Of a stretch of 60,228 nucleotides of DNA, positions 1 to 60,228 are shown one piece after another. The notes beneath the pieces are model-generated. The model was not told the origin of the DNA and did not search any database. It was given only the letters and a program-made list of their open reading frames with translations. The stretch is from a virus. Its lineage: Duplodnaviria; Caudoviricetes. Position numbers and translations under genes: made by a program. Location: positions 1 to 60,228 of the IMG/VR virus record IMGVR_UViG_3300017971_000310. One strand, given 5' to 3'. How positions within the stretch are numbered: the first letter of the stretch is position 1; every line of letters begins with the position of its first letter.

Positions 1-69
1 GACCTGAACGACGCGGCCGGCGACGACGAGCAGCTAGAGTTCAATTTCTGGTACCGCAGGGATAGCTGA
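1..69 (+). CDS. 3' end of an ORF truncated by the window edge
   Basis: Open frame DLNDAAGDDEQLEFNFWYRRDS*; its TGA overlaps the ATG at 69. Confidence 0.5.
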   Translation, partial: DLNDAAGDDEQLEFNFWYRRDS

Positions 70-797
70 TGAACATTCAGCGTCTCAGTAGATCACATCG
101 GCGGCGGATCTTTGGCGGGTACGATAGAAAGGTGTTGGCCTACGGGCCTATCGCGTATTGGCCGCTGTGGGAAGCGGCCGGCAGCGTGGCGGAGTGCCTG
201 GTCAACCCGGCGCAGAATGGGACGTATGTTGGCGTCACACTTGGGCAAAATGGCATCGGCGACGGTAACACCGCCCCGTTCTTTGACGGGACTAACGATT
301 ACGTCGACTGCGGCACAGCCACCCTGTACGGCGCTTTTAAGCCAGACATCGGCACAGCTCTCGTTTGGTGCAAGGTCAACGCCGCCGCTGTCTGGACGGA
401 CGGGATCAGCAGACAAGCAATCTTTACTCAATACAACAACATCAACTACCTGATGTTGAAGAAAGACAATGAGGACAACCGCGCCGAGCTGCTGTACAAA
501 GCGGATGGTACTACAAAGCCCATAAACATCACATCTTACTCCAATGCTGCATGGTTTGTAATGGCGGTGACGTGGGACAAGGGGAACGACCAGGAGAAAG
601 GTTTCATTGATGGCGTACAACAAGGCCCGACACAAACAGGCCTGGGCACCTGGAATCCCGCGAACGCTATCATCAGGTTCCTGATTGGGGCCTACAACAC
701 AACCCCTATCCAGGCGTGGCATGGCTGGCTGGCGCACGCGGCGCTATGGGATCGTGTCCTTTCACCGGCCGCTATGCTTGACCTATCTACCGTGTGA
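69..797 (+). CDS. LamG/concanavalin A-like jelly-roll protein
   Basis: PIAYWPL..FDGTNDYV..WFVMAVTWD..FIDGVQ..LAHAALWDRVLS pattern typical of LamG-like domains. Confidence 0.75.
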   Translation: MNIQRLSRSHRRRIFGGYDRKVLAYGPIAYWPLWEAAGSVAECLVNPAQNGTYVGVTLGQNGIGDGNTAPFFDGTNDYVDCGTATLYGAFKPDIGTALVWCKVNAAAVWTDGISRQAIFTQYNNINYLMLKKDNEDNRAELLYKADGTTKPINITSYSNAAWFVMAVTWDKGNDQEKGFIDGVQQGPTQTGLGTWNPANAIIRFLIGAYNTTPIQAWHGWLAHAALWDRVLSPAAMLDLSTV

Positions 798-1255
798 GGC
801 AACGTAGTATGAACCGACACGTCTACTTTGGCATCGAGAACCTGAACTTGAACGCCAGCCAGCGTCAGGTGCTGGTGGAGGCCCTGCGCGGCCTCGGGCC
901 GGCTGGCGACCGGCAGCCGGCGCACCTGTGTCATTGGCGGACCCGGTTAGACGGCGAGGCGGCCATCTTTGAAGCGCTGTTCGATGAGAGCAGGATCACG
1001 GTGCAGGCTTTCAAGAACCGGTTGGGCGTGATATTTGGCGTTGATCCGAACAGTATCGACCAGGCGGTTAGCAACGTCACCTTCGGCGCCAGGGACACCG
1101 CCGTCGTGACGTTCTCGCGCAACAGCACCGACTATCTAAGGGTGGCCTTCTTCGGCTACGACGGGGTGGACTGGCCAACGTGGGATGAGAGCCGGGTAGA
1201 GACACTGGCATACCTGGCAGCGAATCAAGAGGAATGGGAGCCGGAGGAGCTGTGA
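794..1255 (+). CDS. hypothetical protein
   Basis: 153-aa ORF overlapping both neighbours by 4 nt (GTGA coupling). Confidence 0.65.
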   Translation: MRQRSMNRHVYFGIENLNLNASQRQVLVEALRGLGPAGDRQPAHLCHWRTRLDGEAAIFEALFDESRITVQAFKNRLGVIFGVDPNSIDQAVSNVTFGARDTAVVTFSRNSTDYLRVAFFGYDGVDWPTWDESRVETLAYLAANQEEWEPEEL

Positions 1256-2094
1256 GTGTTATACTCGATTTGAGAGTATTTATCCCGCTTGTTTTGATTG
1301 GAATGTCGCCGGTATCTCCAGGGACCGTCGTGGTACCTGAACCGAGTCCGCACCGCTACACGGCAGGCTTGCACGGAATGGTCGAGACCGAAGCGATGGG
1401 CAGTTACTCCTGGGGTCCAATGATAGCTGATGGCGGTGAGTACGAACGGATGCCAATGATCCGCGACTGGGATGATCTGACGGAGCAGGTTCTCAATCAG
1501 CTCACCTCCACGAATATCGTCGCCACGCTGGGAGGCAACTCTGCCTGGCTGATGCTCTTTAACGAGCCGGACCTGCCCGAGCCAGTGGGCGCTGATGCAA
1601 CCATTGACACGGTCGTCAGGGCTCAGGCCATCACCGAAGCTCTGTTTCCCGACCGCTTGCTCGTCTCGCCGGCCTACTCGCAACACAACTACAGACACGT
1701 TGAGCAGGTGTATGACAGATTTTCCGAGATCTATAGCCGGCCACCTCGGTGGGACGCTCTTGCCTTTCACTGCTACTTTTACGATGGCCCCACACTGACA
1801 CGGTGCACGCACATCGTCGACTGGTACGTGGCCAAAGCTGCCGAGTGGGGGATAGCTGAGGTGTGGTGTAGTGAGTTTGCATCGGTCGCACGAGTGACCC
1901 CAAGTGGCCCGCTGTGGGAACCGGCGGTGACAAGAGGGCGGGACTTTATCGACTATATGGACGCGGCGGGCGTGGCCCGCTGGTTCTGGTACGGCTATGG
2001 CTTCCCGCCCAGCTACACCTCTAGCCTGGTCTACGAGGAAGGAACGTTGTCCGGACTGCTGACCCCACTAGGCGAGATGTATAAGCAGCGATGA
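1252..2094 (+). CDS. glycoside hydrolase, clan GH-A (GH128-like catalytic core)
   Basis: LMLFNEPDL (acid/base), WDALAFHCY and VWCSEF (nucleophile) motifs; hydrophobic N-terminus; GTG 1252 is coupled to the upstream stop. Confidence 0.65.
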   Translation: MSVILDLRVFIPLVLIGMSPVSPGTVVVPEPSPHRYTAGLHGMVETEAMGSYSWGPMIADGGEYERMPMIRDWDDLTEQVLNQLTSTNIVATLGGNSAWLMLFNEPDLPEPVGADATIDTVVRAQAITEALFPDRLLVSPAYSQHNYRHVEQVYDRFSEIYSRPPRWDALAFHCYFYDGPTLTRCTHIVDWYVAKAAEWGIAEVWCSEFASVARVTPSGPLWEPAVTRGRDFIDYMDAAGVARWFWYGYGFPPSYTSSLVYEEGTLSGLLTPLGEMYKQR

Positions 2095-2160
2095 TGGTGA
2101 CACAGCATCGAGGAGATCGTGCCCGAGGGCGCGGTGATAAGGGACCAAGGATGGTGACCA

Positions 2161-2964
2161 ATGACCGACTACTACATTGACCCAAGGATGGGGAACGATC
2201 GAGACCCGGGGCTGACGCCGGTGGCGCCGTGGGCGACATTGCACAATGTTCCCGGCTATCCATTTGTGCCGGGCGACCGAGTGCTGTTGGCCCGGGGCGG
2301 GGTGTGGGACCACGGGCTGACGGTCAACGCCGACGACATCTCAGTGGGCGCGTATGGCCAGGGCGACCTGCCGCGCATCGAACAGGACGGCCGGGCGGTC
2401 GAGATCAACGGGTACCACGTGCGCCTGTGGGACCTGGAGATCGTGGGCGGGCTATCGGGTATCCGGCTGTGGGGTGCGCACAACTTGGTCGCGGGATGCA
2501 CTGTCCGCGACGTGGTGGGCGAGAACGACGGGGTTGGTTTCTGGATGCTCAATCACAACAACGAGGTGGGCTACTGCACGATCCTGAACTGTAGCCACCC
2601 GCACCCGCAATGGGGGTGCGACGGCGGTGCCTTCGAGTGGTTCTGGTACGCAGATGACTGTTGGATCCACCACAACGTAGCGGTGAACTGCTGCGGTTTC
2701 CTGGAGGTCGGCACGTACGAGGGCCAAGGATCGGCCAGGCGGGCGCGGGTGGAGCACAACCTGAGTATCAATAATCGGGTGTTCTCCTATATGCACGGAG
2801 CAGGGAGCGATTGGGGCACGGAGATCGAGGACTTTGCCATTCGGTACAATACGATCGTAGAGTTGCCGGACTTGTACCAGGGCTATCTGTTTGGCGGCGA
2901 CTTGAGCGGGGCGGTGATCGGGGAGAATGTGATTTATACACCTGATCGGGTGGTGATGCCGTGA
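2161..2964 (+). CDS. right-handed parallel beta-helix (pectate-lyase-like) protein
   Basis: YYIDPRMGND..PWATL..PGDRVLLARGGVW..GAYGQGDLPRI N-terminus followed by beta-helix-like repeats. Confidence 0.7.
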   Translation: MTDYYIDPRMGNDRDPGLTPVAPWATLHNVPGYPFVPGDRVLLARGGVWDHGLTVNADDISVGAYGQGDLPRIEQDGRAVEINGYHVRLWDLEIVGGLSGIRLWGAHNLVAGCTVRDVVGENDGVGFWMLNHNNEVGYCTILNCSHPHPQWGCDGGAFEWFWYADDCWIHHNVAVNCCGFLEVGTYEGQGSARRARVEHNLSINNRVFSYMHGAGSDWGTEIEDFAIRYNTIVELPDLYQGYLFGGDLSGAVIGENVIYTPDRVVMP

Positions 2965-3107
2965 GACGTAGTACGTAAGGAAGTGCATTATGACGACGTT
3001 TCCAACGCGGGCGCTTTTGGAAGGCGGGTCGACGCATCGGGGCACCCCTATTTGGCCCAAGCCCCAGCGGCTTTTAGAGTTATTAAGGATATAACACGGA
3101 CAATAGC

Positions 3108-3260
3108 ATGACAAAGCGTAAGCTATTAGCAATATGGGCATTCCCATTCTGGTTGATCGGACGTATAGTAGGGCTAGCAGTGGCCATGCTTAAGTGGGCG
3201 ATGTATGCAATCATCACAGGATATTGGGAGGGGAGGGAGTTAATTGAATCTGTTAGATAG
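3108..3260 (+). CDS. small membrane protein upstream of portal
   Basis: 50-aa ORF MTKRKLLAIWAFPFWLIGRIVGLAVAMLKWAMYAII..., hydrophobic, overlaps the portal start; below the ORF-track cutoff. Confidence 0.55.
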   Translation: MTKRKLLAIWAFPFWLIGRIVGLAVAMLKWAMYAIITGYWEGRELIESVR

Positions 3261-6240
3261 AATTATAAAGACCTCCCGTCGTAATGTATATGGGACTAAG
3301 AAGCTCCCGTTCATTTGGCCGGATTGGAGGGGCGGTACTCCGCAGTGGCACATAGTTGACCTGCAATCATATATTAATGAGGGATTTAACCTCAATACGT
3401 TAATTTATTCTGCAATTATGTACAAAGTTCGTGCCATTGGCCAAGCCCCGCTACGGGCATATACTGGGGATTTTAAGCATCCGGAGGTATTACCCCCAGA
3501 CCACCCTATGACTATGTTGGCGGCCAGGCCAAATGAGCATCAATCGTTCAAGGAGTTTCAGGGGCAGAATATTGTTTATCTGAATCTGGCTGGGAACTGT
3601 TACATATTCCTCGACTACGAAAAGATCACAGACAAAATGCCACGAGCCATGTATTCACTACGGCCGGACAGAACGTATGTAATACCAGACAAGGGCAAGC
3701 CGGGCATTAAGGGCTATTTATACGTTCCAGAGGGGACCGCTGTGCGGGATGGGGTTCCTATTTTACCTCAGCATATGATACATACAAAGTTCCCTAATCC
3801 CGGTGACCCATTAGAGGGGATGGGGGAGGGGCTATCCCCAATGAGTCCATTGGCACGTAGTGCAGATGTAGATAATAGTGTAACTCACTTTTTGAAGCTG
3901 TTCTTCGAGAAGGGCGTTATGATGCCCGGTCTGTTAAGTTTTCCAGAGCCATTGGACGATACTACTATAGCAGAAACACGTCAACGTTGGAAGGACATCT
4001 ACGGCGGGTATCTAAATTGGGCCGAAGAGATCGGAATGGTTGGGCGTGGGGCCACATACCAACGTATTGGCCTATCGTTTGAGGAAATGGGATTTGGGGA
4101 GTTAGATACACGTAACGAGACGCGTATTTTGGGGCCGTTCGGGGTCCCTCCTATTCTAATCGGGGCTAAGGCGGGACTTGAGAGTTCAACATATAGTAAT
4201 TATGGTCAGGCTAGAAAGGCGTGTTGGGAGGATACATTAGTTCCCGAGCTTGGGCTATATGAGGTAGATTTTCAATATTATCTTAAGCATCCGGACGGAT
4301 GGGTGGCGTTCGATACAAGCAAGGTCCCAGCCCTACAGAAAGACATTCCCACATTGGTTACAGCGGCCCATCAGATGTGGACAATGGGTGTCCCAGCCAA
4401 TCAGGCGTTCTATACAGTGGGATTGAATGTGGAGCCTGTACCAGGCGGGGATATTGGGTATCTACCGATGGCGATTATACCTACTGGAACGGAGCCAGGG
4501 GGAACCCCAGTTATGCCGGAGCCGCCGGTCCGTCCAGTCGATCAAGAGGAAATGCGGCGAAAAAAAGTTCCTGGCCCCTCAGGGGCCTGGAAACTTAGGT
4601 TCTGGAAGGCATTTGATGTACAGGCTAAGAACTGGGAGGGAGCATTTGGACTAGCAGCAGATAGCCAATTTGAGGTAGATAAGCGGGGTGTACTGGCTGC
4701 GCTACACAGAGGTAAGGCAAGGGCTATACAAGACAAGGCTACCATAAACTGGAGTCGTGTCGAAGAGGACGTTTACAACTATTTGAGAAACGCTGGTGAA
4801 GGGTGGAGGTCTACGTTCGTACCATTGTACCAGGGTTTGATAGAAGATAGAGCACAAGTGTTGACTGAACAATTCGGCATGTCGTTTGATGTGCGGAACT
4901 GGTTAGCTGAGGCGTTTCTGACTGACCCAGAGTTTGTGATACCGTTTGCCGAGCAGCCACTTATTGATACCACACAAGAACACGTCAAGCAATTATTGCA
5001 AGCTGCTCAAGAGAATGGATGGGGCATTGACGAGACTTCCAATAACCTGGAGAAACTATTCAACCAGTACGTTGTCGGGGATGGACGACCAGAGGACTTT
5101 TGGTTCCTAGAACGTATGCCACCTCACCGCCGGGAATACATTGCAAGGACAGAAACTATACGGGCCAGCAATTATGGTAGTTTCGAGACATACAAGGCTT
5201 GGGGGGCAGAAGGTAAGGAGTGGTTATCGACACCGGATAATAGGACCAGGGATACCCACGTAGAAGTCAATGGGCAGAAGCGGAAGATAGACGAACCGTT
5301 TGATGTAGGTGGGGAGAAACTGATGTACCCAGCTGATCCTGCTGGTAGTGCTAAAGAAGTTCTCCAATGTCGTTGCACAACCTTGCCCGTATTGAAGATG
5401 GAAGAGCCCTCCTTTGACCGGGCAGTGGAACAGTTAGATGCATATAATTGGAAGGTAGGCGAAGATACTTATGTAGAGATGTTGAAAAAGTCAGATCCCA
5501 GATGGGATAGGGGAAAACTTAATGCCAGGCAGATTGGCCTAATCCGTGTTGGGGATCAAGAGACATTGATTTTGGCAGATGGTGTGTGGGAAGGCGGGAA
5601 GCTAATAGATGTGTCTGCCAAACAACGAAACAGTCTGATCGAAGAAGCAGTCATACCATGGCTACAGAAGATTCCTGGGGAACATGTACAAGGATTACAT
5701 CGTGTTGTGTTTACAAATAATGTTTCTGGTATGGCAAGTGGTGATTATCATTCCATAGCCCTAAAATATAGAACCGGGGTGATGGAAAATGCAGCGGGAT
5801 GGATAAACATACATGGGTGGCAGGAATATTATGAGCATGGTGGAGTAGCTAATATAGTCAGTACGCTGAAGCATGAGTTGGGCCATCATGTATGGGATTA
5901 TGTCTTAAGTGATGCGGATAGGATAAGGTATGCTAATGGTTTGGGTATCCCAACAAGTGATCCGCATGCTTTGGGATATCAGTATGAGAATTTTGATACG
6001 CTAAGGCTGGTGTATGAGACTGAGGTTGGGAAAGATATACCAATGATCAGTTACTATGGACAGACAAATGTATTTGAGGATTTTGCAGAATTATATAAAG
6101 GATATAGCAGTATTGCGGGAGAAATGGATAATTCCATAAATTATGAATCTTATAGTAGTTTACGTATACTATTTGACCCATATACACAGCAAGCGGTCGA
6201 TTTAAGAATGGCCTTATTGAGGGGGGATATATGGCCATGA
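3244..6240 (+). CDS. portal protein fused to MuF minor head domain and C-terminal zinc metallopeptidase
   Basis: HK97-like portal motifs (LNLAGNCY, GLSPM, FGVPPILIG, TYSNY); MuF motifs IARTET, KEWLSTPDNRTRDTH, CRC; C-terminal HELGH plus SYYG..FEDFAE. Confidence 0.85.
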   Translation: MNLLDRIIKTSRRNVYGTKKLPFIWPDWRGGTPQWHIVDLQSYINEGFNLNTLIYSAIMYKVRAIGQAPLRAYTGDFKHPEVLPPDHPMTMLAARPNEHQSFKEFQGQNIVYLNLAGNCYIFLDYEKITDKMPRAMYSLRPDRTYVIPDKGKPGIKGYLYVPEGTAVRDGVPILPQHMIHTKFPNPGDPLEGMGEGLSPMSPLARSADVDNSVTHFLKLFFEKGVMMPGLLSFPEPLDDTTIAETRQRWKDIYGGYLNWAEEIGMVGRGATYQRIGLSFEEMGFGELDTRNETRILGPFGVPPILIGAKAGLESSTYSNYGQARKACWEDTLVPELGLYEVDFQYYLKHPDGWVAFDTSKVPALQKDIPTLVTAAHQMWTMGVPANQAFYTVGLNVEPVPGGDIGYLPMAIIPTGTEPGGTPVMPEPPVRPVDQEEMRRKKVPGPSGAWKLRFWKAFDVQAKNWEGAFGLAADSQFEVDKRGVLAALHRGKARAIQDKATINWSRVEEDVYNYLRNAGEGWRSTFVPLYQGLIEDRAQVLTEQFGMSFDVRNWLAEAFLTDPEFVIPFAEQPLIDTTQEHVKQLLQAAQENGWGIDETSNNLEKLFNQYVVGDGRPEDFWFLERMPPHRREYIARTETIRASNYGSFETYKAWGAEGKEWLSTPDNRTRDTHVEVNGQKRKIDEPFDVGGEKLMYPADPAGSAKEVLQCRCTTLPVLKMEEPSFDRAVEQLDAYNWKVGEDTYVEMLKKSDPRWDRGKLNARQIGLIRVGDQETLILADGVWEGGKLIDVSAKQRNSLIEEAVIPWLQKIPGEHVQGLHRVVFTNNVSGMASGDYHSIALKYRTGVMENAAGWINIHGWQEYYEHGGVANIVSTLKHELGHHVWDYVLSDADRIRYANGLGIPTSDPHALGYQYENFDTLRLVYETEVGKDIPMISYYGQTNVFEDFAELYKGYSSIAGEMDNSINYESYSSLRILFDPYTQQAVDLRMALLRGDIWP

Positions 6241-6437
6241 TACAAGGGGATACAGTTAGAATATATTCTAATCCAGATAATGGACGGCGTGAGAATTATC
6301 CTTTTGAGGGCTGGAGATATTATACGGAATATATACATACTGAGAATGGTATATCTTGTGCTAGTGGAGTGAATCGAGAGATGGTTTCTGGTAATAATAC
6401 TTTGGATCAGGGTAATTCCCAGGATGAAGATGTATAA
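6231..6437 (+). CDS. small hypothetical protein (possible cognate immunity protein)
   Basis: 68-aa ORF overlapping the end of the MuF-peptidase gene; function inferred from position only. Confidence 0.4.
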   Translation: MAMIQGDTVRIYSNPDNGRRENYPFEGWRYYTEYIHTENGISCASGVNREMVSGNNTLDQGNSQDEDV

Positions 6438-6637
6438 TCACCATCTACTTCGCCAAGGCGCTTTCCTGTATAGGTTGTCTTACATGTCTGGATTAAATTG
6501 AGTAATCTAGTTTGGGATGATATGGAAATATTATTATGTCTATATTGTACATATGCACCAGTCCTTTTACATATTCGCCAAATTCTTACATCTATTTGTC
6601 TATTAGTATGATCTGTAAATATATCGATAATTTTCAT
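6407..6637 (-). CDS. hypothetical protein
   Basis: 76-aa ORF directly downstream of 6644..7174 on the same strand. Confidence 0.5.
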   Translation of the reverse strand: MKIIDIFTDHTNRQIDVRIWRICKRTGAYVQYRHNNISISSQTRLLNLIQTCKTTYTGKRLGEVDGDYTSSSWELP

Positions 6638-6643
6638 AATAAT

Positions 6644-7174
6644 TCAAAGGATGGGCTTGAGCCATAGGGATTTACGTTTGCCCTGTAAGCGTAAGCGCAG
6701 CTCCCTTCGCCATTCGAGCCAGTGGGTTGATGTGAACATGTGTTTCATTACAAATTGGGCAACCAACTCAGGGTTATCGGGTAATGTTATTAGGGAATCT
6801 AGGGGAACTTCCCATGCGGCTATTGATAGAATGTTGCCCCAGCAAAAGCATACTACTCGATTGAATAGTCTATGCCTATTATGAGGGGGATAAGGCGCAT
6901 TGGTAGGGGTGACCAATATACCGCCACAGGATTTTCTGGCTCCAGCAGAACAAGTTATATTCATTCTGTGTACCCTATCATCGAAGGAGCATAACAACCC
7001 GTCTTTCCAGGGCATAGTGATGGGGCCACAGTCTCCCCATAGCCAATTATATACATGGGCTAATGTGGGGTAGTATGTATGATATGTAGCAGGAAATGTA
7101 TGTAAGTGCTCTTTTCTGGTGTTCTTATTGAAGGTTATTGTTTTTTCTGGTATATAGACAGTTTTTGTTTCCAT
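6644..7174 (-). CDS. hypothetical protein, probably leaderless
   Basis: ATG at 7174 (METKTVY) lies 6 nt after the -10 box of a repeated promoter, with no SD. Confidence 0.6.
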   Translation of the reverse strand: METKTVYIPEKTITFNKNTRKEHLHTFPATYHTYYPTLAHVYNWLWGDCGPITMPWKDGLLCSFDDRVHRMNITCSAGARKSCGGILVTPTNAPYPPHNRHRLFNRVVCFCWGNILSIAAWEVPLDSLITLPDNPELVAQFVMKHMFTSTHWLEWRRELRLRLQGKRKSLWLKPIL

Positions 7175-7180
7175 GATAAT

Positions 7181-7208
7181 AGTATACCACAAGAAATGGT
7201 CTTGTAAA
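7181..7208 (-). promoter_or_regulatory. sigma70-type promoter, phage consensus copy 1
   Basis: TTTACA-16 nt-TATACT with TG extension (AGTTTACAAGACCATTTCTTGTGGTATACT). Confidence 0.75.
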
Positions 7209-7224
7209 CTAAGGAGGGCTAATT

Positions 7225-8796
7225 ATGCTTATAGAACGAGAATATAAACGGAGACCTGCTTTTGTAACAAAGGCAGACGAAAATGAGGGAATAGTAGAAG
7301 CAATCTTTGCAGTTATGGGGGTTGTCGATGAGGGACTTGATAGGATACATAATGGGGCTTTTGCTAAGACTTTTGTAGAACGTGGGCATAAGGTCAGGTT
7401 GCTTGATTCCCATAATGCCCACAGTGTTCTCAACTCATTGGGTAAAGTGATGGCATTGAAAGAAATAGGGGAAGGGGATTTGCCAATTGACTTGGTGAAA
7501 GCCTATCCTGACGCAACCGGAGGCGCTTGGGCACAACTTAAGTTCAATCTCAACACTGCAAACGGGCACGACGCCTTTCAGCACATAAGGGCGGGGGATG
7601 TAGATGAATGGTCTTTTGCCTACGATGCTACCAATAAAGATTTTGAGGATATAGAAGGGCCAGATGGAGCTACACAACAGATACGTAACCTGAAGGAACT
7701 ACGTCTGTACGAAGTGAGCCCTACGGTGTTCGGGATGAACCCTGCCACAACCACAGTCGGGGCCAAAAGTAAGGACACAAAGACGTGGACTTTTGTGATA
7801 AATGAAGGCAAGTATTGTGTCTATGAAGTGGGCACTGATGGTCACGCCGTAGGGGATATACTCAAACGCTTTGACAAACAAGAAGAGGCTGAGACATATA
7901 TTGGTTCGCTTATGGGTGTCAAAGAAGGCAAGCCTTGGGATGTAGTCACAGAAGGTGGGCAGTATTGTGTCTACAAGGTGGATGCAGATGGCAACCCCAC
8001 TGGTGAGGCAATGAGCTGCTACGATAATGAGAGCGATGCACAGGACTATGTAGCGGCTCTATACGCTAACACAGAAGAAGAATTCAGTAAGCAGGAACCA
8101 GGGGGACCCGAGACTTGTGTCTGCCCAGATTGTGGGTACGAAACAGAGAAAGAACGCGGAATTCCCTGCCGTTCTATGGAGTGCCCGGAATGTGGGGTAT
8201 CCCTGGTGGCTGGTACGACTGAGACAGATTCTGTGGATAAGTCCGTTAATTTATCCGAAATGGTTAATACAGTCAGGGCCGCTTTTGAGGGCGAACATAA
8301 CGCAGAGGATGGTCCTTGGGATTACTGGGTTGCTACAGTGTATGACGACTATGTAGTGGTGGAGTATTATCCAGAGGGCAAACATTATGCTGTGTCTTAT
8401 GCTAGAAACGAAGATGGTATAGCATTTGCAGATAAGGATACTTGGGTAGAGGGTAGCTTGGAATTTGTACCCAACGTGGAAGTTGAAGAAATGACAGATC
8501 CATTGGAGAATATAGAGACCACTATAATTAATATCATCGACGGTAAGGCCGGGCGTGTTCTAGCCCAGCGTAACGCGGACCGCTTGGTGGGTGCGTTGCA
8601 AACCTTGCTAGATGTACTAGAGGACGCTGGTATCGACGTACCAGGGTACGAATCTGGTTCCTACGAAGAGCCAGAGGAAGATGAGGATGAGGACGAGAAA
8701 GCCTCCGCCGCACAAGAGGCCGGGCCGATAGAGATATCACCCACCTTCAGCACGGAGATAGAAAAAGAATTAATAGACATAGAACTTTATTTATAG
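7225..8796 (+). CDS. HK97-family prohead protease with long C-terminal extension
   Basis: D.IHNGAFAKT, LLDSHN, DEWSFAY, LYEVSPTVFGMNP; then two YCVY repeats, a CxCxxC..CxxC motif and an acidic tail; SD AAGGAG. Confidence 0.85.
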   Translation: MLIEREYKRRPAFVTKADENEGIVEAIFAVMGVVDEGLDRIHNGAFAKTFVERGHKVRLLDSHNAHSVLNSLGKVMALKEIGEGDLPIDLVKAYPDATGGAWAQLKFNLNTANGHDAFQHIRAGDVDEWSFAYDATNKDFEDIEGPDGATQQIRNLKELRLYEVSPTVFGMNPATTTVGAKSKDTKTWTFVINEGKYCVYEVGTDGHAVGDILKRFDKQEEAETYIGSLMGVKEGKPWDVVTEGGQYCVYKVDADGNPTGEAMSCYDNESDAQDYVAALYANTEEEFSKQEPGGPETCVCPDCGYETEKERGIPCRSMECPECGVSLVAGTTETDSVDKSVNLSEMVNTVRAAFEGEHNAEDGPWDYWVATVYDDYVVVEYYPEGKHYAVSYARNEDGIAFADKDTWVEGSLEFVPNVEVEEMTDPLENIETTIINIIDGKAGRVLAQRNADRLVGALQTLLDVLEDAGIDVPGYESGSYEEPEEDEDEDEKASAAQEAGPIEISPTFSTEIEKELIDIELYL

Positions 8797-8809
8797 GAGG
8801 AATAAACAA

Positions 8810-10153
8810 ATGAATTACAAGGAGATGCTCCGGGAGGCACGGAGTCTCTTCGAGAAGGCGACCCAACTTCATGCGAAGGCACGTGAGACTGAGGATGCTG
8901 ATGAGCGCAAGGCTCTTCTAGAGCAGGCCGATCAGTTGTCCGAGCAAGCACGTACCATCAAGGAAGATGGGCTCAAGTTCCGGGAGATCGAAATGTCCGC
9001 CAAGGAGCTAGATGAGGAGATTGAGCGGGTTACACAGGAGAAGGAAAAGCAGACTCCCAGTGTACCAGGCTCAAACGGGTTCAAGGAGTGGAACGAGTTC
9101 CTACATGCCTGCTATAAGGCAGGACATCGGGAACCTGGCGTTAGGCAGCGGGATGAACGCTTGGTCTACTTCAAAGATGAGGCCGTCGGTGGGCATGACC
9201 AGAAGCAGATGGTCGAGAGTGTTGGAGCTAGTGGTGGGTTCCTGGTTCCTACAGAGTTTCTGGCCCAGTTGCAGGCTGTAGCTGCGGAATCGTCTATCGT
9301 ACGACCACGTTCTACTATTATCCGTATGGCGAGACGGGCTATTGATATCCCGGTGTTGGATCAGACTGGGACGACCTCTAGCCAGCCGCACTGGTTCGGT
9401 GGGATGTTGGCGTACTGGGCGGAGGAAGCGGCCGAGAAGACCATTACCACGGCAGAGTTCCGCAAGGTGGAGCTGGTAGCACATAAGCTGATTATGTATA
9501 CCCGCGCCAGTGATGAGCTGTTGGACGATGCAGCTATTTCACTGTCCGACTTCCTGGCGGGGCCGCTGGGGTTTCCTGGTGCTGTGGCGTGGCATGAGGA
9601 TTATGCGTTCCTGCGTGGGACTGGTGCTGGACAGCCGTTCGGTATTATATCGGCGGTCAACCAGCCAACCATTGTAGTCGCTAGAACTGCCGCTAATAAT
9701 GTCTACTACGGAGATCTGGTCAATATGATGGAGAGCTTCTTGCCCAGCGCCAATGGCGTTTGGGTTGCTCACCAATCTGTTATGTCCAATCTGATGACTA
9801 TGATGGATCAGGCAGGCGGCGCGGCCAACACTGGTACGTATATCTGGGGTAGTGCGGCCGATGGGGTTCCGGCCCGACTGTTGGGCTTGCCCATTATCTT
9901 CACAGAAAAGACGCCCCGGATTGGGACACAGGGTGACGTTCTCCTGGCGGATATGAGATACTATCTAATTGGGGATCGTCAGGCCACAACTGTTGAGAGC
10001 ACGCAGTACGACTACTGGAGATATGATCAGACAAGTTGGCGTGCTGTTCACCGTGTTGATGGGCAGCCTTGGTTGAGTGCGCCCCTGACGCTACAGGATG
10101 GGACCTCGCAGTTCAGTCCTTTTGTCATCCTTGGCGATGCAGAGAGCTCTTAG
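8810..10153 (+). CDS. major capsid protein (HK97 fold)
   Basis: Coiled-coil delta domain, GGFLVPTEF, SDELLDDA, FLRGTGAGQPFGI, RLLGLPI, RVDG. Confidence 0.92.
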   Translation: MNYKEMLREARSLFEKATQLHAKARETEDADERKALLEQADQLSEQARTIKEDGLKFREIEMSAKELDEEIERVTQEKEKQTPSVPGSNGFKEWNEFLHACYKAGHREPGVRQRDERLVYFKDEAVGGHDQKQMVESVGASGGFLVPTEFLAQLQAVAAESSIVRPRSTIIRMARRAIDIPVLDQTGTTSSQPHWFGGMLAYWAEEAAEKTITTAEFRKVELVAHKLIMYTRASDELLDDAAISLSDFLAGPLGFPGAVAWHEDYAFLRGTGAGQPFGIISAVNQPTIVVARTAANNVYYGDLVNMMESFLPSANGVWVAHQSVMSNLMTMMDQAGGAANTGTYIWGSAADGVPARLLGLPIIFTEKTPRIGTQGDVLLADMRYYLIGDRQATTVESTQYDYWRYDQTSWRAVHRVDGQPWLSAPLTLQDGTSQFSPFVILGDAESS

Positions 10154-10170
10154 GATAGGAGGTAATAGAA

Positions 10171-10617
10171 ATGAGTGATTATACAGCACGCTTGAGCGAG
10201 CAGCTTTATCCGCTGGATGTTGAGCATGCAGATAGCCAGGATGCTGGAACGCATAATGGTACTTGGGTTGCTGTCAGTACGTATCATCGCGTCTGGTTTG
10301 TTCTGGACGTTGGTGATATGGCACAGGGTGCGACCCTGGATGCTGGGATTCAGCAGGCTACGACAACTGGTGGGGCGGGAGCTAAGGCAATTACTGGTAA
10401 GACGATCACCCAGCTAGCGCAGGCTGATGGGGATGGTGGGGATCTGGTATGCATTGAGCTACAGACAGAGGAATTGGATGTGGACGGTGGGTTCGACTGT
10501 GTCCGGTTCTATGTTACAGTGGCCAATGCTGCTGTGGAGTATAGTGCGATTCTTTATGGGTGTTCGCCTAGATTCCTGCCCGTACCCACGACCAATTGGG
10601 AAGAGATTGTCGGTTAG
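10171..10617 (+). CDS. putative capsid decoration/cement protein
   Basis: Beta-rich 148-aa protein right after the MCP with strong SD GGAGG. Confidence 0.6.
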   Translation: MSDYTARLSEQLYPLDVEHADSQDAGTHNGTWVAVSTYHRVWFVLDVGDMAQGATLDAGIQQATTTGGAGAKAITGKTITQLAQADGDGGDLVCIELQTEELDVDGGFDCVRFYVTVANAAVEYSAILYGCSPRFLPVPTTNWEEIVG

Positions 10618-10702
10618 GTAGGTTTCTACGGTTTATAGTATAGTATACCACCTAAAATCGGGTTAAAATGCTACCAAAATAGGAGCATTTCGAGGCCGAA
10701 AA

Positions 10703-10830
10703 CCCTATATATGGGGGTTGTGTGTGACCCGACCCCCATATATAGGGATCAGGGGTATTTTTATGTGGATACCTTATGGGTACAATTATACCTTAGCGGT
10801 TAACTGGTAACGACCCCCATATATGGGGGT
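10703..10830. repeat. cluster of CCC(C)ATATATGGG palindromic motifs
   Basis: 16-bp inverted repeat spanning 10703-10747 and perfect 18-bp palindrome ACCCCCATATATGGGGGT at 10813-10830. Confidence 0.8.
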
Positions 10831-10866
10831 AAAACACACATTTTTCTAAACTATACGTTTTATACT

Positions 10867-11514
10867 ATGGCTAAAATCTGGATTCGATGTCTTACTATAG
10901 TCAGGTCAACCGATCAACATGGCAGGCCCTCAGTCTACCATCCTGGGGATTGGGCCAAGGTTGGCAAACATGAGGCCCGTCAATTAGTTGCACAGGGAAG
11001 CGCTGAAATACCTAATGTGCAGACTAGGCAGACTGCGTATGATTGGTACGATTGCGGGGTAGTTCTTAGGGGGAATACGGCTCCTGGACGTGCTGCCCTG
11101 GAGAAGCATTATCCTGGGCTAAACGTCACAAATGGTGGATTAGATCTAACATACTCTAGAAATCTACTATGGGATGCCACATCAAAAATGAATATGCGCT
11201 TCTTACCCGTTGGGTACGAACGGATGGTTAATGGCTGGCAGATGGCTGTGCCTCTAGTGGACTATGACCTATTAGCCACAGATATCGGTACAGAGGAGGA
11301 ACGGGCTTATACGAAATCTATAATACGGGATTTGCGTGTACCAGTGTACGACACGAATATTATATTTGCTGTAAGATGTAATGATGTCCAGGCTTGGTTA
11401 GATAGTTGGAAACAGGAACAGAAGAAGGGTGGGGATATACGTCTATCGTTCTTACGGGCGTTATATATAACTAAGCCAATCATATGTGCGTTGCCGGTGA
11501 CTTGGAAACAATGA
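10867..11514 (+). CDS. small head-associated-type domain fused to degenerate GT-A fold domain
   Basis: C-terminal half aligns by eye with 12763..13362 (GW, EEER.T, W, LRAL) but has DAT in place of DAD. Confidence 0.55.
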   Translation: MAKIWIRCLTIVRSTDQHGRPSVYHPGDWAKVGKHEARQLVAQGSAEIPNVQTRQTAYDWYDCGVVLRGNTAPGRAALEKHYPGLNVTNGGLDLTYSRNLLWDATSKMNMRFLPVGYERMVNGWQMAVPLVDYDLLATDIGTEEERAYTKSIIRDLRVPVYDTNIIFAVRCNDVQAWLDSWKQEQKKGGDIRLSFLRALYITKPIICALPVTWKQ

Positions 11515-12434
11515 GAATAATTGCGTATCCGTTGGGAGACTTGAATACAGCGTCTTCTAGGTATAGGGCATACTGGCCAGCAGAAGAGCTTGGGGGCAAG
11601 CGGTTTGCTGTTGCCACGACGGATAATGACTGGGAACAATCTACCATTGTAATGTTTCAACGTGCCTGTACTGTAGCCTATCAAGATATAGCCAAGCGGG
11701 CACATAATACCAGGAAGTTTGTAGTATACGATTACACAGATTTCTATTGGAGGACTGTTGGCGTAGATAAACCCCCAGATAGTGGGGAACTTAAAATGGT
11801 ACAGTATGCCGATCTGTTGACGTGTTGTAACCAGGATGATGCGTGGCTACTACGTCGTACGTTTAATAAGCCAGTCCGTATCCTACCAAATATGCAGAAA
11901 TTATCTCTTTACGTAAAGCAGAAAGTCTACGAAAAGACAGATTGCCCTGTGGTGTTGTGGGTAGGATACAACCATAATATTCGGGCACTGAAATCCATGT
12001 GGGCAGGATTACAGGAAGTTGCTAATAAGGGAATACAGTTTTCTGTTCTAATTGTCAATAACGATGGGGTAGTTCCCAAGCTGGTTCTACCACGCAATAT
12101 AGAGGCAGTTCCATGGTCCTTAAAGAATCTAGGCGATATTATGTGTAGAGGGGATGTGGCAATAAATCCACAGATACCTTGTGCTAATGGTAGATACTAC
12201 AAGGACAATAATAAGAGTGTAACCGCTTGGGCACATGGGTTGGCCTGTTTATCTTTTGATGAGGTAAAGAATTGGGCCAGGGAATTAGAGTGGCCATTGA
12301 TAGATCGAGACAATAGGGCAGAAGAGGGGGAGTATAACAGACTGCGGGCAAGGGATTATGACGTCAGTGTTATGGCTCCTAAGTGGTGGGATATATTGGT
12401 GGAGGAATACCAGTGGTGGAAAGGTCCCCGCTAA
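11511..12434 (+). CDS. glycosyltransferase (GT-B, GT4-like)
   Basis: ASSRYRAYWP, VMFQR, VVYDYTD, LWVG, DVAINP..YKDNNK...AWAHGL. Confidence 0.7.
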   Translation: MRIIAYPLGDLNTASSRYRAYWPAEELGGKRFAVATTDNDWEQSTIVMFQRACTVAYQDIAKRAHNTRKFVVYDYTDFYWRTVGVDKPPDSGELKMVQYADLLTCCNQDDAWLLRRTFNKPVRILPNMQKLSLYVKQKVYEKTDCPVVLWVGYNHNIRALKSMWAGLQEVANKGIQFSVLIVNNDGVVPKLVLPRNIEAVPWSLKNLGDIMCRGDVAINPQIPCANGRYYKDNNKSVTAWAHGLACLSFDEVKNWARELEWPLIDRDNRAEEGEYNRLRARDYDVSVMAPKWWDILVEEYQWWKGPR

Positions 12435-12790
12435 AAATAGTATCGGATAGGCGAGGTTCCCTGGCAGAACTTTTTAGAGGAGATTGGGGACAGGTAAATG
12501 TGGTGGAAGTTTCCCCTGGCGCTTTGAGAGGCTGCCATAGACATAACAAGACAAATGAAGCTTGGGCATTTCTATATGGGATGGGTGTATTATACATGGA
12601 AGGGGAACACGGTACAGTAGAACGTATAGATGTATCCAGAGGCGACCATATATTTCTGCCTGCTGGTACGGGCCACGCCATTCGGAACACGGGACCGGAA
12701 TTATTGGTATTTGTCTATTATATGGATCATATGTATAACCAGGAGAATCCAGATAAGGAACCATGGCTAGTAGAGGAGTTGTTTACGTAG
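12383..12790 (+). CDS. cupin-fold sugar isomerase/epimerase (WxcM/FdtA-like)
   Basis: DRRGSLAE, PGALRGCHRH...E, PAGTGHAIRN; exact start uncertain. Confidence 0.75.
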   Translation: MVGYIGGGIPVVERSPLKIVSDRRGSLAELFRGDWGQVNVVEVSPGALRGCHRHNKTNEAWAFLYGMGVLYMEGEHGTVERIDVSRGDHIFLPAGTGHAIRNTGPELLVFVYYMDHMYNQENPDKEPWLVEELFT

Positions 12791-13362
12791 CTGTTGGCCC
12801 CAATGCTAAGGAAGAGGCAAAAAAGAGCATACGAACATTGAGACGTCATAATAATCTAGATGTGCAGGTTATATCCGATGGGCTGATTAATGGGTGTAAT
12901 ACAGTTACATTCAATAATCCGGGGCGTGGGGCACGACGGGCAAAGTTGAGCATACATAATCTCGTGCCATGGGATAATGTACTGTATATAGATGCAGATA
13001 CCAGAGTACATGGGAACTTAGAGGTTGGATTCGATATATTGGAGGATGGTTGGGATCTTGTTATAGTGCCAAGTGAAAATCAGAATGAGAATGCGTTATG
13101 GCACGTCAGAGAGGAGGAGCGGGAAGCAACCTTACAAGTAGTTCCTGCCCCCTTGCAGTTACAGGGCGGCTTGTTCTGGTTCAATAGAGAACGTTGCAAA
13201 TATATGTTTGATGGTTGGCTGGATGAGTGGTTACGTTGGTCCGGTAAAGATCAAGCTGCTTTGTTAAGGGCATTAGAAAAAGAGCATGTTAAGATATGGC
13301 TTATGGGTAGACCGTTCAATGGGGGTAGCGTAGTAGAGCATCTATTTGGGAGGGCACGGTGA
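12763..13362 (+). CDS. GT-A nucleotide-diphospho-sugar transferase
   Basis: RGVVYVAVG, LYIDADT (DxD), DQAALLRAL. Confidence 0.8.
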   Translation: MASRGVVYVAVGPNAKEEAKKSIRTLRRHNNLDVQVISDGLINGCNTVTFNNPGRGARRAKLSIHNLVPWDNVLYIDADTRVHGNLEVGFDILEDGWDLVIVPSENQNENALWHVREEEREATLQVVPAPLQLQGGLFWFNRERCKYMFDGWLDEWLRWSGKDQAALLRALEKEHVKIWLMGRPFNGGSVVEHLFGRAR

Positions 13363-14051
13363 TACCTGACATCTTTATGATGACATATAACCGCCCACAA
13401 ATGTTATCCAGAACGGTTCAATGTCTATACGATCGTACTACTACGCCATTTAATTTACATATAGTGGATGATGGTAGTTATGCTGGTCAGATTGTGCTGT
13501 TAGGTTTATGGGGAGACGGCAAGGCCAAGACAATAGTTATGCGAGAAACCAATAGAGGGGTTCCGTATAATATTAGATTAATGGCTACCCTAACAGAAAG
13601 CGACCCAGTGATACTAATGGGAGACGACCATTTATGTCCACTGGTAGAACCGGATTGGTTGACTCGTGGTCTTATGGCTATGGATGAGAATCTCAATATG
13701 GGCATGTTAGCGTTGAACGACCCATCCTGTAATACTAACAACAGACGACACGTCAAGGAACGTGCTAAGCCCATCACAATCTGTGAGTTTGTCGGTGGTA
13801 CGTTTCTATTCATACGCAGGGAAATTATAGAGTCATTTGTCTACCCGAAAGCTTGGGAGGCTATACAATCTCCATTGAAGAGCTGGGCTAATCATACAAG
13901 AGAGCTTGGGTATGATGTAGGGTATCTTGTGGATACTTATTGTCAACATATTGGGAAATTCTCGGCTAGGATGGGAACAGATATAAGCGAACATCTAATC
14001 GAACCGATAGATCCTGTAACATTGGAGCCAGCAGAAGAATATGCCTGGTAA
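13359..14051 (+). CDS. glycosyltransferase family 2
   Basis: TYNRP, IVDDGS, NRGV, MGDD, HIG motifs. Confidence 0.85.
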   Translation: MIPDIFMMTYNRPQMLSRTVQCLYDRTTTPFNLHIVDDGSYAGQIVLLGLWGDGKAKTIVMRETNRGVPYNIRLMATLTESDPVILMGDDHLCPLVEPDWLTRGLMAMDENLNMGMLALNDPSCNTNNRRHVKERAKPITICEFVGGTFLFIRREIIESFVYPKAWEAIQSPLKSWANHTRELGYDVGYLVDTYCQHIGKFSARMGTDISEHLIEPIDPVTLEPAEEYAW

Positions 14052-14943
14052 CATACTATTCATAGGGGGAACGGGCAGGTGTGGTACTACCCTGTTGCGC
14101 GACTGTTTATGTAAACATCCGGATATGACCACTACACCATATAAGTGGAGATTCATAAACGATCCCGATGGCCTGGTCGATTTCTGTTCCGGTACTGCAT
14201 CGACGTGGTCTCCCTACATCTACGATGCGAAATTAAAAAGGCTAGAGAAGCTATTCAGTCTACTGGAATATAAATGTGGTGATGGACCTTATTGGGACTA
14301 TGCCCTGGGAATGTGGCTACCTAATTACAGACGTCACGTGGATACGCTAATTGGAGAGCTTACCCAGTTTTCCTATAGCAGAGGCTGGGTGGGATCGCCC
14401 AATGTGGAAACAGCTATATATAGATACCCTGCTAGAGGATTATTGGGAGCGGTGCGGGATTTTATAACGAATATAGTGAATGATTATTTGACCCAGACTG
14501 GCGGCAGTATATTTGTGGATGCGGATACGTGGAACATACTGTTCTTCAGGGATATTTTACACATATTACCAGAGGCTAGGTTAATTCATATATGGCGGGA
14601 TCCAATAGAGACCGTATGTTCTTTGGCCGAACAGCGTTGGATGCCAGATGATATTGAGCAGGCAGCTATGATATACAGAGATTTATTGATGCGCTGGGAG
14701 GCTGTGCGACATTCAATACCATATTACACATACACCCAAATCCAATATGAGGACTTAGTAAATAAACCAGAGGAAACCTTATATAAAATATGTGATTGGA
14801 TAGGCATAGACTACACTAAAGAAATGCTACTGCCTATTGGGAGTCCGACTAGCAGGGTGGCTAATTTAGATACTATACAGGAGTTGTGTAATATAACACG
14901 TTTCACCAGGGAAGCCGGGTATGAGAGTACACATTGTCTGTGA
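14041..14943 (+). CDS. sulfotransferase
   Basis: 5'-PSB FIGGTGRCGTTLL, 3'-PB IHIWRDP....S, YEDLV.KPEE. Confidence 0.88.
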   Translation: MPGNILFIGGTGRCGTTLLRDCLCKHPDMTTTPYKWRFINDPDGLVDFCSGTASTWSPYIYDAKLKRLEKLFSLLEYKCGDGPYWDYALGMWLPNYRRHVDTLIGELTQFSYSRGWVGSPNVETAIYRYPARGLLGAVRDFITNIVNDYLTQTGGSIFVDADTWNILFFRDILHILPEARLIHIWRDPIETVCSLAEQRWMPDDIEQAAMIYRDLLMRWEAVRHSIPYYTYTQIQYEDLVNKPEETLYKICDWIGIDYTKEMLLPIGSPTSRVANLDTIQELCNITRFTREAGYESTHCL

Positions 14944-16558
14944 ACGTCTTAATACGTCTCGCATATTACCTAGGCTAGCCAAATATTTGGCCGAACACAA
15001 TAATTGGACAGTCGGGGAGGAGCCCAGTACAGCAACAGATCTGAACTATTTTATTCCTTACATAACATGGCGTCAGCATTTTAATGGGTGGAAGAAAACT
15101 AAGCTAGCAGCATATTTTAGCCACTATGACATAAATAATAAAATGAAGGCTAAGTGGTGGCGGGAAGCGGCAGACGCCATGGATTTGTGTACCATAACAT
15201 CCAATCAATATAGGGAACTTTTGGATGCTAATAAGACAATATACGTCAGGCCCCCAGTGGAGGTCGATAGGTTCACAATAAATCCTTGGGGTAAGTCGCA
15301 AATGCCCATAGTCGGAGTGATGGGGTATGTATATGGGGATGGTCGCAAGGGGGAAGACTTAGTAGAGGAGCTACTTAAAACACCGATAGCCAATACAGTG
15401 GAATGGAGAGCTAGTGGTAGAGGCTGGCCAATTAAGACCGTCAGCTACTCATGGGAGGAATTACCCAAGTTTGTTCAGGGATTGGATGTATTATTGTGCC
15501 CATCTAAATTTGAAGGCGTGCCGATGCCGCCATTAGAGGCTTTGGCGTGTGGGGTAAAAATCGTAATCCCAATGGGTGTTGGGATGTTGGACGATCTGCC
15601 AGATATGCCGGGCATATATAGGTATGAGGCAGAGAATGTAGTCGATATGGCCCTTGCCCTAAAACGTGCATGTACTGGCACGGCCAATAGAGGGGATTTA
15701 CGTAACATAATCAAGGACACGTATACAGCGGCTACATGGTCGCAAGATCATAGAACAGGATTTGAGGAGCATTTTAGTAATGTGACAGTTGAAGCTAAGT
15801 TGCCAAAGTGGAAAGAGAGCTCTGGAGTCTATATAGTAGCGTTCGGGGAGCCCGCCAGAAAATGCGCCAACCTATGTATCGATTCTATACATAAACATAT
15901 GCCTGGCCTTCCAGTATGTTTAGCCGCCGCGGAACCACTGGGGCCAGAGGATGTATTTGTAAAACATAAGGACGCGGATATAGGGGGCCGTATAGCAAAA
16001 TTGTCCGCATACGCTTTAGCCCCCAAGGAATGGAATTATATACTGTATCTAGACGCGGATACCGAAGTTGTTGGTGATATAGGGTTTCTTTTTCAGGCGT
16101 TGCAGGATGGATGGGAATTCCTTATATGTAAGGATATGGACAAATATTCCACAGCGGTTATGATGAAACGCCCCGATAATAAAGACGAGTGTGAGGTGAC
16201 CTGGGATTTGTTAGGGGCACGAGAGGGCGCGCTACAGTATAATGGTGGAATGATGGGCTTTCGCCGCAACAAGAGAACTGCCAAGTTCTTTAATATGTGG
16301 AGAGAGGAATGGGAGCGTTGGGGCAAACGGGACCAGGGGGCCTTATTGCGGGCGTTATATAGACAGCCTTTGAGAATGTATGTATTAATGAACCAGTGGA
16401 ACGCATCAGATAGATATCCGTTGCCACCTGGCAATATAGCTATTATGCATCATAACGTAAAAGCTAGGCGCTGGGGTGGGATAGTCGATGGTAGATTAGA
16501 CTCAGCTATAGCATGGGGTAAGGTAGAAGAATGGGAGCGCCATCATGGATACAGATAA
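14921..16558 (+). CDS. bifunctional glycosyltransferase (GT4-like + GT-A)
   Basis: N-half LDVLLCPSKFEGVPMPPLEALACG; C-half LYLDADT, YNGG, DQGALLRAL. Confidence 0.85.
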   Translation: MRVHIVCERLNTSRILPRLAKYLAEHNNWTVGEEPSTATDLNYFIPYITWRQHFNGWKKTKLAAYFSHYDINNKMKAKWWREAADAMDLCTITSNQYRELLDANKTIYVRPPVEVDRFTINPWGKSQMPIVGVMGYVYGDGRKGEDLVEELLKTPIANTVEWRASGRGWPIKTVSYSWEELPKFVQGLDVLLCPSKFEGVPMPPLEALACGVKIVIPMGVGMLDDLPDMPGIYRYEAENVVDMALALKRACTGTANRGDLRNIIKDTYTAATWSQDHRTGFEEHFSNVTVEAKLPKWKESSGVYIVAFGEPARKCANLCIDSIHKHMPGLPVCLAAAEPLGPEDVFVKHKDADIGGRIAKLSAYALAPKEWNYILYLDADTEVVGDIGFLFQALQDGWEFLICKDMDKYSTAVMMKRPDNKDECEVTWDLLGAREGALQYNGGMMGFRRNKRTAKFFNMWREEWERWGKRDQGALLRALYRQPLRMYVLMNQWNASDRYPLPPGNIAIMHHNVKARRWGGIVDGRLDSAIAWGKVEEWERHHGYR

Positions 16559-17168
16559 TAAACTAAAAGACAATCTTGTTAAAGAGCATCCAGAACTGGA
16601 GGAGATATTTCGCACAGTTAACAATCGAATTATTCGGTCTAAACGAGAGATATACGATTATCAGGCTGCGATGCTATACAAGTTGGCACTACCATATAAC
16701 TCAGAAGGTTGTAGGGCGTTAGAGATAGGATCTGCTTTTGGGTATTCTTGTTGGTTCATTGCCCATGCTATGTCAAACGCCAGGCGGATAACTACGTTGA
16801 ACCCAAAAGCCAAAGAATACCATCACACGGTTCGGGCGTTGTTACCGTTTGAGAACGTGCAGGTTATATGGATGCGGTCTTGGGATTATTTGAAATACTA
16901 CTCAAAGCCGGCATTTAATTTCATATTTGTGGATGGGGACCATGAGCAGGTTGCCAGGGACTTACCCTGGTTTAATCTCCTAAGACCGGGCGGGCTTATA
17001 TTGTTTCACGACTACGCGCCAGATGGTTCGGCTAGACCGGTCCCTACAGTGTACAATGTATTGAACGACGCCAAGCAACGGCTCAAGAGAGATTTTGATA
17101 TCTATATTGTGGATGACAATCAAGTGGGCATGGTAGGCTGGTATCGTCAAGAGGGGGAACAATTGTGA
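16545..17168 (+). CDS. class I SAM-dependent methyltransferase (Methyltransf_24-like)
   Basis: LEIGSAFGYS, FIFVDGDH, LRPGGLILFHDY. Confidence 0.85.
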   Translation: MDTDNKLKDNLVKEHPELEEIFRTVNNRIIRSKREIYDYQAAMLYKLALPYNSEGCRALEIGSAFGYSCWFIAHAMSNARRITTLNPKAKEYHHTVRALLPFENVQVIWMRSWDYLKYYSKPAFNFIFVDGDHEQVARDLPWFNLLRPGGLILFHDYAPDGSARPVPTVYNVLNDAKQRLKRDFDIYIVDDNQVGMVGWYRQEGEQL

Positions 17169-17611
17169 AGAGGCTCAATCTTGGCTGTGGCAAGGATGTT
17201 CGGGGGGATTGGATCAATCACGATATAAAACAGCACGACGCTGCTATAGATGTTGTATGGGACTTAAATAAGATACCCTGGCCCTGGGACGACAGCTCTG
17301 TAGATATGATCCACGCCATTAGCGTATTGGAGCACCTTAAGCTAACATTCATAGAATCCCTAGACGAGTGTTGGAGAATACTTAAGCCGGGAGGGGCACT
17401 TTACGTAAAGTTTCCCATCTACACTTCACCATTCATACATCATGACCCTACACATAGATGGTTCTGGGATGAGTCTACACCAAATTTTGTAGACCCGGCT
17501 ACGGATTTGGGCAAGCGATACAGTTATTATACGACTAGGAAATGGGAGACATTAGATAAGAAGGTTACGGATAAAAATTGCTGGATCACATTGAGACCAC
17601 TTAAGAAATGA
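17165..17611 (+). CDS. class I SAM-dependent methyltransferase (Methyltransf_11-like)
   Basis: LNLGCG, VLEHL, RILKPGG, DPTH. Confidence 0.85.
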   Translation: MKRLNLGCGKDVRGDWINHDIKQHDAAIDVVWDLNKIPWPWDDSSVDMIHAISVLEHLKLTFIESLDECWRILKPGGALYVKFPIYTSPFIHHDPTHRWFWDESTPNFVDPATDLGKRYSYYTTRKWETLDKKVTDKNCWITLRPLKK

Positions 17612-18471
17612 AGGTAGCATTAATACACAGGGAGGGACCTAGGGGAATAAATCGTTCTGTCGGATGGTGGGCGTACGATGTACCAGAGTTTGAGGTAACA
17701 CATTTCCCGGTTCCCAAGTATTCCAGACATAGTAAGAGTGAGTTCAAAGAGTTTGATATCATAATACAGGAGGATCACAAAACAAAAATAACATGGAGGG
17801 ATGACACGGATAGGCCGCCAAGATGCTATCATATTGTGGATTCGTTTAAGAGAGATCAATATCTAGACAGGCGGTATTATGCTACTGGAGCAGATTTATT
17901 ATTGGTGGATTGTGACAGTATAAAGCGGTTCAGAGATATTGCCCCAGTCAGGAGATTCAACTATTGTGTCAATGTAGAAAAGTTTTATGATATGGGTCTA
18001 GAGAGGGATATAGATATCGGATGGTATTATCGACCTAATTTTCCAGAACGTGGGGAGTTGGACCTATGGTTGAAAGGCTTTTGTAAGGAACATAATTGGG
18101 TATATAGTTCAGGGAAGCGTGTCAAAGGCAATTATGTAGAGTATCTAAACAGGACAAAGATATCTATAAATTTATGTAGATTTGACACTATGAGAACACA
18201 TAGGGTATTCGATTCCATGGCTTGTGGGTGTTGTTTGGTTACATCCCCAATTGCGTTTATAGCTGGGGAAGAACGGGAGGAAAATAAGCACTATCTAGTG
18301 TTCAGGAATTATGACCTATTAGCCAAGCATTTGATGTGGTTAATGGAGGGTAATTGGAAGGGCATAGCCGAGGCAGGAAAGGCTCTGGTGGACACATATC
18401 ATACATGGGATGTTCGGGCTAAAGAGCTTTATACTACACTGGTGAAGGAGTTTCCATGGCTAGGATCCTAA
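17608..18471 (+). CDS. glycosyltransferase (CgeB/Glyco_trans_1_2-like)
   Basis: YLNRTKISIN..RVFDSMACGCCLVT..IAEAG..HTWD.RA. Confidence 0.8.
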   Translation: MKVALIHREGPRGINRSVGWWAYDVPEFEVTHFPVPKYSRHSKSEFKEFDIIIQEDHKTKITWRDDTDRPPRCYHIVDSFKRDQYLDRRYYATGADLLLVDCDSIKRFRDIAPVRRFNYCVNVEKFYDMGLERDIDIGWYYRPNFPERGELDLWLKGFCKEHNWVYSSGKRVKGNYVEYLNRTKISINLCRFDTMRTHRVFDSMACGCCLVTSPIAFIAGEEREENKHYLVFRNYDLLAKHLMWLMEGNWKGIAEAGKALVDTYHTWDVRAKELYTTLVKEFPWLGS

Positions 18472-19352
18472 TAACTGGTGGCGGTGGGTTCATAGGTGTA
18501 CATCTAGCAAACTGGTTCATTCGGTCCGGTCATCAGGTATTTGTCGTAGATGATTGCTCTAAATGGGGGGATCTATCGTTTAGATACCTGGAGGGATGTA
18601 CGCTGGTACAGGGTAGTATCTTAGACGATAGGGTTTATGGCTGGTTTCCACGTCCAAGCATAATATATCATCTAGCTGTGATACCTATAGGGCAGGCCGA
18701 AGATGAACCGTTGCGTAGCATACAGGTGAATATTGCCGGTACAATGAAGGTGGCTAATTATGCACAGCGTGTAAAGGCAGATGGGCTAGTCTATGTGTCA
18801 TCGGCTAGTATCTACGGAAATGGTCCTATTCCTAGCACAGAATATAGCGAGCCACATGTAGGGTGCATCTACGCTGCGGAGAAACTGATAGGTGAGAATA
18901 TATGTCTTAGCGCACGTTTACCTGTTACTATATTTAGATTGACTAATACGTATGGACCAGATATTGATGGGCATAAGATACGTCATAGGGGCAGTATAGG
19001 CAGAATAATTTACGCCCTATACGATGGTGGACCGTTTGCACTATTTGGGGATGGTTCACATACTAGGGATTACGTCTATATAGATGATGTAGTTAATGCC
19101 CTGGTTCGGGTGGATGGTAATGGTATATATAATGTAGGGACTGGAATAGAAACCACCTCCGCTAGATTAGTAGAGCTAATAGGAAATATAATGGGTAAGG
19201 ATGTACATATACGGCAGGCTCCCTTGCGAAGGATTGATTACATAAAACGCAGGGCGTTGGATATTAGTAGAATTAGGCGAGATTTGAATTGGGAGCCTAC
19301 GGTAGACCTAGAGACTGGGCTAGCTAGATGTGTTGCTAGTATGGAGGAATAG
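18456..19352 (+). CDS. NAD-dependent epimerase/dehydratase
   Basis: ILITGGGGFIG, YAAEK (YxxxK), NTYGP, GDGSHTRDYVYIDD. Confidence 0.92.
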   Translation: MARILITGGGGFIGVHLANWFIRSGHQVFVVDDCSKWGDLSFRYLEGCTLVQGSILDDRVYGWFPRPSIIYHLAVIPIGQAEDEPLRSIQVNIAGTMKVANYAQRVKADGLVYVSSASIYGNGPIPSTEYSEPHVGCIYAAEKLIGENICLSARLPVTIFRLTNTYGPDIDGHKIRHRGSIGRIIYALYDGGPFALFGDGSHTRDYVYIDDVVNALVRVDGNGIYNVGTGIETTSARLVELIGNIMGKDVHIRQAPLRRIDYIKRRALDISRIRRDLNWEPTVDLETGLARCVASMEE

Positions 19353-19353
19353 T

Positions 19354-20031
19354 ATGGCATATGCCACATTCACAGAATTTAAGGAGCATACAACTCTACG
19401 AGATACAAGTGGTGATAATCAGGCCAGTGTAGAAAGACTATTGGATGCGGCTAGTAGAAATATAGATCGTTTCTGTAATCGTCCAGATGGGTTCGAGGCA
19501 GATAGTTCGGCCAGTGCCAGAACATACGCTGGGTCCGGTACGCCCTATCAACGTATAGACGAGTGTATAGAAATAACTCTAATAGCAGTTAAGGATTCAG
19601 CCACAGACGATAGCTATACTAGCTGGGGGGATGATGATTGGGTAGCGTATACAGGTGATCCAAGACGTCCAGATTTTAATAGATTACCCTATACCGGAAT
19701 AATGGTCGATCCTACTGGGGGTGAGAGTGTATTCACCAGTGGGAAATTCACCACAAGAGCCGGATTTAGGCCAACAACAGAGGTATACAGAGGTGTGCCT
19801 ACGGTACAGGTTACGGCTAAATGGGGATATAGCGAAGATATACCCGAAGACATAAAAATGGCCTGTATAATGCAGGCAGCTAGGTGGTTCAAACGTATGC
19901 AAGGGAATATGGCGGATGCTGTAGCCAGCGGAGACTTTGGTATGATGATGTATGTCCAACAGCTAGATCCGGATATACAACAGCTATTAATTGCTGGACG
20001 GTATGTAAGGCCGGCAGTAGGGCTAACGTGA
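19354..20031 (+). CDS. head-tail connector (gp6-like)
   Basis: MAYATFTEFK, LLDAASRNIDRFCNR, WGY..IPEDIKMAC. Confidence 0.8.
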   Translation: MAYATFTEFKEHTTLRDTSGDNQASVERLLDAASRNIDRFCNRPDGFEADSSASARTYAGSGTPYQRIDECIEITLIAVKDSATDDSYTSWGDDDWVAYTGDPRRPDFNRLPYTGIMVDPTGGESVFTSGKFTTRAGFRPTTEVYRGVPTVQVTAKWGYSEDIPEDIKMACIMQAARWFKRMQGNMADAVASGDFGMMMYVQQLDPDIQQLLIAGRYVRPAVGLT

Positions 20032-21566
20032 CAGGTATTAGGGTAGAAATACAGGGGCTGAAGGAAGCTCAAGCTAAGATGGAGCAGGTAGCCAGGGATG
20101 TCCATGGTACTCCTATGGTAGACGCCATGAAGCAGGCTACATTGCTAGTAGAGGGGGATGCCAAACGAAATGCCCCTGTGGACACAGGAAGATTACGGGC
20201 CAGTATAATGCCGGAGGTTCGGGTAGCTGGGGTATTTAATAGGACTGTTCAGGGTGTGGTGGGTAGCAATGTCCAATATGCGTGTATCTTTAATGCACAC
20301 ACTAATATAATCACTAAGAGTGGGGGTAAAACTATTGGACAAATAGAAGTAGGGGATTATGTTTTATCTCAGGATGGGCTATATCACAAGGTAGTAGCCA
20401 AGAATATATTCCCTGCCACGGAGAAACCGGAGCTAATAGATATAGAAGCATATTGGCGGGCGGGCCATAATCATAATATTACATTGACTATAGATCATAA
20501 AGTATTAGTGTATAGAAATGGTAGAAATAAGTGGGTTGAGGCTGGGGAATTAGAGATAGGAGATCAGTTATATCAACGTAAGAAGATAGCACACAATAAG
20601 GGTAAATCAAAGTATTCCTCCCGTATATGCATAAATTGTGGCAAAGAATATGAACGCGGGCATGGCGAGGGGAAAACTATGGGAATAAAATATTGTTCCC
20701 ACGAATGTAGATATGAGCATTGGGCCGCTGGCAATAACCCACATATAGGCAGGAAAAGGGCGGCGTCTACAAGAAAGAAAATTAGTGAACGAATTAGGGA
20801 ACGGATACAAAACGATCCTCAATCACGGTTAAATTGTATATTAGCACGCAGGGGATTTGTAACATCACACGAACAAGAAATTAAAGATTGGTTAGACGAT
20901 ATGAATGCTGAATATAAATTCCAAGAACCTATAGGAAAACACGTCGTTGACTTTTATGTACCCTCAATAAATACTATATTTGAGGCCGATGGAGCATATT
21001 GGCACCAGGATCAGCAGAAAGATATAGATCGGGACAAGAAATTACTTAGCAGCATCCCGGAGGCTTGTATATTTCACATACACTTCTATGATAATAGATT
21101 TAGCCCAGAGTTAAATACTTGTCCTATTGATAATGTGTATTATGTCCCTGTAAATCCTGGAATGTCTAGCTTCACCAATCTAGATGTTCTATGTGCGAGT
21201 GAGGTAGTAGCTTTGAGAAGATGGATATATGTAAGGCCACCAGGTAAGTGGGGGGCTAAGGTAGCAAAACTGTATGACCTATCGGTTGAAGGAATGCATT
21301 CTTTCTTTGCTAATGGGTTATTGGTATCAAACAGTCATGTTGAAATGGGAACTGGACCTGCTATTGGCAATTCAGCCTACTCCCCGCCCGCCACCAATGT
21401 GGCTGGCTGGGCACATAGGCATGGGATATCTGCCTATACTGTAGTAGAGGCTATCCGTAGGAAGGGGACTAAAGCTTACAGATACTTACAAAGGGCCGTA
21501 GAAGATAATGCCGATAGAATACAAAGTATTCTGGCAGGGGCGTTGGATAAGATAGCAGACAAATGA
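20028..21566 (+). CDS. HK97 gp10-like neck/tail-completion protein interrupted by an intein
   Basis: AKRNAPVDTGRLRASI and VGSNVQYA|...|SHVEMGT; GTG start overlaps the upstream TGA. Confidence 0.85.
   Translation: MTGIRVEIQGLKEAQAKMEQVARDVHGTPMVDAMKQATLLVEGDAKRNAPVDTGRLRASIMPEVRVAGVFNRTVQGVVGSNVQYACIFNAHTNIITKSGGKTIGQIEVGDYVLSQDGLYHKVVAKNIFPATEKPELIDIEAYWRAGHNHNITLTIDHKVLVYRNGRNKWVEAGELEIGDQLYQRKKIAHNKGKSKYSSRICINCGKEYERGHGEGKTMGIKYCSHECRYEHWAAGNNPHIGRKRAASTRKKISERIRERIQNDPQSRLNCILARRGFVTSHEQEIKDWLDDMNAEYKFQEPIGKHVVDFYVPSINTIFEADGAYWHQDQQKDIDRDKKLLSSIPEACIFHIHFYDNRFSPELNTCPIDNVYYVPVNPGMSSFTNLDVLCASEVVALRRWIYVRPPGKWGAKVAKLYDLSVEGMHSFFANGLLVSNSHVEMGTGPAIGNSAYSPPATNVAGWAHRHGISAYTVVEAIRRKGTKAYRYLQRAVEDNADRIQSILAGALDKIADK
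20283..21332 (+). mobile_element. intein (350 aa) with Zn-finger and DUF559/Vsr-like endonuclease
   Basis: Block A CIFNAHTNI, block B TIDH, block F/G LYDLSVEGMHSFFANGLLVSN followed by +1 Ser; internal VDFY...IFEADGAYWH. Confidence 0.88.
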
Positions 21567-22033
21567 CTACATATAACCTGAGCGATATAATCGATTCTAT
21601 TGAAGAAGCTTTAAGTGTGGCGGCCTCCTTAAATGCGTCACAGTCCTACGACGAGTTAACAGAGGCTATAATGGACCCACCCACATTACAGGTATATCCA
21701 GACGAAGGTGGGGCCAGTGAGTATTCCGACACGGATAGAATAACATTAGGTAATAGAACAACCAGCAAAAAGCATAGTGTCAAGGTCTATACAATCTTCG
21801 TTGATTTATTAGCCAAACAGCGGGCCAATATCGGAGAGGATATGAAAACCCTGGTGGATTGTATAGACGAGATAGAGGACATACTAGATACCCAGGATTA
21901 TCCGGTGTTCGATAACGATAACATTATATCGTTTAGTTGGGAGCCTTGGCGTAGGGTATTGTATACGTATTCCAATATAGATTATGTGGGGGCACGGTTC
22001 ACATTAACTGTTAGGTGTGGGAGGACTGAATGA
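21563..22033 (+). CDS. putative tail terminator/minor tail protein
   Basis: Position between the gp10-like and tail tube genes; size and composition consistent. Confidence 0.55.
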   Translation: MTTYNLSDIIDSIEEALSVAASLNASQSYDELTEAIMDPPTLQVYPDEGGASEYSDTDRITLGNRTTSKKHSVKVYTIFVDLLAKQRANIGEDMKTLVDCIDEIEDILDTQDYPVFDNDNIISFSWEPWRRVLYTYSNIDYVGARFTLTVRCGRTE

Positions 22034-22386
22034 TATTATATAGAATACTGAAACCATTATCCACTGGGGAGTTGCCTGGAATGATCGTACCAGGCAATAG
22101 ATTTAAGGGGCATATAGCTAAGGCGCTGATAGCAAACACAGCTATTGCCGAAGTTCACGGGCCTCCTCTTGTAGAGATACCAGGGTGGAAAACAAGATCA
22201 AAGCGGTTAGAGAAAGTGGATGTGTATACAGCAATAGAGTTTCTAAATATAGATAACGATGTAATAAGTGAGCTGTTCAACCATAGATCTAAGCGTACAG
22301 TTAAACAGTGGAAAGCAGAGGTGGAAGATTGGCTGATTGTAGAGATAGCAAGGGCACGGCCCGTCAAGCGTCGGATGGGCACGTGA
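22030..22386 (+). CDS. hypothetical protein (possible HhH-like C-terminus)
   Basis: 118-aa coupled ORF; LVEIPGW...RLEKVDVYT. Confidence 0.55.
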   Translation: MILYRILKPLSTGELPGMIVPGNRFKGHIAKALIANTAIAEVHGPPLVEIPGWKTRSKRLEKVDVYTAIEFLNIDNDVISELFNHRSKRTVKQWKAEVEDWLIVEIARARPVKRRMGT

Positions 22387-22422
22387 AAGTAATCATAATC
22401 TTATAGTTAATAGGAGGAAATA

Positions 22423-22890
22423 ATGGCACAAACTACAAATCAAGTCCCAATGGCGTGCGGGAAACTAGAGATCAGTGTAGACGACTGCGTATCGTGGACG
22501 GATATCAGTGGTGAGGCTCAGAGTATTAGTGGTACTGAGCAGACCGTCATGAGCGGTGAGGCTTACACGTTCTCAGGCGATACGGCATTGCCAGGCGGCG
22601 GTAAACGAGAGCCGATGGAGCTGGAGGTTGTTATTGTCTATACAGAGGCAGATGATGAGGCGTATCAGTTGGTACGTAACGCCTTTGAGGAGGCCGGCAC
22701 TTGTGGCGGTGAGATATGTTTGCGGTGGTCGCCACGTGGCGGCTCTGCCGGACATGAGCAATTAACCACAGGGTCTGGGCAGCTAACAAGCTTTACATAT
22801 CCAGCTATGGATGCCAGCGCTGGTGGACCAATTATGGTTGGATTCACTGTTAAGGTCGGCTCCATCACAACTACAATCGTAGCATCATAA
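22423..22890 (+). CDS. major tail (tube) protein
   Basis: Strong SD AGGAGG; acidic beta-rich 155 aa preceding the chaperone and tape measure genes. Confidence 0.7.
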   Translation: MAQTTNQVPMACGKLEISVDDCVSWTDISGEAQSISGTEQTVMSGEAYTFSGDTALPGGGKREPMELEVVIVYTEADDEAYQLVRNAFEEAGTCGGEICLRWSPRGGSAGHEQLTTGSGQLTSFTYPAMDASAGGPIMVGFTVKVGSITTTIVAS

Positions 22891-22906
22891 TATATAGGAG
22901 GGATTG

Positions 22907-23152
22907 ATGGCACAGGAGATTAGGGTTAATCTAGATTCAATGACGCTAGGTGATCTGGAGAAGCTGGAGTCGGACAGCTTTACTGACATGTTGAAGGTAT
23001 TCGATCACGTTGTCTACCTGGAGGGTATTCCCGAAGAGGAACAGGAGGAGGCCCTTAGAAATATGAAGTGGACAGCCATATCAGATATAGCGGATGCTAT
23101 CCGTGAAGCTGTTGAGGAGGCCACTAATCCCAAAGAAGGCGGAAAAAACTAG
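22907..23152 (+). CDS. tail assembly chaperone (gpG-like)
   Basis: Position; ends ...NPKEGGKN* over a slippery sequence. Confidence 0.75.
   Translation: MAQEIRVNLDSMTLGDLEKLESDSFTDMLKVFDHVVYLEGIPEEEQEEALRNMKWTAISDIADAIREAVEEATNPKEGGKN
23143..23149 (+). other. -1 programmed frameshift site A AAA AAC
   Basis: X XXY YYZ heptamer immediately before the stop; the -1 frame stays open to 23358. Confidence 0.75.
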
Positions 23153-23358
23153 CCTTGCGGCTGGCCAGCTTCCTATGGGCGGGGGCTGGCCGGCCGCCAA
23201 AAGAATACGTAGAGTATCGAATACGGATGCTGTATAACCTTCCACCTGGGGTGGTCTTAGTGGGGCAAGACTTCCTGACAGCATTAAGGGACTTACGGTG
23301 TAAGGGTATGGAGCTCCAAGTACAGGCACAACGGCAAAAGATGAGGTCTCGTGGCTAG
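23150..23358 (+). CDS. frameshifted chaperone extension (gpGT-like)
   Basis: -1 frame reads LALRLASFLW...; lacks its own SD/ATG; overlaps the tape measure start. Confidence 0.65.
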
Positions 23359-26300
23359 AGATACCACAATAAAGGTCATAATTGAAGGGCAGGATAAGAC
23401 CGGCCCGGCTATACAAGGCGCTACGTCTGGCCTAAAAAGCATGGGGGCAGGTATGCTAAAGAGTGCCGCCGCCTTCGGTGTCGCTCAAGCTGCCGCTAGC
23501 GCCCTGATTGGTACAGTGGTGAATCTTGCCGAATCCCTGTCTAAATTAGGCCCTACAGCAATCAAGACCGCAGGATCCTTCCAAGAAATGGGGCTTGTGG
23601 CTCAGGCTGTTGGTCAGACAGTAGGTATGCAAAGGGACGAGATAAACCAGGCCATAGATGATCTGAATAAGGCAGGGATTAGGTATGATGCTGCCTCACG
23701 TTCTGTGGCCCTGTTTGCCAGGAATCAGGTGGATTTAGCCTACTCCACTCAACTGGCTAATGTAGCACAAGGCGCGGCTGTTCTCTTGCAAGAAGACTCC
23801 TCTGAGACAATGAACAAGCTAATGATGGCTATTAGCACGGGCAACTCATATATGTTGCGTCGTATGTTATTGTCTACACAATTGAAGGAAGAGGAAAAGA
23901 AATTTGCCGAAGCTCTGGGCAAGACAGTGGATCAGCTCACCCAACGTGAGAAGGTAGAGGCCAGGGTTCAGGCTATTATACGGGACTCTGCTACGCTTAC
24001 TAATGTCTATGGTGCAGCTATGGAATCCCCTACAAAAGCGCTACGGTCATTGACCGGACGTGTATTACCAGAAATGTATGCCAGCCTGGGGCAGATGTTT
24101 CTACCTGCCTGGAAGTCGGTTATAGATACAGTATCCACCGCCGCTAAAGCCATAAAAACAGCAGCCAATGAGGGGGGATCTTTGTATCCTATACTGGTTA
24201 ATTTGGGGGCAGTTGCCTCTATGGCTGCGGATGGGTTTAAGAACTTAGTGAAGGGGTTACTGCCTGCACAGGAAACCGCCGCAGAAGCAGCCAATAGAAT
24301 ATGGAGATTGGAGCACCACATGAGCGCTCTTCCTGCTGCCGCAGAAAAAGCGGGCAAAGGGTTGCTTACTGGGCTTGTAGATAGGCTAATGACAGCCGCA
24401 TCTGCTGCTTTCAGTGGTGGTATAGAAATAGTTGCTTCTCTAGCAGAGGGCATTGTACAGGGTATAGCATCCACGCTTACCTCTGTAATGAATTACCTAA
24501 GTTCTGTGCTTACCTCCTGGTTAGCCCCACACTCTGCTCCCAAAATAGTAGCGGGCCTAATGGACTGGAGTCGCGAGACCTTTCAGATGTATCTGGAGGG
24601 GTTCTCGGCCGCAGACTTTGGTGTATTAGAAAAACTGCAAAGCCCCCTACAAGAGGCATTGTCTACTATGGTCAGTTCTGGAGATATGGGTAAGGACGTC
24701 GCACAAAGCCTGTATGCAGACCTATCTCAAGAAATGGCTGGTGTATTGGCTAAGTTCCAAGAGACTGGGGAATTAGATACTAGCATATTTGATAAACTAA
24801 CAGAGGCCGGTGGCAAATTTGGAGCTGAGCTAGCGGAGTTGGCCCGTAGGCAATTAGAGTTTGCGGGAGCAACCAAAGCAGTAGAAGAGGCAGAGACCGC
24901 ACTTAAGAATGCGCTAACAGAACAAGAAGACGCCCAAGGCAGCCTATCCACAATAATGGATGAGTATAATCAATTATTGAGGGAGGGGGCGGATCCTAAA
25001 GCCTTAGCCGCCAAAAAGAAAGAGTTCGAGGCCGCTAAGGCCAGGGTTGACGCAGCAGAGGATGGTGTTAAGGCTGCCGAGAAACAGAAGAAAAGGGCAG
25101 AAGAACAACTAGACCCTCTACAAGAGCAAGTGACTATCCAGGAGCGGTTACTCAAACAGTTAATGCAGTTTGAGAAGCTCCAATCCGAAATGCAACCAAT
25201 TACAAAGGCACTAGGAATAGATGACCTGGATAAAGCACTTAAGAAAGTTGCTGGTGGTGGTGGAGCAGGCGCAGCTATAGAGGATATATTGCCTACATTT
25301 GATGTCGATCCTACCCAATTAGGAGACCCCATAAAGGACGCTATAGATGCCGCCAAGCTAGATCTACAGACACGGATGGAGGGGCTATTCCAACCATTAA
25401 CAGATGCCTGGACAACGACACAAGAAACCTTTTCTGGGCTAGTTCCTCAGTTCCAAGAGACAATGGGGCATATACAACAGGTTATACAAGAATATTGGCC
25501 TATCATCCGAGACACTGTAGTGGGGTCTGTGCAAACCATCTATGATTGGGTGATGATAAATTGGCCCGTCTTCCGGGATACTGTACTAGGTATTGTGGAG
25601 GAGATAAGGCTGTGGTTTGAGACAAACTGGCCTATTATACAGGCAGTGGCCGTGACAGCATGGACAGTCATACAAGATATTGCGTTAACTGTAGTCGATG
25701 TCTTTAGAAATACTATTTTACCACAATTCCAGGAGGCGTTTGCTAGTGTTACTGAGGCAATACAGGGTTGGGGATGGACCTGGGAGGATGTGTGGAACGC
25801 CGTTAAAACAGTATTGCAGGTAGCTGGAATAACTATTGGCGCTTTATTGGTAGCGCTTCTAAGTGTCATAACTGGCGTGGTTACGGCCATAGCCCATGTT
25901 ATAAACGCATTGGCAGATGCCTGGGCCAGCGTATCTAATGGTATTCGTAACATCATTACTGGTCTAACCGAATGGTTCGCTCACGCGTTCGGTCTAATAA
26001 AGGCTATTATATCGGGCGATACGGACGCTATGATGTTCCACCTGAGGGGGGCTTGGGAAGGAATGAAATTATACTTCCAAGGTGTCCTAGAAACAATCTC
26101 TGGCATATTTACCGCGACGTTCGGATTTATACTGGCCGCTATAGGCGGATTCGTAGAGGGCGTAATAGAGTTCTTCCAGAGTCTATATGATAGACTAGTT
26201 GGGCATTCTATTATAACGGATATGGTTAACGAAATCCAGACAGTCTTCAGTGGTGGGTTAATTGAGGCTGTGCAGACTGTACTGGAGAAGATAGGCTCTA

Positions 26301-27154
26301 TTGTCGATTTGATTGGTGGGTTGATTGGTGGGTTTAAGAGGGCCGGTGAGAATTTAATGGCCAGCTTAATAGATGGTATGGTGACCGTATTACAAGATCA
26401 TCTGCTACCTGCCTTGGAGATTGTATCTGTTTATATGTCAGATACAGTGGTGTATATATTAGAGGAACGGCTTATACCACTGGTAATGACGTTAGACGAA
26501 TGGTTGCTTACAGTAGTGTCTACCATAACAAATTCTCTGATGCCCATTCTGCAACGTCTGTATTTTTATATAATGTTCTCCCTAAAGCCCGCCATTGAGG
26601 CGTTAGATACATCGCTGAGTGCACTAGCAACGACAATTCGGGATACACTTAACCCACCTCTAGAGACGATGCGCGGGAAGCTCGAGCTTATAAAGGGCTG
26701 GATGGTAAAAATTCGGGACGTTATAATGGATGAGGGAGGGTTAAAACAGGGTGTCGGTGATTTAGCCTATCAAATAACTACATATCTGAACCCGGCCCTT
26801 GAGACGTTGGAAGGGAAACTGCTTAGAATATTCAAAGGATTCCGTAACGCAAATGAGGCGGCTTCCGGATTACTAGGAACTATAAAGAATATCAATAATG
26901 CGCTAAACAATTTACACATACCAGACGATCTTAGCCCTGGTTCTCCATCGCCATTTGAGTCCGCACTTCGTGGTATAAACGATGCGATGTTAACTATAGC
27001 TGGTGTAGGCGCTCCCGCTATGCAAGGAGCAATGGGAAGCACGACTCAAACTACGATTGAGAACAATTATAATCTTGGTGGTGTAACGCTAACAGGAACA
27101 GACTTTGGCGCGGTAGAGGAAGGCTTCGCAATATTGCGGGCATTGTGGGGGTAA
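23351..27154 (+). CDS. tape measure protein
   Basis: 1267 aa, Ala-rich helical with W/F-spaced repeats; HS and SPS motifs; canonical position. Confidence 0.92.
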   Translation: MARDTTIKVIIEGQDKTGPAIQGATSGLKSMGAGMLKSAAAFGVAQAAASALIGTVVNLAESLSKLGPTAIKTAGSFQEMGLVAQAVGQTVGMQRDEINQAIDDLNKAGIRYDAASRSVALFARNQVDLAYSTQLANVAQGAAVLLQEDSSETMNKLMMAISTGNSYMLRRMLLSTQLKEEEKKFAEALGKTVDQLTQREKVEARVQAIIRDSATLTNVYGAAMESPTKALRSLTGRVLPEMYASLGQMFLPAWKSVIDTVSTAAKAIKTAANEGGSLYPILVNLGAVASMAADGFKNLVKGLLPAQETAAEAANRIWRLEHHMSALPAAAEKAGKGLLTGLVDRLMTAASAAFSGGIEIVASLAEGIVQGIASTLTSVMNYLSSVLTSWLAPHSAPKIVAGLMDWSRETFQMYLEGFSAADFGVLEKLQSPLQEALSTMVSSGDMGKDVAQSLYADLSQEMAGVLAKFQETGELDTSIFDKLTEAGGKFGAELAELARRQLEFAGATKAVEEAETALKNALTEQEDAQGSLSTIMDEYNQLLREGADPKALAAKKKEFEAAKARVDAAEDGVKAAEKQKKRAEEQLDPLQEQVTIQERLLKQLMQFEKLQSEMQPITKALGIDDLDKALKKVAGGGGAGAAIEDILPTFDVDPTQLGDPIKDAIDAAKLDLQTRMEGLFQPLTDAWTTTQETFSGLVPQFQETMGHIQQVIQEYWPIIRDTVVGSVQTIYDWVMINWPVFRDTVLGIVEEIRLWFETNWPIIQAVAVTAWTVIQDIALTVVDVFRNTILPQFQEAFASVTEAIQGWGWTWEDVWNAVKTVLQVAGITIGALLVALLSVITGVVTAIAHVINALADAWASVSNGIRNIITGLTEWFAHAFGLIKAIISGDTDAMMFHLRGAWEGMKLYFQGVLETISGIFTATFGFILAAIGGFVEGVIEFFQSLYDRLVGHSIITDMVNEIQTVFSGGLIEAVQTVLEKIGSIVDLIGGLIGGFKRAGENLMASLIDGMVTVLQDHLLPALEIVSVYMSDTVVYILEERLIPLVMTLDEWLLTVVSTITNSLMPILQRLYFYIMFSLKPAIEALDTSLSALATTIRDTLNPPLETMRGKLELIKGWMVKIRDVIMDEGGLKQGVGDLAYQITTYLNPALETLEGKLLRIFKGFRNANEAASGLLGTIKNINNALNNLHIPDDLSPGSPSPFESALRGINDAMLTIAGVGAPAMQGAMGSTTQTTIENNYNLGGVTLTGTDFGAVEEGFAILRALWG

Positions 27155-27157
27155 TAT

Positions 27158-29626
27158 ATGAGCGATTGGAAAGCGATTAGCCCTGTAGCAGCTACAAATT
27201 TAGTAACAAATCCGTCCTTTGAGCCAGGAGTAACTAGTTGGACAGCCGGGGGCACTAATACAATTGCCCAATCAACGGATCAATCAAAATTTGGTGCATA
27301 TTCCGCTAAGGCTACATACCAGGACAATGCGATCCTAGCACAATACACTCTATCACTTAGCACTACTACAATGTATAGATTGAGTGTTTGGATATACGTC
27401 CCAAGCAATTTCGATATAGCTAATGGACAGTCAATACGTATATATACGACGGACTTCACCCTCGCAACGCAATATATGGATATAGTCTGGACTGCTGGTA
27501 CAGATGCCACAGGGGTATGGAAAAGAATTAGCACTAGATTGTTCACACAAGCAGACGCCTTGGGTAGCTTTCGTGTATCTATAACTGCTAACCCAACAGC
27601 GGGAAGATATATATATGTTGATGGGGCTATGTGTATACAGACATCTGATACGCATACATATATAGATGGGGATCAACCTGGATGCTATTGGGTAGGGGAT
27701 CCTCACGCAAGTACGTCTATTCGGGTTGCAACTAGCCGAGCAGGTGGTGAGATTCTAGATTTTGAGGATGACTTGCATTTTGATATAGGGGATGTATTAG
27801 GCGGTAGCCTGGGACCATTAGCATTGAATACAGACCTTTATGCTATTCTACCAGGGGGACGGCTGAACAATATAAAAGAACAGCCGCGTTCCTTCTCATT
27901 GGGTGGGGTGTTTCGTGGTACATCTGATTCCAATCTACATAGCAATATCCAAGAGTTTATAGACTGGGCAACGTTCGATGCTGTACCAAAAGACAAGGAC
28001 GGCTATCAACCTCTTAGAATACGTTATCAGGGAGCTACAGTAGAAAAAGAGTTGATGGCCCATTACGATAGGGGACTAGAGGGTAAACGTAGCGCCAAAA
28101 ATGACCCATGCTTTTGGCAGAGAGCTGTAGTTAGATTCTTAGCCCCAGATCCGTATTGGTATGAAATAGGGGAGGGGGCATCCCATTTGGACTACTCCGA
28201 TAGCGCGTCCTTTCGTTATATAATGGCTAGATTATATAGTTCTGGACAATGGAACAATCTTGGTCCCCCAAATGCGGCAGTAGGCTTTACTAGAATATGG
28301 GCCATAGCTATAGGGATAGATAGGTATGTATATATAGGAGGCAATTTTACTGGATGGGATAATGTCGCCAACAGAAATTATGTGGCATACTGGGATGGTG
28401 ATTCCTGGGAGACACTAGGGGCCGTAAACGATTTCAACGCCAATGTGTACGCGCTTGTATTTGATGCAGACGGTATACTATACGCGGGCGGGAATTTTAC
28501 CAATGCACATGGAGATGCAGACGCGGATTACATAGCCAAATGGAACGGTACAGCATGGAGCGCTGTGGCTGCTGGTGGGGTGGCTGCTGTATACGCGCTA
28601 GCAATAGGGCATGATGGCAAGCTTTATATAGGCGGAGATTTTACGAATTGGGGCGACGCTAACGGGGATGGAATAGTATACTGGGATGGTACATCCTATA
28701 CTAGCATGGGGACTGGAACAGCCGATGGACGTATCTATGAAATTGCGGTACATCCCAATGGAGATATTTACATAGTTGGGACATTCTCTGCTGTTGGCGG
28801 GGTAGCAAATACAGCATGTATTGCCAAATGGAATGGAACAGCTTGGGCAGAAGTGGGCGGGGGTGTAGATACAGGAACCGTAATAAACACCATAGCAATC
28901 GCTTCGAATGGGGCTGTATACGTGGGAGGAGACTTCACACAAATAGGCGGGGAGACTATAGCTCGTGTAGCTATGTTTAATGGAACAACATGGCAACCAT
29001 TGGGTGCTGGTTCGGCTGGAGAAGTGTATCAGCTGGCCATTGGCCCAGATAATATACTGTATATGGGATTCAGTGGTGCTTCCGCCGGGGGATTAACCAC
29101 AGAGGCAAGCGTAATAAAGTGGAATGGAGCTAGCTGGTCTCATATGGATATTGATTCCAGCGATACGGCGCATGCCATGGCCATAGGGTATAGCGATCCT
29201 ATCATAGAGGCAAACTATGATATTTATATAGCCTGTAACCAGACTGGTACATTCACATATGCCGGGGACACAACAGCTACAAATAATGGAACCGCGCCAG
29301 CTTTTCCTAAGATAATAGTAAGTAGAGATGGCGGTACAGCAGTACGCCTTATACAAGTAAGAAACGAAACTACAGGAAGAGGGCTATCATTCGACTACTC
29401 GCTGCTCGATGGGGAGGAACTGGTTATAGATTTGACCCCCACAGGAAAGACTATTATATCTAGCATTTTTGGTGCTAGACCAGACGCAATCCTTGCGGGC
29501 TCCGATTTTGGTACATTCTCCCTATTGCCTGGAAACAACACTATAACATGCTTCATTGATGTTGCCGGTGGCCCTACGGTAGACTGCTATCTACTTTGGA
29601 AGGATGCATATAAGAGCTATGATTAA
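27158..29626 (+). CDS. distal tail protein with carbohydrate-binding domain and beta-propeller insertion
   Basis: TNLVTNPSFE N-terminus, FLAPDPYWY, repeated YxGGxFT..IAKWNGTAW blades, LLPGNNTI C-terminus. Confidence 0.75.
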   Translation: MSDWKAISPVAATNLVTNPSFEPGVTSWTAGGTNTIAQSTDQSKFGAYSAKATYQDNAILAQYTLSLSTTTMYRLSVWIYVPSNFDIANGQSIRIYTTDFTLATQYMDIVWTAGTDATGVWKRISTRLFTQADALGSFRVSITANPTAGRYIYVDGAMCIQTSDTHTYIDGDQPGCYWVGDPHASTSIRVATSRAGGEILDFEDDLHFDIGDVLGGSLGPLALNTDLYAILPGGRLNNIKEQPRSFSLGGVFRGTSDSNLHSNIQEFIDWATFDAVPKDKDGYQPLRIRYQGATVEKELMAHYDRGLEGKRSAKNDPCFWQRAVVRFLAPDPYWYEIGEGASHLDYSDSASFRYIMARLYSSGQWNNLGPPNAAVGFTRIWAIAIGIDRYVYIGGNFTGWDNVANRNYVAYWDGDSWETLGAVNDFNANVYALVFDADGILYAGGNFTNAHGDADADYIAKWNGTAWSAVAAGGVAAVYALAIGHDGKLYIGGDFTNWGDANGDGIVYWDGTSYTSMGTGTADGRIYEIAVHPNGDIYIVGTFSAVGGVANTACIAKWNGTAWAEVGGGVDTGTVINTIAIASNGAVYVGGDFTQIGGETIARVAMFNGTTWQPLGAGSAGEVYQLAIGPDNILYMGFSGASAGGLTTEASVIKWNGASWSHMDIDSSDTAHAMAIGYSDPIIEANYDIYIACNQTGTFTYAGDTTATNNGTAPAFPKIIVSRDGGTAVRLIQVRNETTGRGLSFDYSLLDGEELVIDLTPTGKTIISSIFGARPDAILAGSDFGTFSLLPGNNTITCFIDVAGGPTVDCYLLWKDAYKSYD

Positions 29627-30774
29627 TGGCTGACTATGAATTTTGGTTAACCGACGATACAGGTATGCGAATTGCCGATGAGAGTGGAAAATCTTTTCTA
29701 GATAATGTATTATGGCTCTCGGCGGCCAAGCAGGTCAACGCTGTATCTTATTTTAGCATGGGCCTGCCCAGCAATTTCGATATGTCTCTGGTCATTGATA
29801 AGCCCGACCGTATGGTACAAATATGGCGCGCTCCAACCGGAAGGCGGCTAACGCTATGGGGTGTCTATTTTATACGTAGATACTTATTCCAAACTACTGA
29901 ACAGGGTCTACAGTTTACTATAGGCGGTCCCAATCCTAACGATCTGTTGAGACGTAGAATTGTAGCGGCATATACAGGATCGGCTCAGTCAGATAAGACC
30001 GATTATGGCGACGATATGATGAAGGAAGTCGTCACCGAAGCCTTGGCAGATGGGGTTAATCCTACACCAGATGCGGGGACCAGGGCCTGGTCTAATCTTT
30101 CTATTCAGGGCGAATTTAGTGCAGGACCTACAATAACCAGTAGCACGGCATATAAACGTCTATTGTTACCCAGTGGTGGCGGGGCTATAGGTGAACTAGC
30201 CAAAGCATGTCGAGAGGCCGGCACAGAAGTATTCTTCGATATTGTGCCTAATAGTATAACTCCTACATCTATAGATTTTGAGTTTAGAACGTGGACTGGG
30301 CAACCTGGCCAGGATGTGACAGCTATTGGTATATTGTTCGATTCTGCTAGGGGTAATCTACGAAATCCCTTGCTAGATGTCGACTACACAGAGGAAATAA
30401 ATTATGTATACGGGGCCGGACAGGATTCCGACGATAGCCGGGAGATACAACAGGCATATGATGCCGAACGTTATAATAAATCTATCTGGAATAGATGTGA
30501 GGCAACAGCGGACGCCAGGGACCAAAGCGCCGCTAATGGTGTAAGAGAAGCAGCTAGGGCACTATTAGAAGCTGGAAGACCGATTTATAGATTTGGAGCT
30601 ACCCCTATAGATACCCCTCAATCGGTGTTTGGTATTGATTGGGATTATGGATATAAGGTTCGTACGAAGTATCTATGGTTTGAGTTCGATGCCATTATTA
30701 GGTCTGTTGTATTAGGGTTGGATGGAGAAGGCAATGAGACCATTCAAGCTAGACTGGAGTATGAGGGGACGTGA
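29626..30774 (+). CDS. tail/baseplate hub protein (ReqiPepy6 Gp37-like)
   Basis: LLRRRIV, NYVYGAGQ, E...DARD, FGIDWDYG; position after Dit. Confidence 0.7.
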   Translation: MADYEFWLTDDTGMRIADESGKSFLDNVLWLSAAKQVNAVSYFSMGLPSNFDMSLVIDKPDRMVQIWRAPTGRRLTLWGVYFIRRYLFQTTEQGLQFTIGGPNPNDLLRRRIVAAYTGSAQSDKTDYGDDMMKEVVTEALADGVNPTPDAGTRAWSNLSIQGEFSAGPTITSSTAYKRLLLPSGGGAIGELAKACREAGTEVFFDIVPNSITPTSIDFEFRTWTGQPGQDVTAIGILFDSARGNLRNPLLDVDYTEEINYVYGAGQDSDDSREIQQAYDAERYNKSIWNRCEATADARDQSAANGVREAARALLEAGRPIYRFGATPIDTPQSVFGIDWDYGYKVRTKYLWFEFDAIIRSVVLGLDGEGNETIQARLEYEGT

Positions 30775-32564
30775 TTAGTTTTAATAATTCCCCATTGGGG
30801 CGTATTATACAGCAGATTGTAGGGCGTGTCAGTAGACTGGAGTATTTATACGATACTATCCCACGCCCAGAAATAGGGGCAGGTCCACAAGGCGCACAGG
30901 GAGCGCAGGGCGCGACCGGCAGTCAGGGGGCACAAGGCGCACAGGGAGCGCAGGGCGCGACCGGCAGTCAGGGGGCACAAGGCGCACAGGGAGCGCAGGG
31001 CGCGACCGGCAGTCAGGGGGCACAAGGCGCACAAGGAGCGCAAGGCGCACAGGGAGCGCAAGGCGCACAAGGAGCGCAAGGCGCACAGGGAGCGCAAGGC
31101 GCACAAGGAGCGCAAGGCGCACAGGGAGCGCAGGGCGCGACCGGCAGTCAAGGCGCACAAGGAGCGCAGGGCGGGTTGGCAGCACACGAGCATAGCGGTG
31201 CAGGGGACGGTGGATCATTAAACATTGGGACCACAGACACAGACGGCACAGCGGGATCGGTACTGTTCCTGGGCACGAACGGAGTATTGCAAGAGGATAA
31301 TTCAGATTTCTTTTGGGACAATACAAACAAAGTCCTGATCGTAGGCAACAACTCTTTTTCGTCAAACAGCCCGCGTGTTGTGGTTGGTGGTACTCGATCA
31401 CCAGCGGCAAATTCTCACGGGATAGTTGTTGAGGAAACAGTGACCGGTGCAGATGCCAGCGGTCATGCGGCGTTTGACGCTAATCAGGTTTTTGACGGCT
31501 CTGAGGACTATGGTCATATAACGGGCTTCCAGTCTAGGCCAGACTATGCCAGCTCAGGTACAGTTACGAAGCTGATGGGATTCTCGTCGGCTATTGAGCA
31601 GAGCGCAGGAACCATCACCAATGCGATCCACTATAAAGCCAGAGACCTTGCTGGGTCTGGGATAGCAACCAATCAGTACGGGTTTTACGTTGAGGAATTG
31701 CTAGACCGTGCGACGAACAACTGGGCGTTTAAGTCAGAAGGTGCGACAAAGTCCTCGTTCGGCGGGCCGGTAGGAATCGGTGGTGACGCTGACGGAACCT
31801 ACTTGTTGAACCTGGTGGATGACGGGTATGCACTTATCAAATTCGATAGAACTGGGAACGCCAATGTAGACGATACGTTCGGGATGGGCGTGTCGTATTC
31901 TGCTCAGGACGATGATGTTCTCTGGCTTGGAACTGGTACAACCGATTTTGTGATTACGGACGATGGAAAGGTTGGTGTTGGCAAAACTGATCCTTCCTAC
32001 GACTTTGACGTTAGTGGTAATATTGGCCTTTCTGGGGATGTGAATATCTCGTCTGGTAAGGGAATTGTGCACGGCGACGGTGTAACAGCCGGGAAGGTGC
32101 TCGTGGCTGATGGGACACGGTACAAGCCGGGTGATGTTGGAGATATATCTGGAAGCGGGTATCTGCTTACATTTGCAGAGGTGACTGACTCCTGCTGGTC
32201 GATTGAGGGTGGTATTGGCGGGGCAGAACAGACGGTTTTTGCCGCTACGGTCTATGAAGATTGTACGCTGGTGTATTGGCAACAGACGCTCTATGTCGAT
32301 GGAAGAAACGATGGGAATGACTATTGGACAGTCAAAATCTACAAAGTGGACATTACCAATAATCCAGAGACGGCCACAGAACTAGCCAGCTTTAACACGT
32401 CTGGAGACAGCGGCTCTGACTGGTTGATCAAGGAAACCAGCTTGAATGACGCTATAGACGTAGATACGGATGAATGGATTATTTGGATTACGGCGACAGC
32501 GACGATTGACTCAGAGGTAGGGAATTTGCAAATGAACGGGCCTGCCGTTTTCGCAGAAGTGTAG
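30771..32564 (+). CDS. collagen-like tail fibre protein
   Basis: About 32 G-X-Y triplets followed by fibre-type motifs ([28 protein letters not shown]). Confidence 0.8.
30882..31169 (+). repeat. collagen-coding tandem repeat (GAQ/GAT/GSQ)
   Basis: 9-nt units with a 45-nt higher-order repeat. Confidence 0.95.
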
Positions 32565-32601
32565 AGCACAAGAAAATCGAACAATCAATAGAAGGAGAAA
32601 A

Positions 32602-32952
32602 GTGGAGTTACAGCTAACAGCATGGGAAAGGCTAGAACTATTGAGGTGCTTGCCTGAGAATGCGCACCTCTCGGAGATGAATCAGTTGTTACGTATTGAC
32701 GACGTATTGCAACTGACCAAAGAGGAGACAAAGCAACTCGGTGGTTACAGGGAGTCGCAAGTCGTTATAGACGGCAAATTGGGCACTCGAGTAGAATGGG
32801 ATCAGGATACCACGTACACACTAGAGATAGACACGGCAGACGTTGAGAAACTGATCCAACTAGCAGAGAGGCGTAAGGCGTGGCCGAGAGATCGGCGGTC
32901 AAAGGAACTGGAGGCCAAGTGGCAAGAATGGAAAAAGGAGGTAGCTCAGTGA
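32602..32952 (+). CDS. hypothetical protein
   Basis: SD AAGGAG, 116 aa, follows the fibre gene. Confidence 0.65.
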   Translation: MELQLTAWERLELLRCLPENAHLSEMNQLLRIDDVLQLTKEETKQLGGYRESQVVIDGKLGTRVEWDQDTTYTLEIDTADVEKLIQLAERRKAWPRDRRSKELEAKWQEWKKEVAQ

Positions 32953-35303
32953 CAGAGAATCTGTTGCAAAACGGGGCGTTTGAGGCGGACTGGGCAGAGG
33001 AGTATAGCCATAGGGTGCGCGTGTTCACTGAGCAACGTGACGGATCGTTCTCGGGTGAGGAGATCGCGGTCGGCAATGTGTTCACACCTCCAGGATGGGT
33101 GGCGTGGGCTCGACTGGAAGAGAGCAAGTGGCACTTGCCAGAAGTGAAGGATGCGTGGGCTCATCGACGGGCACGGAGCGGGGCCAAGGGTATTATGATG
33201 TTCAAGACCTTTGGTCGATTTGACGCGGGCTTTATGCAGACAGTGCAGGTAGCACCGGGCACCAAGCTCAGGTTCAGTGTCTATGGACACGCCTGGAGCA
33301 ATCACAACGGAGACGGGTTTCCACACCCGGGTGATGCTCGATGGTCAGAGGGCACGTTGGTCGGATTTGGCGAGAATGTGTGCTTGGAGCAAGCCGACAT
33401 ACCAGCGGATAACGGGGAGTCACAGAACGACGCCAACAGGAATTTCCGCTTCACGGTGGGAATTGATACTACCGGTGGTACTAACCCATACGCTGAGAGT
33501 GTAGCCTGGGGCGACCCTCTGTACTGCTACAATGGGTACAGTCGGCCGGTTGAGGTCGAGGCGACAGCACGGGGCAACAAGGTGACAGTATTCATTCGGG
33601 CCAAAGTGCGTTGGCCTTTCAAGATCAACGATGCGTACTGGGATGATGCAGAGCTGGTACAAGTCGGGACTGTGATCGTTCCGCCTGCAGGAGAGTGCGA
33701 GAATCCAGCACGGGAACCATACGATCGGACCTATGTCCTATTACCACCAGACGCAACAGAACAAGAAGCATTAGATGCTATGCGGGAGTACTTCCCTAAA
33801 AGAAGAACTATTGGATTCAGTGCTGACGACGCTGGGATAGGGTGCAAACTTGGGGAACGTAGGGTTATCGTCATTAGACCGAATGCCTGGCCCGGAGGGG
33901 AAGTTGCCCTAAAGGATTTCTACAATACATACTATCCAGATATTGTCTACGATAGCGGGACTACCCCCTCCCCCGAATTAGTGTTGTGTCAAAAGAATGC
34001 CCTATGGAGTGGATTGAGATTTGGAGCAGCCACTTGTAAGTATACGATAGGGCAAATGGGATGCTTTATAACGTGTTTAGCCATGGCGCTTAGGTTCTAT
34101 AAGAAAGATGCTTGGGCTACACCTGCTACAGTGAACCAGGCATTGACTGCCAATGGTTACACCGTATGTCGCCCCTATTGGACTTGGATTGAAGATAAAC
34201 TTGGGTTGAAACTCTCCTCCCCTACAAATGTAGACGAATGGTTAGATAAGGGTTATTGTGCTATGGCAGAAGTCAAGCCAACTACGCTAGAGCATTTTGT
34301 GCTAGTTGTTAGGCGGGAAGGGACAGCCTATTGGATGCTAGATCCTATTGATGGTTCAGAGGGATGGCTGGATGAAGCCTACGATGGGGTGGAGAGTTGG
34401 CGATTGATATTGCCTGCGGAAACGCCTCCTCCTGGTCTAAATGTAGTGGGGTTACATTGGCAGAAGCGTGTTCAAAACGATATAGAGTATGTACAGACTG
34501 TTCGACCAGGGATAGCTAAAACAGTATTGAATATTGAGTTCTGTAAAGAATTCAAACGGGTATCCCCCAATACATTAACGGTATTCAGACAATGGCGGGC
34601 CGACCAGGGCGAGTTCATCAATAAGACAGACGGTCCCCGCAAATGGTTGGAGACTTTCTTAGACTCCCTTCTCATAAACGCAAACTATGTGGATTTTGTG
34701 GAATCGTTGAATGAAATGATAGCCACAGACGATATCGATGGAATAAAACGCATAACAGAGTTTGACGCCCAATTCTGCGAAGAGCTTAGAAAGGAGGGCT
34801 TCCCAGCTAGGCCGCTAGTGTTAAATGCGGCAGTGGGTAATCCTCAACATGGCGAACAGGTAGAATTAATGTTACCTGCTGTTCGGGCGGCTATCGAGGC
34901 AGATGGTGCGCTTGGTTACCATTCCTACTGGGGTTCGCGTCCAGATGGTTATTGTACTATGAAGGATAATTTTAGACACTATGCTGGACGGGCTATGGAA
35001 TCTTGGGATCCCGTATTTCGAGAACATGGGTTGTATCCAAAATATGTATTCGGGGAAGCTGGGGCAGTACACATAAGCCCGGATGGCTGGTTAAATCCCA
35101 ACGCGGGTTGGAAGGATGCCTGCTGGAATTGGGATCATTATGTAGAGCAGATTTTACAGTTCAAGTCGAGAATAGATATATGGAACGCTCAGCATAATAA
35201 TAGGGTATTGGGATTTACTATCTTCACATTAGGTGGCGGGTCCCAGTGGGCTACATTTGATTTGAACGGATATTTGGATAGATTAATAGAGGTATTTCAA
35301 TGA
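32949..35303 (+). CDS. multidomain endolysin-like protein (peptidase C39-like + glycoside-hydrolase-like)
   Basis: TIGQMGCFITCLAM..EHFVLV..MLDP (Cys-His-Asp); C-terminal ESLNE, LGYHSY, FGEAG GH-A-like motifs; GTG start after SD. Confidence 0.65.
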   Translation: MTENLLQNGAFEADWAEEYSHRVRVFTEQRDGSFSGEEIAVGNVFTPPGWVAWARLEESKWHLPEVKDAWAHRRARSGAKGIMMFKTFGRFDAGFMQTVQVAPGTKLRFSVYGHAWSNHNGDGFPHPGDARWSEGTLVGFGENVCLEQADIPADNGESQNDANRNFRFTVGIDTTGGTNPYAESVAWGDPLYCYNGYSRPVEVEATARGNKVTVFIRAKVRWPFKINDAYWDDAELVQVGTVIVPPAGECENPAREPYDRTYVLLPPDATEQEALDAMREYFPKRRTIGFSADDAGIGCKLGERRVIVIRPNAWPGGEVALKDFYNTYYPDIVYDSGTTPSPELVLCQKNALWSGLRFGAATCKYTIGQMGCFITCLAMALRFYKKDAWATPATVNQALTANGYTVCRPYWTWIEDKLGLKLSSPTNVDEWLDKGYCAMAEVKPTTLEHFVLVVRREGTAYWMLDPIDGSEGWLDEAYDGVESWRLILPAETPPPGLNVVGLHWQKRVQNDIEYVQTVRPGIAKTVLNIEFCKEFKRVSPNTLTVFRQWRADQGEFINKTDGPRKWLETFLDSLLINANYVDFVESLNEMIATDDIDGIKRITEFDAQFCEELRKEGFPARPLVLNAAVGNPQHGEQVELMLPAVRAAIEADGALGYHSYWGSRPDGYCTMKDNFRHYAGRAMESWDPVFREHGLYPKYVFGEAGAVHISPDGWLNPNAGWKDACWNWDHYVEQILQFKSRIDIWNAQHNNRVLGFTIFTLGGGSQWATFDLNGYLDRLIEVFQ

Positions 35304-35746
35304 AGAACTTTATGGAGTCATCTAGAACACAAAAATGGATATGCTTTTTAGCAATCTCTCAGGCCATTCTAATAGGATGGGCCTTGATTGTGACGGTTGC
35401 TAGTGCTACAGGGGATGGCATGTTCTATAGCATCAAGAGGCCCGTGCATATAGTAGACATAAGACCGGATAGGGCTATATTAGAGCTTACACGTAGTGCG
35501 GCCTGGCCAATGGGAGGGGTATGTAGTTATGAAATAGAGTGCTCAAATCTTGTGACGCAGCTTGGTCAGGAAGCGTGCCCAATTGAGGCAGGAGATAAGA
35601 CATTCAAATTCTCTCTGATTATACCGGAAGGGTCCACATCGCCATGCCAATTTAGAGGCACAATTACGTATACCCCATTCGGTCCATTTGGTCCCCATTT
35701 CACAGAAGAGTGGTCTTCAGATATATTTGAACTGGTCTATGAATAA
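35300..35746 (+). CDS. membrane-anchored hypothetical protein
   Basis: N-terminal TM segment, Cys-containing beta domain; lysis-region position. Confidence 0.6.
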   Translation: MKNFMESSRTQKWICFLAISQAILIGWALIVTVASATGDGMFYSIKRPVHIVDIRPDRAILELTRSAAWPMGGVCSYEIECSNLVTQLGQEACPIEAGDKTFKFSLIIPEGSTSPCQFRGTITYTPFGPFGPHFTEEWSSDIFELVYE

Positions 35747-36320
35747 TATAGATTGGATCGCCATAGGCCAATTTTTGGTTACTATTGCCGTGGCATCTAT
35801 ACCTGGCTGGTTGGCATATCTAGCCAAAGTCCGTGAAACGCGGACGGAAGAGAAACGTATCAGTTCGGATGCTGGAACAGCACTTACCGATGATCTGCTG
35901 GCTAATCTACGATACAAGGACGAGCAGATACGAGACCTACGCGATCAACTCATCACTGTGGACCAGAGAGATAGTACACAGATTATATCTCTACAATCCC
36001 AATGTAAGGAACTTGTGGATGAGAACTACGCGCTCTCCGAGACCTTAGACAAGGCCGTAGAACGAATAGCTGTACTAGAGTGGGTTGAGAGAGGATACAA
36101 GTTGCTTGTGGAATATGCACAAGGCCTAGAACGCGCCATTGCTCAAGCCGGTATTAGTTGGGAGACTATTACCACTACGCGATTGATGGCGTTGAATGAA
36201 TGGGAGGGAGGTCCTCACGTAGACTTAGTTGGGGATTTGGAAGGGGAACTGGGGGATTCTAAAGTCGTTAATAAAATCAGGCGGGAAATTCAAGCTAGTT
36301 TACAGGACAGGAACCTGTAG
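35739..36320 (+). CDS. membrane protein with coiled coil (holin/spanin-like position)
   Basis: IDWIAIGQFLVTIAVASIPGWLAYL TM segment followed by heptad-rich region. Confidence 0.6.
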   Translation: MNNIDWIAIGQFLVTIAVASIPGWLAYLAKVRETRTEEKRISSDAGTALTDDLLANLRYKDEQIRDLRDQLITVDQRDSTQIISLQSQCKELVDENYALSETLDKAVERIAVLEWVERGYKLLVEYAQGLERAIAQAGISWETITTTRLMALNEWEGGPHVDLVGDLEGELGDSKVVNKIRREIQASLQDRNL

Positions 36321-36326
36321 TATAAT
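36299..36326 (+). promoter_or_regulatory. sigma70-type promoter, phage consensus copy 2
   Basis: TTTACA-16 nt-TATAAT, 9 nt before the ATG at 36336. Confidence 0.7.
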
Positions 36327-36335
36327 ATATGTACT

Positions 36336-37580
36336 ATGACAAATTATAATTGGGACGAAATCTTTCGCCACGCCATCGATCTGGTTCCACGGTGCACAAC
36401 TCCAACAGATCTGGCCCGTCTTCTTGACATACCTTCCACAACCCTACGTTCGGCAATGGCCAGACGTGGGCTGACCTTCCCCAAGCTTTTGGCGCAATCT
36501 ACATATGAGCAGGAAACAGGCATCAAGAGCCTACAGCTTCAGAATCAGGCTTTACGTAAAGAGATCGAGTATCTAAATAGAAAAATTGGGCAGAAGGCCT
36601 GGCTTCGAGAAACCCTGGTGGAAATGTCTTCTGTGCTCAAGTTAGCCCCAGTCAGCTCTCCTCCCAAAGCCCCACAGGCAGAAACCCCACAGACTGCCGT
36701 TCTCCTGTTATCGGATGTACATTTAGGGCAGGAAACGCCAGTCGATCTAGTTCAGGATTTTGGGGAATACAACAGTAAAATAGCAGAGGCCAGAATGCGC
36801 CATGTATTCACGGCCTTTGCCAGTGTAGTGAAACATCAAGCATTTCCCATCAGCGATGTAGTTGTGTTCGGACTAGGAGACTGGGTAGAGCACGCCCACC
36901 TCCGGCCGGGGCATGAGGGCAGGGTGGACTTGGGGGTAGTTAAGCAAACGTTACAGGCTGCTGATATAGGCGGTCATGGGCTATTAATGTTAGCGGAGCA
37001 ATTTCCACGAGTGACATTTATTGGCATCCCAGGGAATCATGGGCGTGTGACCAGTGATCCACGTAAGTCGTCCCCCACAGAAAACTTCGACTATATGTGC
37101 TACCGCATAATGCAAATGATGCTACAGGACCAGCCCAATATAGATTGGATTATACCTGAAAGCTGGTATGTACGTCATAACATACAAGGGTGGAACTTTT
37201 TTGCTATACATGGTGAAGATATACGGTCCTATGCTGGATTCCCCTGGTACGGGGCCACAAGAGACGCCAGGAACTATGTAGGGATGTTTAGGTTGGCCCA
37301 ACGTCGTATGATCCGTAGAGCTAGCCCCAAGACGGTAGAAGAATTACAAGAATGTATGATTGTTCCGGACTACGCTCTACTGGCACACTTCCATACAGAG
37401 GCCACTTGGGAATCACCAGATATAGAGCATTTTGCTAATGGGGCTATGCCAGGTGTTAGCGCATACGGAGCGAAGAGGATAAAGAAAATTAACCGGTCTA
37501 GTCAACGTATGTTCTTTGTGCATCCCAAGTTTGGGGTGACCATGCGCTGCCCCATTGACTTAGACGATATCGGGATCTAA
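36336..37580 (+). CDS. calcineurin-like metallophosphoesterase with N-terminal HTH
   Basis: SDVHLG, GLGD, GNHG, HGE, HFH motifs; LARLLDIPSTTLRS HTH. Confidence 0.8.
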   Translation: MTNYNWDEIFRHAIDLVPRCTTPTDLARLLDIPSTTLRSAMARRGLTFPKLLAQSTYEQETGIKSLQLQNQALRKEIEYLNRKIGQKAWLRETLVEMSSVLKLAPVSSPPKAPQAETPQTAVLLLSDVHLGQETPVDLVQDFGEYNSKIAEARMRHVFTAFASVVKHQAFPISDVVVFGLGDWVEHAHLRPGHEGRVDLGVVKQTLQAADIGGHGLLMLAEQFPRVTFIGIPGNHGRVTSDPRKSSPTENFDYMCYRIMQMMLQDQPNIDWIIPESWYVRHNIQGWNFFAIHGEDIRSYAGFPWYGATRDARNYVGMFRLAQRRMIRRASPKTVEELQECMIVPDYALLAHFHTEATWESPDIEHFANGAMPGVSAYGAKRIKKINRSSQRMFFVHPKFGVTMRCPIDLDDIGI

Positions 37581-38260
37581 ACGCCCTTGGCCTTCCACCA
37601 TCTAAGTATGTTCTTCTTACGCTCTTCATACTCCGGGTCATTACCTCTACAGGGACAAATCTCAATATCACATTTCTTACATGGACAGTCTTCGTATACA
37701 CTGGGGTCAAAATACTCTGGGCAATATTCCAAGGCCTCACAGGTCATACAATAGGCAGAGCCATACCCAATACACATATCCATATTCTGTAGCTTAAGCT
37801 TAGTTATCCATCCCTGGCTCAACAGGGGTCCCATCGATTTCGCACTATATGGGATTTCCTGTGACTGTAGTTCCCTATCCGGTGTTGACCAGTGTAGGGT
37901 ATAGACTAGCCAATTATCCCCATCCTCTAATATAGTGGTGTCGCTGGTTTGATCGATCAACCAATCGTCTATCCCCAGACATATAGCGGCAATGTCTTTG
38001 GGTAGTTTGACAAAATTATCTGCGTCCGGTATCCGCCCCCGCTTTTTTCTCCATAGTAAACTAAGTTCTAGCCTAGGTCGGGTATCCAGGGCTACCGGCA
38101 ATCTCGTTCCAATTTCTTTATTCAGCTCTGCTTTGAATTTTGTTAGCCATAGGTCTACGTCTTCCTTATGTCCCAGCCTGGGATTATTTCTCACATAGGC
38201 CCGATTAACGGATACCAGTGGGAAGTATTCCATTTCTACTCTAGCGACGTGATGCTGCAT
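37577..38260 (-). CDS. rusA: RusA-like Holliday junction resolvase with Cys-rich C-terminus
   Basis: PLVSVN.AY, PDADNFVK..KD.....GIDD. Confidence 0.7.
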   Translation of the reverse strand: MQHHVARVEMEYFPLVSVNRAYVRNNPRLGHKEDVDLWLTKFKAELNKEIGTRLPVALDTRPRLELSLLWRKKRGRIPDADNFVKLPKDIAAICLGIDDWLIDQTSDTTILEDGDNWLVYTLHWSTPDRELQSQEIPYSAKSMGPLLSQGWITKLKLQNMDMCIGYGSAYCMTCEALEYCPEYFDPSVYEDCPCKKCDIEICPCRGNDPEYEERKKNILRWWKAKGV

Positions 38261-38703
38261 TATAGCCTCCTAGGTGGTTCTGTCTTCCAGGGTAGATCGT
38301 AATACCATTTCTTCATAATCTCTTGCCCATAGAAACTACATTGATAGTCCCAGCAATCCTCTCGGGAGGGCGGGCTACTCAGGTGACAATCCTCATGTAA
38401 CGGGACAAGATTGAGCTCTGTATCTATGAGCAATCTTAAATTAGGCTTCCAGCCTCTAACGTCCTGCCGGCTTACTAAAGCGTGGTGCAAATGAAATGTA
38501 GTGAAAGGTTCACTACATACAAGACACATTCTGGGTCGCACCTCTGTGAACAGCCAGTTGATTTTGTCCCTGACGGTAAATCGCCAGTGCTCGGCAAATC
38601 CGCCGGGCATCCCATAGATATCGCTCAGCTCTAGCCACTCGGCCTGCAGACGCATTTTTGGTAGACAAGTTTCCAGTGGACTTAAGAAATCAACAGCTTT
38701 CAT
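38260..38703 (-). CDS. HNH/NinG-like zinc-binding protein
   Basis: CLVC..HLHH..NLVPLHEDCH. Confidence 0.55.
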   Translation of the reverse strand: MKAVDFLSPLETCLPKMRLQAEWLELSDIYGMPGGFAEHWRFTVRDKINWLFTEVRPRMCLVCSEPFTTFHLHHALVSRQDVRGWKPNLRLLIDTELNLVPLHEDCHLSSPPSREDCWDYQCSFYGQEIMKKWYYDLPWKTEPPRRL

Positions 38704-38778
38704 GGATACTCCCTGGGGGTATAGCAATAAACACGAAAAAGTCCCTTACAAAGTATAAACTACCTGTATCTTATCATA

Positions 38779-38850
38779 CCCCTATATATGGGTAAATATT
38801 AGCAAAATGTAGGATTTGACCCACATATGGGGGTTTTAATCCTACGTTTT
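38779..38850. repeat. second cluster of CCC.ATATGGG motifs and inverted repeat in an AT-rich intergenic region
   Basis: CCCCTATATATGGG at 38779-38792; AAAATGTAGGATT...AATCCTACGTTTT inverted repeat at 38804-38850 enclosing ACCCACATATGGGGG. Confidence 0.65.
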
Positions 38851-39018
38851 TTGAACCGACTTGTAAAAATATGGCGATTTTCGGGCATTTTTGAAAAAAC
38901 GTAGTTTTAGCTACAAGATTTTCTATACATAAATAATGTTAACATGGGGGTATAGGAGAAATGGCTTACATGGATATCCAACATAATCCTGGCTCGAGAT
39001 TTCCTTAACATTTCTTGT

Positions 39019-39756
39019 TCAGAAGTCATCTAATCCTTCACATGCGCCAAGCAGCCAAGCGTCGCATTTCCTATTCCACGCCATACACGCCTCCCGGTTA
39101 TGACGGCCAGGGAATTCTGCCCTAGTCTTAAGTTCGTGCCTCAATGTTAAAATCCTATCCTCATATTCCGATACCTGCTGTGGAGTGCGTGTTGTTGAAT
39201 ACCAGTATATATCTCCGGTGTCTTTGACGCCCACGCAGAAGGCCACATTATGGCATCCTGTTAACCAGGCGTATCCTGTTAGCTGATCGCTCAATTCGAC
39301 ATCCCTGTCTTCGTATGGTCTACTGGCCGTCTTCCAATCAATAACAGTTCTTACACCATCGACCATGCCAATGCAATCCACCTTCCCGACATAATGATCG
39401 TTAGCCATCATCTGCTCACTGATTACTGGCTCGAACTTCAGCTGCTGTAATTTCTGGTCAAAGTTGTCAATCAAGCGACTCCCAATAGCTATCCAATACT
39501 CCGGGTTCGGCCCCTTGCCTTCTCCCTCCCTATAGGATTTTTCAAAAACCTGCTTAGCCATTACGGCAGGATATTCTTCCTCTTTCCATCCGTGGCACAG
39601 TGCCTCCATCCCATCGTGAAGGGCGATGCCAAAACACAGGGGCTGAGGTTTCTCCTCCATCCTGATTTTTAATATGTAACTAATGTACCAAAGTTTCGGA
39701 CATTGCTGATACATGCTAACTTGCGTATTCGATAATTTGCCTATTTGACGATCCAT
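39019..39756 (-). CDS. PD-(D/E)XK nuclease (RecB/Cas4-like exonuclease)
   Basis: YQQCP, FGIALH, GKVD, IDWKT, QLTGY, C-terminal Cys cluster. Confidence 0.85.
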   Translation of the reverse strand: MDRQIGKLSNTQVSMYQQCPKLWYISYILKIRMEEKPQPLCFGIALHDGMEALCHGWKEEEYPAVMAKQVFEKSYREGEGKGPNPEYWIAIGSRLIDNFDQKLQQLKFEPVISEQMMANDHYVGKVDCIGMVDGVRTVIDWKTASRPYEDRDVELSDQLTGYAWLTGCHNVAFCVGVKDTGDIYWYSTTRTPQQVSEYEDRILTLRHELKTRAEFPGRHNREACMAWNRKCDAWLLGACEGLDDF

Positions 39757-40349
39757 CTAATAACCTCAAAGCTTTCTGCGTAGTCCCATCCCATCTGCGC
39801 GCCTCTGACACGTGCCAAGGACCTTATAAGATCTCCCTGCATATACGGCCGGTCCTTCTGGCTTTCAAAATACTCTAGGGCGCTTGTCTTAAGCGCCACA
39901 TCCGGTTCCTCTAGTTGTATGAACCCAGCAGCCTCAAAGTCTATGTTATTCCAGGGGAGCTCATAACCTAATATGCACGTATGCTTAAATGCACGCATAG
40001 CCTCCCTAGTTACAGTAGCATGGTCTTGGTGTATATCGAACGTATTGGGAGTCAACACAATATCTACCTGCCCACGCATTTCAACCAAATTCTCTAGAAT
40101 GCCTTGGCGTTGACGTGGGAAGTCCCTAGTGGGGTAACGATAGATTTTTATATTGTTGACAGGAATTCCTAGAACATGGGCAGCCTTAGTCACCTCTGCT
40201 GTTGCTACTGCTGGGGCTATAGTCTGTGTAGAAAGAGAGAATACAGTATAGTAAATCTCATCCCCCCTGCCTATAAAATATGGTATGCTACCTCCAGCCC
40301 CCAAGATACCGTCATCTATGTGAGGGCTGAGGACCAATATACGTCTCAT
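39741..40349 (-). CDS. PIG-L/LmbE family N-deacetylase
   Basis: LVLSPHIDD..LGAGG, DIHQDH, YELPWN, AESF. Confidence 0.88.
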   Translation of the reverse strand: MRRILVLSPHIDDGILGAGGSIPYFIGRGDEIYYTVFSLSTQTIAPAVATAEVTKAAHVLGIPVNNIKIYRYPTRDFPRQRQGILENLVEMRGQVDIVLTPNTFDIHQDHATVTREAMRAFKHTCILGYELPWNNIDFEAAGFIQLEEPDVALKTSALEYFESQKDRPYMQGDLIRSLARVRGAQMGWDYAESFEVIRWIVK

Positions 40350-40899
40350 GAGCCTCCTTCTCTGTAATGATCAGCTCGCTCTGTTGTCCAGTTTCAATAA
40401 ATCGTTCTATAGCATTGGTAGCTGCTGCTGCTGTTAATCTCAGTATCCTTGCACCTAATAGATGGGTACATACTGGGTTATTTTCCACTTCCTCTTGTGG
40501 CATAGGATATCTGTTGTTCCACGCTATTAGCCCAACCCTATCCACAGACACCCCAATGTGTATAGTCGACCGTAGAGGGGATTGTGTAAATCCCCTAGCA
40601 GCAGGATTATCAAATGTATCTACTACTAATGGTTCCCCATCCTGTGCCGGCAGATACCATCGTATATTTCTTTCTACCCGCACAAATATAGGGTTGGTTC
40701 TTCTACTATTCTTAAGATATAGCATTTCCGCCAATGTCTGAACTTTGGTCATCCCAATGTGTACTCTACTATAAGCAGATGTCCCAATGTTCTCTTCTCC
40801 AACCCTATCGTTATCGATTAGATGTAGGGTGTGATCCCCGACCAGGTGCATAGCTATTTGACTACCCAATGCTCCGCAGCCAGCCAGAACGATATCCAT
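40312..40899 (-). CDS. ThiF/E1-like adenylyltransferase
   Basis: GCGALGS, IDNDRV..EN, K, VVDTFDN..AR, distal Cys (NPVC). Confidence 0.85.
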   Translation of the reverse strand: MDIVLAGCGALGSQIAMHLVGDHTLHLIDNDRVGEENIGTSAYSRVHIGMTKVQTLAEMLYLKNSRRTNPIFVRVERNIRWYLPAQDGEPLVVDTFDNPAARGFTQSPLRSTIHIGVSVDRVGLIAWNNRYPMPQEEVENNPVCTHLLGARILRLTAAAATNAIERFIETGQQSELIITEKEAHETYIGPQPSHR

Positions 40900-41154
40900 T
40901 CACTGTCCTTTCATAGGGACACAGCTTATGCCCCTAGCATACACTATGTAGCATATATTATTATGGTCTACATCTATAAACCTGGTCACTTGATAGGTCT
41001 GCTGTGGCCCATCCACCCAAAATACCTCACCCTGTATAATGGGTTCTCGAATAACCTCGACAGGCGTAACTAGCTTTGTGCTAGGAGCACAAGAGTTTAT
41101 TATAATGCTTACAATAACTATAAGCACAAGACAAAAGAATATTCTTATATCCAT
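40900..41154 (-). CDS. small lipoprotein-like/membrane protein
   Basis: Hydrophobic N-terminus ending INSC; two more Cys near the C-terminus. Confidence 0.6.
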   Translation of the reverse strand: MDIRIFFCLVLIVIVSIIINSCAPSTKLVTPVEVIREPIIQGEVFWVDGPQQTYQVTRFIDVDHNNICYIVYARGISCVPMKGQ

Positions 41155-41993
41155 AGCCCCTCATCCATATCGAATCTGTGTAGTTCTCGAGCACGTTGCA
41201 TAGCCAAGGCTAGTGAAGCTAAGTCATGCTCGCTGTCTGTTCCTTCCATACAGATACCAGCGGAGATTGCCATACCACTTCTAGATATAGTGGCGGTATG
41301 TCTGGCCCCACCATATTCCCAGGTCACATTATACCCGTCGCTGGCATTGGACCAATCTAACAGCTCTGCTCCAACTAAAGACAGCTGATAACGAAACTCC
41401 CCCTCTACGCGTTTACGGTCTTCTAGAAGAGCCTGTTGTTGCCTAGCCTGCTCCCTGACTTTACGTAAAGTGTCTAGTCTATCTTGTACCAATGCTCTGG
41501 CCCGGAGCATATCAGGAGTGGTTTCTCTGGACAGAAACGGATATAGATGAAACAACAAGTTCCCACCCAGTACACCAGCAGACACAGGGTCCAATGGGAC
41601 TGGCTGCCCACGAACTAGATGTATCGGTCTTGGGATGGCTTCTTTCCAGCCCTTTTGTGAGGCATCACTAGCATTGTAGGGAGTACATAACCATGTAGTA
41701 TCAGAGAGGGGATACAACATTATAACGTTTATGTGCCGCAAGGAGACTAGAAAACGCAGATACTCTTCTGGTGTTGCCTCCCGATCTAGCTCAGCCATGT
41801 GTTCAAGGGTGGGATGTGCGTCCATTTTCCACCAGCCCACAGGCCAGTTTCGTACCCTAAATGTATAGGGAAACCCATCCTGGACAATGAATACCTCTGT
41901 AGTTTCACTGTCCAGAATGGGAGCTATAAAGGGACGGAGCGTATGCTGTTCTAGCCTATTCAGTGCCTCAAATAAACTAGCCCCACTAGACAT
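41145..41993 (-). CDS. hypothetical protein, possible E2-like C-terminal domain
   Basis: ATG 41993 after SD-like AGAGG; C-terminal RHT...SAGICMEG with a Cys in a GIC[LM] context; E2 assignment is inference. Confidence 0.55.
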   Translation of the reverse strand: MSSGASLFEALNRLEQHTLRPFIAPILDSETTEVFIVQDGFPYTFRVRNWPVGWWKMDAHPTLEHMAELDREATPEEYLRFLVSLRHINVIMLYPLSDTTWLCTPYNASDASQKGWKEAIPRPIHLVRGQPVPLDPVSAGVLGGNLLFHLYPFLSRETTPDMLRARALVQDRLDTLRKVREQARQQQALLEDRKRVEGEFRYQLSLVGAELLDWSNASDGYNVTWEYGGARHTATISRSGMAISAGICMEGTDSEHDLASLALAMQRARELHRFDMDEGLWI

Positions 41994-42336
41994 CCTCTGG
42001 TCCAATCCACGTATTGTATATAGCTGTTCCCTGCTTCTTCCAACCAAATCTACCAGAGATTGTATCCCCGTTCATATGTGGAATCATTTCCACCATATCC
42101 CTGACCGTGAATCTAAACTTTATACCATGTATGTCTTCGAATACTAATCCCCCTGTACTGCGAGAGCTGAACCAATCCACCAATTTTAACGTAGACACGA
42201 AGGGGCGGGCTACCCGTAGTGCATATCTCTCTTGGTAGTATTTACTCCAGATTTCACCATAGCTATTCACAAACCAGGCATCCCCATGTGCTGGTTGCCC
42301 CGTTTCCTTATGGTAAGGAATCTTGAACTTAGCCAT
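41986..42336 (-). CDS. hypothetical protein
   Basis: ATG 42336 with SD GGAGG, coupled to both neighbours. Confidence 0.65.
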   Translation of the reverse strand: MAKFKIPYHKETGQPAHGDAWFVNSYGEIWSKYYQERYALRVARPFVSTLKLVDWFSSRSTGGLVFEDIHGIKFRFTVRDMVEMIPHMNGDTISGRFGWKKQGTAIYNTWIGPEDV

Positions 42337-43825
42337 TCTTAACCTCCAATATGCGGGGAATCTCTGTCTGTACAATTACATCCAAGATTGAAGTAACGGC
42401 CGGTCCACCCAATAGAGCTGTCACTTGATCGTAGATATAATAGTCCCCTGTGAATGGAAATACTTGAATTGTATAGCCTTCCTGTCTCAAATAACTCTGC
42501 AAAACATTGGGGTCCGTACCACGAAATTGTATCATTACCAATACAGGGGTCTTACCTGTTTCCTCCTCATACTGCCTCAATTCTCTAGACAACTGATTAC
42601 GATTCTCGCCCCCATCCGTTAACAATACGATCTTATCCGGGTTTCTGCCCATTCTACGTGATAGCTTGAACGCCTCGCTATGTAATGTGCCACCACCAGC
42701 CCGGACACCCCTAAGGACTTTCTTAACGTCTTGATAGGGATGACCAGTATCAGCTACTTTAAGCTGTCTGGCCACATCGTTATGGATAAAAATCTTACCG
42801 TCTTCGCACAAGGGCAATATTCGCTCGGCGAATCTTGGAGCCTCTTCGATGGGCACCTGCATTGAATAACTATGGTCTAGGTAAATGTCTGTCTGTCCCC
42901 CAATTGGTTCTTGAGCCGCAATAGCCTTTTCCTGGGATGCAGCCATAGCGGCATCTACCTCTTTATCTGATCCCTTGGAGCTCTTACGGTGGTCACTGGA
43001 TGCCACTGATTTAGTGGCCTGGCTGATTTTATCAATATAAGCCTGCTTAAACTCTGGAATATTGAGTAACCCCAATCGCTCGACCCTTGCCCGGATGTTC
43101 TGTGCTTGGGTGGGGGTCATAACGGCTAGCCTAATCAACCAGCTAGCGGTTGACCCGTCCAATACAGATTGTAGGATGCGGTCGTCTATCCTATTGTCAA
43201 CCGCCAATTGCATTTGTTCCCTGGGATTATCTGCGTTGGCTATCTGCTTGAGAACACCCAATTTGCTATCCTTTGGTACAGGACCATATAGCAAAGCATG
43301 CAGATATGGGCATTGTTCGGGATCCATATGATAGTGACGCCACACTGCCTTACCCGCCGACCTATTCTGTAGCATAACCCCATCGGCCCGGCCGTGGTCG
43401 CCTTCCAGCATCCCATAATAGTGTTTCATAATGGTGGCCATTCTACGGGGCAGCTTCTTGCTAGACTCTCGGATATAACGTTCAATCCTAAAGATGCGAT
43501 ATGGGGGCAACCCATCGAGGTTATCTGGCTCTGTACTGTATACATCACTACCCAAGAGTAGCGCCTGACCAGCATTACGATAATCCAGGGCCAGATCAAA
43601 GTCCCCTACTATCAGCGGATTGCTCTGTAGCAGGGCTATAATGGCACAGTCCTGCTGATCTCGAATAGCTGACTTTTGGGCCATATATACACAAGCCCTT
43701 GCTGTAAAATCGGGGTCCTCCTGTAACGCTCCAGTCAAGGCTGGAACAAGTTTAGAATAGTCCTTATGGGGAACCTCCATAAATGATCTCCACAAAGCCA
43801 TCCGTGCCTGAGATTGCTCTACCAT
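42329..43825 (-). CDS. TROVE/Ro60-like protein with C-terminal vWA domain
   Basis: Helical N-domain with EDPDF..RA.VY...IRD (Ro60-like); MIDAS DHSYS, GGGT, LLTDGGEN; SD AAGGAG. Confidence 0.7.
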   Translation of the reverse strand: MVEQSQARMALWRSFMEVPHKDYSKLVPALTGALQEDPDFTARACVYMAQKSAIRDQQDCAIIALLQSNPLIVGDFDLALDYRNAGQALLLGSDVYSTEPDNLDGLPPYRIFRIERYIRESSKKLPRRMATIMKHYYGMLEGDHGRADGVMLQNRSAGKAVWRHYHMDPEQCPYLHALLYGPVPKDSKLGVLKQIANADNPREQMQLAVDNRIDDRILQSVLDGSTASWLIRLAVMTPTQAQNIRARVERLGLLNIPEFKQAYIDKISQATKSVASSDHRKSSKGSDKEVDAAMAASQEKAIAAQEPIGGQTDIYLDHSYSMQVPIEEAPRFAERILPLCEDGKIFIHNDVARQLKVADTGHPYQDVKKVLRGVRAGGGTLHSEAFKLSRRMGRNPDKIVLLTDGGENRNQLSRELRQYEEETGKTPVLVMIQFRGTDPNVLQSYLRQEGYTIQVFPFTGDYYIYDQVTALLGGPAVTSILDVIVQTEIPRILEVKNG

Positions 43826-43826
43826 T

Positions 43827-44050
43827 TTACTCCTTTCTTATGGTTGCTATTGTTAACTTTAACTTCCACTTGGGATGATCTACAGCTACGAACTCTATAG
43901 GAGCTCCAGCAATAGTCCGATATAACTCGACTAGACTAGACTATATGCAGTAGATAACTCCACAGGGCCGCATAAATCTGTTATATCCTCCCAGACTTTA
44001 CCATCCGTAGAAACCTCTAATTTAGCTGCCGTTGCTTTATATATAGTCAT
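43827..44050 (-). pseudogene. 72-aa ORF interrupted by an extra TAGTC repeat unit
   Basis: Removing one of three tandem 5-mers (43929-43943) joins MTIYKATAAKLEVSTDGKVWEDIT.. to ..KLKLTIATIRKE*. Confidence 0.45.
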
Positions 44051-44081
44051 AATAAGAAACAGCCCCGGTTTCCCGGGGCTG
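44051..44081 (-). terminator. intrinsic terminator closing the ncRNA cluster
   Basis: CAGCCCCGG-GAAA-CCGGGGCTG followed by TTTCTTATT. Confidence 0.85.
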
Positions 44082-44089
44082 CCCATCGC

Positions 44090-44171
44090 CCCAGACCATT
44101 GTCAATAATAATCCACTGCACCGTGAACGCCACACACAATAACTATCGGAGGAGCTTTATGTAGGTCTGGG
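44090..44171 (-). ncRNA. possible fifth structured RNA (E)
   Basis: Closed by an 8-bp stem CCCAGACC/GGTCTGGG; inside the promoter-terminator unit; no tRNA arms recognised. Confidence 0.35.
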
Positions 44172-44184
44172 TTGATCCTTTCTA

Positions 44185-44314
44185 GTGACGTGGTGGCGTG
44201 TAGTGCTTTATTTGTTTCTCTCAGTGGGAATTGAACCCACAACCTATGGTTCCTAATACCATAGCTCTTACATTGAGCTATAAAGATTGTGAGCACCAAA
44301 CTAAGTCACGTCGC
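44185..44314 (-). ncRNA. tRNA-mimic RNA A (cloverleaf on an extended closing stem; Y-RNA-like)
   Basis: D arm GCTC/GAGC, anticodon-like arm ATGGT-ATTAGGA-ACCAT, T arm GTGGG-TTCAATT-CCCAC; outer helices GGTGCT/AGCACT and GACGTG/CACGTC. Confidence 0.75.
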
Positions 44315-44326
44315 GTTTTCTTATAC

Positions 44327-44456
44327 AATAGCGTAGTAGCCAACAGAACAATTTTCTATACTCGATGGGACTCGAACCCATACTAACGCCATTCCAGGGC
44401 GTTGCCTTTTCCGATTTGGCAACAAGTGTGTGTGTTCCATTCAAAGCCACGCTATT
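44327..44456 (-). ncRNA. tRNA-mimic RNA B (cloverleaf on an extended closing stem; Y-RNA-like)
   Basis: D arm GCC/GGC, arm ACGCC-CTGGAAT-GGCGT, T arm ATGGG-TTCGAGT-CCCAT; outer helices GGAACA/TGTTCT and AATAGCGT/ACGCTATT. Confidence 0.78.
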
Positions 44457-44469
44457 CTATTGTTAAAGG

Positions 44470-44582
44470 AGGGCCGGGCTGGAATCGAACCAGCAAAAGT
44501 TTGTGAATACACATAGTAAGTCACGAAACCGTGTTAGCCTAGGGTATTGTTTCAAACGAGTATAACCACATATACCCGGCCC
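44470..44582 (-). ncRNA. tRNA-mimic RNA C (anticodon arm replaced by long bulged hairpin)
   Basis: Acceptor GGGCCGG/CCGGCCC, D-like GTATA/TATAC, T arm GCTGG-TTCGATT-CCAGC, long arm GTTTG...CAAAC capped CACG-GTTT-CGTG. Confidence 0.78.
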
Positions 44583-44687
44583 TGGCGGGGAGGCGGGCTA
44601 TTAACCCACAAGTTTGTGGACATCGTGAAAAGCCGCGTAACCGCAGTAGCCCAAGAGGTCTTCTAAACAGCACTAATGTGCCTCCCC
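44583..44687 (-). ncRNA. tRNA-mimic RNA D (long bulged arm, encoded CCA end)
   Basis: Acceptor GGGGAG/CTCCCC + GCCA, D-like GCAC/GTGC, T-like GTGGG-TTAATAG-CCCGC, long arm capped TGCG-GTTA-CGCG. Confidence 0.75.
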
Positions 44688-44714
44688 CATGTAAAGGTTC
44701 CCCAATACACTTAC

Positions 44715-44742
44715 ATTATACCACAGGTTCCGGTCTTGTAAA
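44715..44742 (-). promoter_or_regulatory. sigma70-type promoter, phage consensus copy 3, driving the ncRNA cluster
   Basis: TTTACA-16 nt-TATAAT with TG extension. Confidence 0.8.
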
Positions 44743-44750
44743 CTAAAATT

Positions 44751-45326
44751 CTACCTCAAATGCCCGATAAAGCTAAGACTACTTTTCCCATGGAGGTATT
44801 GCCAGAGCCCATCATAGTCCAATACCTCTTGCTTACAGAACGTAGTTGGTCCTATAGCCCCCTTCTTCTTGTTACATCGTTTACAGGCTGAGATATAATT
44901 AGACAAGTCATTATCCCCACCCATTTCTAGGGGTATGAAATGGTCCACTGTCATTTGGACGTCTCCCATTTTAGCCCCGCAGTATAAGCACTGAAACCCA
45001 TCCCTGGCCCAGACTTTCTGTTGAATGGCCCCACTAATCGCATACTGCTGTTTACGAACTATGGCTTTGGGGTTCCAGTGTTCATTATCCTTAAAGAATA
45101 CGGGATCATCCGTCTGCTTGAGAATAGCACACCACTCCTCCAGGGTGGGGTCCGCCAGGCAAATATCGTTTGGGACAATTAACTGATTGGCTGTGGGGGA
45201 CATCAATAGTATGTTTTCCCCCTGCCCCTGCAGAAGGATGCCCGATATCTTCAACAGATGTCCAGCATCCTCTATGTATACTGGCCTGTCCGTATTCGGA
45301 TATTTTAACTCGTAGAGTCTACCCAT
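44751..45326 (-). CDS. HNH endonuclease with N-terminal extension
   Basis: RDGFQCLYCG..TVDHFIP..GG.N..SN...ACKRCNKKK; ATG 45326 overlaps the upstream gene end. Confidence 0.88.
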   Translation of the reverse strand: MGRLYELKYPNTDRPVYIEDAGHLLKISGILLQGQGENILLMSPTANQLIVPNDICLADPTLEEWCAILKQTDDPVFFKDNEHWNPKAIVRKQQYAISGAIQQKVWARDGFQCLYCGAKMGDVQMTVDHFIPLEMGGDNDLSNYISACKRCNKKKGAIGPTTFCKQEVLDYDGLWQYLHGKSSLSFIGHLR

Positions 45327-45606
45327 AGGTAAATTCCGCCCCCACCAGAATGACATTGCCCTCCGCTGGACGGCTAACCTTACGTCCCCTCAATGCCCCT
45401 GGTTCCATTACATCGGCCATATGGCGCTCAATTCGTTCTAGCAACTGGTCATCGGGAACCAGCATTGGGTCGTCTGGCATAGCAATGTCGCTGTAAGGAA
45501 ACTCGTGGATTTGGGCATCGGCTCCACGTCCCACAATTACCCGTACAATTGGTCCTGTATCCGTAACGGTGACCTCTGTTTCAAATAGTTCAGTATAGGT
45601 GTCCAT
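45319..45606 (-). CDS. small acidic protein, ubiquitin-like/sulfur-carrier candidate
   Basis: 95 aa, strand-strand-helix-strand-strand pattern, ends ...VILVGAEFTYG; SD AAGGAG; fold assignment is inference. Confidence 0.55.
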   Translation of the reverse strand: MDTYTELFETEVTVTDTGPIVRVIVGRGADAQIHEFPYSDIAMPDDPMLVPDDQLLERIERHMADVMEPGALRGRKVSRPAEGNVILVGAEFTYG

Positions 45607-45607
45607 T

Positions 45608-46018
45608 TTACTCCTTTCTAATTAGTTGGATTGCCATTGTCACTATACCTGGCGGAATCTTCGTACTAAAGACGGCATGTTGGCTAGAGTCTACTAGGTA
45701 AATCGCCGGCTCTAACGTTATCCCATATGGTCCAAAATCCGTCCTATCCACGATAATCTTTTGTGCTATATTCTGGGCCTCCTTTCTCCAATGGGCGGGT
45801 TCTATTATTTGATGTTCAACTAGACAATCAAACCCATCCAATGCCGCCAGAAACCTTAAAATGAATGGAACCACACCTCCATAGGTGAATTGCGGGACTT
45901 TACCATGTGTAATACGCTTTAGCCGTTTATACCATGTGTAAGAGTTACTAGGATATGTAAACAGGCTGTACTCATGCCATAGATAATGTGTATAGGCAAG
46001 CCATACGCATTCGGTCAT
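45608..46018 (-). CDS. hypothetical protein
   Basis: 136-aa ORF coupled to neighbours. Confidence 0.6.
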   Translation of the reverse strand: MTECVWLAYTHYLWHEYSLFTYPSNSYTWYKRLKRITHGKVPQFTYGGVVPFILRFLAALDGFDCLVEHQIIEPAHWRKEAQNIAQKIIVDRTDFGPYGITLEPAIYLVDSSQHAVFSTKIPPGIVTMAIQLIRKE

Positions 46019-46758
46019 TCTTCTGTTACCTTACACGCGGCCAGAATGTACTCGTGGGCCTTACGTACCAGGGCGGTGTCGCTGCCGGTTAATTCGGCCA
46101 CCACTTGTTCCTCCCCATTTTCATATGCTACGATATATGAGCTTATTCTGGCTAGTCTGAACTTATCTGGCCTTGGTGGGGGCAATTGCGATCTACCCTG
46201 TATAGTAGCAGACAATACGTGGACCGAGACCTCTGGGTTAAATAGCTGTCCCAGGGCTATTGGATTACTCTCTAATCTACCATCCTTAGCCGCGCCCTTC
46301 GCCACGAGCAATTTACTGGCAGATTGCTCTAAAAGAAGTTCCCTAGTATCTGCTACCGTACCAGTGGGATTGCCTGTCCTATCGTATAATTCTACTTGTT
46401 CTGGTATGCCTTCCGGCAACTCTCCCAATAGGAAAGTCCTGCCCACATCTACCATATTATCTATCGTACTACGCTGATAGCCCCCAGTTTTATCACTGGC
46501 ATATGTATAGAAACTGTAGCTCCACGTGTCCACTATATCTAATGGGAATTGGTCCCAGTACAAATTGGCATAAGCTAATTGGGCACAAAGCCGTAGATTC
46601 TGTTCCTCCCGTTCCTTGACGCTTTTACTTATTTCGGTATCTAGAACATGGAAAAGAGCAACAGGGTCTTGTATGCTGCCCTCTACGGTATCCCGTAACG
46701 ATACTATATAGTTGCCAGAATAAAGAACCAGGCTAGAAATCGTCTGTTCCGTTGTCAT
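46015..46758 (-). CDS. hypothetical protein
   Basis: 247-aa ORF with SD, coupled to neighbours. Confidence 0.7.
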   Translation of the reverse strand: MTTEQTISSLVLYSGNYIVSLRDTVEGSIQDPVALFHVLDTEISKSVKEREEQNLRLCAQLAYANLYWDQFPLDIVDTWSYSFYTYASDKTGGYQRSTIDNMVDVGRTFLLGELPEGIPEQVELYDRTGNPTGTVADTRELLLEQSASKLLVAKGAAKDGRLESNPIALGQLFNPEVSVHVLSATIQGRSQLPPPRPDKFRLARISSYIVAYENGEEQVVAELTGSDTALVRKAHEYILAACKVTEE

Positions 46759-47923
46759 CTTCCTCCTTGACCACAGGATGCTCCCATTGGTCTAGTATCT
46801 CTTTGCTTGGAGCTAGTGGTGTTTGCACAACTGCCCATGCTGTTAATTGATCTTTAGCCTGTATTAATGCTGGGCTACCTGGCCCCCACAAAGTCATTCT
46901 TATTCCAGGCAGGGGCGACGCTTCCAACGCCTGTCTTAATAGGGATGGGTCCATGTATATAATTGAATCTGGTCCCTCTACCTGGCAATACTCGATTAAA
47001 TCGTCCATTCCTCCCGCTGTAGTCTGCATCTTAAGCCATAGACGGCTATCTTTTACTTCCAACGTTAATGCCTTAGATTCTTGGGCCTCTATGGCTAGGT
47101 CACCATATGTACAGGCTAGTTCCAATGGCTTCAACAGAACCTCATTATCGAAAGTTAGCACCGTACCATCGGGCTTTTCTAACAGGGAATCGATGGCCTT
47201 ATACGCTACAGTGGGGTATTCACCGGATATACGGTTAATCCAGACAGTAGCGGCATCCGTCTCAAGTTTGAACCAGCCCGCTTCTCCATATGTAAGAACA
47301 ACCTCATCGACATCCGTTATATAGGTCAAACTACGTAGACATTCCCAGACCTGTGGACTTAACACAGCTCCCAATGGTATATCATGTTCCAATAAGGCTC
47401 CAGCTATACGTAACCCATCCCCGGCCAATATACGGTCGGCATCTGCATCTAAACACAACCCCTGTAGAATGGGTCTATCACGTGTTTCAGACTTTGCGAA
47501 TCCCACTCTATCTATAATGCCTAGAAACTGAGATAAGGGGACTGTGAATTTTGTAGTGTCCTGTACCATTGGGTCTGGTGGGAAATCGTCTGGATTGGCT
47601 GTAGATACCCAACGTTCTGTATCCCCCTGATTGATTAATAGCTTGTTTCTCTTCTTTGTTATAGCTATATCCCCACCTGGTTCCAGCGTCCCCAGAATCG
47701 TAGCTAATAGGTTGGGGTCAATTAACACAGATAACTGAGAACCAATGTTAGCCCCAGCTTCCGTCTCCGTCCTAATGATACCGTCCATCCCACGCATACG
47801 TAGCGTGAATTCTGTAGTCTCTAGCCACATCAGCCTATAGATCGGATTTAGCGACCTTACACCCACAAAGTTCCTGACGAACCGGACGTATTTTATAAGC
47901 TCTTGAAGTTCACAGGTTATCAT
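46733..47923 (-). CDS. dnaN: DNA polymerase sliding clamp (beta clamp)
   Basis: PDDFP, FAKSETRDRPILQGLCL, AGDGLRIA, RISGEYP; three-domain length. Confidence 0.85.
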   Translation of the reverse strand: MITCELQELIKYVRFVRNFVGVRSLNPIYRLMWLETTEFTLRMRGMDGIIRTETEAGANIGSQLSVLIDPNLLATILGTLEPGGDIAITKKRNKLLINQGDTERWVSTANPDDFPPDPMVQDTTKFTVPLSQFLGIIDRVGFAKSETRDRPILQGLCLDADADRILAGDGLRIAGALLEHDIPLGAVLSPQVWECLRSLTYITDVDEVVLTYGEAGWFKLETDAATVWINRISGEYPTVAYKAIDSLLEKPDGTVLTFDNEVLLKPLELACTYGDLAIEAQESKALTLEVKDSRLWLKMQTTAGGMDDLIEYCQVEGPDSIIYMDPSLLRQALEASPLPGIRMTLWGPGSPALIQAKDQLTAWAVVQTPLAPSKEILDQWEHPVVKEEDDNGTDDF

Positions 47924-49611
47924 TTAGCCCAACACTCCTCTATAGCAACATCTACTGGGGTGGGTACACAGTTAACATAATACTGCCCGGCCCGTTCCAT
48001 TTCTCGTACAATAATTGGAACAACTTCTTCTTCTTGCCCCTTCCTAACACGTACCACAAGTTCGTCGTGTACAGTTAAAACTATATCGGCGTCATATTTA
48101 CGTAAAGCGGTATCTACATATAGTATGGCCCGTTTCATCATATCTGCCGCCGTGCCCTGGATTGGGCTATTCCTAGCAGAGTTCTGCCACGTGAACGAGT
48201 TTGGGTCTACGTCTAGAAACCAACGTATCCGACCGCCCAGTGTCTTAACGTAACCTTCCTCTTGAGCCATTTGAATTTGATGTTTAGACCACGCCTCTGC
48301 TGTCGAGAATAGTGTGCGATAGGTCTTAACTACTCTACGGGCCTCTCGACTGCTAATACCTGCCCCATTGGCTATAGTCTCTGCCCCAGCTCCATAAGAC
48401 ATACCCAACCCAAGCCCTTTGGCTACTCTACGCCTGGGGTCACTCTTTGTTATAGTCTTATCGTTATATACTAGCCGGGCTATCTCACAGTGTACGTCCA
48501 ATTCCCGGCATACCCGCTGTAGATTTTTGTCCCCAGATGCCTGTGCAGTTATGCGGTGTTCCTGTTGAGCAAAATCCACTGTTACATATAGATACTCTGG
48601 TTCCCTGAATGGGGCACGGTATTCTTTTGATGCCGGTACGTTCTGTAGATTTGGATCACTAGAAGAAAACCGGCCAGACCTAGGACCAACCTGATTGTAC
48701 TGGGTATGTATACGTCCAGTCATAGGATTAATATATGATGGGTAGTTAAATCCTATCCGTTTGGTAGCCTTCCTATAATCTATTAGATGCCTTAGAACGG
48801 TAGCACTGGGATGGGTTCTTAGATACTCTAACAGGGTATCTTCTTGTGTATCTTCTACCCTAATACCTAATTCATATAATGCTTCGGTGACCTGTTTATT
48901 GGAGCCTATATTTATGCCAGAACAATTATCGCTGAACAGGTCCATCGTATAATTGTGACAGGGTAACAGGCGAAGGGCCTTCTGCTCGGCTTCCTTAGCG
49001 ATATAAGATTCCTTTCTTACAAGGTCCCCCCATAAGGCTGTATTAAACCCAACCCCTAGATACTCCATAGCAGCTACAGCAGGAACCAGGGCGTTTTCCA
49101 ACTCTACTGTTTCCATAAGGCCCAATTTCTTACAATCCCGTTCCTGGGCCTGTTGTAGCTTATGTAAATGTAGGACGTCATTCTTGGAATATTCTAGTTG
49201 GGCGTCCGTGAACGCGCCGATATGATCCTTGAAGGACTTACCCAAGTCCTTTTTGTCTATCAATATGTTACATCGCCGCCATAGTGTACTCTGTAAGTCC
49301 CTGCGAACAAGCTGACCGGCCGTAAGTACACGTTCTATCAGTAGAGTATCCCATAGCCTAGGATAACCAGTGTAGCCCAATGACCACAGAAACCGTAAGT
49401 CAAACTCGGCGTTGTGGGCTATCATTACGTGGTCTGGCTCGTTTAGCCACGCCCATAATTGAGGCAGCCAATCCCCTGGTTCCAATACCTCAACATCTTG
49501 CCCATTACAGATAGATATTAGATGGACCGTATCCCTATGCGGGTCTGGACTGTTTCCATACCAGGAAGATGTCTCTAAATCTATCGCCAATGTGGATGTA
49601 AACTGTATCAT
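47920..49611 (-). CDS. polA: family A DNA polymerase with 3'-5' exonuclease
   Basis: DLET, HNAEFD, YSKND; SGRFSSSDPNLQNVP, DFAQQEHR, R..AK.....YG, NSPIQGTAAD, VHDE. Confidence 0.95.
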   Translation of the reverse strand: MIQFTSTLAIDLETSSWYGNSPDPHRDTVHLISICNGQDVEVLEPGDWLPQLWAWLNEPDHVMIAHNAEFDLRFLWSLGYTGYPRLWDTLLIERVLTAGQLVRRDLQSTLWRRCNILIDKKDLGKSFKDHIGAFTDAQLEYSKNDVLHLHKLQQAQERDCKKLGLMETVELENALVPAVAAMEYLGVGFNTALWGDLVRKESYIAKEAEQKALRLLPCHNYTMDLFSDNCSGINIGSNKQVTEALYELGIRVEDTQEDTLLEYLRTHPSATVLRHLIDYRKATKRIGFNYPSYINPMTGRIHTQYNQVGPRSGRFSSSDPNLQNVPASKEYRAPFREPEYLYVTVDFAQQEHRITAQASGDKNLQRVCRELDVHCEIARLVYNDKTITKSDPRRRVAKGLGLGMSYGAGAETIANGAGISSREARRVVKTYRTLFSTAEAWSKHQIQMAQEEGYVKTLGGRIRWFLDVDPNSFTWQNSARNSPIQGTAADMMKRAILYVDTALRKYDADIVLTVHDELVVRVRKGQEEEVVPIIVREMERAGQYYVNCVPTPVDVAIEECWAK

Positions 49612-49937
49612 TAGAACAAGTCTACCGTTCTATCTGTTTCTATATATGGTATATCCCAATACTCATTCATATGCCATATATTCATGATACCTCGACTATA
49701 CGGTATTTCTGCTAATTCCTCTGGAGTCATTCCATAAGTGGACCAATGATCACGAAGCACCTCTTGCACATCAGTCTCAAGATTATCAAAATGGTTGCTT
49801 TGTCTTTCCTCTTTGGCACTTCTAGAAAACGTGACCTTTCCGTAGGGAGTTATGACAGTACCAAACTGCCCCCCAATAAGATGAACGGAACTATCTGCTG
49901 TATCTACATTGACACTCTTCAGAAATTGGTTCCCCAT
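49611..49937 (-). CDS. hypothetical protein
   Basis: 108-aa coupled ORF ending VDLF. Confidence 0.6.
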   Translation of the reverse strand: MGNQFLKSVNVDTADSSVHLIGGQFGTVITPYGKVTFSRSAKEERQSNHFDNLETDVQEVLRDHWSTYGMTPEELAEIPYSRGIMNIWHMNEYWDIPYIETDRTVDLF

Positions 49938-51352
49938 AGATCATCTAATTTATCGTATAACGCTGACATTCCAAATCCAGACATAGATGGGTCGGCAAAC
50001 CGCACAATCCCAGGCGTCCACTCTAACGGAAAATAACCAGTCGGGCCGTGCTTATTCTTGTGTACAAATACGTAAGCCTGATTCAAATTAGGTATGATGT
50101 CTGGCTTACGAAAGGTCATACCCTGTGCCTTCATATAGACTGGATTCCATAATTCTAATTGAAGTTCTGCGGCAGCCCAGCCCCCAACTCTAGAGTAACG
50201 TGTTCCCCCTGGTCCGGCTAACATGGTGTCCTGGTCCAATCCAGACGGTTGAGATAACACTATTACAGCCCCGTCTATTTTACGGCTCAGTCTTTGGCCC
50301 TGGCGGAATATATTTGATATACGTAACTCCTCCGACCCCTTGTCTGGATCAGGGACCAACTCTACATAGTCTACCCCCACTACGTGAACCTGGCCGTGTT
50401 CTGCTGCTAATGCCAACGTCTGTGTTACGATTTGCGTAGAGGTCATATCCCCTACGTCGTCGTACAGTATTGGCAAGGTTTCGATAAACTCCCTGGCCTC
50501 ATTCAAGTTATGGTAGTCTTCTGTAGACGAATCTCCTAATTGACTGGATTTTAGGTTAACCCCAGATAGACAAGAGGCCATTCGAGCGATATAACGTTTG
50601 CCCTTCATCTCATAGGTGTTAATAACACAGACTCCAGGAAGGTTATAGTATTTTAACTGTATAGCCGCCCCTAGAATAAATTGAGCTAATAGCTGCGATT
50701 TACCAGAACTAGGAATACCCAACAGAGTAACGAGCGACGACCTTGGCAATAGGTTATATTTACGTGTAGCGTGCCACCCAATGGGCAGCCAGGATACCGC
50801 CGCCCCTCCTGCCTCTGAGTCTAGTTCTCGTTTGAACTCGGCCCCAGCCACAGATATATGCTGGTAGGATGTTAGTGCCTTGCTTGTGTCTCCTATATCT
50901 TCCATTACGTCTGCGAAGAACCCATCAACATCCCCTATACGGGGCAGGGCTTTATCTATGTCATCTAATTGGTCTTGATATTTAGATAGTACATGGCTGA
51001 GCCTACGTAACCGCCCCGCACCATCTACCACTGTAGCCCATTCAGAAAGTCCATCTATGTTATGTATACCTAATGACGGCAAGGTATTCGCCAGTTCGGC
51101 TAGATACGCCTCCCCTCCCACCAACTCTAGGTCTCGGGCCAGCCGTTTGCCCACTGTACCCACATCTATGGGCTGTTGGTCTTGATACAATGCTACCATA
51201 GCCCTATAAATTAGAGAGTGGGCTGAGGCCTCTACGTCACCTGGGCCAAACCAGAAGGACGTATCCGGGACCTCTGGGGCCAACCTATATATGGCAGCCT
51301 TTTCACGTAAACAGGCAGACAACAGTAACCTTTCGTATGTGGCGATATTCAT
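49919..51352 (-). CDS. dnaB: DnaB-like replicative helicase
   Basis: N-domain H.LIY.AM..L....PID, GGEAYL; Walker A GIPSSGKS, YEM, VDY, VLSQ, KNKHGPTG. Confidence 0.85.
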   Translation of the reverse strand: MNIATYERLLLSACLREKAAIYRLAPEVPDTSFWFGPGDVEASAHSLIYRAMVALYQDQQPIDVGTVGKRLARDLELVGGEAYLAELANTLPSLGIHNIDGLSEWATVVDGAGRLRRLSHVLSKYQDQLDDIDKALPRIGDVDGFFADVMEDIGDTSKALTSYQHISVAGAEFKRELDSEAGGAAVSWLPIGWHATRKYNLLPRSSLVTLLGIPSSGKSQLLAQFILGAAIQLKYYNLPGVCVINTYEMKGKRYIARMASCLSGVNLKSSQLGDSSTEDYHNLNEAREFIETLPILYDDVGDMTSTQIVTQTLALAAEHGQVHVVGVDYVELVPDPDKGSEELRISNIFRQGQRLSRKIDGAVIVLSQPSGLDQDTMLAGPGGTRYSRVGGWAAAELQLELWNPVYMKAQGMTFRKPDIIPNLNQAYVFVHKNKHGPTGYFPLEWTPGIVRFADPSMSGFGMSALYDKLDDLWGTNF

Positions 51353-52260
51353 AGGAGCAGTGAGGGCTCAATGTTCAAAATCTCAGTACAGAAATCCTGG
51401 GGCGTATGGTCTCGACGATACTCTGTGTAATCCATCCCATAGTCTCCTGAATAGGTATGTACTGTAGCACGGTTGAGGAATTTAGATGCTATATTATAGG
51501 CAGATCTTTCTTCCCCCTTATCTGGTACGACCCAAATCCGCTTAATATGGGCCATAGCCAATGTCCATTCTCGTTTCCAGACACCTTGACCTGCTGTGCC
51601 ACTTACCACTGGTAGACCGTCTTGTGTAGCTAGAATGGCGTCAAACTCTCCCATCATTATGATAGCTTTCCAGTCACCAGGCCCTTTGACCTGTGCGTTG
51701 GTCTCTAGAACCCAACTATTAAATAGTTTAGGGTCCGATCTACCGGGCAACCCTGAGTATTTTATATCCCCTGTACTATTTCGGAATTTGACATTATAGG
51801 CTTTTGACACGCCGGGCATACCCTCCCATATAGGGATAACATAATGTGTACCATCCCACCCAAGCCTATAGAAATCAATGTACTTGTCTGTAAGCAGTCG
51901 GCTATAATAATACTTTCGAACGTTAGGGGCCTTGCCACAATCGTACCAGTAATCTAATATCTCATGGTTAATTGGTGGAAGGCTACGTTTCTCCTGCTGT
52001 ATTTCTACAGTCTGTCTGGTTATAAGGCTACGGTCCTGTAGTTTCTGTTTGGCCTGCCCATCCGTAACGCCTTCCTTTTCCGATATGAATTGCACAGCGT
52101 CAAAGAACCGGCCACATCCAAAACAGTAAGCATGATCATCATATACAACTAAGCTCGGAACAGTATCGTTATGAAAAGGACAGACCCCAACGTGCTGACC
52201 TCCCCTACGTTTTAGTGGGATATAATACCCCACTACAGCCACCATATCTACATCCCACAT
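51349..52260 (-). CDS. dnaG: DNA primase (CHC2 zinc finger + TOPRIM)
   Basis: CPFHND..PS..YCFGCG; MGEFDA, PD.GE. Confidence 0.85.
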   Translation of the reverse strand: MWDVDMVAVVGYYIPLKRRGGQHVGVCPFHNDTVPSLVVYDDHAYCFGCGRFFDAVQFISEKEGVTDGQAKQKLQDRSLITRQTVEIQQEKRSLPPINHEILDYWYDCGKAPNVRKYYYSRLLTDKYIDFYRLGWDGTHYVIPIWEGMPGVSKAYNVKFRNSTGDIKYSGLPGRSDPKLFNSWVLETNAQVKGPGDWKAIIMMGEFDAILATQDGLPVVSGTAGQGVWKREWTLAMAHIKRIWVVPDKGEERSAYNIASKFLNRATVHTYSGDYGMDYTEYRRDHTPQDFCTEILNIEPSLLL

Positions 52261-52637
52261 AGTTCTTTGACCTGGTCTACCCTCTCAAGTGCCCGCCATA
52301 ATGTGACAGGACCGTCTACCGTCATAGCTGTATAGTGTACAGTCCTAGCAGCTAAGTCTATACCATACTCCAGTAACTTTTTGGCAGGCTTCAATTCCGA
52401 TGGGTATCCGTGTACCAATTGCCTTGTTTGTCCATTCATTACAAGTTCACCTAGACACAACTCAAAGAATCCCACTAGATACCAGGGCGTCGGTTTATCT
52501 GTTAGCCAAGTGGGGGGCATATAATCGGGAGATAATGGGTTACTATTAACAACTGTAGCTTCCTCCTCTACAGGTTGCCCCCCACTTGGCACTATAAGAG
52601 GCGCGTTACGCGCCAATAAACTACCAGTCTGGCTCAT
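52248..52637 (-). CDS. hypothetical protein
   Basis: 129-aa ORF overlapping neighbours in the replication operon. Confidence 0.6.
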   Translation of the reverse strand: MSQTGSLLARNAPLIVPSGGQPVEEEATVVNSNPLSPDYMPPTWLTDKPTPWYLVGFFELCLGELVMNGQTRQLVHGYPSELKPAKKLLEYGIDLAARTVHYTAMTVDGPVTLWRALERVDQVKELCGM

Positions 52638-53661
52638 TACCTTCTATCAGCTTGGCCAAATCTCCTCTATCCACCGCGTGTAGTAGGGTTACGACTTGAC
52701 CTTCCTCCATAGACGCGAATTCTTTGGGGATACCTAGATTCTTACAGTGCTCGGCCAAGTTTGATTTTGCCCAGGCCTTACCAAGGTCCGCCAGCGGACT
52801 TGCCGAGTTATATGGCGATACGAACGCCATACTTTCACGCCACGGCTTCTTATCCACTCCATCCGCAATGGCTTGATATAGGTGTTCAATAAATCCAAGC
52901 CCCGGTTCTCCTGTTACATCCGATACATCGTCAGCCGATCCGGGCCGTAACGTCATAGTCTCAAGCCGCGCCCAGCCCTTCGGGGTTTCCCCAACCTCCC
53001 CTAGAATGGTTTCGCTCTCGGCCTTAGCCAGGGCGTCCAACCTAGCCGGGAAACTCTCCAATGGTCCGAATGTACCCTTCATTGACTTTGGGGCAATTGC
53101 GTACATAATTTGGACAGTAGACTTAGAAACCCATCCCTCCATAATTGTACCAACAAACGGGTTCCCAGGGGTTGCTACCTGTAGCTGGGCTAAGGCGTAT
53201 TCTCGATCGTTACGTGCTCCCCATGTGGGGGCACCATCTTCATCCTTATGCTGAAGCCCCTTGTACGTCCACAGATAATCACCTGGCGGTAGTGCCATAC
53301 CAGGCACACTCTGGATCCATCCACTGTTACCCACAAAGACATTGACTGTCTTACCCGCGTTGGCAATCTCTTGTTCGGCGATCTTTAGGTTTTGTAGCTT
53401 ATCTGGACCTAATTTGGTAGGATCCCCGCCAAAGGCCTTGACCAGAAGGGCAAGTTCGTGGGGCTGCACGCTACCAGGTGGCCCTTCTGCCTCATCGTAC
53501 ATGGTACGGTATTGTGCTAAAAGAACCGGTCCACTGGGCCACTCCATCGTTTTATAAATGGGGTTCCCTTGTGGGTCCTTGCTAAAGAACTCCAGCCGGT
53601 TGACCGGATAAGTCGCACTCTCAAATGTCTCGTATTTTGCTACAGGTTCAACCTTCGGCAT
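52621..53661 (-). CDS. hypothetical replication protein (possible ssDNA-binding)
   Basis: SD AAGGAG; LPPGDY motif; acidic-aromatic tail EPDW; function inferred from position. Confidence 0.6.
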   Translation of the reverse strand: MPKVEPVAKYETFESATYPVNRLEFFSKDPQGNPIYKTMEWPSGPVLLAQYRTMYDEAEGPPGSVQPHELALLVKAFGGDPTKLGPDKLQNLKIAEQEIANAGKTVNVFVGNSGWIQSVPGMALPPGDYLWTYKGLQHKDEDGAPTWGARNDREYALAQLQVATPGNPFVGTIMEGWVSKSTVQIMYAIAPKSMKGTFGPLESFPARLDALAKAESETILGEVGETPKGWARLETMTLRPGSADDVSDVTGEPGLGFIEHLYQAIADGVDKKPWRESMAFVSPYNSASPLADLGKAWAKSNLAEHCKNLGIPKEFASMEEGQVVTLLHAVDRGDLAKLIEGNEPDW

Positions 53662-53837
53662 TACATACCCTCCTTATCTACCAGCATATCCAATTTCATT
53701 TGTTCCACCATTTCATCGTCCCTATCTATAGCAAGTTCCACCTGTTCCTCCCAAGATAAATTCTCCCTTTCCCAATCTTCCAGATAATTGAGAACAAGCT
53801 GACGCTGCCACTCTTCCTCTGTCATTGTGTCGACCAT
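53661..53837 (-). CDS. small acidic hypothetical protein
   Basis: 58-aa ORF MVDTMTEEEWQRQ..., TAATG-coupled at both ends; below the ORF-track cutoff. Confidence 0.6.
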   Translation of the reverse strand: MVDTMTEEEWQRQLVLNYLEDWERENLSWEEQVELAIDRDDEMVEQMKLDMLVDKEGM

Positions 53838-54166
53838 TATGTTCCTCCCAACAGTTTAATAGATACGCTAGGATCAGATACCTTATACGATACGTCTCTA
53901 ATATTATAATGATCACAGACGGCCTTATAATCCATCGTGATCTTTTGAAAGGCCGTTAACTCATCAAATGGTATAGCAGCGTCAATGACAGCTTGCTCAT
54001 AATTATATGTTTTACGACCAGACCTATAGCTAACCCGCACGTTTCCAACAGTTTGTGTCTGCCCGAGCTCAAGAACGCTAGCTTTGATCTCCTCCTCAAG
54101 AACGTCTAAATCGCGTTTCTTTTTCTCCCATTCTAGCAGTTTCTGTGCCAGCTCGCTAGCGTCCAT
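53837..54166 (-). CDS. hypothetical protein
   Basis: 109 aa, N-terminal coiled coil, coupled. Confidence 0.7.
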   Translation of the reverse strand: MDASELAQKLLEWEKKKRDLDVLEEEIKASVLELGQTQTVGNVRVSYRSGRKTYNYEQAVIDAAIPFDELTAFQKITMDYKAVCDHYNIRDVSYKVSDPSVSIKLLGGT

Positions 54167-54423
54167 TAGAAGCTATCCTCCCGTTTAACGAAATTCTGCG
54201 GAGCCTCCCTGGCGAAAGCGTTGCACGTAGGCATCAACGCCTCAAACATATCTACCAGTGCTTGTCCAAATGTTTCCTCAGACATGGGGCTTTCCCCAGG
54301 AAACTCTACTATTAGATCGCCCTCTTCCTTGGGAGCCATATCTACTCCCAGGCTCATTGTACTACCCGATTTGGGATCTTTTACTGTTAACCAGATATTG
54401 TACTTATCGACTTGAACTTGCAT
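54166..54423 (-). CDS. hypothetical protein
   Basis: 85 aa, SD GAGGAGG. Confidence 0.65.
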   Translation of the reverse strand: MQVQVDKYNIWLTVKDPKSGSTMSLGVDMAPKEEGDLIVEFPGESPMSEETFGQALVDMFEALMPTCNAFAREAPQNFVKREDSF

Positions 54424-54604
54424 CTTCCTCCTCTATAGCCCCACATAGTTCGGTATAGTGCATATCTATGTATTGGTCCAGCATATCTAAATCAAATCTA
54501 GAGTCGTAGACCCACCTGAGGACCTCATAATCGCGCTGGTCGGTTAGTCCCGCTTCTACATTAACCAATAACCTTGCCAAGTCCGTATAATCAAAGTTAT
54601 CCAT
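54404..54604 (-). CDS. hypothetical protein
   Basis: 66 aa, fills the gap in the operon. Confidence 0.6.
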   Translation of the reverse strand: MDNFDYTDLARLLVNVEAGLTDQRDYEVLRWVYDSRFDLDMLDQYIDMHYTELCGAIEEEDASSSR

Positions 54605-54605
54605 T

Positions 54606-55292
54606 CTACTTTTTGAACACCATTATATGCTCGTGTTTGAACACAGCCGTTCCGTTTCTTTGATGTCTATACCTCCATAGATTTGCTGTATTGTCTTGGG
54701 AATTACCCTGGATGTCTTTCACATAGTCTACCTTCAATTTATAGTTGAGCCTGTGTATCTCTTCCCAGCAATAATATGGTAGAGGCACAAGACATCCCTG
54801 TACATATATGTTCCCCATTATCAGGGCTAGATACCCGTTCTTCATTAAGGCCGTATTTAAATTCCTTACAACAGTCCCGAACCCAAATAAGAAATCTCCA
54901 ATGGCATCATAATTGCTAAGACATCTAGGGTTATCAGAGAATTTGATTATATCGTGATAGGGAGGGTGCAGTATAATTAGATCCATTAACTGCGCCGGTC
55001 TATAATTTCTAGCATCCCCCTGCCGTATATCTGGCCGGATAGGAACTAAGTCCGACATATATACTGTGAGGTCGAAATCTTGTAATGCGTCCCCAGTCGT
55101 ACCAGATCCAGCCATTGGGTCCCAGACGGTATCCCCTGGATTTGTATAGCGGGCAGCAAGATACTGAGGTATCTGTGGAATAAAGGCCCCGTGAAAACCG
55201 GGGTCCCCGCCCTCACCACGCCTAGGGAATAGCCATAGGTCATCGTAGATTTGTGGACCATACTTTTCTACAACTTCTTTGTAATCCCTCAT
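54606..55292 (-). CDS. amino-(N4C/N6A) DNA methyltransferase
   Basis: VWDPMAGSGTT (motif I) and IILHPPY (motif IV variant), KHE. Confidence 0.85.
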   Translation of the reverse strand: MRDYKEVVEKYGPQIYDDLWLFPRRGEGGDPGFHGAFIPQIPQYLAARYTNPGDTVWDPMAGSGTTGDALQDFDLTVYMSDLVPIRPDIRQGDARNYRPAQLMDLIILHPPYHDIIKFSDNPRCLSNYDAIGDFLFGFGTVVRNLNTALMKNGYLALIMGNIYVQGCLVPLPYYCWEEIHRLNYKLKVDYVKDIQGNSQDNTANLWRYRHQRNGTAVFKHEHIMVFKK

Positions 55293-55510
55293 TGGCCGGC
55301 CTTTATCTTAACCGCTTCCAAATGAATACACCACTGCCTATGCCGATAGCCCTTACATTCACACCGTCCACCTATACCATGCCAATGTACAGTATAGGAG
55401 TCATCCTCTTTAGACAGGCTGGGGACATCAAATACCCCTGGTTCAATCTCCTCTATTTGAGGGAGCAATAGCATTAACTTTTCTTGTCTAGTCAACCGTC
55501 TCAGATTCAT
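55289..55510 (-). CDS. SWIM zinc-finger protein
   Basis: SYTV..CECKGY....WCIHL. Confidence 0.8.
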   Translation of the reverse strand: MNLRRLTRQEKLMLLLPQIEEIEPGVFDVPSLSKEDDSYTVHWHGIGGRCECKGYRHRQWCIHLEAVKIKAGQ

Positions 55511-55736
55511 CTTCGTATAAAAAGAAGTGCCCGTTGGGCAATATATCTGTTGCCACTGTTAGCCCCAAAAAGTCCTCCGACCGTATGGCTAAATGGGTAG
55601 GCGGTCTGCCATGTTTCTGCTTATACCTGGCAACGGCTTTACGTAGAGGGCGATCGAATGGTGTAGGCCCCTCATCGTCCGGAGGGCGACCTGGCTCCCT
55701 GGCTAACATTTCCTCCCAGGCAAATAACTCTTTCAT
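55488..55736 (-). CDS. hypothetical protein
   Basis: MKELFAWEEM... ATG overlaps the upstream stop; RYKQKHGRPPT. Confidence 0.6.
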   Translation of the reverse strand: MKELFAWEEMLAREPGRPPDDEGPTPFDRPLRKAVARYKQKHGRPPTHLAIRSEDFLGLTVATDILPNGHFFLYEDESETVD

Positions 55737-56233
55737 AGATAATCCCTCAACCAGTGTACTAAGTCTTGAGCGGCCCAACCCCAATACAATCCTGCCCAAA
55801 ATAGTGGCTGCCAGAGCAACGCTGACTGTATAGTCTCTATCCCACCTAGCAACACTATCGGTAATCCTATAGCGTACAGTATACGAATTGGTGTGGCTAC
55901 CAGAAACATAACTAGCCATCCAAATGGGGGCGGTCCCCCATGAGACCATACACTTCTATGCTCGAACATAATCTCATAGGGGGACCAGTATGCCCGAAAC
56001 AGCTTACCTATGGTCTTGCCAAACATCCGGCTAATACGCCCTTCGCTAATGGTCTTCCACTCGTGGTCCAGGTCGGGATCAATGAAAAATCCACATATGG
56101 CTCCAGCCAGAACCCCCAACCCTAACAGGAATTGTCCGATAGCCATCACACCTAGAGCCAGGCCAGCGCACAAGGCTATTACAGCGAGAGCGTTACGCTG
56201 GTGTAGCTGTCCGTCCGTTACGACGTTCTTCAC
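55733..56233 (-). CDS. DUF2227-like putative metal-binding membrane protein
   Basis: G..H, DPDLD, YWSPY..MFEHRSVWSHG, H...D with TM helices. Confidence 0.75.
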   Translation of the reverse strand: MKNVVTDGQLHQRNALAVIALCAGLALGVMAIGQFLLGLGVLAGAICGFFIDPDLDHEWKTISEGRISRMFGKTIGKLFRAYWSPYEIMFEHRSVWSHGGPPPFGWLVMFLVATPIRILYAIGLPIVLLGGIETIQSALLWQPLFWAGLYWGWAAQDLVHWLRDYL

Positions 56234-56612
56234 GTAGTTCGTACTCCGGGCTAAGTCTAAATAGTGCTCTGCTTAGACTAATCTTACATCCCTTCTGATA
56301 ACAGAAATGGTCCTTGTGACTACAATCGGCATGGCCAGTGGCTACCACCTCTCCGTCAACGTCGTAAAGATAGCAAAAGCTGTATCCTCCCCTTTCGCTG
56401 GGAACCCAATCTGATTCACTACGTTGATAATGATGGGCTACCCCATGACGGCCACTATAGATATTTTCATATCCATCTGGACCAGCACAGGGAACACTAT
56501 ATTTTGGAAAGCGGAAGTGTTTCCATACCGGCCTGAGATCGAGCGAACAAACCAACTCTGCCCACCATGGAGGGGGCTGTTTTCCTTCCTCAACTTCTAC
56601 TGCGGGGTCCAT
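56193..56612 (-). CDS. hypothetical protein
   Basis: SD AGGAG; G.ADCSHKD.F...G..ISL.RA motif. Confidence 0.65.
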   Translation of the reverse strand: MDPAVEVEEGKQPPPWWAELVCSLDLRPVWKHFRFPKYSVPCAGPDGYENIYSGRHGVAHHYQRSESDWVPSERGGYSFCYLYDVDGEVVATGHADCSHKDHFCYQKGCKISLSRALFRLSPEYELREERRNGRTATPA

Positions 56613-56634
56613 ACTCTCCTCTCTTTATTTGATA

Positions 56635-56692
56635 TGGTGGGATACCCACCCGCCGGGGCGGGTGTGCTGTTATCTATGGCGGGTGGGTTCCC
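56635..56692 (-). ncRNA. 58-nt GC-rich hairpin ending in ACCA (acceptor-minihelix-like RNA or leader)
   Basis: GGGA-ACCCACCCGCC pairs with GGCGGGTGGGT-A-TCCC, then ACCA; first G is 7 nt downstream of a -10 box. Confidence 0.6.
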
Positions 56693-56698
56693 AGTTAT

Positions 56699-56726
56699 AG
56701 TATACCACGAAAAGTGGTCTTGTAAA
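56699..56726 (-). promoter_or_regulatory. sigma70-type promoter, phage consensus copy 4
   Basis: TTTACA-16 nt-TATACT with TG extension. Confidence 0.78.
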
Positions 56727-56915
56727 CTAAAATGGTACACATTCCGTGCACAATACAGCGCCGCGTGGGATTAACCTGCCACACTCAACGCATTTATCCC
56801 ATTCCTGGTTCAACGCCTCGCCACACCAGGGGCAATATCTGAACTGCGGGCCGTTCCATTTTGGTGCAGCCGCCTGATTAGCACAGAACCTCTGCTGTGC
56901 CACAAGCAGGGGCAT
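56727..56915 (-). CDS. zinc-ribbon protein
   Basis: CPWCG, CVECG, CTEC; start uncertain. Confidence 0.55.
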   Translation of the reverse strand: MPLLVAQQRFCANQAAAPKWNGPQFRYCPWCGEALNQEWDKCVECGRLIPRGAVLCTECVPF

Positions 56916-57073
56916 ATAGATCTCTCAATCCCTACATATACATTCATCCATCCTGCCCTCTGAATAGAATTGGGGCTATAATGGTGAAAATCACCACACC
57001 AGAAACCAATCCGAGCTTAAGCCCATCTAAGAAGTAAGCCCACATTATAGCCCCGCAAACTTCGTAGCTAGGC

Positions 57074-57247
57074 TCAGTGCCCGCTGCTCTTGTACTGGCG
57101 CACCTCGTTGAACAGATCCGACGTGATAGGATCAGGAGTAAACAGAGTAGCCTGAATGCCTGAGTTGTGTGACCGGGCGCTTTTCAGAGAAGCATGAGCC
57201 TCGTTGATAAAGCGTTTCCCTGTAGCAAAGTAGACCAATCCTCTCAT
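57074..57247 (-). pseudogene. truncated GT-A glycosyltransferase N-terminus
   Basis: MRGLVYFATGKRFINEAHASLKSARSHN resembles MASRGVVYVAVG..EAKKSIRTLRRHN of 12763..13362 but stops after 57 aa, before any DxD. Confidence 0.55.
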
Positions 57248-57792
57248 TTCCCAATCATCTCTAATATCTGCCCCATCTGCCAAGCAGTTTCTGCGTCCCT
57301 GGCGTCCCTGGCGGCGGCCCTGGCGGCCCTGGCTGCGGCCCAGGCGGCGTCCCTGGCGGCCCAGGCGGCGTCCCTGGCGGCGGCCCTGGCGGCCCAGGCT
57401 GCGGCCCAGGCGGCCCAGGCGGCGGCCCAGGCGGCGGCCCAGGCGGCGGCCAATTCCTCGTCCGATACCTCCCCCCGCAGCCAACCCCGCTTTGCCTCGA
57501 TCGCAGCCCGAGGGCGCGGATCATCACCACATAGATCCACCACCCGCTCCGCGAAATCGCACGCCAGCCCGTGCATCTCCACATCGGTCAGGAACTCGTT
57601 ATGAAATAGCGCCCACAGTGCATCCTCGTGCGAGATCTCAAGGTTGGCAATATCTCTTGCCGTTAGTACCTCTCGACCCGCAAACAACCTCTCAATCCTG
57701 GCCCGCGTGTAGTTCTGGTCGTTATCCTCTCCCCTCAGCCCACACGGCCCCCACGCCACTACTTGTTCTACAGTCACACCCTGATTGCTCAT
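57244..57792 (-). CDS. Ala/Trp/Arg-repeat phage protein
   Basis: LACDFAERV..DDPRPRAAIEAKRGWLRGE..EEL followed by (AAAW/AARD)n repeats. Confidence 0.75.
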   Translation of the reverse strand: MSNQGVTVEQVVAWGPCGLRGEDNDQNYTRARIERLFAGREVLTARDIANLEISHEDALWALFHNEFLTDVEMHGLACDFAERVVDLCGDDPRPRAAIEAKRGWLRGEVSDEELAAAWAAAWAAAWAAWAAAWAARAAARDAAWAARDAAWAAARAARAAARDARDAETAWQMGQILEMIGK

Positions 57793-57989
57793 GTCCTCTC
57801 CCTTAGTAGCTCCTGCCGTTCGTCCTCAAGCTCTTGTCGCTCAAGCAGCTTGCCCAGTCGCTGTGACACCGCCAGAAGGCCCCAACCAATCGCCTCTCCA
57901 ATCTTGAGCAAAGGTATTTCTTTTCGAGGTGCTGAGTGCCGTCCTTCTGCTTCCCATCCGTCCATAGACAATGCGACCTGTTCAACCAA
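57789..57989 (-). CDS. hypothetical protein
   Basis: 66-aa ORF coupled to the downstream gene; start uncertain. Confidence 0.45.
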   Translation of the reverse strand: MVEQVALSMDGWEAEGRHSAPRKEIPLLKIGEAIGWGLLAVSQRLGKLLERQELEDERQELLRERT

Positions 57990-58015
57990 CTCAATAAATG
58001 TCTCAGATATATTAT

Positions 58016-58956
58016 TTATACCTCTGCGAACTTAGTTGCTAGACTTAACGCCCGCTGCTTGATATTGGCCCCAGATCCGAACAGGGCGTTTTCAAGCTGG
58101 GGAGTCTTGGTCTCATACTGCCAGTCTACATATTGTGTGGCTGCGTTGAAAGCACTATACCATGTGTCCTTGATACCCGATATTTGGTTCCACTCATGGG
58201 CTAGCGCCTCCGCCACACCCTCACGGTGTTCTCTGGTACGTTTACCTGGATTATCTCCATAGTGCGGAAACAGCTCTTCCACATACTGGTTAAACAGTGG
58301 ATGGGTCAGTGGCTTATTGGCTAGAGCATTGAACAGCTTCTCAGTTTGACGGAACTGTTCATTCACCAATCCTAATAAGGCGGTAGCCTGCGACAAGCGG
58401 TCGTGGACATTCGTAGTGTGACGTAGGGTCACTTTGGCCCTATGTGTTCTCAGGGCCATATTCAAAGTGTTCTGGCAGACAACCCTTACCGCTGTCGTCA
58501 TTACCCGTAAGGCATAGCTACCATCGTGACTGTTGTTCAGAACCACATACTCTTCATAGGCATCATCTTTGATATAGAACTCCTGAGGTATTCTAGCTAC
58601 TACAAAAGTCCTTTCCCCATGCCCCAGTACACCAGCCGACGTATAGATTGCCTTGCCCTCCCCGACAACCTCATCGAAAAACGAGAAGGCGTCCCGGTTT
58701 TGTACCACTGTATACTCCCGGCCCACAAAGCCCAGCACATGGTCGGGATCGTCGCTTGGCAGATCGAGTCTAACAGTAGCATACTTGTTTACCCTAATCC
58801 CATCATCTAAGTACAGGGGAACCTTTTGACCTCATAGTCAAAGTCCATTTCCTGGACCAGATGTTCTGCTGTGAAATCCTCCCCTATAACTCTGCCCAAC
58901 CTATGCCAAGCAGCCTCAGAGCCCACATAATTATCCTTGTAAATCTCGTGAGACAT
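58016..58956 (-). pseudogene. DUF932 family protein with 1-nt frameshift
   Basis: MSHEI..AWHRLG from ATG 58956 (SD AAGGAG) stops early; one extra A at 58824-58827 joins it to YTVVQN..NSHDGS..RVVCQNTL..HT. Confidence 0.75.
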
Positions 58957-59051
58957 CTTACTCCTTTCTAGGTATAGTTTCTAAAACACACATCAAAACT
59001 ATTACTACAGCTACAGCCAGACACGCCCCTTGAAATAGCCATACTAGAACA

Positions 59052-59234
59052 CTAGCCATACTTTCTCCTCTCTCTAATCATTAGGTATAGCCCTATCAAC
59101 TCCAATAGAACAAACGGGGAACAACACATGGCAAAACATATATCGTTAGTATCTACGATATTGCAGACCTTGCCAATGCTTAACACAAATGGAAGGCTAA
59201 TTATCAGTAGGATTAGATATTTGAGCATTACCAC
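59052..59234 (-). CDS. small membrane protein
   Basis: Two hydrophobic segments and a basic tail. Confidence 0.5.
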   Translation of the reverse strand: MVMLKYLILLIISLPFVLSIGKVCNIVDTNDICFAMCCSPFVLLELIGLYLMIRERRKYG

Positions 59235-59608
59235 TCCTTTCTTTCATACTTGGATGTATACAGTACAGTAGGTATTCCAGCCTTCTTAGCCCGGTTCAAC
59301 ATATCCTTTGTGCCTCTGGACTGTTCTATGTTATCGTGAAACCCAATAACTATATCTGGTCTCCCTTCATCTAACATCTGTTGGTTTCTAATAACACCAG
59401 CAGCCTTCCCATATCTATTCCACTGGGCCGGGTATTTTCTAATCTTAAATCCCATACCCAACCCTATATGACCAGCTAGTCTATCTGCTCCACGACAACC
59501 CCCATGTATCAACGTGTCTTGATAAGGCAATCCCTCATATAACGCTAAGACAGTTTCTATGGGACCTATGGCCCTCCAGTTTCGATCACCACATACAAGT
59601 ATTCTCAT
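59228..59608 (-). CDS. YspA/DUF2493 SLOG-family protein
   Basis: MRILVCGDRNW, IHGGCRGAD, AQWNRYGKAAGVIRNQQML, SRGTKDM. Confidence 0.88.
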   Translation of the reverse strand: MRILVCGDRNWRAIGPIETVLALYEGLPYQDTLIHGGCRGADRLAGHIGLGMGFKIRKYPAQWNRYGKAAGVIRNQQMLDEGRPDIVIGFHDNIEQSRGTKDMLNRAKKAGIPTVLYTSKYERKEW

Positions 59609-59677
59609 ATATCCCCCTATTAATGTTTTGCCCTGGTTTTCTTAATATAGATTTCTTATACATGGTAGCCTTTAATA

Positions 59678-59749
59678 TGGGCCGCCCCGGATTTGAACCA
59701 GGAACTGTCGGGTTACAGCCGAGTATGATGCCGATTTCACCAGCGACCC
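59678..59749 (-). tRNA. tRNA-Tyr(GTA), short variable loop
   Basis: Acceptor GGGTCGC/GCGGCCC+A, loop CTGTAAC, T arm CCTGG-TTCAAAT-CCGGG. Confidence 0.8.
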
Positions 59750-59754
59750 AGGAG

Positions 59755-59827
59755 TGGATCCGGCAGGGCTCGAACCTGCGACTGACCGTTTATGAGACGG
59801 CTACTCTAACCACTGAGTTACGGATCC
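59755..59827 (-). tRNA. tRNA(CAT), Ile2 or elongator Met
   Basis: Acceptor GGATCCG/CGGATCC+A, loop CTCATAA, T arm GCAGG-TTCGAGC-CCTGC. Confidence 0.9.
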
Positions 59828-59829
59828 AG

Positions 59830-59903
59830 CACTCCCGATGCGATTTGAACGCATAACCCCTGGATTAGAAGTCCAGCGCTCTATCCAATTGAGCTACGGG
59901 AGC
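59830..59903 (-). tRNA. tRNA-Arg(TCT)
   Basis: Acceptor GCTCCCG/CGGGAGT+G, loop CTTCTAA, T arm ATGCG-TTCAAAT-CGCAT. Confidence 0.9.
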
Positions 59904-59908
59904 GTATA

Positions 59909-59979
59909 CGGGCCGGGGAGGACTCGACCCTCCAGCACTGGTTTTGGAGACCAGCCGCTTACCATTAACGAACCGACCC
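59909..59979 (-). tRNA. tRNA-Trp(CCA)
   Basis: Acceptor GGGTCGG/CCGGCCC+G, loop CTCCAAA, T loop GTCGAGT (G in place of T54). Confidence 0.8.
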
Positions 59980-59981
59980 CA

Positions 59982-60052
59982 AGCCCCTATCTGGATTCGA
60001 ACCAGAACCGGGGCAGTACAAATGCCCTGCCCTACCATTAGGCTATAGGGGC
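59982..60052 (-). tRNA. tRNA-Thr(TGT)
   Basis: Acceptor GCCCCTA/TAGGGGC+T, loop TTTGTAC, T arm TCTGG-TTCGAAT-CCAGA. Confidence 0.85.
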
Positions 60053-60223
60053 GGTTACAGATTTTACATATAGAATAACATTGGACCTAGTTACACCGGC
60101 TTTATACTCTGCGGCCTCTAGCTCTTCTGCTGTGCCCCTCTCAAGCACCCATCCTAAATTATCCCGGGCCTCTAGAGCACGGTCTAACAGCTTCACAAAT
60201 TCTGCATACTGTTCGTCTGTCAT
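60038..60223 (-). CDS. hypothetical protein
   Basis: 61-aa ORF whose last 15 nt overlap the 5' end of tRNA-Thr. Confidence 0.5.
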   Translation of the reverse strand: MTDEQYAEFVKLLDRALEARDNLGWVLERGTAEELEAAEYKAGVTRSNVILYVKSVTAPIA

Positions 60224-60228
60224 TTCTC

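Follow-up and report, generated by a model that had tools for sequence, protein, structure and literature searches.

The locus described here raises a simple question: does a phage carry a protein-tagging relay of its own, built from a very small E1 and a nearby protein with a conserved cysteine, and upon what would such a relay act? The window, that is, the whole stretch of DNA that was analysed, comprises 60,228 nucleotides (positions 1-60,228 of the IMG/VR record IMGVR_UViG_3300017971_000310, Caudoviricetes). To our knowledge, work on bacterial ubiquitin-like conjugation has until now concerned host defence systems (Bil, Bub and CBASS Cap2/Cap3). A first-pass annotation of this window had put forward a minimal E1-E2 relay, with a TcdA- or Urm1-like activity as the alternative. 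The reading that we favour, in which we place about as much belief as doubt, is a thioester relay from the E1 to a cysteine of g300, a non-canonical E2 analogue, on or beside a phage Ro60 ribonucleoprotein. The features concerned are collected in Table 1.

Table 1. Features of the cassette and its immediate surroundings, in window coordinates
Feature	Coordinates	Strand	Description
PIG-L/LmbE-type metal-dependent deacetylase gene	39741..40349	-	Pfam PIG-L 8.1e-13; phrog_11796
Mini-E1	40312..40899	-	195 aa; Rossmann adenylation core and short helical tail only
Mini-E1 C144	codon 40468-40470	-	Catalytic-type Cys
g84	40900..41154	-	Small ORF, hydrophobic N-terminus then Cys; phrog_3224 (function unknown) 1.5e-5
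g300	41145..41993	-	282 aa; candidate thioester acceptor (E2 analogue)
g300 C248	codon 41250-41252	-	Invariant Cys
g129	41986..42375	-	Unclassified ORF between Ro60 and g300
Ro60 homologue	42329..43825	-	498 aa; TROVE-like helical part and vWA domain
Terminator-like hairpin	44052..44103	-	G+C-rich hairpin and U-rich run, downstream of the tRNA-like elements
tRNA-like element 2	44216..44286	-	ARAGORN 'Leu TAG', 71 nt, without long variable arm; candidate Y-like RNA
tRNA-like element 1	44357..44429	-	ARAGORN 'Ser GGA', 73 nt, without long variable arm; candidate Y-like RNA
HNH endonuclease gene	44751..45356	-	Pfam HNH 9.2e-13; between tag gene and Ro60 module
g95	45319..45606	-	95 aa, ends ..TYG; probable ubiquitin-like tag, putative E1 substrate

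The enzyme that would start this relay belongs to a well-known family. Mini-E1 matches the Pfam ThiF model (PF00899; E 1.3e-8, 34.8 bits against a cut-off of 28.1) and carries the Gly-rich ATP loop of the E1/ThiF superfamily (GCGALGS, residues 7-13) as well as a DTFDN..R motif (residues 94-102). Its only cysteines are C8 and C144, so that no CxxC pair exists; the nucleotide-binding motif, DxxDN..R, the distal cysteine and the missing CxxC are all as first annotated. Twelve positions (G7, C8, G9, A10, G12, S13, D29, K52, D97, R102, C144 and T145) are invariant in 34 family members, with N141 and P142 nearly so, and among them D97, R102 and K52 correspond to the Mg2+-binding acidic residue and the Arg and Lys of the adenylation site. 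When the family profile is aligned with human UBA6, D97 falls on Asp569, C144 on Cys625 and T145 on Thr626, the NPVCT stretch pairing with ..PFCT of UBA6 and the alignment ending at C625-T626. In UBA6, Asp569 is a predicted Mg2+ ligand and Cys625 the catalytic cysteine, as stated in passages of PMC9391358. Since these three residues coincide, the comparison supports the assignment of mini-E1 to the thioester-forming kind of E1, with a predicted activity. The protein ends about 50 residues past this cysteine, and neither an E2-recruiting module (UFD or equivalent) nor a separate Cys domain is present. PADLOC E1-E2 models are matched over its first 60 residues, and PDB matches of the profile comprise MccB, UBA6, UBA5, NAE1/UBA3, MoeB, ThiF, TcdA, Cap2 and BubCD.

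The genes that accompany this E1 were examined in 32 non-redundant IMG/VR loci, all found through mini-E1. The cassette runs in the order Gly-ended small protein, stem-enclosed tRNA-like RNAs, Ro60, g300, usually a JAB peptidase, and mini-E1, with all its genes on one strand. Partner g300 is present in 28/32 loci, JAB in 22/32 and the tag in 16/32; Ro60, g300 and E1 occur together in 24/32, and all five genes in 13/32. Wherever Ro60 is present, g300 adjoins it (24/24 loci), while four loci (L006, L014, L021 and L031) have g300, JAB and E1 with no Ro60 detected within the stretch examined. Only these five gene families, plus HNH, recur among the neighbours. The same arrangement, tag(..LYG)-Ro60-g300-E1, was found on a contig of a Chloroflexota MAG, which was left out of the Ro60, JAB and tag models and was found with a 5-sequence alignment. 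The related phage records range from 39 to 572 kb and come from uncultured, very different phages; among 50,697 records of cultured and GenBank phages, E1 was found in two, Ro60 in one and g300 in none. In the main texts of the literature searched, we found neither a description of the E1/g300/Ro60 cassette nor any paper in which Ro60/TROVE is linked to genes for E1, JAB or Ubl; a preprint on Asgard viruses lists, for a single virus, Ro60 together with three homologues of ThiF, which are not connected there. This gene set suggests a form of protein tagging tied to RNA handling.

The Ro60 part of the cassette was identified at the level of the family. By itself, the window protein matches no Pfam family and no PDB sequence, and a relative matches Pfam vWA_Ro60. 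A profile of 22 homologues retrieved from the PDB human RO60 (9nen, 2.9e-19), Xenopus Ro (1yvp, 1.3e-14), phage or bacterial TROVE proteins (9l5y and 9kop, 3.1e-9) and Deinococcus Rsr (2nvo, 3.3e-6). The human match extends from profile positions 113-423 over residues 145-499 and covers both the TROVE and the vWA parts; the DxSxS residues of the MIDAS motif (D317, S319 and S321) are invariant in homologues, and the family profile displays the full Ro60 combination of TROVE, vWA and MIDAS. The first-pass annotation had overlooked both the Ro60 homologue and the tRNA-like RNAs that set the context of the locus. The Ro60 homologue was also considered as a self-conjugated substrate in the manner of CD-NTases and rejected, its C-terminal Gly not being conserved and its tails differing among the 24 locus copies listed.

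Directly upstream of the Ro60 gene, across loci, lie one to three tRNA-like elements enclosed by a stem. In the window, element 1 is closed by a terminal stem of its flanks (~44325-44465; fold z -1.9; flank duplex -25.9 kcal/mol, median of the controls -11.9), and element 2, whose acceptor stem has a gap according to Rfam, by a terminal stem at ~44178-44322 (fold z -2.8; flank duplex -20.9 kcal/mol). Taken together, the flank duplexes of 15 such elements have a median of -26.6 kcal/mol, compared with -11.9 for 42 control tRNAs (Mann-Whitney p 7e-7). A tRNA-like module with a 5'/3' closing stem beside a Ro60 gene is the arrangement of YrlA-type RNAs. The terminator-like hairpin in Table 1 was recognised from a sub-threshold match to Rfam sX12, which consists of a hairpin and a U tract.

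The candidate tag is g95, which the first-pass annotation had already proposed as the protein to be activated, probably rightly. In this protein an aromatic residue precedes a single terminal Gly, and its two or three homologues all end in Gly. With hhalign, the g95 family aligned up to the very C-terminus with a 17-member family of Gly-ended small proteins encoded upstream of Ro60 in other phages (probability 44.8%, E 2.2e-4), and the order tag-HNH-Ro60 is common to the window and L002, L012 and L028. Because of this match and this synteny, g95 is probably the tag of the relay, with a putative beta-grasp fold. A tag HMM built without g95 missed it at E<=1, phmmer and jackhmmer searches with g95 gave no significant relative in any six-frame locus segment, the ESM Atlas gave scores of at most 0.79 and no family, and no Ubl family was matched by the 17 members in Pfam or by their profile in PDB sequences. 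The two best non-self matches of g95 in the six-frame search (E 0.63 and 1.5) were members of the tag family.

All 17 aligned members of that family carry P-x4-G at the end or at most two residues from it, so the Gly is either exposed or followed by a short tail, as in ubiquitin-like modifiers. A further member, in L028, has a long tail after the Gly of P-x4-G. Tails past this Gly occur in 6/13 loci with JAB and in 0/7 without it (Fisher p 0.044, three of the 20 tag assignments being weak), which links tag extension to the peptidase. The JAB family of the related loci comprises 20 clustered proteins, with HxHx7SxxD in the members listed, and 3/4 tested proteins match Prok-JAB (PF14464), one of them above the cut-off, as is proper to JAB/JAMM peptidases. 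The JAB HMM found nothing in the window or in its record, which is 72% complete. The gene thus appears to be missing from this phage, as it is from its nearest relatives, and their tag is encoded already ending in Gly; JAB is dispensable in one clade.

Other genes of the neighbourhood appear to be local. The HNH gene, whose relatives with 40-49% identity occupy the same position in L002, L012 and L028, is probably a mobile insertion outside the relay. Neither g129, which matches no family, nor g84 gave a tblastn match in 35 related loci; g84 stands at the site of the JAB gene of other phages and is not a JAB. The PIG-L gene, which overlaps the mini-E1 stop by 38 nt and matches NCBIfam BshB1 far below its cut-off (2.3e-6), is linked to the cassette in this window only, with no tblastn match in the 35 loci; its candidacy as a JAB substitute was dropped, as it had nothing beyond its position in its favour and is absent from all 35. 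There is no E3-like gene.

The protein on which the relay would turn is g300. Its translation was taken to start at Met19 of the ORF 41145-42047(-), where its homologues begin, which gives 41145-41993 and agrees with the end coordinate first annotated; the SAGICMEG segment that had drawn attention to it comprises residues 244-251. The family counts 714 cluster representatives at E<=1e-3, of which 114 were aligned. Within SAGICMEG, C248 is invariant in 114/114 of these representatives and in 28/28 full-length copies of the related loci, in a loop with the consensus G-[IFV]-C-[LM]; the conservation asked for by the earlier proposal is there, and the cysteine is not a chance feature. As there is no second conserved cysteine, a metal site or a disulfide is unlikely. 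One match of the family search, P0165 (3144 aa), consists of a WW-like unit perfectly repeated in tandem and was judged an artefact.

Structure prediction with AF2 from the 114 sequences gave a g300 model with pLDDT 95.6 and pTM 0.79, used instead of a model from five sequences (pLDDT 55.8), which was unusable. In the model, two OB-like beta-barrels (~20-150) are followed by a long helix (160-205), and the chain ends in a small domain of about 75 aa, composed of four strands, the Cys loop and a helix. Here C248 sits in the loop after the four-strand meander, between strand 241-244 and helix 258-270, a position for an invariant cysteine that E2 enzymes share; the modelled topology (helix, four strands, Cys loop, helix) is compatible with a UBC core and not specific to it. 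A Foldseek search of the whole model against PDB and BFVD gave no match at E<=1e-3, and the matches listed (50 per library) include no UBC chain and are dominated by OB-like barrels of the OB/S1/HIN/IF1/Mpa types. The ESM Atlas returned no usable feature matches and, from a poor Atlas model, structure matches with TM<=0.31.

Profile searches for E2 relatives were equally negative. No member of the 114 matches an E2 family of Pfam at E<=1 or a Cap2-type E1-E2 model of PADLOC, and the g300 profile finds nothing relevant, and no E2, among PDB sequences. An HPN-type motif upstream of the catalytic cysteine is a feature of E2s, and none is conserved in the alignment columns before C248. Nor are UQ_con, Prok-E2_A or Prok-E2_B found at E<=1 in five phage records, two of them at least 95% complete. 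A membership of g300 in the E2/UBC family is not supported by these searches: the protein is from no known family, and a UBC ancestry is not detectable.

Contact between the two proteins was addressed by complex prediction. For mini-E1 with g300, the median ipSAE was 0.51 against 0.30 for the best control, the three runs shared at least 94% of contacts, and the partner pLDDT was at least 82. In calibration, the mark was reached by 58/80 solved complexes and 2/110 mismatched pairs; at scores of 0.60 or below it was reached by only 7/80 solved complexes and by both passing mismatches. By the tool's own account, a pass of this kind is false more often than true, save where the pairing was already likely. 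The prediction thus lends weak support to the view that g300 may bind mini-E1.

How these parts might act together can be laid out as follows. Mini-E1 and g300 would be the central enzymes of a minimal ubiquitin-like conjugation system coupled to the Ro60 ribonucleoprotein. Mini-E1 would adenylate the C-terminal Gly of g95, then carry the tag as a thioester at its canonical PxCT cysteine, C144, and hand it to C248 of g300, which would be an E2 analogue of new architecture. Through its OB-like part, g300 would bind RNA or else the Ro60/Y-like RNA particle encoded directly upstream, and the tag would end on a protein of the Ro60 particle or bound to it; in most related phages, JAB would trim or remove it. 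The adenylation of g95, both thioesters, the target and any biological purpose are here what we infer. The relay as first proposed is supported in part: by a thioester-type E1, by an invariant cysteine in the partner, by their pairing in 28/32 loci, and by the linkage of both genes to a JAB peptidase and a small protein with a terminal Gly, which commonly accompany E1-E2 pairs; what is not supported is the membership of g300 in the E2/UBC family.

Several other explanations have to be weighed against this relay. The most serious one, unlikely as we consider it, is that mini-E1 activates and transfers the tag alone, as in the E2-independent tagging of archaeal SAMP/UbaA-type systems, g300 being an RNA-binding subunit or the main target on the Ro60 particle, with another role for its cysteine. 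This would agree with the lack of detectable E2 ancestry in g300, with its closest structural neighbours among the matches listed (nucleic-acid-binding OB/S1/HIN barrels), with its place beside Ro60 in every Ro60-containing locus and with the weak E1-g300 complex score. For a purely binding protein, however, it is difficult to account for a single cysteine kept 114 times out of 114 in a G-[IFV]-C-[LM] loop. Moreover, g300 tracks E1 more closely than it follows Ro60 (28 loci with g300 against 24 with Ro60), and the four loci with g300, JAB and E1 in which Ro60 was not detected within the stretch examined point the same way.

As a special case of the thioester relay, the C-terminal domain of g300 could be a true UBC/E2 fold that has diverged extremely, which we regard as distinctly unlikely. 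The core of an E2 proceeds through a helix, a four-strand meander, the Cys loop, a short turn and a helix, and its active-site context resembles G-I-C-L; both the order of elements in the g300 model and its own G-I-C-L motif recall this pattern. Yet neither whole-chain Foldseek search lists a UBC chain among its matches, no profile of any E2 family matches, the domain lacks an HPN-like motif and is only some half as large as a UBC core, and the same topology fits other small alpha/beta folds.

A sulfur relay of the Urm1 kind appears very unlikely to us. In ThiS/MoaD/Urm1/TtuB systems, a thiocarboxylate is made through adenylation of a small protein; here the E1 would produce such a thiocarboxylate, C248 of g300 would carry a persulfide, and sulfur would enter RNA at the OB-like domains or Ro60. 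The RNA context with its tRNA-like RNAs would suit this chemistry, a few related phages have a ThiS-like protein directly after a longer E1, and the best NCBIfam matches of mini-E1 are ThiF models, far below their cut-offs. The combination of E1, Gly-ended small protein and JAB found in the cassette also marks sulfur-carrier operons, as described in passages of Iyer et al. 2006 (PMC1779556). Against it, the conserved neighbours include no rhodanese, cysteine desulfurase or PP-loop ATPase, mini-E1 retains the PxCT Cys-Thr pair of conjugating E1s, and the tag ends in a single Gly after an aromatic residue; the PxCT motif and these absent neighbours weaken the TcdA/Urm1-like alternative of the first-pass annotation as a whole. 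The NCBIfam equivalog scores, all far below their cut-offs (ThiF 45.9 against 159; MoeB 18.7 against 449), and the missing C-terminal CxxC pair likewise set mini-E1 apart from ThiF/MoeB sulfur-carrier adenylyltransferases.

Two last readings are remote. An E1 acting on a carboxylate other than that of a protein tag, in the manner of TcdA with t6A of tRNA or of MccB with the C-terminus of a peptide, with g300, g95 and Ro60 as RNA-handling neighbours, would fit the tRNA-like RNAs inside the cassette and the best PDB matches of the profile (MccB, 5.9e-9; TcdA, about 2e-6 to 4e-6). These matches, at profile positions 2-92 and 2-103, span only the Rossmann part common to the whole superfamily, however, and it is the UBA6 match that extends to the cysteine; nor would a TcdA-type reaction have any role for a JAB inherited with the E1 or for an invariant Gly at the end of the tag. 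Slightly more remote still is an activated tag whose acceptor is RNA and not protein: the E1 would make a Gly-acyl-adenylate as an aminoacyl-tRNA synthetase does, g300, with its two barrels of RNA-binding type beside the thioester cysteine, would attach the tag through an ester bond, at the 3' end or at a ribose hydroxyl, to the tRNA-like Y RNAs or to Ro60-threaded RNAs, and JAB or another hydrolase would release the protein-tagged RNA.

To return to the thioester relay, its interest is twofold. The E1 of the cassette is the smallest to retain the canonical catalytic Cys-Thr pair, and, if g300 accepts the thioester, an E2 role would be seen to have emerged on a protein without detectable relation to UBC, in a very small system for studies of E1-to-E2 transfer; the g300 family, with at least 714 protein clusters, would then gain a testable function. 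The linkage with Ro60 and tRNA-like Y RNAs, for its part, connects protein tagging with RNA surveillance and so opens a practical approach to the function of phage Ro60 particles.

Among known systems, the cassette resembles Bil, Bub, the operons of Iyer et al. 2006 and type II CBASS Cap2/Cap3 in joining, on one strand, an E1 with a catalytic cysteine, a JAB, a Gly-ended protein and a second Cys protein, and the mini-E1 profile matches the structures of Cap2 and BubCD. Whereas Bil, Bub and CBASS reside in host defence islands, the cassette is phage-borne; its E1 has about 190 aa and no Zn site, UFD or fused E2, its Cys partner has OB-like barrels in place of a UBC signature, its JAB is dispensable in one clade, and it is linked to Ro60 and tRNA-like RNAs. 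With ThiF/MoeB and TcdA, mini-E1 has in common the Rossmann adenylation core and the Mg2+/ATP residues, but it lacks their C-terminal Zn-binding CxxC pair and holds its cysteine in the PxCT context of conjugating E1s.

On the RNA side, the closest relatives are Ro60/Rsr with YrlA-type Y RNAs, which share TROVE and vWA, the MIDAS and stem-enclosed tRNA-like elements upstream. Unlike YrlA, the RNAs of the window retain a full anticodon arm, and with the Rfam YrlA model they score 17.7 bits (44413-44524), under its gathering threshold of 69. The Ro60 of Thermus phage phiLo likewise has two upstream Y-like RNAs, and the passages of that report (PMC12135203) that bear on it mention no E1, JAB or Ubl partner. 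In contrast to the phiLo account, the Ro60 of the present cassette is followed by g300, JAB and E1 in 24/32 loci, JAB being usual and not constant.

The window spans an entire IMG/VR virus record, which is linear, 60,228 bases long and has an estimated completeness of 72%. Its + strand carries structural genes up to about 36 kb, and its - strand a module for replication and accessory functions (with PolA, clamp-like, PD-(D/E)XK and HNH genes) in which several adjacent genes overlap by 8-47 nt and where the tightly packed cassette genes are found.

Gene order of the cassette and its neighbours within the window
Feature	Coordinates	Strand	Place in module
g95 (95-aa product)	45319-45606	-	first in module order
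HNH	44751-45356	-	after g95
tRNA-like gene 1	44357-44429	-	after HNH
tRNA-like gene 2	44216-44286	-	after tRNA-like gene 1
498-aa gene	42329-43825	-	after tRNA-like genes
g129		-	between 498-aa gene and g300
g300 (282-aa product)	41145-41993	-	after g129
g84		-	between g300 and ThiF-like gene
ThiF-like gene (mini-E1)	40312-40899	-	after g84
PIG-L	39741-40349	-	after ThiF-like gene

The most economical reading of this gene set, to which we would give about an even chance, is a relay in which the mini-E1 would adenylate the terminal Gly of g95 and hold this tag as a thioester on C144, from which C248 of g300 would receive it. The tag would then reach a target that belongs to, or lies close to, a Ro60/Y-like RNA particle and is recognised via the OB-like barrels of g300, and, where a JAB protein is present, this would mature or remove the tag. 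The steps up to the transfer to C248 are suggested by family signatures, invariance and linkage, and the target by just position and fold class.

A pattern search with the E1 alignment yielded 35 IMG/VR loci, whose records are 25 to 572 kb long, and tblastn plus clustering revealed a co-oriented recurrent gene set in them. In the 32 loci that remain without near-duplicates, HMMs detected g300 in 28/32, the 498-aa Ro60 homologue in 24/32 (each with g300 and E1), the JAB family in 22/32, the small tag-like protein in 16/32 and all five genes in 13/32. The Ro60, JAB and small-protein models were built on the tallied loci themselves, so the counts for these three families are more a description of the set than a test of it. 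On a Chloroflexota MAG contig, found independently via g300, the order is likewise small protein, Ro60 homologue, g300, E1. Among 50,697 GenBank phage records, the sole carrier of both mini-E1 and Ro60 homologue is LR756511.1, an unannotated 595-kb uncultured phage, where both are on the - strand (280748-287213), at a distance of ~4.5 kb. Other genes accompany some of the related loci. A longer E1 (221-255 aa) is directly followed in L006 (4464-7125), L020 (5523-8004) and L027 (5607-7833) by a ThiS/Ub-Mut7C-like protein ending in GG(+1-2), and then by two conserved proteins (~500 and ~200 aa) without a Pfam family, which looks like a second Ubl module joined to the cassette. In or beside the cassette there are also a MoxR-type AAA+ ATPase with a DUF2201 metallopeptidase/vWA-like partner (L016, 9282-11562; L020, 2409-4788) and Band_7/SPFH proteins (L004, 6915-7769; L006, 1315-2139).

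The first-pass annotation took g300, ending it at 41993, which corresponds to the homologue start at Met19 of the ORF, for a putative E2-like partner. Just 5 homologous proteins came from a word-indexed search, and 714 cluster representatives at E<=1e-3 (118 at E<=1e-30) from an exhaustive profile search. Only P25 and C248 are invariant across 114 aligned full-length representatives, the latter within the motif S-A-G-[IFV]-C-[LM]-x-G-x-D and also kept in 28/28 full-length copies of the related loci. The AlphaFold model from this 114-sequence alignment is confident (pLDDT 95.6, pTM 0.79) and predicts a pair of barrels with five strands each (residues ~20-72 and ~86-150) and a 46-residue helix, after which come four short strands, the loop that bears the Cys, and another helix. 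A 3144-aa database protein with dozens of identical WW-like repeats (P0165) scored against the first barrel and probably arose from an error of assembly or gene calling. Foldseek of the whole model against PDB and BFVD gave nothing at E<=1e-3; the matches listed are nucleic-acid-binding barrels of the OB type (HIN, exosome cap subunits, CSD, S1, IF1, Mpa), with no UBC chain among them, and none of the 114 members matches an E2 family in Pfam or in PADLOC. Thus, the conservation of the cysteine is of the degree expected for a catalytic residue, but these searches with the whole protein gave no support for membership of the E2 family, and a true UBC relative would be an unlikely sub-case of the relay.

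Complex prediction for E1 and g300 from the two family alignments was classed as 'weak support' (median ipSAE 0.51 vs 0.30 for the best control), with at least 94% of contacts agreeing between runs and a partner pLDDT of at least 82. In calibration, the mark was reached by 58/80 solved complexes and 2/110 mismatched pairs, scores of 0.60 or under comprising 7/80 solved complexes and both passing mismatches, and the prediction would shift the odds of binding only a little. An E2-independent system, with g300 as an RNP subunit or target, is a rather unlikely alternative. UQ_con, Prok-E2_A and Prok-E2_B gave no match at E<=1 in five cassette-bearing phage records (two of them 95% and 98% complete). 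The mini-E1 has no Cys-domain insert, Zn site or E2-recruiting domain.

This 195-aa mini-E1 matches Pfam ThiF above threshold, and the motifs attributed to it beforehand are all present exactly as listed, as is the lack of CxxC pairs, its only two cysteines being C144 and, within the Gly loop, C8. Its 34 homologues (159-207 aa) share as invariant residues G7, C8, G9, A10, G12, S13, D29, K52, D97, R102, C144 and T145. The family profile matches MccB, UBA6, UBA5, NAE, MoeB, Uba4, ThiF, TcdA, SAE2, Cap2 and BubCD in PDB, and the majority of these matches end inside the Rossmann core. The UBA6 match extends past it, pairing D97 with Asp569 and placing NPVCT on the stretch that closes with Cys625-Thr626; in UBA6, the catalytic cysteine is Cys625, and Asp569 is the predicted Mg2+ ligand (PMC9391358). 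Going by these invariants and this alignment, the mini-E1 retains, at the level of sequence, the active-site signature of thioester-forming E1s. The mini-E1 scores far under the cut-offs of the ThiF and MoeB NCBIfam equivalogs. A sulfur relay seems improbable, and a TcdA/MccB-like adenylation with no connection to g95 highly improbable.

For the relay through C144 and C248, the tag would come from a 66-100-aa protein encoded upstream of Ro60 in 17 aligned loci, whose invariant P-x4-G closes the chain or lies at most 2 residues from its end; a further member, in L028, has a long tail beyond this Gly. Tails past the Gly occur in 6/13 loci with JAB vs 0/7 without it (Fisher p 0.044; 3/20 tag assignments are weak). 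The product g95 and both its database homologues end in ..TYG. A family HMM made from the other members missed g95, and phmmer gave no significant relative; in profile-profile comparison, its last 58 residues align to the tag-family C-terminus (probability 44.8%, E 2.2e-4), and the order tag-HNH-Ro60 is that of L002, L012 and L028. Hence g95 is probably the tag, a putative Ubl. The intervening HNH protein, with an unclassified N-terminal part of ~100 aa, has counterparts of 40-49% identity at the equivalent position (L002, 2580-3158; L012, 4131-4649; L028, 2929-3489), and could be a homing element that prefers this site for insertion, or else a cassette component so far overlooked.

As a single query the 498-aa protein has no match, and a 22-sequence profile of its family reaches human RO60 at 2.9e-19, spanning the TROVE and vWA parts, together with Xenopus Ro, TROVE proteins and Rsr. 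With invariant MIDAS residues, the family is by profile similarity one of Ro60 homologues. Between HNH and this gene, ARAGORN calls two tRNA genes, Ser(GGA) of 73 nt and Leu(TAG) of 71 nt, which combine class-II anticodons with class-I length and no long variable arm; one has an acceptor-stem gap, and the flanks of both pair into long closing stems (44178-44465, -). Many related loci likewise have odd tRNA-like genes next to the gene for the tag or for Ro60 (a short 'Leu'; anticodons ATT, ACA, TTA, 'SeC' and one undetermined). The median flank-flank duplex is -26.6 kcal/mol for 15 tRNA-like elements vs -11.9 for 42 ordinary tRNAs from the same loci and window (Mann-Whitney p 7e-7), the controls including flanks from a five-gene cluster of ordinary-looking tRNAs (Tyr, Met, Arg, Trp, Thr) at the record end (59677-60052, -). 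Upstream of the two tRNA-like genes there may be a third element with a T arm (44471-44582, -), with sub-threshold Rfam scores for tRNA-Sec (23.2 bits) and YrlA (17.7 bits vs a threshold of 69). The stem-enclosed genes are candidate phage Y RNAs: bacterial Y RNAs have the same closing-stem architecture, and Thermus phage phiLo is reported to have two Y-like RNAs upstream of its Ro60 gene, which the window's arrangement matches (PMC12135203).

The fourth cassette family is, judging from its HxHx7SxxD motif and a Prok-JAB match in 3/4 members tested, a JAB metallopeptidase. Prok-JAB was not found in the window or in the whole records of L009 (95% complete) and L001 (100% complete, terminal repeats), which points to a JAB-less clade that includes the window; the Pfam model has limited sensitivity for JAB proteins of this branch. 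The PIG-L/LmbE-type deacetylase gene, which overlaps the E1 stop by 38 nt, was not found in any of the 35 related loci, and its role as an amidase standing in for the missing JAB is pure speculation.

In full-text literature searches we found no description of a linkage between Ro60 and Ubl-conjugation genes, an earlier mention being still possible. A jumbo-phage survey, in the sections available, mentions ROT/TROVE proteins in phages as an RNA-repair platform only (PMC7824862), and an Asgard-virus preprint gives Ro60 and ThiF genes separately. Prokaryotic Ubl-conjugation operons were described by Iyer et al. 2006 (PMC1779556), and the parts list of such known operons is that of the phage cassette; Bil/Bub and Cap2/Cap3 structures are among those matched by the mini-E1 profile in PDB. 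In contrast to these known operons, the cassette is carried by a phage, its E1 is minimal, its Cys partner comes from no known family, and it is tied to Ro60 and Y-like RNAs.

Follow-up and report, generated by a model that had tools for sequence, protein, structure and literature searches.

Candidate Y-RNA-like partners of a diverged Ro60-type protein in an operon of tRNA-like phage RNAs

What role might a phage have for a transcription unit made up of RNAs that resemble tRNAs and carry additional helices? The question is raised by a short minus-strand region of the window, that is, of the entire 60,228-nt stretch of viral DNA analysed here. The sequence-only reading that preceded this work gave no role for these RNAs; they most likely belong with the gene immediately downstream, which encodes a Ro60-like protein. 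Ro60 and its Y RNAs form an RNA-surveillance particle that is conserved from bacteria to humans. Since the RNAs are placed just before a diverged Ro60-type gene, they are most likely Y RNA partners, and a probability of roughly 0.75 is given to the reading that the unit at 44742-44047 (minus strand) is a dedicated operon for four or perhaps five RNAs of Y-RNA type that partner the Ro60-like protein of the same phage.

Layout of the operon

The promoter and the terminator enclose four structured RNAs and one extra hairpin, all on the minus strand (Table 1). The sequence-only reading had proposed a dedicated non-coding unit of several separate RNAs, and this description stands, with the boundaries of the RNAs backed by covarying helices in related loci. 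The promoter predicted at 44715-44742 is near-consensus, although promoter-grade sites are commonplace on their own: three were observed in the 1.8 kb scanned, where shuffled sequence would give 3.1. The GAAA-loop terminator placed earlier at 44051-44081 was recovered in nearly the same position, where its stem comprises 12 pairs, 8 of them G-C. No credible reading frame had been seen, and the longest ORF lying wholly inside the unit is indeed only 65 aa. The 5' end of RNA B lies at about 44460. The four tRNA-like elements and one hairpin counted in that reading were upheld; the label "tRNA-like" is weakest for RNA D because its T-like hairpin is not canonical.

Table 1. Positions of the operon features and of the adjacent protein gene in the window
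Feature	Position	Strand	Properties
Sigma-70-type promoter, TTTACA / TGnTATAAT	44715..44742	-	11/12 hexamer matches, 16-nt spacer, extended -10 TG
RNA D, open-ended	44583..44688	-	8-bp acceptor stem, encoded GCCA, closed handle hairpin
RNA C, open-ended	44468..44582	-	z -3.3, 0/200 shuffles fold as well; acceptor and T arm covary
RNA B, sealed cloverleaf	44323..44460	-	tRNA core 44357-44429, 53.8 bits; R1 88.1 bits, full length
RNA A, sealed cloverleaf	44185..44314	-	tRNA core 44216-44286, 50.3 bits; z -3.1; R1 113 bits, full length
Hairpin E	44085..44177	-	8-bp stem CCCAGACC:GGUCUGGG around about 70 nt; fold prediction
Intrinsic terminator-like hairpin	44047..44084	-	stem 44084-44057, GAAA loop, then interrupted U tract
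498-aa Ro60-like protein	42329..43825	-	predicted alpha-helical ring and vWA domain with MIDAS motif; presumed partner of the RNAs

About 220 nt separate the end of the operon from the start of the Ro60-like gene. The terminator stands between the RNA array and this gene, and consequently the two need not be co-expressed. RNAs A to D have folding z-scores of -2.2 to -3.3. The value for hairpin E is -1.25, with 20 of 200 shuffles folding equally well; this element has no match to the covariance model R1 described below and no identified homolog. The main support beyond chance for the RNAs is judged to be strong and comes, ahead of the folding z-scores, from covariation among the sequences of related loci.

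Elsewhere, the window carries an ordinary tRNA cluster at 59677-60052, and a further hairpin was noted earlier at 56635-56726. ARAGORN reported no tmRNA (tRNA-like ends with a tag reading frame) in the window. The window also holds no RtcB, so the arrangement is not of the Salmonella rsr-yrlBA-rtcBA type. A blastn comparison of the RNA region with 50,697 phage records gave no match.

Two RNA forms built on one handle

All four RNAs share a module, referred to as the handle, in which the clamp helix CGUG:YACG is separated by an internal loop of roughly 4x4 to 5x5 from a second helix of 6-7 bp, and which also contains the single-stranded or junction motif (Y)ACAAAC. RNAs A and B are sealed cloverleaves whose acceptor stem is prolonged by the handle. 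RNAs C and D follow the tRNA order and have a free NCC(A) end, and their handle forms a closed hairpin in the anticodon position. The position of the handle equals that of the Rsr-binding bulged stem in YrlA, and by this analogy the handle is a putative Ro60 binding site. The published Ro60-binding motifs GGUCCGA, GNCGAAN0-1G (YrlA) and CGAA (Yrls of phage phiLo) do not occur in it, and the sequence in the equivalent position is CGU(G/A/U)AC.

In RNA B, the 5' and 3' ends pair (AAUAGCGUG : CUACGCUAUU) to form the handle, which leads into an imperfect acceptor stem with one mismatch. The body comprises a D arm, an anticodon arm (loop CUGGAAU) and a T arm, with neither discriminator nor CCA. RNA A is built in the same order: its handle pairs GACGUG:CACGUC and UGGUGCU:AGCACUA, followed by a bulged acceptor stem, a D arm, an anticodon arm (loop AUUAGGA) and a T arm, again without CCA. 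Both cores exceed the 29-bit threshold of the Rfam tRNA model (RF00005), and ARAGORN, a check suggested by the sequence-only reading, detects them as well. However, each core sits within a longer closed structure that departs from a canonical tRNA in having no free acceptor end and no discriminator, and its flanks run on as a conserved helix.

RNA C ends in a UCC tail and has a D arm, a canonical T arm and an 8-bp acceptor stem that includes a perfect 7-bp acceptor pairing. Its handle hairpin, in the place of the anticodon arm, consists of CACG-GUUU-CGUG, the internal loop, the second helix and ACAAAC. RNA D contains a variant clamp, CUGCG:CGCGG, followed by ACAAAC. Its GCCA directly abuts the first G of RNA C, as had been noted before for the CCA. 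A, B and C possess T arms of the GGUUCRAnUCC type together with D arms, and D does not. Both C and D have a free acceptor end but no anticodon arm, and both score below the RF00005 threshold. The best Rfam match of RNA C is tRNA-Sec at 23.2 bits, under the threshold of 47 for that family. By eye, the nearest look-alike of RNA D is found at L010 1884-1990.

The pairing of both forms was examined across the related loci. For the sealed form (14 RNAs), the 29 scored pairs are 86.8% paired, compared with 34-45% when the partners are slid, and 24 of the 29 have changed on both sides; none of 500 shuffles attains the observed value on any of five measures. The acceptor stem of this form and a 2-bp mini-helix of the handle were left unscored because MAFFT placed them inconsistently. 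For the closed handle (alignment A4, 15 RNAs with RNA D included), the 11 pairs are 80.7% paired against 25-42% when slid. Here, 0 of 500 shuffles reached the observed values on three measures and 27-28 on two counting measures. Three members (L004a, L019a, L019b) are visibly misaligned around the clamp in A4 yet were counted, and L004b, which has no second helix, was excluded before alignment. In the open form, compensatory changes occur at 11 of 13 pairs of the acceptor and T arms. A perfect 7-bp acceptor stem is present in 13 open-form RNAs from nine related loci and in RNA C; the tails of these 14 read NCC in 10 cases and CCA in one. A loose regular expression for the handle proved unspecific, with 154 matches in 119 kb outside the operon, and was not used as a statistic.

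The Ro60-like gene and its related loci

The protein itself matches none of the Pfam families and no PHROG, and Pfam TROVE (PF05731) is matched neither by it nor by any of its 32 homologs, three of which match vWA_Ro60 (PF25045). Its AlphaFold model has a pLDDT of 85. In Foldseek, the best 11 listed matches are all full-length Ro60/TROVE structures (E 1.8e-9 to 2e-7; 508-567 aligned columns; TM 0.40-0.61), and isolated vWA domains appear only after them, from E 5e-5 onward. The full-length matches include 9kop, 9nen, 1yvp, 2nvo and 9l5y. A profile of the 32 homologs compared with the PDB finds human Ro60 (2.5e-7), the Ro60 of phage phiLo (2.8e-6), Xenopus Ro60 and Deinococcus Rsr. These matches run through the vWA half, and the assignment of the ring consequently rests on the predicted fold with its moderate TM scores. 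The MIDAS residues D317, S319, T380 and D404 (DxSxS...T...D) are invariant among the homologs. Taken together, the model and the profile fit a very diverged Ro60-type fold, in which a helical-repeat ring is predicted to be closed by a vWA domain.

The closest homologs include P0002 (84% identical). No relative of the protein was found in bacterial and archaeal genome contigs, nor did a single-protein locus search of viral contigs return one. In all four records checked, a ThiF/E1-like gene lies 1.4-4.5 kb downstream on the same strand.

Linkage between the RNAs and this gene was assessed with R1, a covariance model built on A/B-type RNAs, with RNA B and L003 3598-3752 among its seed members. 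Of the 17 related metagenomic loci that have upstream sequence, 11 contain full-length R1 matches of 69-129 bits ahead of the Ro60-like gene and in its orientation (L016 and L018 being one sequence). The other six (L008, L009, L011-L014) show no such RNA within 3-4 kb of upstream sequence. A match outside the seed (96.4 bits) lies in LR756511.1, a 595-kb uncultured phage, 1.1 kb upstream of a 23%-identical homolog. With default filters, R1 missed its seed members RNA B and L003 3598-3752; RNA B was recovered with the filters off. True tRNAs match only the inner part of R1 (positions 42-49 to 104-118, handle excluded), at no more than 43 bits. L002 served as a tRNA-rich negative control; its single full-length match (37 bits, 11278-11419) proved to be an ordinary tRNA that follows a promoter. 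This unrelated phage was the only sequence to contain the exact 24-nt T-arm/acceptor pattern of RNA C, and it was rejected as a homolog, the pattern there belonging to ordinary tRNA-Cys-like genes.

The architecture of the operon recurs as well. Promoter-like TTGAC..TAnAAT sites precede the first RNA in L003, L004, L006, L010, L015, L018 and L020, and terminator-like hairpins follow the array in L004-L007, L015, L018, L019 and L020. Open forms with a free NCC(A) end and sealed full cloverleaves, the latter with a freely varying anticodon, occur side by side, at least one of each, in nearly every RNA-bearing locus. A further variant at L006 3052-3196 has a permuted order and an added anticodon-like arm.

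Competing readings, processing and known Ro60 systems

The most durable of the alternatives is that the RNAs act as independent tRNA decoys or sponges, for example against host anticodon nucleases or other defences aimed at tRNAs, the Ro60-like protein being unrelated or loosely related. Phages do counter tRNA-cleaving defences with tRNAs of their own, the anticodon arms retain tRNA loop geometry while the triplet is free, and the terminator separates the RNAs from the protein gene. However, the most conserved part of every RNA is the handle, which is not a tRNA element, even in forms without a tRNA body (L007 2744-2852, 49.8 bits; L010 1750-1887), and this argues for a common binding partner. 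Moreover, the linkage to the Ro60-like gene persists down to 23% protein identity. The loop adjacent to the clamp is similar within a locus and different between loci, as would be expected of a loop that follows a protein particular to its locus; the pattern would also arise if the copies in one locus were recent duplicates. Free-standing decoys are thus considered improbable.

Still less probable is a decoding role for A and B, and perhaps C, as phage tRNAs whose flanking helices or inserts serve only as processing signals and are removed. Such a role would suit the scores of the A and B cores (50-54 bits against 29) and their ARAGORN matches, the 7-nt anticodon loop, U33 and purine at 37 kept in most copies, and the fact that phage tRNA clusters are common, this phage having one of its own. 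Nevertheless, the missing discriminator and CCA and the acceptor mismatch or bulge speak against it, as does the 5' acceptor strand, which is the conserved handle motif ACAAAC(U)U whatever the "anticodon". Bacterial tRNA-Leu and tRNA-Ser carry a long variable arm, which A and B, with Leu and Ser anticodons, do not have. Across loci, the anticodons vary freely and include the A34 triplets AAG, AUU, AGU, AAC and ACA and, twice, the stop anticodon UUA. The flanks covary as helices of conserved sequence, neither of which simple processing stems need, and the RNAs track the Ro60-like gene and not tRNA clusters. Judged by these features, RNAs of the A/B kind are very unlikely to be decoders.

The least credible proposal is that the region acts in cis on the Ro60-like mRNA, as its leader or attenuator, or is a functionless remnant of decayed tRNA genes. 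It would fit the position directly upstream on the same strand and the result of the promoter scan, which found no separate promoter between the terminator and the Ro60-like start codon, but the region holds several discrete RNAs with closed structures of their own and NCC(A) ends, a dedicated promoter and terminator recur in related loci, and decay is ruled out by compensatory changes kept across loci whose proteins are only 23-50% identical.

The preferred reading, that of Y-RNA-like partners of the Ro60-like protein, can be expressed as a sequence of steps. Each RNA would consist of two modules, the handle as putative Ro60 binding site and the tRNA-like body. A single transcript would run from promoter to terminator. 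RNase P would cut it where D and C each begin with a G, and cleavage of the GCCA|G junction between them would generate two ends in one step. RNAs C and D would then be completed by 3' trimming and CCA completion, and A and B would be released by other nucleases at the base of the handle. The mature RNAs would load onto Ro60, and their tRNA bodies may stabilise them and anchor the particle to host proteins that bind tRNAs or take part in RNA decay. Such docking would be analogous to the tethering of Ro60 to PNPase by Y RNAs, described for Deinococcus and the Thermus phage phiLo, whose Ro60 is reported to bind two phage Y-like RNAs and host PNPase (PMC12135203). Cleavage by RNase P followed by 3' processing is plausible: acceptor stems of 7-8 bp, NCC tails and the GCCA|G junction all agree with it, and it has a precedent in Mycobacterium smegmatis YrlA, which, as described in PMC4201824, is cut by RNase P and then receives CCA.

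The systems nearest to this locus are those of YrlA and YrlB, the Y RNAs of Ro60 (Rsr) in bacteria, such as Salmonella and M. smegmatis, and in mycobacteriophages. According to the text of PMC4201824, the tRNA-like Y RNAs of 254 bacteria and 22 phages are encoded on the same strand as Ro60, no more than 4 kb away, and arise from polycistronic precursors. As portrayed there and in 10.1101/312249, these systems likewise have small RNAs near Ro60, on the same strand and several per locus, with a bulged stem module and a tRNA-like module containing D and T arms. Read as a circle, YrlA also has the strand order of C and D (handle 3' strand, T arm, acceptor, D arm, handle 5' strand), and the hairpin-only members among the related loci recall YrlB. 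In contrast, the motif described for YrlA is GNCGAAN0-1G, and that of the window RNAs is CGU(G/A/U)AC...ACAAAC. The acceptor stem-loop of YrlA is depicted as closed, and both ends of the RNA lie in the Ro-binding stem, with neither anticodon loop nor free CCA. None of the four window RNAs has this circularly permuted order: C and D each consist of one piece in tRNA order, with the handle closed and the NCC(A) end free, and A and B have a complete anticodon arm with the handle joined through the acceptor stem. The presumed partner protein has diverged beyond the reach of Pfam TROVE. The Rfam comparison with YrlA (RF02553), suggested along with ARAGORN, turned out negative: the best match in the window (17.7 bits, E 1.1, gathering score 69) straddles the C/B boundary, and no match at E <= 0.1 was found in the 12 related loci scanned.

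Among published RNAs, the wiring nearest to A and B is that of Deinococcus radiodurans Yrn1 (Chen et al. 2014). Both ends of this RNA form its terminal stem, its interior allows an anticodon-like arm and a T arm to be drawn, and it shares a polycistronic precursor with a tRNA and Yrn2. However, Yrn1 as drawn has no full D arm, its "anticodon" loop has 6 nt and its Ro-binding sequence is metazoan-like, whereas A and B are complete cloverleaves whose cores pass the tRNA covariance model. Phage phiLo (PDB 9KOP, 9L5Y; PMC12135203) offers a phage Ro60, among the best structural matches of the window's protein, with its partner RNAs Yrl1 and Yrl2 encoded just upstream. That paper presents the Yrls as RNAs of stem-bulge-stem type that carry a CGAA motif and nowhere uses the term "tRNA-like", and there are two of them as against four or five RNAs in the window. 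In open-access text, the two wirings (tRNA order with a free NCC(A) end, and sealed complete cloverleaf) have not been described before. The tRNA cluster of phage T4 also encodes two stable RNAs, species 1 and 2, which are about 120-140 nt long, of unknown function, processed by RNase P and co-transcribed with tRNA-like elements. No Ro60 partner is known for them, and their likeness to the window RNAs is one of description.

A more far-reaching possibility, regarded as rather unlikely, is that the locus belongs to a large, undescribed phage branch of Ro60 machines with a modular "handle plus cargo" RNA system, in which the tRNA look-alikes would serve as bait or adaptors for host tRNA-directed enzymes. 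One handle would then have been grafted at the acceptor end, at the anticodon position or, in L006, between the anticodon and T arms. Candidate targets would include anticodon nucleases, CCA-adding or repair enzymes and PNPase, and the particle might cooperate with the product of the downstream ThiF/E1-like gene.

If the RNAs are indeed Y-RNA-like partners of the Ro60-like protein, they follow the same two-module logic as bacterial Y RNAs, with a different handle sequence and new wirings, and adjoin a Ro60 so diverged that domain databases miss it. Gene callers will take such RNAs for unusual tRNAs and, where the anticodon is UUA, for "suppressor" tRNAs. Uncultured phages from metagenomes of seawater and sediment, and at least one huge phage, would join the carriers of Ro60 systems, and the RNA family would provide natural permutations for testing which tRNA features a Ro60 particle needs.

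Layout of the RNA unit

The RNA unit is a real feature of the window, a linear record of 60,228 bases with a completeness of about 72%. Phage structural genes occupy the plus strand and a replication block the minus strand. The sequence-only reading had described a promoter and an intrinsic terminator bracketing four tRNA-like elements and one more hairpin, with no credible ORF between them. This description was borne out: both signals were found, folding of the whole stretch gives five closed domains (D, C, B, A and hairpin E), and the longest ORF wholly inside the span of about 650 nt has 65 aa. The 3' end of RNA D, GCCA, indeed abuts the first G of RNA C. The proposed check with ARAGORN succeeded in part. 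Together with the Rfam tRNA model, it matched within the unit only the cores of RNA B (53.8 bits, 'Ser GGA') and RNA A (50.3 bits, 'Leu UAG'); C and D were not matched. The overall folding support of hairpin E is weak (z -1.25), and neither a homolog search nor R1, a covariance model of the A/B type with 156 positions, returned a match to it.

Features of the window and positions of the ThiF/E1-like gene in other records
Feature	Position	Strand	Remarks
Promoter	44742-44715	minus	TTTACA-16-TGnTATAAT, 11/12 matches
RNA D	44688-44583	minus	closed fold domain
RNA C	44582-44468	minus	closed fold domain
RNA B	~44460-44323	minus	closed fold domain
RNA A	44314-44185	minus	closed fold domain
Hairpin E	~44177-44085	minus	between RNA A and terminator; 8-bp GC-rich closing stem
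Terminator	44084-44057	minus	12-pair GAAA-loop hairpin, U-rich tail
Ro60-like ORF	43825-42329	minus	498 aa; start ~220 nt past terminator
95-aa ORF	45319-45606		same block
HNH nuclease	44751-45356		same block
ThiF/E1-like gene	40312-40899	minus
ThiF/E1-like gene, G001	40892-41413
ThiF/E1-like gene, G002	63559-63879
ThiF/E1-like gene, LR756511.1	280703-281230
PIG-L-like deacetylase	39741-40349		same block
Ordinary tRNA cluster	59677-60052	minus	five genes (Thr, Trp, Arg, Met, Tyr), 50-69 bits
Replication block		minus	DNA polymerase A, sliding-clamp-like protein, DnaB, primase, PD-(D/E)XK nuclease

RNA anatomy and covariation

All four window RNAs (A-D) share one module, the handle. Its clamp helix has a CGUG core paired to YACG and lengthened by further pairs that covary freely; an internal loop with about 4-5 nt per side comes next, and then a second helix of 6-7 pairs followed by the motif (Y)ACAAAC. 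In RNAs A and B (the sealed form), the handle is built from both RNA ends, and the ACAAAC(U)U strand runs on into the imperfect acceptor stem, whose 5' strand it forms, of a complete cloverleaf that lacks both discriminator and CCA. In RNAs C and D (the open form), a closed hairpin forms the handle (CACG-GUUU-CGUG in C) and is placed after the D arm, at the position of the anticodon arm; their open acceptor stem has 7-8 perfect pairs, and the encoded tail is UCC in C and GCCA in D.

Both wirings are also present in related loci, which were located through homologs of the Ro60-like protein. Besides RNA C, the open forms comprise 13 RNAs in 9 loci, in which the strand next after the T arm pairs perfectly, over 7 pairs, with a partner 85-125 nt upstream. 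Their 3' ends (n=14) are NCC in ten cases, CCA in one, and ACA or ACU in three. Many long open forms of related loci carry an anticodon-like arm after the handle, and between ACAAAC and this arm they share a linker rich in purines, about 12 nt long and AAAGGUAAAGAC-like (L003-L020, L022). A third wiring, found in one RNA (L006 3052-3196), has a YrlA-like permuted order: handle strand, T arm, closed 7-pair acceptor hairpin, D arm, anticodon-like arm, handle strand. Its handle sits between the anticodon-like and T arms, a position that a long variable arm would take. The R1 search also returned handle-only hairpins at L007 2744-2852 (49.8 bits) and L010 1750-1887. Two tRNA-Cys-like genes with a GCA anticodon and extended variable regions lie at 5400-6600 of the unrelated control phage L002 (IMGVR_UViG_3300002307_000121); their T arm and 3' acceptor strand are identical or nearly identical to those of RNA C, which hints at descent of its tRNA body from a tRNA-Cys-like ancestor.

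The sealed form was scored in 14 RNAs (MAFFT alignment A2) over 29 pairs covering the clamp, second helix, and D, anticodon and T arms. In this structure, 86.8% of cells are paired, compared with 65.8% after shuffling and 34-45% with slid partners; both sides change in 24 of the 29 pairs, and on each of five measures the observed value was reached by 0/500 shuffles. RNAalifold predicts 23 pairs in the same alignment, 20 of them with compensatory change. For the closed handle (alignment A4, 15 RNAs, 11 pairs, with three rows misaligned at the clamp retained in the count), the corresponding values are 80.7%, 63.7% and 25-42%. None of 500 shuffles equalled its percentage paired, compensatory cells or covariation score, and 27 and 28 of 500 reached the observed value on two counting measures. 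Covariation is seen in the open form as well, in its acceptor and T arms (compensatory change in 11/13 pairs). The nucleotides adjacent to the clamp are similar inside one locus and different across loci: ACUU/GCUU in the window, ACCC in L007, ACAC in L015, GCUC in L018, CCCG in L003 and L020, and CCC following a CGUC clamp in the huge phage LR756511.1. This pattern fits a shared, locus-specific binding partner; recent duplication within each locus would be expected to leave the same picture.

The reading of these RNAs as decoding tRNAs is very unlikely. Across loci, the following 'anticodons' were called: UAG, GGA, UUA (twice), AAG, AUU, UCG, AGU, UAU, AAC, CUU, GUG, UGU and one unreadable, plus, in an open form, ACA. 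Bacterial decoding sets are not expected to use A34 triplets or a stop anticodon. Furthermore, bacterial Leu and Ser tRNAs have long variable arms, which are missing from RNAs A ('Leu') and B ('Ser'). The anticodon loops are nevertheless still 7 nt long, with U33 and, for the most part, a purine at 37 (four alignment rows are offset by one column). Because this geometry is kept though the triplets do not fit decoding, the arm seems to be maintained for shape, not for reading.

The Ro60-like gene and its associated loci

The reading of the RNA unit is decided by the neighbouring Ro60-like gene. Pfam and PHROG searches with the protein gave no match, and 33 metagenomic homologs were found. A profile of 32 of these sequences finds its best matches among solved structures in Ro60 and TROVE proteins (9nen, 2.5e-7; phage phiLo 9l5y/9kop, 2.8e-6; next 1yvp and 2nvo), chiefly over the vWA half. 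In the AlphaFold model (pLDDT 85.0, pTM 0.61), the best 11 among the Foldseek matches listed are all Ro60/TROVE proteins over the full length of the model (E 1.8e-9 to 2e-7, 508-567 columns, TM 0.40-0.61), and isolated vWA domains appear only from 5e-5. The MIDAS residues D317, S319, T380 and D404 are invariant. The Pfam TROVE model matched 0/32 sequences and vWA_Ro60 3/32. On the profile matches, the full-length model matches and the MIDAS residues, the ORF is named a very diverged protein with a predicted Ro60 fold and ring.

An alignment-based search with the protein yielded 2 viral loci and 17 metagenomic ones; 185,579 prokaryote genomes gave none. Upstream sequence is present in 17/19 loci (L016 and L018 being one sequence). 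In 11 of these 17 (L003-L007, L010, L015, L016, L018, L019, L020), ARAGORN or Rfam tRNA-like matches lie within 1 kb upstream on the same strand, and R1 matches at full length with 69-129 bits. The R1 search of L008, L009, L011-L014, L017 and L021 gave no full-length match. Ordinary tRNAs (the window cluster at 59.7-60.0 kb and the tRNA-rich control L002) match R1 only from positions 42-49 to 104-118, with at most 43 bits and the handle unmatched. The sole protein relative among 50,697 phage records, 23% identical, belongs to the 595-kb uncultured phage LR756511.1. A full-length R1 copy outside the seed (96.4 bits, E 1.5e-22) lies there 1.1 kb upstream on the same strand, surrounded by further handle-bearing RNAs. 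Conserved structured RNAs in a promoter-to-terminator unit are shown to be genetically coupled to a Ro60-fold protein across deep divergence.

In the six loci lacking tRNA-like RNAs, the upstream sequence is coding. In L011, L013 and L014, inspection by eye shows nothing but a conserved hairpin, about 90 nt long, immediately before the Ro60-like gene; its terminal helix starts UUCAUCGUUCU in L011, with variants in the other two, and the hairpin could be a minimal partner RNA for this sub-branch. In the window and in 3/3 other records searched, a ThiF/E1-like gene is found on the strand of the Ro60-like gene, 1.4-4.5 kb downstream of it. The RNA array is preceded by HNH nuclease genes in the window and, on inspection by eye, also in L003. 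A larger conserved module may include the Ro60-like particle.

Relation to Y RNAs and proposed function

According to Chen et al. 2014 (PMC4201824), 254 bacteria and 22 phages have YrlA-like RNAs that share the strand of Ro60 and lie no more than 4 kb from it, and Y RNAs come from polycistronic precursors, number several per species and bear tRNA-type modifications; M. smegmatis YrlA is cleaved by RNase P, and CCA is added to it. Most YrlAs are described as resembling circularly permuted tRNAs, with a closed acceptor loop and neither anticodon loop nor free CCA (Wang et al. 2018, 10.1101/312249). In phiLo, the phage Ro60 is reported to bind two stem-bulge-stem RNAs that lie upstream and have a CGAA motif, and to complex with host PNPase (PMC12135203).

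The window handle stands where YrlA has its Rsr-binding stem, the 3' strand of the handle leading into the T arm and its 5' strand coming from the D arm. However, the topology differs, the absence of an anticodon loop that marks YrlA does not hold, and the suggested match to the Rfam YrlA model did not materialise (17.7 bits, with 69 needed). The permuted RNA of L006 is alike in order but has the anticodon-like arm in addition. The nearest published wiring to RNAs A and B is D. radiodurans Yrn1. Published Ro60-binding motifs are absent from the window RNAs, and no account of these wirings was found in the open-access texts searched.

By analogy, the window system probably works like the YrlA and phiLo Ro60 systems. 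The unit would be made as a single primary transcript, in which RNase P would cut at the 5' G of D and C, the GCCA|G junction supplying both ends. 3' trimming and addition of a terminal A to the NCC tails would follow, and A and B would be freed at the base of their clamp helices. Binding to the Ro60-like ring would be through the handle, and the tRNA bodies may lend the RNAs stability and anchor the particle to host proteins that bind tRNA or act in RNA decay. For the RNA unit and the Ro60-like gene together, the best reading is a new structural variant of phage Ro60/Y-RNA systems.
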